Assembly (NCBI GenBank): GCA_963666425.2
Contig: OY762825.2
Span: forward strand, 1,143,478-1,167,477
Length of the DNA: 24,000 nucleotides
DNA from: Bacillota bacterium
GTDB lineage: Bacteria; Bacillota; JAAYKD01
Direction: 5' to 3'
Position 1 is the first letter of the stretch. Every line of letters begins with the position of its first letter. This document shows, piece after piece, positions 1-24,000 of this stretch. The translations under genes and the position numbers were made by a program. The notes beneath the pieces were generated by a model. That model saw only the letters and a program-made list of their open reading frames with translations. It had not been told where the DNA came from and made no database searches.

Positions 1-986
1 CCAATGATACCAACCGGAAGACCCGATCCAATCCCCAAGACCATATAACCGAGCTGGCTGATCGCATGATAGGATAAGAGACGTTTCATATCTTTCTGAA
101 TCAAAGCCATGGCGACGGCGAAAACAATGGTGACCGTCCCTACGCTCATCATGATGATACTCATTAGACCACCGGGCACAAAATCATAAACACCTAACAC
201 AATTCTGGCGGCAAAATAGATGCCCAGTATTTTTTCTAAAGACGCCGGAAAAGCGACCATGAAAACAGTCGGTGCGTCATCAGAGGCATTTGGTATCCAA
301 CTGTGAAAAGGCATGCTGCCTGCTTTGCCAATAGCACCGAACATCAGGCAGAGGAATCCCAAAATGCCGATACCTTGAATCGGCAGCTTGCTGATTTGGC
401 TAAGATTACCTGTTCCCGCCAGATAAGTGGTGAGAATGATACCAAGCATCAGCAATAGATCTGCTGAACCGGAAATCGTCAGCGCTTTGACTGCCGCAGC
501 GGGATGCTCCTGATTGTTGATCAAGAGAATTCCAAACAAAGTACAAAGAAGCCCTTCCCAGAAAAACAGCATGATGCCGAGATGATCGGCGAGAATTGCC
601 CCGTTAATCAAGGCAAGACTGAGATAAAGATAGAAGAGGTAGAGCCCCTGAAAAGATACACGGCTTAGATTGGCTACTGTATAAAGAGCAATCAGACAAA
701 ACATGGCTGCCGTAAATGTCAGGAAAAACGCGGAAAAGGCATAGGAGCGCAGAGAAAATTCAAAACCGAAGGCCGTAAACGGCAGTTTCGCATAAAATTC
801 AGCAGTTGTATACAAACTGAGCGAAAAAACCAGATTTGCAAACGCTGCCGCTGCCGCGGTGACTGCCTGCAGGACCGCTTGCTTGCGGAAGAGCCAGAGC
901 AAGATACCGCTGACGATCGGCAGCCCGACCATACAGAGCAGAAGATTACTATTCAGTTTTAGAAATTCAGCGATGACATGCAGCAT
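1..986 (-). CDS. NuoL/M/N (complex I subunit 5 / MnhD / HyfB-like) proton-conducting antiporter-type membrane subunit; 3-prime end truncated by window start
   Basis: Absent from the ORF track because it runs off the window. My own translation from the ATG at 986-984 gives MLHVIAEFLKLNSNLLL... and stays open to position 1. The product is very hydrophobic. Family signatures were read directly: GAIGKAGSMPFHSWIPNA (about 290-345) and LLSYHAISQLGYM (about 45-85), both in frame with the ATG. The ATG abuts the TAA of the upstream paralogue (TAAATG). Confidence 0.8.
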   Translation of the reverse strand, partial: MLHVIAEFLKLNSNLLLCMVGLPIVSGILLWLFRKQAVLQAVTAAAAAFANLVFSLSLYTTAEFYAKLPFTAFGFEFSLRSYAFSAFFLTFTAAMFCLIALYTVANLSRVSFQGLYLFYLYLSLALINGAILADHLGIMLFFWEGLLCTLFGILLINNQEHPAAAVKALTISGSADLLLMLGIILTTYLAGTGNLSQISKLPIQGIGILGFLCLMFGAIGKAGSMPFHSWIPNASDDAPTVFMVAFPASLEKILGIYFAARIVLGVYDFVPGGLMSIIMMSVGTVTIVFAVAMALIQKDMKRLLSYHAISQLGYMVLGIGSGLPVGII

Positions 987-2405
987 TTATAGTCCACCCC
1001 CATAAGCAATCATTGCGAGCTGGGACGGCAGATAAATAAAGATACCCAGCAAAAGTGCCACAATTCCCAGTGTCATCACACTGGCAACCATGATCGGTGT
1101 CCCTTCTTTGACTTCTGGATTCGTCTGAGGTCCCAAAAATACCTTAACGAAAAGACGAGTCAAATACATGACGGTCATCACAGCACCCAGGATGAAGACG
1201 ACTCCAAGTCCAATCTGATTGGCAGAAATGATTCCGTCAATGACAAGGTATTTCGCGAAGAAACCGGAAAAAGGCGGGATTCCCATGACGGAAAAGGCGC
1301 AGAGCAAAAAAGCAACCGCAGTAAAGGGCATTGTTTTAGCCAAACCGCCCATTTTACGAATGTCCTTGGTATGCATATTATGCTCTACAATTCCGGCGCA
1401 AAGAAAGAGACCGCCCTTGGCAACACTGTGTGCCAGGATATAGAGAAGTCCTCCAACGAAACCGATTTCATTGCCGCAGGAAAGCCCCAGCAAAATAAAA
1501 GCCAACTGACTGATGGTAGAATAGGCCACGACCCGTTTGATATCATTTTCCCGCAGCGCCACACCGGCGCTGATTAAAGCGCTGACCGCAGCGATGATTG
1601 GGACAACTGTAAGAAAAATGCCATCCACATGGAAGGTCAGTACAAAGAAGCGGGCATAGGCATAAACACCAATCTTAACCAGCACCGCAGCATGTAAAAG
1701 CGAGGTAACCGGCGAAGGCGCCACACCGGCATCCGGCAGCCAACTATGCAAAGGAAAGGTTGCAGATTTGGATAAAATGCCAAACAGGATCAGGACGACT
1801 GTCCAGGCAGGAATGGCGACGCCTTTCATGGCAGTCAGTTCAAAAGTACCAGTCTGTCCATAAATACTGATGAAACCAACCAACATGATCAAAGCGCCGA
1901 GCACCGTAACGATAAACGCTTTGTTGGCCCGCTGTACCGGAATTTCCTCGCGGTAAAACCCAATCAATCTCCAACAGCATAAAGCGGAAATTTCCCAAAA
2001 GGTATAAATGGCGATCAGGTTGGTCGAATAGACGAGTCCCATCATCGCGCCGATGAACAAACAGATCATCATGTAATATTCATTCTGATTTTCGTATTCC
2101 TCTATATAACCAAAGGAATAGAGAACAATAATAAAACTGACAAACGAGGCTGTCAAAGCCATAAAAACAGCGAGCGCATCCGCATAGAAACCAAAACTCA
2201 AACCAAGCGGCAGCGCAAAGCGGAGAGAAAGCGGCTGACCAGCCAAGACAGCCGGCAAAGCAGCGGCTGCACAAAGAAATCCAACCGCTACAAATACCAA
2301 AGTCATACCGTTGCGCAGCTTCTCCGACCATCTGCCAAACAACGGCAGCAGCAACGCTCCCAAGAGCGGTACTAAAACACCTACTACTAAAACCCATGCA
2401 TTCAT
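987..2405 (-). CDS. NuoL/M/N (MnhD/HyfB-like) proton-conducting antiporter-type membrane subunit
   Basis: The 491-aa ORF is polytopic and hydrophobic. It carries family motifs (KSATFPLHSWLPDAGVAPSPVTSLLHAA; AYSTISQLAFILLG). The track start at 2462 is a TTG. I prefer the ATG at 2405-2403 (MNAWVLVVG...), which is preceded by GGAAAGGTGA. Confidence 0.88.
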   Translation of the reverse strand: MNAWVLVVGVLVPLLGALLLPLFGRWSEKLRNGMTLVFVAVGFLCAAAALPAVLAGQPLSLRFALPLGLSFGFYADALAVFMALTASFVSFIIVLYSFGYIEEYENQNEYYMMICLFIGAMMGLVYSTNLIAIYTFWEISALCCWRLIGFYREEIPVQRANKAFIVTVLGALIMLVGFISIYGQTGTFELTAMKGVAIPAWTVVLILFGILSKSATFPLHSWLPDAGVAPSPVTSLLHAAVLVKIGVYAYARFFVLTFHVDGIFLTVVPIIAAVSALISAGVALRENDIKRVVAYSTISQLAFILLGLSCGNEIGFVGGLLYILAHSVAKGGLFLCAGIVEHNMHTKDIRKMGGLAKTMPFTAVAFLLCAFSVMGIPPFSGFFAKYLVIDGIISANQIGLGVVFILGAVMTVMYLTRLFVKVFLGPQTNPEVKEGTPIMVASVMTLGIVALLLGIFIYLPSQLAMIAYGGGL

Positions 2406-2455
2406 GATTTCGCAATCACCTTTCCATTTCAAGTTAACCGGCTGACAAGGTATGG

Positions 2456-3457
2456 TCAGCAAATTCGGGGCAGTAATTCCCCCCGTGGCAGCAGAATTCT
2501 TCTGTGCGAGCCAAATTCCGTAACGGCAACGACTTTACCGCTGCCTTTTCGTACTTCTCCGATTATTACCGCATGCTTGCCATGCGCATCCTTTTGCAGA
2601 GCGGCAATGACGTCTTTGGCACAGCTTTGCGCTACCGCCAAAAGCACAACCCCTTCATTGGCAATAAACAGCGGATCAAGCCCTAAGATTTTGCAAGCTG
2701 CCCGGACATCCGCCCGCACCGGCAGTTCCTGATCATAGAGAAGAATATCGGTATCAGCCGTCACCCATTCACAGAGCGTGGCAGCTACACCTCCGCGGGT
2801 AGGATCCCGCAGCGCATGAACCGAATTGCCGTTTGCTTGCAATACTCCCTGCACCATTTCGGCTAAAGGCGCCACATCGCTTTCAATCGCCGGCTGAAAG
2901 CCCAGATGATTGCGTTCGGCCATCACGGCCATACCGTGACAGGCCAGAAAACTGCTGGCGATAATACAGTCGCCTGCTGCGATTTTTTGCGGTGGAATGC
3001 TTCGTCCCGTGGTAAAAACGCCGATACCCGCTGTATTGATGAAGATGCGGTCCGCGCTGTTCTGCTCAACAACCTTAGTATCGCCGGTCACAATTTGTAC
3101 TCCGGCTTCTTTGGCCGTATCGGCAATCGACTTGACAATTCGCAGCAGCACGCTGATCTCTAAACCCGCTGCCAGGATCATCCCCACTGAGAGGAATTTT
3201 GGGCAAGCACCGCTGACCGCCAGATCATTCACCGTCCCGCTGACCGCCAGTCTGCCGATATCGCCGCCGGGAAAAAACAGGGGCCTGACGACATAACTGT
3301 CTGTTGTCATGGCAATCGTTTCACCAACGCTTAAGATTGCCGAATCGGTCAGAGGATTCAAATAGGGATTGGCATATGCAGGCAAAAACAACTGTTCGAC
3401 CAATTCTCTGGATTTTACCCCGCCGGATCCGTGCGCCAGCGTGATCACTTCGTCCAT
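2456..3457 (-). CDS. hypE: Hydrogenase maturation protein HypE (carbamoyl dehydratase, AIR-synthase fold)
   Basis: 333 aa. N-terminus is ITLAHGSGG. The C-terminus ends in the conserved PRIC motif. It directly follows hypD with a 3-nt gap. Confidence 0.95.
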   Translation of the reverse strand: MDEVITLAHGSGGVKSRELVEQLFLPAYANPYLNPLTDSAILSVGETIAMTTDSYVVRPLFFPGGDIGRLAVSGTVNDLAVSGACPKFLSVGMILAAGLEISVLLRIVKSIADTAKEAGVQIVTGDTKVVEQNSADRIFINTAGIGVFTTGRSIPPQKIAAGDCIIASSFLACHGMAVMAERNHLGFQPAIESDVAPLAEMVQGVLQANGNSVHALRDPTRGGVAATLCEWVTADTDILLYDQELPVRADVRAACKILGLDPLFIANEGVVLLAVAQSCAKDVIAALQKDAHGKHAVIIGEVRKGSGKVVAVTEFGSHRRILLPRGELLPRIC

Positions 3458-3460
3458 GCT

Positions 3461-4525
3461 TTATTCCTCCCTGTAGCGGTAATAAGCCGCGCAAGCGCCC
3501 TCAGACGAGACCATACACGGTCCGATCGGAGCGTCTGGTGTGCAAGCGCTGCCAAAATGAGCACAATTTGGCGGTATCGCTTTACCGCGTAAGATAGCGG
3601 CACACAGACATCCCTTTGGTTCCGCCATTTCCGTTTTTTCAATGGCAAAGCGATTTCGTGCGTCATAAGCGCGGTAAGCCGGACGAAATTGCAAACCGCT
3701 TTGCGGCAGACTGCCCAGACCGCGCCAGATGGCGTCGCTCGGTTCCATCACCCGATAGAGCAAATCCAAGGCGCTGCGGTTGCCGGTTGGCGTCACAACT
3801 TGAGGATACATATTGACACATTCTAATTTCTGCTTTTGAATCAGATCCATGATTGATAAAATCGCCGCCAAAATCTCATCGGCTTCAAACCCGGCAATGG
3901 CAGCGGGTAAATGTAATTTTTCCGGTACGAAAGCAAACGCATCTGCCCCGATCATCGCCGCAACATGTCCGGGGCAAAGCAAAGCATCGATACTGCTTTC
4001 ATTCTGCAGCAGAGCGGTGATTGCCGCTGGCATTGTCTTATGCGCGTTCAAAATGCTGAGATTGCGCACCTTTGCTCGCGCAGCTTTTTCTACCAATACC
4101 GCCGTATGCGGTGCGGTGGTTTCAAATCCGATGCCAAAATAAACCACTTGTTTTTCCGGCTGTTGCTGCGCAATGGTCAGCGCATCCAGCGGTGAGGTAA
4201 CCAATCGAACATCTCTGCCCTGTTCATACAGCGAATAGAGACTAATCTTACCGTTCGGCACCCGCATCATATCGCCAAAGCAGGTGAATATCACTTCATC
4301 CCGGCTCGCCAGCGCGATCGCTGCAGCAATATCCGCCGACGAAGTAACACAAACCGGACAGCCCGGTCCGGAGACAAGCCGGATATTCGACGGTAAAAGA
4401 GAGGGTAAGCCATATTGCCGGATACTGGAAGTATGGGTTCCGCAAACTTCCATGATCGTCACTGGACCGGTTTGATCAGCCAGTTTCCTAATTCCCTGCA
4501 GTAAATCCGCTATGCTGTAATTCAT
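3461..4525 (-). CDS. hypD: Hydrogenase maturation protein HypD (Fe-S scaffold)
   Basis: 354 aa. Signatures present: CGTHT, GPGCPVCV and GFETT. Gene order is hypC-hypD-hypE. Confidence 0.95.
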   Translation of the reverse strand: MNYSIADLLQGIRKLADQTGPVTIMEVCGTHTSSIRQYGLPSLLPSNIRLVSGPGCPVCVTSSADIAAAIALASRDEVIFTCFGDMMRVPNGKISLYSLYEQGRDVRLVTSPLDALTIAQQQPEKQVVYFGIGFETTAPHTAVLVEKAARAKVRNLSILNAHKTMPAAITALLQNESSIDALLCPGHVAAMIGADAFAFVPEKLHLPAAIAGFEADEILAAILSIMDLIQKQKLECVNMYPQVVTPTGNRSALDLLYRVMEPSDAIWRGLGSLPQSGLQFRPAYRAYDARNRFAIEKTEMAEPKGCLCAAILRGKAIPPNCAHFGSACTPDAPIGPCMVSSEGACAAYYRYREE

Positions 4526-4529
4526 CTGC

Positions 4530-4748
4530 TTAGAGAACGTCCAGCGTTGCTTTGACGAGTTTCTGCAGTTCTTCGCCGGCTTTTTTATCCAGGATCTGTA
4601 TTACAAAACCGGCATGCACCAGCACGATGTCACCCAGCACAGCCTTCTCCATCAAACTGAGATCGGCACGTTTTGAAATGCCACCATAATCAATGGTAGC
4701 TTCTCCGTCTTGGATTTTTGTGATCAATCCGGGGATTGCAAGGCACAT
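4530..4748 (-). CDS. hypC: Hydrogenase assembly chaperone HypC/HupF
   Basis: 72 aa. Starts with the canonical MCLAIPG (essential Cys2). Size and position before hypD fit. Confidence 0.92.
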   Translation of the reverse strand: MCLAIPGLITKIQDGEATIDYGGISKRADLSLMEKAVLGDIVLVHAGFVIQILDKKAGEELQKLVKATLDVL

Positions 4749-4754
4749 CTTTCT

Positions 4755-7046
4755 TCACCTCATTCGATAAGCAACCGCAGCCGCTTGGCCAAAAGCGATA
4801 CCGCCGTCGTTGGTTGGTATTTTTTCGTTGCTATAAACCAGAAACCCCTGCTCTTCCAGCGCGGTCATGGCCTGGCCCAACAGATATTCATTCTGAAAAA
4901 CACCACCGGATAAGACTACCTTCTGACTGCCGTTATTTTGACGCTGCAGAATTGCCGCTTGCACGATCAATTCTACAACCGCACGATGAAAGCGCAGCGA
5001 CAGGCTGCCGGCAGGGACAGCGTTTTTACGATCGGTAAGGACCGCACAAATCAGCGGCCGCCAATCAAACAACATTCCCTCGTCAGTCTGTTCGATGGCA
5101 AAATGGTAACTGCCCGCTGCCGTTTCGTCCATGCTTTGCTGCAGTTCAATTGCTGCCTGTCCCTCATAGGTAGTAATGGGACAAATCCCGGCTAAAGCAG
5201 CCACTGCATCAAACAGACGTCCCATGGAAGAAGTCAGGGGTGAGTTGACTTCCCTTTCTCCTGCCTGCAGCAAAATTTCCGCTGTTTCTCTGTCTTTGGG
5301 GAACAAGTCCAATGCTGTCTCGCGGCCACAGGTTTGCGCCGTGACAGCCAAGGCGACTCGCCAAGGTTCTTTGATTGCTGTCTCGCCACCCAACAACCGA
5401 AACGGGAGCAAATGACCTACCCGGCTGCTCGAACCAATGTTGCCGAGCAGTGCTTCCCCACCCCAGATACTGCCATCATCTCCCAAACCTGAACCGTCAA
5501 AAATCAAGCCGAAGATTTGCTCTTCGTTCAGATCATGTTCGGCCAGTACCGAGGCAAAGTGAGCATGATGATGTTGAATCGGGATGATCTGAATCTCTTG
5601 TTCTGTTTTATTGGTCTTCTGAAACGCTTGTTTCAGTGATTTTTGATAAGTAACAGCATAACGGCTGGAAAGATAATCCGGATGGTAATCACAGGCGATC
5701 ACGGCAGGCAGCGCTTCAAAGATTTTCAAAAAAGCTGCGATCTCGTCTGTGTAAGATTTTTCGGTATCAGCATCATCCAAATCGCCGATATGGCCGCTGA
5801 GAAAGGCATTTTCCTGTTTTGCTAAGCAAAAAGTATTTTTTTGCTGTGCTCCCAAGGCAAGAATGACCTGCCGGTTTCCCGGCAAGCGAAGCGGTTCCGG
5901 TACAAATCCCCGCGCCCGCCGCAGCAGATGCAGCCGGTCGTGCACCACGATACCTACACTGTCATCCATTCGGCGGTAAATTTGGCGATTATGGGTCAGA
6001 ACAGCGTCGGCTATCTGGGAAAACCCGGTGAAAGCTTCTTCATCCTGAAAGACCATTGGCCGGTCGGATAAATTTCCGCTTGTCATCACCAAAACCTCTT
6101 GATTTTGCAGCAAAAGGTAATGCAGCGGGGTGTAAGGCAGCATCACACCCAAACGATGATTGTTCTGACATACACTCCAGGCGATGGAACAGTCCGGTTT
6201 TTTCTGTAAAAGCACAATCGGTTTCTGTATAGACGTCAAGGCTCTTTGTTCCGCTTGATTCATCACGCAATATTTTTCTACGGTAGCCAGATCCGGCATC
6301 ATGACCGCAAATGGTTTGTCATAACGTAATTTCCTTTGGCGCAGCGTCTGGACAGCTGCTTCATTGCGCGCGTCGCAAACCAGGTGATAGCCGCCGATTC
6401 CCTTGACAGCCACGATTTTGCCGGCAGCAATTCTGCTTTGGAATGAATCGTAAACATCCCCCGCGAGCGGTTTACCTTTTTGGTAAAAGCTCAAATGCGG
6501 ACCGCAATCGGGACAGGCATTGGGTTGAGCATGAAAACGCCGATCGGCCGGGTCCTCGTATTCTGCCTGGCAGGGTTCGCATTGCGTGAATTGTGCCATT
6601 GTTGTATTTTTACGATCATAAGGAATATCCTGAATGATCGTAAAACGTGGTCCGCAATTCGTACAATTGGTAAAAGCATAACGATAGCGCCGGTTTCCTT
6701 TTTCGGTTATATCCCGAATACAATCGGCACAGATCCCGATATCCGGTGAGATCATGGCATTTCGTGCCCCGGTAAGGCTAGCAAGAATGCGAAAACCAGG
6801 CTCTCCCCGCAGCGGCAGTTCTCTGACTGCAACTTTTTCAATTCGTGCCATTGGCGGTGGATTTTCCTGCAATTCGGTCAAGAATGCTGCACAACTGGCT
6901 TGATTCCCCTCAATTTCGATGGAAACACCCTTAGAAGTGTTATAGACAAACCCATCCAGCAAAAGAGACTTCGCGATGCGATAAACAAAGGGGCGGAATC
7001 CCACACCCTGCACAATTCCTTGAACTTCTACAGCATATCTTACCAT
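4755..7046 (-). CDS. hypF: Carbamoyltransferase HypF
   Basis: 763 aa. N-terminal acylphosphatase motif VQGIVQGVGFRPFVYR. Two zinc-finger pairs (CADC...CTNCGPRF; CEPC...CPDCGP). YrdC-like and Kae1-like C-terminal regions. Confidence 0.95.
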   Translation of the reverse strand: MVRYAVEVQGIVQGVGFRPFVYRIAKSLLLDGFVYNTSKGVSIEIEGNQASCAAFLTELQENPPPMARIEKVAVRELPLRGEPGFRILASLTGARNAMISPDIGICADCIRDITEKGNRRYRYAFTNCTNCGPRFTIIQDIPYDRKNTTMAQFTQCEPCQAEYEDPADRRFHAQPNACPDCGPHLSFYQKGKPLAGDVYDSFQSRIAAGKIVAVKGIGGYHLVCDARNEAAVQTLRQRKLRYDKPFAVMMPDLATVEKYCVMNQAEQRALTSIQKPIVLLQKKPDCSIAWSVCQNNHRLGVMLPYTPLHYLLLQNQEVLVMTSGNLSDRPMVFQDEEAFTGFSQIADAVLTHNRQIYRRMDDSVGIVVHDRLHLLRRARGFVPEPLRLPGNRQVILALGAQQKNTFCLAKQENAFLSGHIGDLDDADTEKSYTDEIAAFLKIFEALPAVIACDYHPDYLSSRYAVTYQKSLKQAFQKTNKTEQEIQIIPIQHHHAHFASVLAEHDLNEEQIFGLIFDGSGLGDDGSIWGGEALLGNIGSSSRVGHLLPFRLLGGETAIKEPWRVALAVTAQTCGRETALDLFPKDRETAEILLQAGEREVNSPLTSSMGRLFDAVAALAGICPITTYEGQAAIELQQSMDETAAGSYHFAIEQTDEGMLFDWRPLICAVLTDRKNAVPAGSLSLRFHRAVVELIVQAAILQRQNNGSQKVVLSGGVFQNEYLLGQAMTALEEQGFLVYSNEKIPTNDGGIAFGQAAAVAYRMR

Positions 7047-7061
7047 AGTACGACCCTTTAC

Positions 7062-7724
7062 TTAGCCTTTCCGGGCGGCAATCTTTTCTTCAAGATAAGT
7101 AATAACCGCATTTGCAGCATAGATACCGTTGCATTTACCGACTTCCAATATCTGCACTTTCGGATTGATCTGATGGATATAGGTTTTCATCGTATCGATA
7201 TTGACATCCACATAGGGAGCAAGATCGGTTTTCGTGATCACCACAGCATCGGTATGCAGCATCGCTGGCGGATATTTTAATGGTTTATCCTCCCCTTCCG
7301 GCGTACTTAAAATCACCAGACGAAGATCTTCGCCTAAATCATAGGAAATAGGACAGACCAAATTCCCCACATTTTCGATGATCAGCAAGTCAATTGCGCT
7401 GAGATCCAACTGCTCAATTTCGCTTTGAATCATTCTGGCATCCAGATGGCAGGCACCATTTGTATTGATCTGAGCAGCCTTAACTCCGGTCTTACGAATC
7501 CGCTCCGCATCATTTTGTGTCGCTAAGTCACCTTCAATTACGAAAATTCGCAGCTCTTTGGTTAAGACAGGCAGGATATTCTCCAGCAAAGTCGTTTTAC
7601 CGGAACCGGGCGAACCCATAATATCTAAAACAAAGACATGGTGTTTTTGAAAACCACTGCGGTTCGCTTGTGCAATCGCATCATTCAGTGATTTTAAATT
7701 TTGTCCCATTTCAATTTCAGCCAT
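7062..7724 (-). CDS. hypB: Hydrogenase nickel-incorporation GTPase HypB
   Basis: 220 aa. P-loop GSPGSGKTTLL. CH metal motif (NGACHLD). NKTD-like ITKTD. RBS AAGGAGAG lies upstream of the ATG at 7724. No N-terminal CxxCGC or His-rich tract is visible. Confidence 0.93.
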   Translation of the reverse strand: MAEIEMGQNLKSLNDAIAQANRSGFQKHHVFVLDIMGSPGSGKTTLLENILPVLTKELRIFVIEGDLATQNDAERIRKTGVKAAQINTNGACHLDARMIQSEIEQLDLSAIDLLIIENVGNLVCPISYDLGEDLRLVILSTPEGEDKPLKYPPAMLHTDAVVITKTDLAPYVDVNIDTMKTYIHQINPKVQILEVGKCNGIYAANAVITYLEEKIAARKG

Positions 7725-7739
7725 TTGTTTCTCTCCTTT

Positions 7740-8108
7740 TTATCGCTGTCCGTCTTCATTTGCGTATTTTTCACAGTCTAGGCTGATGATATAAATATCC
7801 TCGCCCTGCGTGATCTGATAATAAATACTGCGGCAGCTCGGACAGTGAAATGGAAAACCTGCTGGTTCATATTCCTGACCGCAGCCATCGCAGCGTACCT
7901 TGACCGGCAATTGAACCATTTCCAGCACAGCTCCCTGCAGCACACCGCTTTGCGTCATTGCTTCGAAAGCAAATGCCAGCGCATCCGGCATGGCGTTCGC
8001 CAACGCTCCCACAGCTAGCTTGACTGTATTGACTTGCTTGACATTCTGCCCTTGCAGAGCTTTTTCTGCCAGGGACAGTAAATCTTGCATTAAGGCTGTT
8101 TCGTGCAT
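7740..8108 (-). CDS. hypA: Hydrogenase nickel-insertion protein HypA
   Basis: The track ORF starts at a TTG (8120). I prefer the ATG at 8108-8106, which gives the canonical MHE N-terminus and is preceded by GGAGGT. Zinc site is CDGC...CPSC. Confidence 0.9.
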   Translation of the reverse strand: MHETALMQDLLSLAEKALQGQNVKQVNTVKLAVGALANAMPDALAFAFEAMTQSGVLQGAVLEMVQLPVKVRCDGCGQEYEPAGFPFHCPSCRSIYYQITQGEDIYIISLDCEKYANEDGQR

Positions 8109-8183
8109 CGCTACCTCCAATCAAAACGCAGATCAAGAACCGCTTGCGCTATCATCACCATTTTAATTGATATGGTCTCTTTT

Positions 8184-8240
8184 GCCGCAGCCGCTGTGCG
8201 GCGATTTTTGGCGATTTTGGTGCTGTTTTGCGCTGTTTTA
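8184..8240 (-). repeat. hyp leader element: 6-bp GC hairpin (8184-8202) followed by four phased T4-5 tracts (A-tracts on the coding strand) at about 10-bp spacing
   Basis: The plus strand reads GCCGCAgccgctgTGCGGC, then gcgaTTTTTg gcgaTTTTgg tgctgTTTTg cgctgTTTTa. Tract positions are 8205-8209, 8215-8218, 8226-8229 and 8236-8239. The element lies between the predicted promoter and the hypA RBS. Confidence 0.6.
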
Positions 8241-8268
8241 CAGACTATCCTTCGATTCTCGAAATTGA

Positions 8269-8296
8269 AGTATACCACTTAACAACACACTGTCAA
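8269..8296 (-). promoter_or_regulatory. Sigma-70-type promoter of the hyp operon
   Basis: The minus strand reads TTGACA (8296-8291), a 16-nt spacer, then TGgTATACT (extended -10; hexamer 8274-8269). It overlaps an 8-bp inverted repeat, TACCACTT / AAGTGGTA (8273-8280 / 8295-8302). Confidence 0.7.
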
Positions 8297-8466
8297 GTGG
8301 TACTTGGCACAATGTCGAAACTCCCCGTACAGCAACAATTTAATACCAATTGTCTTCTGTCAAGGGAGTTGTGGCTTCCTTATGCATTTGAGAATTCTCG
8401 TTTGGAGGAGAGTATTTGAGCCTGTAAGACCAATCCTTCTCTGACCGACCGACACGCCAACCGGAA

Positions 8467-9219
8467 TCAGCGGAGCGGTGCAGTTTCATAACTTCTGAAA
8501 TCGCAGCGCCGATCCGTGATCCACGCCGGATAAAACCCCACCCGATAAGCCACTCTTTGCGAAGCGAGGTTGCAGGCATCCACATCGTAGGTCGGTACAA
8601 AGCCGCGCTGCAGCAATTCCTGTGTCAAATCGCTGATCAGATAAGCCGCCAATCCCAAGCCCCGGTAGGCGGGCAAGACGGTAATGCCCAGCTGCCTGAT
8701 CTTATCCCATGGATCGCAAGCGCCTGCCATCGCCACAATCTGACCTTCTTGTTTTGCCAGTAAGACCAATTCAGTTTGATAAGGGTGTTTCCGGTTATAA
8801 ATCAAAGCGTTGTCAAAACCAGCAAATCCCAGCAGAGAAGGAATTTCATCCTGCTCAATCCATTCATAAGAGAAGCCAACCGGCGCTGTAATTGACTTTA
8901 ACTTGGACAAATCGGGCAAATAGTGCAGATAATATCCCCTGATGATTGGCAGAGAAAAGATTGTATCTCTGTCCTTGCCTTGCATCAAGGCTTTGGCGAT
9001 AGCCAGCCGTTCTGCGCTGGCCGATACCACAATGGATTTGCCCATCGATAAAAGATCAAAGGAGCGTTCGCCGAGCGTCTGTCGCCTGCGGCCGGGGTTC
9101 TCTTTTGCTTCGACAAAAATTACGCTGTCTTGTTCGCCATTCAGATCATCCACTGTGCAATTAAGGTCAATTGCCAATTGGATCTGCAACAAACGCAGCA
9201 TTTCTTTATGTGACATCAT
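8467..9219 (-). CDS. GNAT-family N-acetyltransferase
   Basis: The C-terminal half shows the GNAT acetyl-CoA pattern (ITVLPAYRGLGLAAYLISDLTQELLQRG). The track start (9237) is a TTG. An ATG pair at 9219/9216 lies 9 nt after GGAAGGA. Confidence 0.7.
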   Translation of the reverse strand: MMSHKEMLRLLQIQLAIDLNCTVDDLNGEQDSVIFVEAKENPGRRRQTLGERSFDLLSMGKSIVVSASAERLAIAKALMQGKDRDTIFSLPIIRGYYLHYLPDLSKLKSITAPVGFSYEWIEQDEIPSLLGFAGFDNALIYNRKHPYQTELVLLAKQEGQIVAMAGACDPWDKIRQLGITVLPAYRGLGLAAYLISDLTQELLQRGFVPTYDVDACNLASQRVAYRVGFYPAWITDRRCDFRSYETAPLR

Positions 9220-9264
9220 CAAGCTACATCCTTCCAAGCAGTTACACCTTGCTTTATGTACAGG

Positions 9265-9300
9265 ATTATACCGTCAATCTCTTTCATTAGTCATATTATA
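9265..9300 (-). promoter_or_regulatory. Two candidate -10 boxes upstream of the GNAT gene
   Basis: Perfect TATAAT hexamers on the minus strand at 9270-9265 and 9300-9295. The second is preceded by TGg (extended -10). The -35 matches are weak. Confidence 0.4.
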
Positions 9301-9330
9301 CCACAGGGTGAACAGAATTGGATAGCCATT

Positions 9331-9368
9331 TTTAACGCAAAAAGGGCTCCTGACGATGCGAGAGCCCT
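9331..9368 (-). terminator. Putative rho-independent terminator
   Basis: 7-bp stem AGGGCTC / GAGCCCT (9343-9349 / 9362-9368) with a 12-nt loop. On the minus strand it is followed by TTTTGCGTT. Confidence 0.45.
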
Positions 9369-9489
9369 CTCTTTCCTGCTTCATTGCATTCAAATCCAGT
9401 TTGAACTTTCCCTCTTTTTTTCTGTTGTTCTCTTGTTATGGATAAAATGTTGGAGCGATACTTCATTGGAAAGCGATAACAGGAGCCAT

Positions 9490-9531
9490 GTGAAAATAAA
9501 AGGGCTAACCGATTTATAAAACCAGTTAGCC
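9490..9531 (-). terminator. Putative rho-independent terminator downstream of the VOC gene
   Basis: 7-bp stem GGCTAAC / GTTAGCC (9503-9509 / 9525-9531) with a 15-nt loop. On the minus strand it is followed by CTTTTATTTTCAC. Confidence 0.5.
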
Positions 9532-9560
9532 ACTGAATTTAGTTAGATTCTTGACCTTTT

Positions 9561-9953
9561 CTATTTACTTAGGCAGAGACAAAACGGATGGCCGGCAGGA
9601 TCGATCATGGTTCTATAGGCATCCTTGTTATACTGCGTGCTCGCAAGGGATGCTCCGCACGCTAGCGCATAGGAGACAGCCTTGTCTAAATCCGGTACAT
9701 TGAGATCCAGATGCATCATCTGTGTTTGTTTTCCCGTTTCCCATGGCCAAACAGGCGGCATATAATCTTCGACCGTCTGGAAGCCGATTGTTTGAGATTT
9801 ATCCGGCGATTGAATCGCTGCCCATTCTTCGCCATCGTAAAATTTCACCCAATTCAATAGCTTCGCATAGAAATCCGCCAAGGCACTGGAATTACCACTA
9901 TCGATACAGATAGATCCCATAGAAATAAGCGATTGTTCCTGGCTCATGATCAT
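9561..9953 (-). CDS. VOC (glyoxalase/bleomycin-resistance/dioxygenase fold) family protein
   Basis: Its size (about 130 aa) and sequence pattern (ALADFYAKLLNW...HLDLNVPDLDKAV...DPAGHPFCL) are typical of small VOC proteins. The ATG at 9953 (or 9947) follows AAAGGAG. The longer track ORF (to 10028) lacks an RBS. Confidence 0.65.
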   Translation of the reverse strand: MIMSQEQSLISMGSICIDSGNSSALADFYAKLLNWVKFYDGEEWAAIQSPDKSQTIGFQTVEDYMPPVWPWETGKQTQMMHLDLNVPDLDKAVSYALACGASLASTQYNKDAYRTMIDPAGHPFCLCLSK

Positions 9954-10102
9954 CCAACTCCTTTTTTTGTTTTTATAAATAATCTTATACTTAAAATCAG
10001 GACAGCCCAAAGCTCGATTATTCTTCATTTGGAGTGAAGCCAGCCTGATTCAGTATAGCGGTCCACTAGGGAGTGGTGCTTCTGTTTTTGTTTTTCACGC
10101 TA

Positions 10103-10684
10103 CTACTCGAGTTTCTTCTTTATGCTTTCCATCGGATTCAGATTCAGATTCAGGCGTTCAATTATCTCGTTCAGCCGTTTTTGTTTGCCTTCTTCTGTTT
10201 TTGTGTAGACATACGATGCTGTATAAGTTCTGCGCATCGAGCGTGGCATCTTTTCAAAATTCACCCAGGCAGTCTCATAAGGTTTCAGCAAAGCCGAGAT
10301 TTCGCGGATCTGCTCTTCGGTTATCGGATCCGCTTTTGGAGGATTCCAATTCCCGTTATGTTTTGAAATCTCAATTTTCGCCCTACCGAAATCGGTCATT
10401 AGGGCTTGGGCTTCGAGTGCCTCTACAAGGGCTTTATTTTTCTCCGACCATTTACTCGTTTTGCTGCGTTGCTTGAAATACATGATGTATGTCTCAGCAT
10501 CTACACTCTGCATCTGTCCGTTGATCCAACCAAAACATAACGCTTCCTCCAGCGCTTCGGCGGCTTTGATTGATTCGCTATTTTTACTCTTGTTAAAGAT
10601 CAGCCAGATGCCGTCAGTAGACAGCGCATTTTCTTGCAGCCAGTCTCTGAATTCTGTCCGGTTCTTAAACAATCGATTATTCAT
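10103..10684 (-). CDS. YdeI/OmpD-associated family protein
   Basis: FRDWLQEN...GIWLIF...EEALCFGWINGQ...SKWSEKNKALVEAL matches my recollection of the YdeI family. The track start (10717) is a GTG inside the upstream gene. The ATG at 10684 overlaps the PNPOx stop by 8 nt (cATGAATAA). Confidence 0.7.
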   Translation of the reverse strand: MNNRLFKNRTEFRDWLQENALSTDGIWLIFNKSKNSESIKAAEALEEALCFGWINGQMQSVDAETYIMYFKQRSKTSKWSEKNKALVEALEAQALMTDFGRAKIEISKHNGNWNPPKADPITEEQIREISALLKPYETAWVNFEKMPRSMRRTYTASYVYTKTEEGKQKRLNEIIERLNLNLNPMESIKKKLE

Positions 10685-11114
10685 GATGACCCTCGAGTTG
10701 GTCGAGTGTGAAAGCACCTCCGCCCGGTCCGTAATGGAAACCGGTCTTGGCGGTGAACTTCAAAACACAGTAATCTGGATCGGTAACGCCTTTGGGGTAA
10801 TATCTTTCGAATCCTTCGCGCCAGAGAAAATCTTTCGTTGGCTGATCGGTGCAGATCTGTATCTCACCTGCGAACAAAACACTAATATAATCTTCATGTC
10901 GGCAATAATAAACCGAAGCCTTGGGATTATTCATAAAATATCTGATTTTTCTGGAAGAGGTATTCGTTGAGAAGTACTGCGTCCTCAGGCTGTCGTGCTC
11001 AAGGACGAGCATGGCCCGCATGACTGGATAACCCTCATCGTTGATAGAAGCCAAATAGGCGATGTCGCTGTTTTTTCTTAATTCCTTTACGGTTGACTTT
11101 GCATCTTCAGTCAT
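10677..11114 (-). CDS. Pyridoxamine 5-prime-phosphate oxidase-like FMN-binding family protein
   Basis: 145 aa. The split-barrel PNPOx-like pattern is present (IAYLASINDEGYPVMRAM...ASVYY). It starts 2 nt after the marR stop. Confidence 0.65.
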   Translation of the reverse strand: MTEDAKSTVKELRKNSDIAYLASINDEGYPVMRAMLVLEHDSLRTQYFSTNTSSRKIRYFMNNPKASVYYCRHEDYISVLFAGEIQICTDQPTKDFLWREGFERYYPKGVTDPDYCVLKFTAKTGFHYGPGGGAFTLDQLEGHHE

Positions 11115-11116
11115 AT

Positions 11117-11557
11117 CTAGCTCTCACTTTCATTAAGATTTATTAAGATACGCCTTAGCGTATTCTCAAAAACAAGTATCTCATCATCTGTGAACCCGGT
11201 GTAATAGATCGCATTCATTGCTTTGGACACGTTATCATATTCGCCGCTTAACAATCGCGCCTGTTCGGTAAGCAGAATGCGTATCTGCCTTCTATCATCT
11301 TTGTCAAAAACCCGATTGACCAGCTTCGCTTGTTCCATACGGTCGAGCATACTGGTAAGAGTTGTTTTTGCCAAACCTGTTTTCCTTGAAAGCTCCGCGA
11401 TTGGAATGTTGTCTTGCTGCCATAAAACATACAGGATACGGCCCTGCGCTCCATTGAACGCATCGATTCCGGCACGGTTCAGCAGCTTTTCAAATATTCT
11501 TCCGCTGACTTGCCTGATCTGAGAGATCAAAAACCCACCATTCGTTTCAGAAACCAA
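11117..11557 (-). CDS. MarR-family transcriptional regulator
   Basis: 146 aa. Winged-HTH pattern (IAELSRKTGLAKTTLTSMLDRMEQAKLVNRVFDKDDRRQIRILLT). TTG start at 11557, 7 nt after AAGGTGG. An in-frame TAA lies immediately upstream. Confidence 0.85.
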   Translation of the reverse strand: MVSETNGGFLISQIRQVSGRIFEKLLNRAGIDAFNGAQGRILYVLWQQDNIPIAELSRKTGLAKTTLTSMLDRMEQAKLVNRVFDKDDRRQIRILLTEQARLLSGEYDNVSKAMNAIYYTGFTDDEILVFENTLRRILINLNESES

Positions 11558-11578
11558 ATCAACACCACCTTAGATGAA

Positions 11579-11607
11579 ATAATACCATATAGTACTATTA
11601 ATGTCAA
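11579..11607 (-). promoter_or_regulatory. marR operon promoter with an embedded palindromic operator
   Basis: The minus strand reads TTGACA (11607-11602), a 17-nt spacer, then TGgTATTAT (hexamer 11584-11579). The spacer contains a perfect 10-bp palindrome, ATAGTACTAT (11589-11598). Confidence 0.7.
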
Positions 11608-11629
11608 TACCTTAATTTATGATTTAGTT

Positions 11630-11686
11630 ATAAAAAATTAAAAAAATCACGGCTCTGCTGATTCCATACAGAAATCAGCAGAGCCG
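11630..11686 (-). terminator. Rho-independent terminator of the hsd operon
   Basis: Perfect 14-bp stem CGGCTCTGCTGATT / AATCAGCAGAGCCG (11650-11663 / 11673-11686) with a 9-nt loop. On the minus strand it is followed by TGATTTTTTTAATTTTTTAT. It lies 70 nt after the hsdR stop. Confidence 0.88.
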
Positions 11687-11755
11687 CTTGGCACATATGT
11701 TTAGGATTGGTTCGGTGATTTAAGGAAAGGGAGATTATCCAAGGTCATTTCACTT

Positions 11756-14700
11756 TTATGCTGCTACTGCATTTGCGTTGACTCGCTCAATCGCTTTTCG
11801 AATTCCTGCCCAAACAGAAAGATTTTTAAACACTTCAACAATGCTGCCGCGATCCGTAAAAGGTGATTCCTGCAAAACAGACAGATCTTTCATCAAACCA
11901 TTATGCACAATGTATTCAACGATCTGGTTGACGAAATAGATTTGTCGGCTGTCCAGATTTGCGGTATTGAGATATTCCGCAAATGCTGTCTTGGCTGCAT
12001 TGCTATCGAGACCGACGATCTCACGTACAAATTCTCCCAAGGGCTTTTGACCACATTCCGTTTCATAATCCTGCTTTGTGCCCACCTCGCTCCAGAGGAT
12101 TTTTTCCAAAGCTTTGACATCTTCTTTTGTAAGCGGAACATTGGTTTTTAGTTTGGCAATGGCAGCATTGTCCTGATGTTTCCGGATATAAAATTCTGCT
12201 TTTGCTTTGTAATTCCTGAGATCATCATTCTCCAAATCGGATTCATGCCAGTCTGTTGATAAAATCTCATCCGCAAAATTGGTGGTGTATCTCATATCGC
12301 TGTGCGGAATATACTTCATCAGCCCGCGCAGATTTTCACGAATATGTTCAAACTCATTGATCCCGGCATTTTCCAGATAATCTGTATGCAAAATTTGATG
12401 AATCAACTCTGCCTGTGCCCTAATCTCGGGAATATTTGCTACACCAGCGACACCGTTGATCCGTTTGAGAAGGTCGCTACGAGCACGAGTGTAATTTTTA
12501 CCGACCAGATAAGCAAGCTCAATTCCATAGATCAGCGCGTCGAAGCGGACGGCGCTTGCTTCATCTTCGTCCGGCAGGATCAACGGGGCCATTTCATTAC
12601 CAACGATCAAGGTATCTTCATAGCAAAATGCATCATAGCTTTTTGGTTCGGAATACTGCTCCACAGACTTCAAATGCTGCTTGATCGCGAAATTTTCACG
12701 GTTCAATTCCTGTGCCTTGCGTACCATGTCGTCTACTAAGCTTTTGCGGAAGGGAATCAATTCTTTCGTCTGGAAAGCAATGTCCTGCAGTTTGAAAACA
12801 ATCTGCATTTTCAATTGATAAATTGCACCCTGCAACGCCAGCATATTGGCTGTAGGCCGCCCTTTATTCATCCGGAAGAATTCAAAGTTGCCGCAGAAAT
12901 CAAAAATATAAAACTTCTGCTTATCTTCTCCATCCAAAAGACCCGGACAGAGACGGGTTCCGCGGCCGATCATCTGCCAGAACTTTGCCTTGCTCATCAC
13001 CTTTTTGAAAAATACGAGGTTCAGAATCTCCGGAATATCAATACCGGTATCCAGCATATCTACCGAAATAGCGATCTGCGGCAGTTTGTTCGGCTCGGAA
13101 AATTCGTCGATAGCACTCTGTGCATACGTCATGTAGTTATCGATAACCTTGGCATAACCGAACAAATTTGGGTACTCCTTACCGAAAATCTCATAAATCT
13201 TTTCGGCATGCAGGTGATTCTTGGCAAAAATGATCGTCTTGCCCAGCTTTTCCCCGTAGTTGATCTTGATTCCATCTGTCATCAGAACCTGTATTACCTG
13301 CCGGATAGTATCCTCATTGAAAATCCACTCATTCAGGGCTGAGGAAGCAATCGATTCCGGCACTTCGCCGTTTTCATCCTCAAAAGTGTCCTCATAAATT
13401 GCCTTGTCTTGCTCGGAAAGATCATCGTAGACGATACCCTGCTCGATGAATTTCAATTTCGTCTCCACAGACAGAAAATCCACCAGATAGCCATCGCTGA
13501 CCGCCTGTGCCAACTCGTAGCCGTAGGTTGGCACACCATTTTCCAACTCGAATATTTCATAGGTGTTTTTTTCGATATCAATTTTTGGTGTTGCAGTAAG
13601 GCCCACCAACGGTGCATCAAAATAAGTGAAAATATCACGGTATTTGTTATAGATGGAGCGGTGTGCCTCGTCACAGATCACCAGATCGAAGTGCCCGCAG
13701 GTGAAAAGCTTGCCCTCGTCATCCTTTACAGAGTCAATACAGTTCATCATCGTCTGATAAGTAGAAAAAACGCAGTGGGCGCTGTAATTGTCTTTTTCCT
13801 CGCAGAGATTGGTGAGAGACAGATCGGGAAGGTAATTGACGAAATTGCGTTTGGCTTGTGTGACCAACGAATTGCGGTCGGCGAGAAACAGGATGTTTTT
13901 AATCCAGCCATGCTGCAGCAGCACGTCGCACAAAGCAATGACCGTTCTCGTCTTGCCGGAACCGGTGGCCATCACCAGCAGCGCCTTGCGGCGATTGCGT
14001 GCGTCAAAGCTGTCGCAAATGGCCTTGATGGCTGCTTCCTCGTAATAGCGCCCGGCGATGTTCTTATTGACCATTACATACGCGAGACGAGTCCGCAATG
14101 ACCGTAAATTGAACAATTTTTCCAGATCACGCTTGGAGTAGATACATGCAACTTTTCGCTCCGGATATAGGTTGTCAACAATACGCGTTTCAAAACCGTT
14201 GGTGAGAAAGACAATCGGGCGACGGTGATATTTCTGTTCTAATAAATCGGCATAAAGTTTTGCTTGCTGGCGGCCCTTGGCAACATCCACGCACGTACGT
14301 TTTGCTTCCACCACCGCAAGCGGTCTTCCATCGTCTCCATAGAGCACATAATCGGCATAACCTATTTCAGACCAGTTTGGCATGCCGGGCAATTCAACTT
14401 CGCTCAGCCAATCATGGCCTTCCGTCCAACCCGCATCCGCCAGCATGGCATCGATATAGATTTTGCGTGTCTTATATTCTGAAAGCTCCAGCGGCTTGGG
14501 CACATAAGTTTGCTGCTGTTCCTCCCGACGGGCTGTCAGCTCTTCTTTCAGCGCTTTGTTTTCGGCGATGAGTGCTTTCAGATCAACCTCCGGTACTTCA
14601 AGAAGAGGAGGTGTAACCATGGCCGGTTCCGTCTGCAGAAGTGCGGCATCAAACTTACCTTCCACGTAATCTTTTCCATAGCAGTAAGCGACAAAATCAA

Positions 14701-15052
14701 GGAAAACATACAGGTTTTCCAGGCACAGGGCTGCTTGCTCAAGTGTTACCTTTTTACCGCTGTGGACGGCGTTATTGCCCATTTTGCGGATGAAATCCAT
14801 GCGCCGCCAAATATCGATGCCCACAACATCATGGAATTCTTCCGCATTCATCAGATTGACCAACGTATCTTGATACGGCATGACAAGGCTGCCGTCCACG
14901 GAATACATCCATTTGACGGCAAACTCCATCGCGCGGCGGCAGTTGATAATACTTGCCTCCACATCAAGTTGCAGGATTCGTTCTGCCGACACCGCTACAT
15001 CCGCAAAGGAGGCAAACTGCGGGTCGGAGTGAAGAAAATCAAAGTTGGTCAT
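11756..15052 (-). CDS. hsdR: Type I restriction enzyme R subunit (HsdR): N-terminal DUF4145/HEPN-like domain, PD-(D/E)xK nuclease, SF2 helicase, EcoEI-R-type C-terminal domain
   Basis: 1098 aa. Nuclease motif ADYVLYGDDGRPLAVVEAKR. Helicase motifs MATGSGKT, ICDEAH, GLTATP and QMIGRGTR. ATG at 15052, 12 nt after the orf176 stop, with GAGGT overlapping that stop. Confidence 0.95.
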   Translation of the reverse strand: MTNFDFLHSDPQFASFADVAVSAERILQLDVEASIINCRRAMEFAVKWMYSVDGSLVMPYQDTLVNLMNAEEFHDVVGIDIWRRMDFIRKMGNNAVHSGKKVTLEQAALCLENLYVFLDFVAYCYGKDYVEGKFDAALLQTEPAMVTPPLLEVPEVDLKALIAENKALKEELTARREEQQQTYVPKPLELSEYKTRKIYIDAMLADAGWTEGHDWLSEVELPGMPNWSEIGYADYVLYGDDGRPLAVVEAKRTCVDVAKGRQQAKLYADLLEQKYHRRPIVFLTNGFETRIVDNLYPERKVACIYSKRDLEKLFNLRSLRTRLAYVMVNKNIAGRYYEEAAIKAICDSFDARNRRKALLVMATGSGKTRTVIALCDVLLQHGWIKNILFLADRNSLVTQAKRNFVNYLPDLSLTNLCEEKDNYSAHCVFSTYQTMMNCIDSVKDDEGKLFTCGHFDLVICDEAHRSIYNKYRDIFTYFDAPLVGLTATPKIDIEKNTYEIFELENGVPTYGYELAQAVSDGYLVDFLSVETKLKFIEQGIVYDDLSEQDKAIYEDTFEDENGEVPESIASSALNEWIFNEDTIRQVIQVLMTDGIKINYGEKLGKTIIFAKNHLHAEKIYEIFGKEYPNLFGYAKVIDNYMTYAQSAIDEFSEPNKLPQIAISVDMLDTGIDIPEILNLVFFKKVMSKAKFWQMIGRGTRLCPGLLDGEDKQKFYIFDFCGNFEFFRMNKGRPTANMLALQGAIYQLKMQIVFKLQDIAFQTKELIPFRKSLVDDMVRKAQELNRENFAIKQHLKSVEQYSEPKSYDAFCYEDTLIVGNEMAPLILPDEDEASAVRFDALIYGIELAYLVGKNYTRARSDLLKRINGVAGVANIPEIRAQAELIHQILHTDYLENAGINEFEHIRENLRGLMKYIPHSDMRYTTNFADEILSTDWHESDLENDDLRNYKAKAEFYIRKHQDNAAIAKLKTNVPLTKEDVKALEKILWSEVGTKQDYETECGQKPLGEFVREIVGLDSNAAKTAFAEYLNTANLDSRQIYFVNQIVEYIVHNGLMKDLSVLQESPFTDRGSIVEVFKNLSVWAGIRKAIERVNANAVAA

Positions 15053-15064
15053 GACAAAGTTACC

Positions 15065-15595
15065 TCAATCTTTCAAGAAAAAATCAGGATTATCGTTAAA
15101 TGCAGTTATTAACCAAGGCTGAGCATTAAATCCGACAATCATTTCCTTGGTGAATGGATCGATATCCGTTATTTGTCCTGGTTGATATATATAACCTATC
15201 TGAGTTAAATATAATGCATTACCATCATTCATATCCAGACGAATTTGTTTATGATCATTCAATAAAAGCTGCCTTATGTATTCTTTTTGTTTATTGTCTA
15301 GAGATTTGAACATCTTCTTAAATGATCTTATGGTTCTACACCGCTTTAGCCGTTTTGAACCAGAAGAAATGAGAATTTGGAGAACAATAATAAGCGTGAG
15401 AAATACACAAAACAAAAACAACACCGAAATACACAACATCCAGTTTTCCGGTATATTGGCAAGATGCAACCTTTGGAGCATATCTTCAGGCATGAACAGT
15501 ATAAAGCTTGACACGATACCAATAGAAACAACAACTGGACTTATTTTTTTCAAATGTTCAAATAACTTATCAAGATGAACATCTATTTTCAACAC
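15065..15595 (-). CDS. Small two-TM membrane protein, SieB (superinfection exclusion B)-like; function unproven
   Basis: 176 aa. Two hydrophobic helices (ISPVVVSIGIVSSFILF; WMLCISVLFLFCVFLTLIIVLQILI) precede a soluble tail (LDNKQKEYIRQLLLND...NALYLTQIGYIY). This layout matches my recollection of the SieB family. Non-ATG start: GTG at 15595 or TTG at 15592, after a strong GGGGAGG. AT-rich. Confidence 0.55.
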   Translation of the reverse strand: MLKIDVHLDKLFEHLKKISPVVVSIGIVSSFILFMPEDMLQRLHLANIPENWMLCISVLFLFCVFLTLIIVLQILISSGSKRLKRCRTIRSFKKMFKSLDNKQKEYIRQLLLNDHKQIRLDMNDGNALYLTQIGYIYQPGQITDIDPFTKEMIVGFNAQPWLITAFNDNPDFFLKD

Positions 15596-15615
15596 AATTG
15601 CCTCCCCAAAACATT

Positions 15616-15678
15616 CTAAATCTGTGATTTCAGTATCATGCGAACTTCAGAATGGATTAAAAAATCAAAATTGGTCAT
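15616..15678 (-). pseudogene. Decayed duplicate of the hsdR 5-prime end (20-codon stub MTNFDFLIHSEVRMILKSQI*)
   Basis: The stub ATGACCAATTTTGATTTTTTAATCCATTCTGAA aligns with the true hsdR start ATGACCAACTTTGATTTTCTT---CACTCCGAC (15052 downward). 18 of the first 21 nt are identical. With a 3-nt indel, the CAY-TCY-GAN codons follow. It has its own AAGGTG RBS. Confidence 0.7.
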
Positions 15679-15696
15679 GTCAGCACCTTGTCAGTA

Positions 15697-16431
15697 TTAG
15701 AAAATGGTTTTTATTACTTGTTCCGTTCCGCTAATTAACTCTTCAACCTCATCCTTATTGGGTTCTCGTTCTTTGCTGTGATCGCACAGATTTCGAATAT
15801 CTCCCAATCTTTGTACTCTTCTCCATTCAACTGTATCGTATACATTATCTTTTAATGCATCATTGAAATCAGTTATTGTTGGATTCTTTTTTTTAGTAAC
15901 AATCTCTCTAGTATGACACACTCCAGAAAAATGCTTTTCTAATACTACTCCACATATTGCACCAGCAGCTCTAAGAAAGCCCATTTTGAGCAGATGCTTT
16001 GCCGTTTCAATTTCCGAGTCGAAAATATCAGCTTGGAGTACTACTTGTATACTGTAAATCTTGCTATCGAATTTATCTAAACATGCTTGCAGCATTTTCA
16101 CCTGTCGAAGCACATTAAGTGCTGCTGTCCACGGTCCATATAAGTCCCTTGTATGATGGATTCCCCGTAATGCATCTGAAATACTGTATGTCCCAAAATT
16201 AATCTCTTTCCGTTTAGGATTAGAATAAAGCAGTATAAAATCTTGAGTACGGTCTGGAATTAGCTGTTTTATAAGAACCAGTGCTTTTGTATACCATTCT
16301 TCATAATTCAAAATAAAAAAGCCAAAATCCTTACACTTAGATTTATCAATTCTTTCAAGCGAATAGTAAAGCTTATCTCCATGATCAATTAACTTCTGGA
16401 TTTCATTTTTTAGCTCGGTATATTCTTTCAT
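15697..16431 (-). CDS. Hypothetical protein with a C-terminal HEPN/DUF4145-like domain carrying a canonical RNxxxH motif
   Basis: 244 aa. The sequence cga aat ctg tgc gat cac = RNLCDH (aa 213-218) was read directly at 15795-15778. The C-terminal about 100 aa align without gaps to HsdR aa 20-120 (WRR at 203-205 vs 82-84; N214/N93; HS 218-219 vs 97-98). The ATG lies 11 nt after the hsdS stop, with GAGGTGAG as RBS. AT-rich. Confidence 0.6.
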   Translation of the reverse strand: MKEYTELKNEIQKLIDHGDKLYYSLERIDKSKCKDFGFFILNYEEWYTKALVLIKQLIPDRTQDFILLYSNPKRKEINFGTYSISDALRGIHHTRDLYGPWTAALNVLRQVKMLQACLDKFDSKIYSIQVVLQADIFDSEIETAKHLLKMGFLRAAGAICGVVLEKHFSGVCHTREIVTKKKNPTITDFNDALKDNVYDTVEWRRVQRLGDIRNLCDHSKEREPNKDEVEELISGTEQVIKTIF

Positions 16432-16442
16432 GCGTTCTCACC

Positions 16443-17606
16443 TCACCCAAAATACTGTTGCATGAGTGCTTTTTTTAGTGTCTCAAGCTTTTCCAGGCTC
16501 ATTTGAATTTCAAGTTTTGATTTGTCGATTTGTTTGACGAAGTCAGAAAATTGCTCTTGTAGTCCCAACGGAGGTAGAATAATCATGTAGTCTTCAATTT
16601 GTGCGCTGCTTACATTTGGTTGAAGCGAATTACCACTCATTCTATCTACATAATCCTTAAAGTCATCAGTTCTACACAGAACTTCAAGAAATATTGGCGT
16701 AATGCCTCTTTTCATTTGAAATCTTCCAACTCGTTGATTCAATAAGCATGGCAAATCTCTGCTTGAAACTTTTGCAATTTTCACTGAATTAAGTGACTTA
16801 ATTATAGGACGAGTCATTGCCATAACTAAATCGCCATCTTGCAATGCAAATTCTTGATACTTTGTGAGATATTCCTGCGGTACAGAATTGACAACGTCCC
16901 AATTAATAAAATCCTTGTTCACATTGCCAATTTGAACGAGTGGAACACCTTCGTCAACAAAAGCCTTACTCATAAAAGCATATCCGCCTTGCAGTCTTGC
17001 ATAATCACCCAACTGAACTACAGGATAATCAAATTGATTATTATTTACCGTACCGAAAATCTCGACAAACCGGGATTTGATGAGGTCTTCCAGTTTAGCA
17101 AGCTGTTGCTTGCGGAGGGAAATGAGATTGATTATTTTTCTAAATGCAGCAGCGATTCTCTTCTGTTCATCCAAAGGTGGAAGTGGTATTTCGATGTTTT
17201 CAACAATACCTTTTGATATTTCTTTGAATGTGGCTCCGCGTCCTAATGAGTTAAGACAATCCGTGTTCCCTTTCAGGAAAAAATACAAATACTCATTAAA
17301 AACACGATCTGAGCAAATTAGGTTTTTGAAGCCTTGATTGCAGCACATTTTGCATCCTGCTATAGCCGTTTTTCCAATAGGAGCGCGGGAAGATAAAATC
17401 ACGGTTCCCGCAGGAAATGGGTGTAGCCCTGTTTTTCTCTTTCCTTCTTCTGTAATATGGCGTGAAGAGTCAAAAATGTAAAACGAATCATCTGATAATT
17501 CAGCGGGCGTAATCCATTTTATATCTCCATCCCAGTATTCATTCATGTTCGTTTTTGGAGTAGAGCCAGATATGACCTTACATACATCCCCCAATTTCGC
17601 CATCAT
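16443..17606 (-). CDS. hsdS: Type I restriction-modification specificity subunit (HsdS), two target-recognition domains
   Basis: 387 aa. Duplicated conserved spacers (LPPLDEQKRIAAAF...LAKLEDLIKSRF and LPPLGLQEQFSDFV...LEKLETLKKALMQQYF). The ATG overlaps the hsdM stop (ATGA). Confidence 0.92.
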   Translation of the reverse strand: MMAKLGDVCKVISGSTPKTNMNEYWDGDIKWITPAELSDDSFYIFDSSRHITEEGKRKTGLHPFPAGTVILSSRAPIGKTAIAGCKMCCNQGFKNLICSDRVFNEYLYFFLKGNTDCLNSLGRGATFKEISKGIVENIEIPLPPLDEQKRIAAAFRKIINLISLRKQQLAKLEDLIKSRFVEIFGTVNNNQFDYPVVQLGDYARLQGGYAFMSKAFVDEGVPLVQIGNVNKDFINWDVVNSVPQEYLTKYQEFALQDGDLVMAMTRPIIKSLNSVKIAKVSSRDLPCLLNQRVGRFQMKRGITPIFLEVLCRTDDFKDYVDRMSGNSLQPNVSSAQIEDYMIILPPLGLQEQFSDFVKQIDKSKLEIQMSLEKLETLKKALMQQYFG

Positions 17607-19102
17607 ACCATCTCCTTCAGTTCTGCCAAGCTCTTAATAATTTCCTTTTCGATCTCATGCAGGTCTGCCATGATTTCCTTCGTTGAGAGGTACTCCGTCT
17701 TAACATAGTCCGTCTTTTTATATTTGTTAATGGAAAGGTCATAATCGTTCCCGACGATTTCAGCTTTCGGCACCAGAAAGGATTTTTCTGTTCTGGCACG
17801 GTCGGCTTCCTCATCCCTGTTTTTAAAACGCTCAATAATGTCGGGAATGTCGTTGTTATCCGGTGTAAGTGTCCGTTTGTCATCTAGGCTCATACCATCA
17901 GCAGTCATATTATAGAACCACACGTTATCCGTGCCGCCATGGCCGGTCTTCGTAAATACTAAAATTCCGGTGGAAACGCCGGCATAAGGCTTGAACACGC
18001 CGGAAGGCATGGAAATGACTGCTTCCAGTCGATTACCCTCAATTAGCTCCTTACGGATAGCCTTATGCGCTGTGGAGGATCCAAACAGCACGCCGTCTGG
18101 TACGATGCAGGCACAGCGACCGCCCACCTTCAACATGCGCAAGAAAAGCGCCAAAAATAGCAGCTCGGTTTTCTTTGTCTTGCAAACTTTCAGAAGGTCA
18201 GTGGAAACCGTATCGGAATCCAAGCTGCCCTTGAACGGTGGATTGGCGAGGATCAGAGAATATCGTTCTCTATCTGGGTTCTGATCGGACAGGCTGTCGC
18301 GGTACTCTATAAACGGATTATCTACGCCATGCGTCATCATGTTCATGGCGCCGATACGAAGCATCGTCCGATCCATGTCGTAGCCATGAAACATGTGGTT
18401 CATGTAGTGGCCTTTTTTTTGCTTGTCGAAGAAAATTTCTTCTTTGTAATGCTCTTTTAGGTATTCAGCAGCGGTCACCAGGAAGCCAGACGTGCCACAG
18501 GCGGGATCGCAGATTACATCGTCCGGTCGCGGTGCAAGCAGTTCCACCATCATACGGATAACGTGACGTGGTGTGCGGAACTGACCGTTCATACCGGAGG
18601 TGGAAATTTTAGAAAGCAGATATTCGTAGACATCGCCACGCACATCCGATTCTTTCATGGCGGACATTTGGCGATAGATTTCATCCAGAGCGTCCACAAT
18701 CTTGGAGAGCATCAGCGGTGTTGGGATTTTGAAAATAGCGTCATCCATATATTTGGAATAGGCGCTTTCTTTGTTCCCATGCAGATTTTTAATGAATGGG
18801 AACACTAGTTCTTGTACGACCGAGTACATTTTACCTGCCGGAAAATCGTGAAACACCGACCATTTGAGCTGGTTGCCGTCTACCCGGCGATCGCCAATCT
18901 GCACCTCATTGGCAAAAATGCTTTCAAAAGAAAGCCCCAGCATAGCACTCTCCTTAGCGCGCAGGTTGTCTGTGTCATCCAAGTCACGGATGAACATGAG
19001 ATAGGTCATCTGCTCCACTACATCCAACGGATTGGTCAGCCCACCGGTCCAGAACATTTCCCAAAGGCTATCGATTCGATTTTTCAGTTCGCCTGTTATC
19101 AT
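17603..19102 (-). CDS. hsdM: Type I restriction-modification N6-adenine DNA methyltransferase (HsdM)
   Basis: 499 aa. HsdM N-terminal domain. AdoMet motif DPACGTSGFL. Catalytic LANPPF. The ATG directly abuts the fic TAA (TAAATG). Confidence 0.95.
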   Translation of the reverse strand: MITGELKNRIDSLWEMFWTGGLTNPLDVVEQMTYLMFIRDLDDTDNLRAKESAMLGLSFESIFANEVQIGDRRVDGNQLKWSVFHDFPAGKMYSVVQELVFPFIKNLHGNKESAYSKYMDDAIFKIPTPLMLSKIVDALDEIYRQMSAMKESDVRGDVYEYLLSKISTSGMNGQFRTPRHVIRMMVELLAPRPDDVICDPACGTSGFLVTAAEYLKEHYKEEIFFDKQKKGHYMNHMFHGYDMDRTMLRIGAMNMMTHGVDNPFIEYRDSLSDQNPDRERYSLILANPPFKGSLDSDTVSTDLLKVCKTKKTELLFLALFLRMLKVGGRCACIVPDGVLFGSSTAHKAIRKELIEGNRLEAVISMPSGVFKPYAGVSTGILVFTKTGHGGTDNVWFYNMTADGMSLDDKRTLTPDNNDIPDIIERFKNRDEEADRARTEKSFLVPKAEIVGNDYDLSINKYKKTDYVKTEYLSTKEIMADLHEIEKEIIKSLAELKEMV

Positions 19103-20161
19103 TTATTCTTTCTCCCTATTCCATGTATAGGAGGCGTAGCGCCCCCCACTGAGCTTAATGATTTCATCGCTTTTCAGCAGGTTATTCAGGGCCCGTTGGA
19201 TGGTAACCTGACTGATGTCCGGGCATTTTTGCATGATTTCTGTTTTGGTGATTTTGCCAAGCGTCCCTTTAATGATCTCCCGAACACGATCCGCTTTGGA
19301 AAGATTACTGGTTGTCAGAAGCTGCATACGGGAAGAAAATTCCCGATATGCCGCAACAATCACGCCTAGCATATATCGCACAAATGGCATATAGTCATTT
19401 TTTTCTTCGTGCCAGCCTTCGGAACTTTGCTGCAGAGTTTCATAATAGGTTTCTCGTGACATCTCGATCAGCTTTTCAATACTGATATATTTGCTAACGT
19501 TATAGCCACCGCGATAGAGTAAAAGCAGTGTCAGAAGACGACTCATGCGGCCGTTGCCATCGTTGAAGGGGTGAATGCAAAGAAAATCCAGAATAAACAC
19601 TGGAATGAGCAGTAACGGATCGTATTCGGCATTTTTGCTGGCTTCTTCCAGCGCAACGCAGAGCTGTTCCATCGCCTCTGTCGTCTCCCACGCTGGCACT
19701 GGTTGGAACCTGATGAACTTATTCCCTTGTGCATCTTCTTCCGCAATCACATTATCGGCGCTTTTATAAGAACCGCCGGTGCTTTTTCCGCTGAATTTAT
19801 AGAGATCGCGGTGCAGCTGCAGGATCATGGACGGTTTTGGTGGGATGAAGTCATGGCTTTCGTGAATCGTGGCAAGCACATCGCGGTAGCCGGCAATTTC
19901 CTCTTCGTTTCTGGTTTTCGGCATTGTTTTATCACTGATAATTTTCTTCAATCGTTCGTTGGAAGTCGAGATGCCTTCGATTTTATTGGACGCCTCGGCA
20001 CTCTGAATTTTCGCGACCTCAACGAGTTGCGTCAATGTGTCGCTTTGAGCTTCAATAAATTGATTCTGCTCTCCCTTGAATTCATGGATTTGCACCAGAA
20101 GCGCAACGGTTTCTGGAGTAAGCAAAGCATGATATATCTTGTCATAATTGTATTTCCGCAT
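19103..20161 (-). CDS. Fic-family protein (predicted AMP-transferase) with an N-terminal inhibitory motif and a C-terminal winged-helix domain
   Basis: 352 aa. Canonical Fic motif HPFNDGNGRMSR. SNKIEG matches the (S/T)xxxE(G/N) inhibitory helix. The C-terminal HTH-like region is ISQVTIQRALNNLLKSDEI. RBS GAGGT lies before the ATG at 20161. Confidence 0.9.
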   Translation of the reverse strand: MRKYNYDKIYHALLTPETVALLVQIHEFKGEQNQFIEAQSDTLTQLVEVAKIQSAEASNKIEGISTSNERLKKIISDKTMPKTRNEEEIAGYRDVLATIHESHDFIPPKPSMILQLHRDLYKFSGKSTGGSYKSADNVIAEEDAQGNKFIRFQPVPAWETTEAMEQLCVALEEASKNAEYDPLLLIPVFILDFLCIHPFNDGNGRMSRLLTLLLLYRGGYNVSKYISIEKLIEMSRETYYETLQQSSEGWHEEKNDYMPFVRYMLGVIVAAYREFSSRMQLLTTSNLSKADRVREIIKGTLGKITKTEIMQKCPDISQVTIQRALNNLLKSDEIIKLSGGRYASYTWNREKE

Positions 20162-20217
20162 AGTATTACCTCAGTTCAAAATCAACTTGCTCATACGTTT
20201 CATATTGATGCAATTAC

Positions 20218-20259
20218 AGAATATCTCCATTTTCATCAAAAGTCAAGATCAATTTGATC
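20218..20259 (-). promoter_or_regulatory. Promoter of the fic-hsd operon plus an adjacent 13-bp palindrome
   Basis: The minus strand reads TTGACT (20246-20241), a 17-nt spacer, then TATTCT (20223-20218). The perfect palindrome GATCAA-T-TTGATC (20247-20259) abuts the -35 box. Confidence 0.55.
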
Positions 20260-20294
20260 ATTATTTTCTTATATGAGTAAATTGATATGCGCGG

Positions 20295-20338
20295 TGATGC
20301 AACAACGCCGCCCGAGAGAATTACTCCCTTAGGCGGCG
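20295..20338 (-). terminator. Weak GC-rich hairpin, a possible insulator/terminator upstream of the fic promoter
   Basis: 7-bp all-GC stem CGCCGCC / GGCGGCG (20306-20312 / 20332-20338) with a 19-nt loop. On the minus strand it is followed by TTGTTGCATC, which is only moderately U-rich. Confidence 0.3.
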
Positions 20339-20344
20339 CCGTTA

Positions 20345-20735
20345 TTGAGGTTAGCTTCAAGTGATCTGTACACCGTGATTGTTCTGCACCGACTTGAAAA
20401 AGTTCTTCGCAATTTCGCTCTTGCTGTCATAATCCACGGACAAAGAAAAATACCTTTGATTTTTCAATAAAGCCGCTTTTCACTAGCTCGGTTGTCACGA
20501 ATCCGCTCAAGCAGCTCATCAAAGTAGTCGGCACCGAATTCTTTCGGGCTTCGTAGGCGCTCATCATTCAGGACAAAGCTTATCTTCATGTACTAACTGA
20601 GAATGTCATTGGCTCATCTGCAAAGATGAACACCGATGTTGCTGGAACGTAAACAAAGAAAAAATCATATCAAGACTGTAACAATCCGTTTCTCTGGAGA
20701 TCTCATCCCCGGTGGCTTTATCACGCCGGAATATC
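20345..20735 (-). pseudogene. Degraded RhuM-family (virulence protein RhuM-like) gene remnant
   Basis: Minus-strand translation across three frames gives SLDMIFSL, then RSSNIGVHLCR*ANDILS*YMKISFVLNDERLRSPKEFGADYFDELLERIRDNRASEKRLY*KI, then SLSVDYDSKSEIAKNFFKSVQNNHGVQIT*. This follows the RhuM pattern as I recall it (NLDxIISVGYRVxSxxGxxFRxWA...KGFVLxDERL...FGxDYFxELLExIRxIRxSExxxYQKI...SxDYD...FFxxVQNK). It has at least 3 in-frame stops and at least 2 frameshifts, and the C-terminal third is missing. Confidence 0.6.
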
Positions 20736-20834
20736 CAGAAATGCTATCTTGGAGCCTTGTTTGCTATAGCATTTTCAACTAATTATTCAATATTGTTCTT
20801 TATATAATAAGCACGTGGTTATCGTCCTAAGTTA

Positions 20835-23800
20835 CTATTTAAAAACTAATTTTATGTCATCCAAATTGTAGTATTCAATCCCACCTTTTCTAGCTCTAAT
20901 ACTCGGCGGAATCAGTTCTATCAACTCCTGTCTTGTATGTACGCCCGGTAAAACATAATATGTTCTATCGTAACCTAAAAATAAAATACTCCAACCTTCT
21001 CTAACCCCCTGAACATATGTATCATCTTTCCCAATGTAATCTTTGAGTTTGAGTTCGTCATCTTCCGTAATATCTCTGGGTGCAACATATTCAAACAGAG
21101 CATAGTCTATATATTCTTCTCTCGCTAATCTTATATAGGTGTTCAATTCAAATAAGCTGAAGTAATTCTGAATCTTTTCAACACGTCCAATCAAGCAAAG
21201 CGGTTTTCCAAAACGCTCCTTATTATGTGATGATATACCGATTTTCGGGTTCACAAGAGCTGGCTCAATAATGCCCATTCCATATAACCCGTTTCCGATT
21301 TTTGAGATTATTTTTATCCGTCTCTCGTCTAGAGAATAATTATCTTCCCTTTCTCGCTCTTTTATTTTACTAAATAGCCTCTCAGGCACTACCGGCCACA
21401 AACTAGTAACCAAATCATATTGCTCAAAACGCCCTTCCCATTTATCTGCCTTTAATACATATTGAACATGACGCAATAACGTTCTATCTTCTTTTAGCGC
21501 AACCGATGGCGGGAAAAATAGATTTGACTTAATATTTATGCTTTCGTCCAAAACTCCAATTGCTTCAGCTGCGAACGCTTTTCCAAAAAATAATTGTCTT
21601 GCTACATCATCCAGCTGCCTAATATCAATATTTTTAAATGTTACATCGGGGAGTCTTACTAACTCACTTAGAGAGTTTGTTTTTTGATCGATTAAATTCA
21701 CTTTGTCTAGCTTCATTGAGCCGTACTCTGTAGCTGATAATTGCTGAAGTATATCACCAGAAAATTCCTCAAACTCGTATAATAGAATGTTGATCGTCAG
21801 TTGAGCCTCGGCTGAATCGGCTCCAATCTTTTCCTCTCTTAAATATGCCACTACAACTTCTACGACTTTAATTATTAGTTTATCGACAAGTTTTTTTAGG
21901 ATCTCGGTAAGGTCTTCCGAAAAACCTACTATATTGTTTCGGTCAACAGACAATACGGGCCTTTTTTCTCCAATGAAATTCAATATGACACTAGAGTTCT
22001 GAGACAAACTATACCCTAGTAGTGCATATTTTTTTAAATGCACGGAATTTTCATTTACGACAACCCCGTCGACTAAAATTGTTAGTTGACTAGTTTTCCA
22101 TAAATACCTAGAAAAACTAAAAACATAACGATTTAGTACGGGAATGCCCTTTTGAGGCAAACAAATAAATGTGTGTAGCTGAACACCGTCAAATCCTACA
22201 CAAATTGGTATATCTTTGATAAAATTGCGGCATGTTATAACATCTTTATATTGATTTTCGTTATCATTTTCTAAATTGTATCGCCCAAAAGCTGTTGCAA
22301 ATGCAGCGACATTTGTATTTGGATATTTCCTAAAATCAAAAATTTCATTAAATGGAATAATCGGGTGTGATTTATCGTTTTCGTCGTATACGCAGACTTC
22401 AATATCGGGGTCAGGAATGCCTATTTGCTTGTTCACTTTCCAGAAAAGGCTGCTTTCAAATTCTTTATAGCTTGATTTATCAAATGTTTCATCGTACCTG
22501 CTGTTATTCCCTGCAAAAATAAAATAATACAAATCCTTTGGAATGATACAATTGATTATTTCAGAAGTCTTTCCGTTAAGGAAAATTTTTACTAGTGTAC
22601 CATGTTCGCCTATGCGCTCATTATCAAGTTCGTTGATAGGTATATGATAAAATCGCTCATTAGCCCCTTCTATTACAAAGGACAATGGTATAATAGCATT
22701 TTCATAGTGCTTTGTAGTTATTTCAAGTGCATCACCTAACATAAAGCATGAAAGAATACCTATTCCGAATTGGGATGTTGGGTTTACCGCATTTGACCAA
22801 TTGGCATTTTTCCTAATAAAATCGCGAGATTTATAGTATGAATTGCCAATGTGCAAAAGGTGATTTTTTACAATATCCATCGTCATGCCTGTTCCATTAT
22901 CTAAGCAATAAATATATGTTCGACCATTGCTGTCGGTTGACAATCCAAAGGATATTTTATAATTACTAAATACACTTCTTGTTATGTCGATTGCTTTCAT
23001 ACATTTGCATGCATCGAGCGAGTTTTGGTAAAGTTCTCGCAAACAAAGGTATTCATCTTTATAAAGTTGTGCACCCGCCAAAAGACCGAGAATTTTAGAT
23101 TGCTCCAAGGTAAACTTTGCATCGTTTTCAGGTATAAATATTGATGTATCAGCATCAATTCCTGTTCTATCCGCAGCTATCGCAATTTTAATATCATAGT
23201 TCTCCCGATTAGGTATATCATCATATTCTAATCGCTGTAGAAATTTAAAGTATAGCGCAATCTCATCGTCAACAGAGTCCAAATAATCCTGTAAAAAATA
23301 GTAAGTATCCGGCGATGAACAATATGCTTTAAATTTTATGGTTGTCTTGGAATTGGTATTGCTAAATTCATAATGTGTTTCCTCGAATTTTGACTTCCAA
23401 TGCTTATAACTTACTGGGTCAGTAATTTTCTTTTCGGCAAACAGCGACATGGGTGCTCTATCCGAAGAAAAATGAATAATATCGCCAAGTCTTAACATAA
23501 TTGCTACAAATTGAACATTCACCTTACCAAGAGAATCTATTTCATAGTCAAAATCTAACTTTTTGACATCAACGGCTTCATCCCCATGCGCTTTACAAAC
23601 TTTGGCTAAGACGTTCAGATACTTATCTGCAGTAGATTTTTTTAGCAACGCTCTGAATCTTTTACGCATATTGCCAATAAATTCAACAATACGTTTATTA
23701 TGTGTTGTTCTAATGAAGTCACACCTAATTAGATTGCTATAATTGAGATAATCATAGCTATCTAATTTTTTGTTTCTTAATTGATCTGAAAACCCGTTTC

Positions 23801-23990
23801 GAAATTCTTCATAAGACCGTACACGTTTCGCTAAATCAAGTTGTAGTTCGGCTTCGTTCTCGGGAGCAAAAATAAAACTCTCCACATTGCTGTATTTCAC
23901 ATATATATAGCGTTTATTCTCATCGATAATTTTCTCTATTTCAATTAAAGACTGAACCGGCTTAAAATCGTTCTTAATGCAAGGTTTCAC
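20835..23990 (-). CDS. Large (at least 1051 aa) Hsp90-type GHKL ATPase with an HD-like N-terminal region and a long uncharacterised C-terminal region; the 5-prime end is probably outside the window
   Basis: GHKL motifs were read directly. N-box RELYQNSLDA (aa 318-327, nt 23011-23039). G1 box LDNGTGM (363-369). SQFGIGILS (406-414), which matches the Hsp90-class GQFGVGFYS spacing. LRLGDIIHFSSDR (166-178) resembles the distal helix of HD-domain proteins. The track start is a GTG at the window edge, with no in-frame stop between it and position 24000. Very AT-rich. Confidence 0.8.
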   Translation of the reverse strand: MKPCIKNDFKPVQSLIEIEKIIDENKRYIYVKYSNVESFIFAPENEAELQLDLAKRVRSYEEFRNGFSDQLRNKKLDSYDYLNYSNLIRCDFIRTTHNKRIVEFIGNMRKRFRALLKKSTADKYLNVLAKVCKAHGDEAVDVKKLDFDYEIDSLGKVNVQFVAIMLRLGDIIHFSSDRAPMSLFAEKKITDPVSYKHWKSKFEETHYEFSNTNSKTTIKFKAYCSSPDTYYFLQDYLDSVDDEIALYFKFLQRLEYDDIPNRENYDIKIAIAADRTGIDADTSIFIPENDAKFTLEQSKILGLLAGAQLYKDEYLCLRELYQNSLDACKCMKAIDITRSVFSNYKISFGLSTDSNGRTYIYCLDNGTGMTMDIVKNHLLHIGNSYYKSRDFIRKNANWSNAVNPTSQFGIGILSCFMLGDALEITTKHYENAIIPLSFVIEGANERFYHIPINELDNERIGEHGTLVKIFLNGKTSEIINCIIPKDLYYFIFAGNNSRYDETFDKSSYKEFESSLFWKVNKQIGIPDPDIEVCVYDENDKSHPIIPFNEIFDFRKYPNTNVAAFATAFGRYNLENDNENQYKDVITCRNFIKDIPICVGFDGVQLHTFICLPQKGIPVLNRYVFSFSRYLWKTSQLTILVDGVVVNENSVHLKKYALLGYSLSQNSSVILNFIGEKRPVLSVDRNNIVGFSEDLTEILKKLVDKLIIKVVEVVVAYLREEKIGADSAEAQLTINILLYEFEEFSGDILQQLSATEYGSMKLDKVNLIDQKTNSLSELVRLPDVTFKNIDIRQLDDVARQLFFGKAFAAEAIGVLDESINIKSNLFFPPSVALKEDRTLLRHVQYVLKADKWEGRFEQYDLVTSLWPVVPERLFSKIKEREREDNYSLDERRIKIISKIGNGLYGMGIIEPALVNPKIGISSHNKERFGKPLCLIGRVEKIQNYFSLFELNTYIRLAREEYIDYALFEYVAPRDITEDDELKLKDYIGKDDTYVQGVREGWSILFLGYDRTYYVLPGVHTRQELIELIPPSIRARKGGIEYYNLDDIKLVFK

Positions 23991-24000
23991 ATCCCGATTA

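Follow-up and report, generated by a model that had tools for sequence, protein, structure and literature searches.

The closest described relatives of the arrangement reported here are accessory genes embedded in restriction-modification (R-M) operons. PrrC, carried in the type IC operon of EcoprrI, is a proven guardian that is found almost exclusively inside type I operons (Payne et al. 2024, bioRxiv 10.1101/2024.01.29.577857). A PrrC-like role has been proposed for HEPN proteins in R-M operons by Anantharaman et al. (2013; PMC3710099), who also described a three-layer arrangement of R-M, HEPN and DOC/Fic genes, as is seen at the present locus. Payne et al. (2024) generalised "guilt by embedding" and found genes embedded in type I operons to be enriched for defence functions. 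DarTG2 has been found between hsdS and hsdR, at a site called a potential recombination hotspot (PMC12255303), and TgvAB lies within a type I cluster (PMC11411939). A further relevant protein is SieB of phage P22, which halts macromolecular synthesis halfway into the lytic cycle (PMC10883804). Since both the linkage of HEPN genes to R-M systems (2013) and guilt by embedding (2024) have been described before, the locus described below is no conceptual surprise. The near-exclusive embedding of one SieB-like clade in type I operons is a new point.

The window, by which we mean the whole stretch of 24,000 nucleotides analysed, contains an operon with the gene order Fic-hsdM-hsdS-orf244-orf176-hsdR, all on the minus strand (Table 1). 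Homologous operons are headed by the same Fic/DOC gene, the stop of which directly abuts the hsdM start. At the nucleotide level hsdM is 88.7% identical to that of the closest operon (L092) and about 70% identical to many loci annotated HsdM_N/N6_Mtase. The body of hsdS has no nucleotide-level relation to the hsdS of L092 (blastn identity breaks from 17609 to 16534), and therefore its specificity domains have been swapped. HsdR homologues are annotated as DUF4145, ResIII and EcoEI_R_C, the N-terminal DUF4145 being a HEPN-class domain. Promoter and terminator predictions were no more frequent than in shuffled sequence, except for the terminator after hsdR, and an Rfam search of the window detected no RNA families.

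Table 1. Features of the type I R-M operon and of its two embedded genes (window positions).
Feature	Position	Strand	Remarks
Fic/DOC-family gene	19103..20161	-	Operon head; Pfam Fic E=5e-14, PADLOC SoFic E=1.8e-39
hsdM, type I methyltransferase subunit	17603..19102	-	4-nt overlap with hsdS
hsdS, specificity subunit	16443..17606	-	Pfam Methylase_S E=1.7e-46, two stretches; two target-recognition domains
orf244	15697..16431	-	244 aa, ATG start; all-helical, two domains
RNLCDH, Rx4H HEPN motif, R213-H218 of orf244	15778..15795	-	Alignments A1 and A10
Relic of hsdR translation start (tgacATGACCAATTTTGATTTT), left repeat copy	15661..15682	-	Direct repeat D1
orf176	15065..15595	-	176 aa, GTG start; SieB-family inner-membrane protein (predicted)
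orf176 TM1, aa 18-36	15544..15488	-	Hydropathy
orf176 TM2, aa 52-76	15442..15368	-	Hydropathy
Functional hsdR start, right copy of the 22-nt repeat	15035..15056	-	Direct repeat D1
hsdR, type I restriction subunit, EcoAI/EcoEI-like family	11756..15052	-	NCBIfam type I endonuclease models
Strong intrinsic terminator, 17-bp stem and T-run	11649..11687	-	Closes the operon

The initial annotation of this DNA had described orf244 and orf176 as an AT-rich pair tightly coupled into a type I operon, and this physical description was borne out. Both genes lie between hsdS and hsdR in the same orientation, with gaps of 11 nt between hsdS and orf244 and 12 nt between orf176 and hsdR, and the ribosome binding sites overlap the preceding stop codons (GAGGTGAG over that of hsdS, TGAGGTAA over that of orf176). 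The computed G+C content is 0.328 for orf176, 0.348 for orf244 and 0.341 for the whole interval, as compared to 0.464 for hsdR, 0.477 for hsdM and 0.458 for the Fic gene, and among 453 sliding windows of equal length just 5 are as low as the interval. Low G+C extends to hsdS (0.383), and the next gene upstream (23990..20835) is comparably AT-rich (0.349).

The two genes had also been taken for a single cassette, and this part of the annotation did not survive. They are spaced by 101 nt, and this spacer contains a relic of the hsdR start. Together with the functional start, the relic makes up a 22-nt direct repeat (D1), whose copies are 91% identical, are spaced by 626 nt and lie on either side of the orf176 insertion; two occurrences of the pattern exist in the window, against zero expected by chance. 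Decayed hsdR-like sequence may continue beyond the relic, to about 15615. In L092, where orf244 is 89% identical, the gene is followed by an 18-nt spacer and then by an intact hsdR (MTNFDFLQSD...). The same spacer, differing at one base, is found in the window, followed by the decayed hsdR start, orf176 and the real hsdR. From the relic in the window together with the orf176-free site in L092, we conclude that the genes were acquired separately and, as these junctions indicate, sequentially. Of the two, orf244 was resident first, and a 626-nt unit carrying orf176 was later inserted at the extreme 5' end of hsdR. We infer that this event duplicated the hsdR start, and that it is because of the duplication that hsdR stayed intact.

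Examination of gene neighbourhoods showed that homologues of the two genes are never together elsewhere. No SieB-like gene was present at any of the orf244-family loci fetched (0/~88), including about 20 distinct loci embedded in type I operons of the same family as that of the window, and no orf244 homologue was found among about 45-50 SieB-like loci. What follows the type I-embedded orf244 homologues is either no further cargo, or AbiH, Abi_alpha or a gene of unknown kind, and never SieB. The companions of SieB-like genes are nothing, DUF4062, GmrSD-HNH, AbiU2, AAA_21 with HNH, SLFN with HATPase_c_4, NERD or AbiH. Both orf244 and orf176 are real genes with families of their own, which do not co-occur at these loci, and the slot that they occupy varies in its content.

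These observations bear directly on the idea that an orf244 RNase and an orf176 membrane effector constitute one obligate abortive-infection system, the two genes moving and acting together. The adjacency, common orientation and AT-richness of the two genes would fit such a system, and so would the SieB-family genes found beside cytosolic Abi genes, namely AbiU2, itself a HEPN protein (L119), AbiH (L116, L118 and an Enterococcus hirae plasmid) and an "Abi family protein" on a Shewanella plasmid. However, the different times of acquisition, the lack of either gene at the loci of the other, with SieB often alone, and the many and unrelated partners of each make an obligate pair very improbable. 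The L092 junction, the differing partners and the absence of co-occurrence point to each gene being an independent rider in the hsdS-hsdR slot, which is already known as a site of cargo. The reading that we prefer, and which we consider to have about an even chance of being correct, is that orf244 and orf176 are single-gene accessory modules with no relation to each other, acquired on separate occasions into the cargo slot between hsdS and hsdR of a Fic-hsdM-hsdS-hsdR operon in a gut Clostridia-type genome. Because both are co-oriented with the R-M genes, and no convincing terminator was predicted inside the operon, they would add an RNA-level and a membrane-level layer behind DNA restriction.

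As to the nature of orf244, the proposal that it ends in a HEPN domain with an exact RNxxxH motif proved well founded. The AF2 model (pLDDT 88.9) presents a confident C-terminal HEPN fold, with helices at 153-174, 186-193, 200-217 and 226-243, and in a Foldseek comparison with the PDB, HEPN proteins made up 17 of the 18 top matches (among them 1o3u, 5yep, 1wol, 2hsb, 1ufb, MntA-HepT and 4nqf). These matches have probabilities of 0.87-1.0 and TM-scores on the target of 0.52-0.70; the E values are weak (0.04-2), although the match list is consistent. In sequence comparisons, orf244 matches Pfam HEPN PF05168 at E=0.0024 and 18.5 bits, which is below the curated cut-off of 22. HEPN-superfamily matches were obtained for 21/63 of its relatives, 13 of them to PF05168 (E<=0.01) and 8 to other HEPN families, with weak matches spread over the HEPN, RiboL-PSP, DUF4145, ApeA and Swt1 models. 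DUF4145 (PF13643) is matched by 3/63 relatives and not by orf244 itself, and in tblastn, plasmid-borne proteins with DUF4145 or HEPN annotations were matched at 29-32% identity. A profile search against the PDB by sequence returned zero matches, and searches of NCBIfam and PHROGs returned nothing useful. Taken together, the structural model identifies orf244 as a member of the HEPN-fold family.

The motif residues R213, N214 and H218 are invariant both in 48 close homologues (alignment A1) and in 63 distant ones from many phyla (alignment A10). Because these catalytic-type residues are kept across phyla, an active HEPN enzyme is favoured, and we infer a toxic RNase activity triggered by phage. 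By this mechanism orf244 would remain latent until a phage cue lifts its inhibition, and would then cleave RNA and stop translation, as in abortive infection. The conserved N-terminal domain is perhaps the sensor or the autoinhibitor. Like the R-M-linked HEPN proteins (AbiJ, AbiU2, Abi2/AbiD/F, DUF4145-like and ApeA; PMC3710099), orf244 is a solo HEPN gene in an R-M operon with an Rx4-6H motif, and it shares with AbiJ a non-HEPN N-terminal domain followed by a C-terminal HEPN domain. Unlike those families, it is above threshold for no Pfam HEPN model, and its N-terminal domain has no named relative. It also differs from the HEPN-MNT toxin-antitoxin systems in having no adjacent nucleotidyltransferase antitoxin gene: none was found beside it in the window, nor among the neighbours of 70 homologues.

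An alternative to independent riders is that one or both proteins, most plausibly orf176, are PrrC-like guardians, held inactive by HsdMSR and firing once restriction is disabled by an anti-restriction factor of a phage, and that they would accordingly need the type I enzyme. We regard this as possible but rather unlikely. For orf244 the resemblance to PrrC is that of a HEPN-class protein embedded in, and co-oriented with, an hsd operon as a candidate second line of defence, and exactly such a role has been proposed for R-M-linked HEPN proteins (PMC3710099). Its relatives have entered at least 4 different type I families, and also adjoin a Type ISP enzyme and a C5 methylase. However, PrrC has an N-terminal ABC-ATPase domain with a regulatory function, whereas in orf244 no ATPase domain was detected by Pfam or NCBIfam and the N-terminal domain is modelled by AF2 as all-helical. 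The orf244 family, which comprises 2,429 proteins (clustered at 90% identity) with relatives in 312 species, is promiscuous; distant relatives have heterogeneous neighbours and no conserved partner. Because most members lie outside type I operons, a PrrC-like coupling to Hsd is disfavoured for orf244, and judged from its contexts it is by all appearances an autonomous, self-contained module.

We also considered a relationship between the HEPN domain of orf244 and the N-terminal DUF4145 of HsdR. A close kinship was dropped, as hhalign of the two profiles gave no significant similarity, and this lack of similarity likewise speaks against a guardian role. A HEPN-DUF4145 heterodimer as a required guard was rejected: it cannot explain the embedding, because distant orf244 homologues are embedded in some type I families in which HsdR has no DUF4145.

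For orf176, both the layout of two N-terminal transmembrane helices with a soluble tail and the similarity to SieB were upheld. The helices predicted from hydropathy (Table 1) agree with the secondary structure of the AF2 model (pLDDT 79.6), and they are followed by a basic linker and a cytosolic alpha/beta C-terminal domain; the layout is kept in 41 relatives. The protein scores 65.5 bits against Pfam SieB PF14163 (cut-off 26) over aa 24-146, and E=0.0011 against the PHROG SieB family. In hhalign the profile of its clade aligns with P22 SieB over 118 columns (E=2.6e-4), and in the aligned part orf176 and P22 SieB share about 25% identity. Among viral structures, the one that orf176 matches best is that of a P22 N-operon protein. 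We conclude that orf176 is a SieB-family protein, with both termini predicted to be cytoplasmic. By homology to P22 SieB, it would act in the middle of a phage lytic cycle, shutting down either macromolecular synthesis or the function of the membrane.

In size, in its two N-terminal transmembrane helices and in its cytosolic tail orf176 is like SieB of P22 and lambda (PF14163). It differs in lying in a chromosomal R-M operon and not in a prophage immunity region, and in belonging to a clade tied to type I operons. It also differs in having no conserved Esc-type internal start: in P22 the esc start is 24 codons inside sieB, and no conserved Met was found at the equivalent alignment position, which is a weak test. 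Close relatives of orf176 were found neither in viral contigs, plasmids and phage records nor in a first metagenome pattern scan, and a word-indexed protein search gave only 4.

The SieB-like family is large (over 2,200 clusters at 50% identity), and the genomic context of the clade to which orf176 belongs is where the guardian alternative gains most. Embedding in type I operons is the rule for this SieB-like clade and not for the orf244 family. In 36 of 45 metagenomic SieB-like loci hsdS lies just upstream and/or hsdR just downstream, and after clustering at 70% this context is found in 11/15 clusters, the other four being contigs of less than 1.6 kb or having hsdM nearby. The association reaches proteins just 25-34% identical to orf176. 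In several type I operons the SieB-like gene is the sole embedded gene, and often it directly precedes hsdR. The 36/45 loci make a functional coupling of the clade to the restriction enzyme plausible as far as gene context can indicate. Because the sampled clade is almost never outside type I operons, the full autonomy of orf176 is argued against and a guardian role, similar to that of the likewise embedded PrrC, is favoured. On the other hand, the sampled SieB-like loci all come from one homologous operon family and were found by one peptide pattern, and therefore the association may reflect shared ancestry and recombination within the family and not function. Other SieB-family clades are carried on phages and plasmids without R-M genes.

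The same tight embedding, often directly before hsdR, might also be explained by roles outside immunity. For instance, orf176 might anchor the type I enzyme to the membrane or control it there, and orf244 might be a non-catalytic HEPN regulator, or either gene might stabilise the island as an addiction module. There are HEPN domains that bind ligands and have no catalytic function (PMC3710099). In orf176 the C-terminal domain has some likeness to winged-helix DNA-binding folds, but this likeness is weak (E>=0.07, TM about 0.3). Truncated SieB relics exist among the SieB-like loci and show that the gene is dispensable. We hold roles of this kind to be quite improbable, given the invariant R, N and H of orf244 and the fact that the other cargo in the slot is all of the defence type (AbiH, Abi_alpha, AbiU2, GmrSD-HNH, NERD and AAA with HNH). 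Moreover, the founding member of the SieB family is an exclusion protein.

Returning to the preferred reading of two independent riders, context and homology make orf244 and orf176 candidates for an anti-phage defence role. The initial annotation did not recognise the pairing as a named system. No family in PADLOC-DB v2.0.0, including its PDC candidates, matched either protein at E<=1; the Fic gene matched SoFic. Two large protein families, neither of which is in current defence catalogues, are in this way nominated as anti-phage candidates. The locus resembles DarTG2, TgvAB and the HEC/PDC candidates of Payne et al. (2024) in slot, orientation and variable cargo. It differs from them in its protein families and in the hsdR 5' relics, which show the insertion history. 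In one type I operon family of gut Clostridia, the hsdS-hsdR interval is an exchange site for Abi-type cargo.

A further proposal goes beyond the independent-rider reading. The SieB-like clade, a deep one, could be a dedicated type I companion, embedded as tightly as PrrC, acting as a new kind of guardian at the membrane by which cells would be killed or arrested once restriction is blocked, while the hsdS-hsdR slot would grow by recurrent insertions at the 5' end of hsdR that regenerate its start and leave relics behind, a form of cassette accretion by which immunity would be built up in layers within a single operon. This combined proposal is a speculative one that we think unlikely to hold. 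The near-exclusive embedding of the clade provides a test case for R-M guardians beyond PrrC and PARIS. As for the relics, a blastn search of 56 loci found hsdR-start relics, besides the short one in the window, in the L002-L005 lineage only, and thus in two lineages. In L002-L005, a 74-nt stretch located between SieB and the inserted gene for DUF4062 matches nt 28-101 of the hsdR at the same locus with 84% identity, a signature like that in the window which likewise supports the independent acquisition of cargo genes. Such relics are a molecular trace of the assembly of layered operons.

[quoted passage not shown] Gaps of 11 nt separate hsdS from orf244 and of 12 nt orf176 from hsdR, and at both the preceding stop codon is overlapped by a Shine-Dalgarno-like sequence. 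The G+C content of orf176 (0.328) and orf244 (0.348) is low compared with hsdR (0.464), hsdM (0.477) and Fic (0.458), and of 453 equally long sliding windows across the 24 kb only 5 are as AT-rich; the AT-rich block extends over hsdS (0.383). All that the initial annotation had read from the sequence (gene positions, gaps, ribosome-binding site overlaps, low G+C, the RNLCDH motif of orf244 and the two hydrophobic helices of orf176) was confirmed.

Features of the operon and its upstream flank (window coordinates)
Feature	Coordinates	Strand	Remark
HD-CE/GHKL gene	20835-23990	minus	1,051 aa
RhuM-family fragments	20357-20589	minus	decayed
Fic/DOC gene	20161..19103	minus
hsdM	19102..17603	minus
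hsdS	17606..16443	minus
orf244	16431..15697	minus
orf176	15595..15065	minus	GTG start
hsdR	15052..11756	minus
Terminator	11687..11649		17-bp stem; end of gene string

The first bases of the 101-nt spacer between orf244 and orf176, ATGACCAATTTTGATTTT, copy the hsdR start ATGACCAACTTTGATTTT. Two occurrences of this pattern were found in the window where zero were expected, and together the copies make up a 22-nt direct repeat with 91% identity and a spacing of 626 nt. In the closest related operon, L092 (orf244 89% identical, hsdM 88.7% at the nucleotide level), orf244 is followed by an 18-nt spacer one base unlike that of the window and then by an intact hsdR starting MTNFDFLQSDSQFASF. Because orf244 is joined there directly to an intact hsdR, L092 represents the empty site, and the same junction in the window holds a 626-nt unit with orf176, flanked by the duplicated hsdR start. 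As read from these junctions, orf244 was evidently resident first and orf176 was acquired later. A second, independent lineage carries a comparable scar. Downstream of hsdS, L002-L005 have a SieB gene with 50% identity to orf176, then a 74-nt relic, an inserted DUF4062 gene and an intact hsdR, the relic (L002:4437-4510) being 84% identical to nucleotides 28-101 of the hsdR of the same locus. New cargo would enter at the extreme 5' end of hsdR, bringing or regenerating an hsdR start, either by single-crossover integration of a circular intermediate with hsdR-5' homology or by an illegitimate left junction and a homologous right crossover within hsdR. We regard these relics as a modestly novel by-product.

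Homologues of orf244 (57-89% identity) occupy the hsdS-hsdR slot in the operon family of the window (L092, L008-L011, L013-L016, L018, L019, L022, L094, L097/L098, L099/L100). The next gene is hsdR itself, AbiH, Abi_alpha or an unassigned 278-aa gene, and at none of these loci is it SieB-like; nor was an orf244 homologue found at any SieB-like locus of our metagenome scan. Together with the later insertion of orf176 beside a resident orf244, this makes an obligate pair very improbable. The initial annotation, which proposed both genes as a single restriction-coupled abortive-infection cassette, was right about the domains and the defence context but wrong about the pairing. Close homologues of orf244 also exist outside type I operons, next to genes for a recombinase and an HTH protein (L095/L096) or after a Type ISP enzyme (L024). 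The neighbours of distant relatives are mixed (defence ATPases, nucleases, AbiV, AbiJ, Abi_C, integrases and plain housekeeping genes), and three such relatives (L035, L086, L091) lie within type I operons of other families, in which HsdR is without the DUF4145 N-terminus. Given these heterogeneous neighbours, and members both in and outside type I operons, orf244 is a free-standing gene whose attraction to R-M loci is recurrent but not obligatory.

In L021 and L023, from Eubacteriales MAGs, a Schlafen group 3/DUF2075-type helicase gene (L021:8127-10004, L023:8130-9983) lies directly upstream of the orf244 homologue, which overlaps its end in L021 and starts 17 nt past it in L023. This suggests that, outside type I operons, orf244 homologues have another recurrent partner, the Schlafen-type helicase.

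The RNLCDH motif lies at R213-H218 of orf244, whose family comprises 2,429 proteins (E<=0.001), with relatives in 312 GTDB species of many phyla. Across 48 close and 63 distant sequences, conservation covers both halves of the protein, and the invariant positions include R213, N214 and H218 together with E165 and further polar residues. The AlphaFold2 model was all-helical and confident (pLDDT 88.9), and HEPN proteins made up 17 of its 18 top Foldseek matches in the PDB (TM0613, HepT/SO_3166, ST0689, AF_0298, TT1696, MntA-HepT, 4nqf), AbiV ranking lower; probabilities were near 1 and target-normalised TM-scores 0.52-0.70, yet E-values were only 0.04-2. Against Pfam HEPN, orf244 scored 18.5 bits, slightly below the cut-off of 22, and the Pfam models matched by the 63 relatives (HEPN 13, RiboL-PSP-HEPN 3, DUF4145 3, ApeA 1, Swt1 1) all belong to the HEPN superfamily. 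By tblastn, orf244 was 29-32% identical to plasmid proteins from Acinetobacter and Serratia that carry a DUF4145 or HEPN domain annotation; no sequence match was found in PADLOC, NCBIfam or the PDB. We conclude that orf244 has two domains and that its C-terminal half is a HEPN domain belonging to a clade missed by every curated model; the proposed HEPN identity of orf244 is borne out by the fold, the structural matches, the invariant motif and the Pfam matches of its relatives. An RNase activity is inferred because the catalytic-type motif is invariant. Pfam and NCBIfam revealed no ATPase domain in orf244, and no nucleotidyltransferase gene adjoins it.

In orf176, hydrophobic helices at aa 18-36 and 52-76 are followed by a basic stretch. 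The protein scored 65.5 bits against Pfam SieB (cut-off 26) and weakly matched the PHROG SieB family. In its AlphaFold2 model (pLDDT 79.6), two membrane helices are accompanied by a further, long helix and, at the C-terminus, by a small alpha/beta domain weakly resembling winged-helix regulators. The top predicted viral structure was a 195-aa protein of the P22 N-operon region (probability 1.0, E=0.012), and a profile of 41 clade members aligned with annotated P22 SieB over 118 columns (E=2.6e-4). Sequence and architecture indicate that orf176 belongs to the SieB family, and its description as a SieB-like two-TM protein holds on the Pfam score, the helices and the P22 matches. In a full HMMER scan the SieB-like family comprised 2,254 clusters (50% identity) at E<=0.001. 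SieB of P22 acts against superinfecting relatives, halting macromolecular synthesis halfway through their lytic cycle (PMC10883804); in contrast to it, orf176 has no prophage context.

Scanning metagenomes with a sister clade that shares 25-34% identity with orf176 gave 55 loci, with a SieB-like ORF callable in 45. At 36 of these, hsdS lay at most three genes upstream and/or hsdR at most three downstream (both at 18), the SieB-like gene coming immediately after hsdS 18 times and immediately before hsdR 20 times. Clustering at 70% gave 15 clusters including orf176 of the window, 11 in type I context and four on contigs shorter than 1.6 kb or with hsdM genes immediately downstream. SieB was the sole embedded gene at several loci; elsewhere its slot companions were GmrSD-HNH, integrase, AbiU2, AAA_21+HNH, SLFN+HATPase_c_4, NERD or AbiH. 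Since a single peptide pattern retrieved all the embedded loci, and these are all of one homologous operon family, the association could partly be due to shared ancestry. Other SieB-family clades are found on phages and plasmids (SPbeta yopH, an Akkermansia phage, Burkholderia, Shewanella and Enterococcus plasmids), on two of these plasmids beside an Abi gene. In the literature searched we found no paper linking SieB-family proteins to type I operons, and the type I-bound clade is likewise a modestly novel by-product.

The near-exclusive type I embedding of this clade makes a coupling like that of PrrC, the anticodon nuclease kept latent by its R-M complex, more credible for orf176 than for orf244. 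Such dependence on the Hsd complex is the main rival explanation, which we consider unlikely. We favour, with about an even chance of being right, two autonomous Abi-type modules stacked in the cargo slot by successive insertion and co-oriented with the R-M genes, with RNA as the presumed target of orf244 and the membrane as the presumed site of action of orf176.

SieB-family genes adjoin a cytosolic Abi gene ("Abi family protein", AbiH or AbiU2) in L156 (Shewanella pSBAL11702), L157 (Enterococcus hirae plasmid), L116, L118 and L119, which is either a chance effect of clustering in defence islands or a hint that SieB-like proteins act together with changing Abi partners. Truncated SieB-like remnants (ORFs of 67-90 aa) lie just upstream of hsdR in L132-L137, L141-L143 and L146-L149, in most cases preceded by a NERD-domain gene. 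These remnants show that SieB cargo in the slot decays and is turned over.

At least 16 HEPN clades have been linked to R-M systems by Anantharaman et al. 2013 (PMC3710099), who also proposed the PrrC analogy and a three-level defence of R-M, HEPN and DOC. Defence is enriched among genes embedded in type I R-M, BREX, DISARM and Hma systems (Payne et al. 2024, bioRxiv 10.1101/2024.01.29.577857), and TgvAB (PMC11411939) and DarTG2 (PMC12255303) are proven examples within type I hsd clusters. DarTG2 lies between hsdS and hsdR, as do orf244 and orf176, at a site already termed a potential recombination hotspot (PMC12255303).

The Fic gene matches the SoFic defence model of PADLOC. Between it and the upstream gene lie decayed RhuM-family fragments, two short frames in different registers (Pfam Virulence_RhuM, E=1.5e-12 and 1.8e-5); RhuM is known to accompany DOC/Fic in R-M islands. 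The upstream gene (G+C 0.349) encodes an HD-CE domain and a GHKL ATPase (HATPase_c_3), with weak NCBIfam similarity to BbrUII/HgiDII restriction enzymes and no PADLOC match, and looks like another horizontally acquired defence-type gene. The SoFic match, the decayed rhuM and this AT-rich neighbour fit the favoured reading of two stacked Abi-type modules and mark the region as a defence island; non-defence roles for orf244 and orf176 are improbable.

The hsdM-hsdS junction is a second variable slot, filled in L002-L007, L008-L011, L014, L016, L019 and L099 by SLFN_AlbA_2, small multi-TM proteins or unassigned 153-320-aa genes; the window has nothing in this slot, its hsdM and hsdS overlapping by 4 nt. 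Identity between L092 and the window is about 89% across hsdM and again downstream from the 3' end of hsdS, with no nucleotide similarity across the hsdS body (window 16534-17609), so in these otherwise near-identical operons the specificity domains have been swapped.
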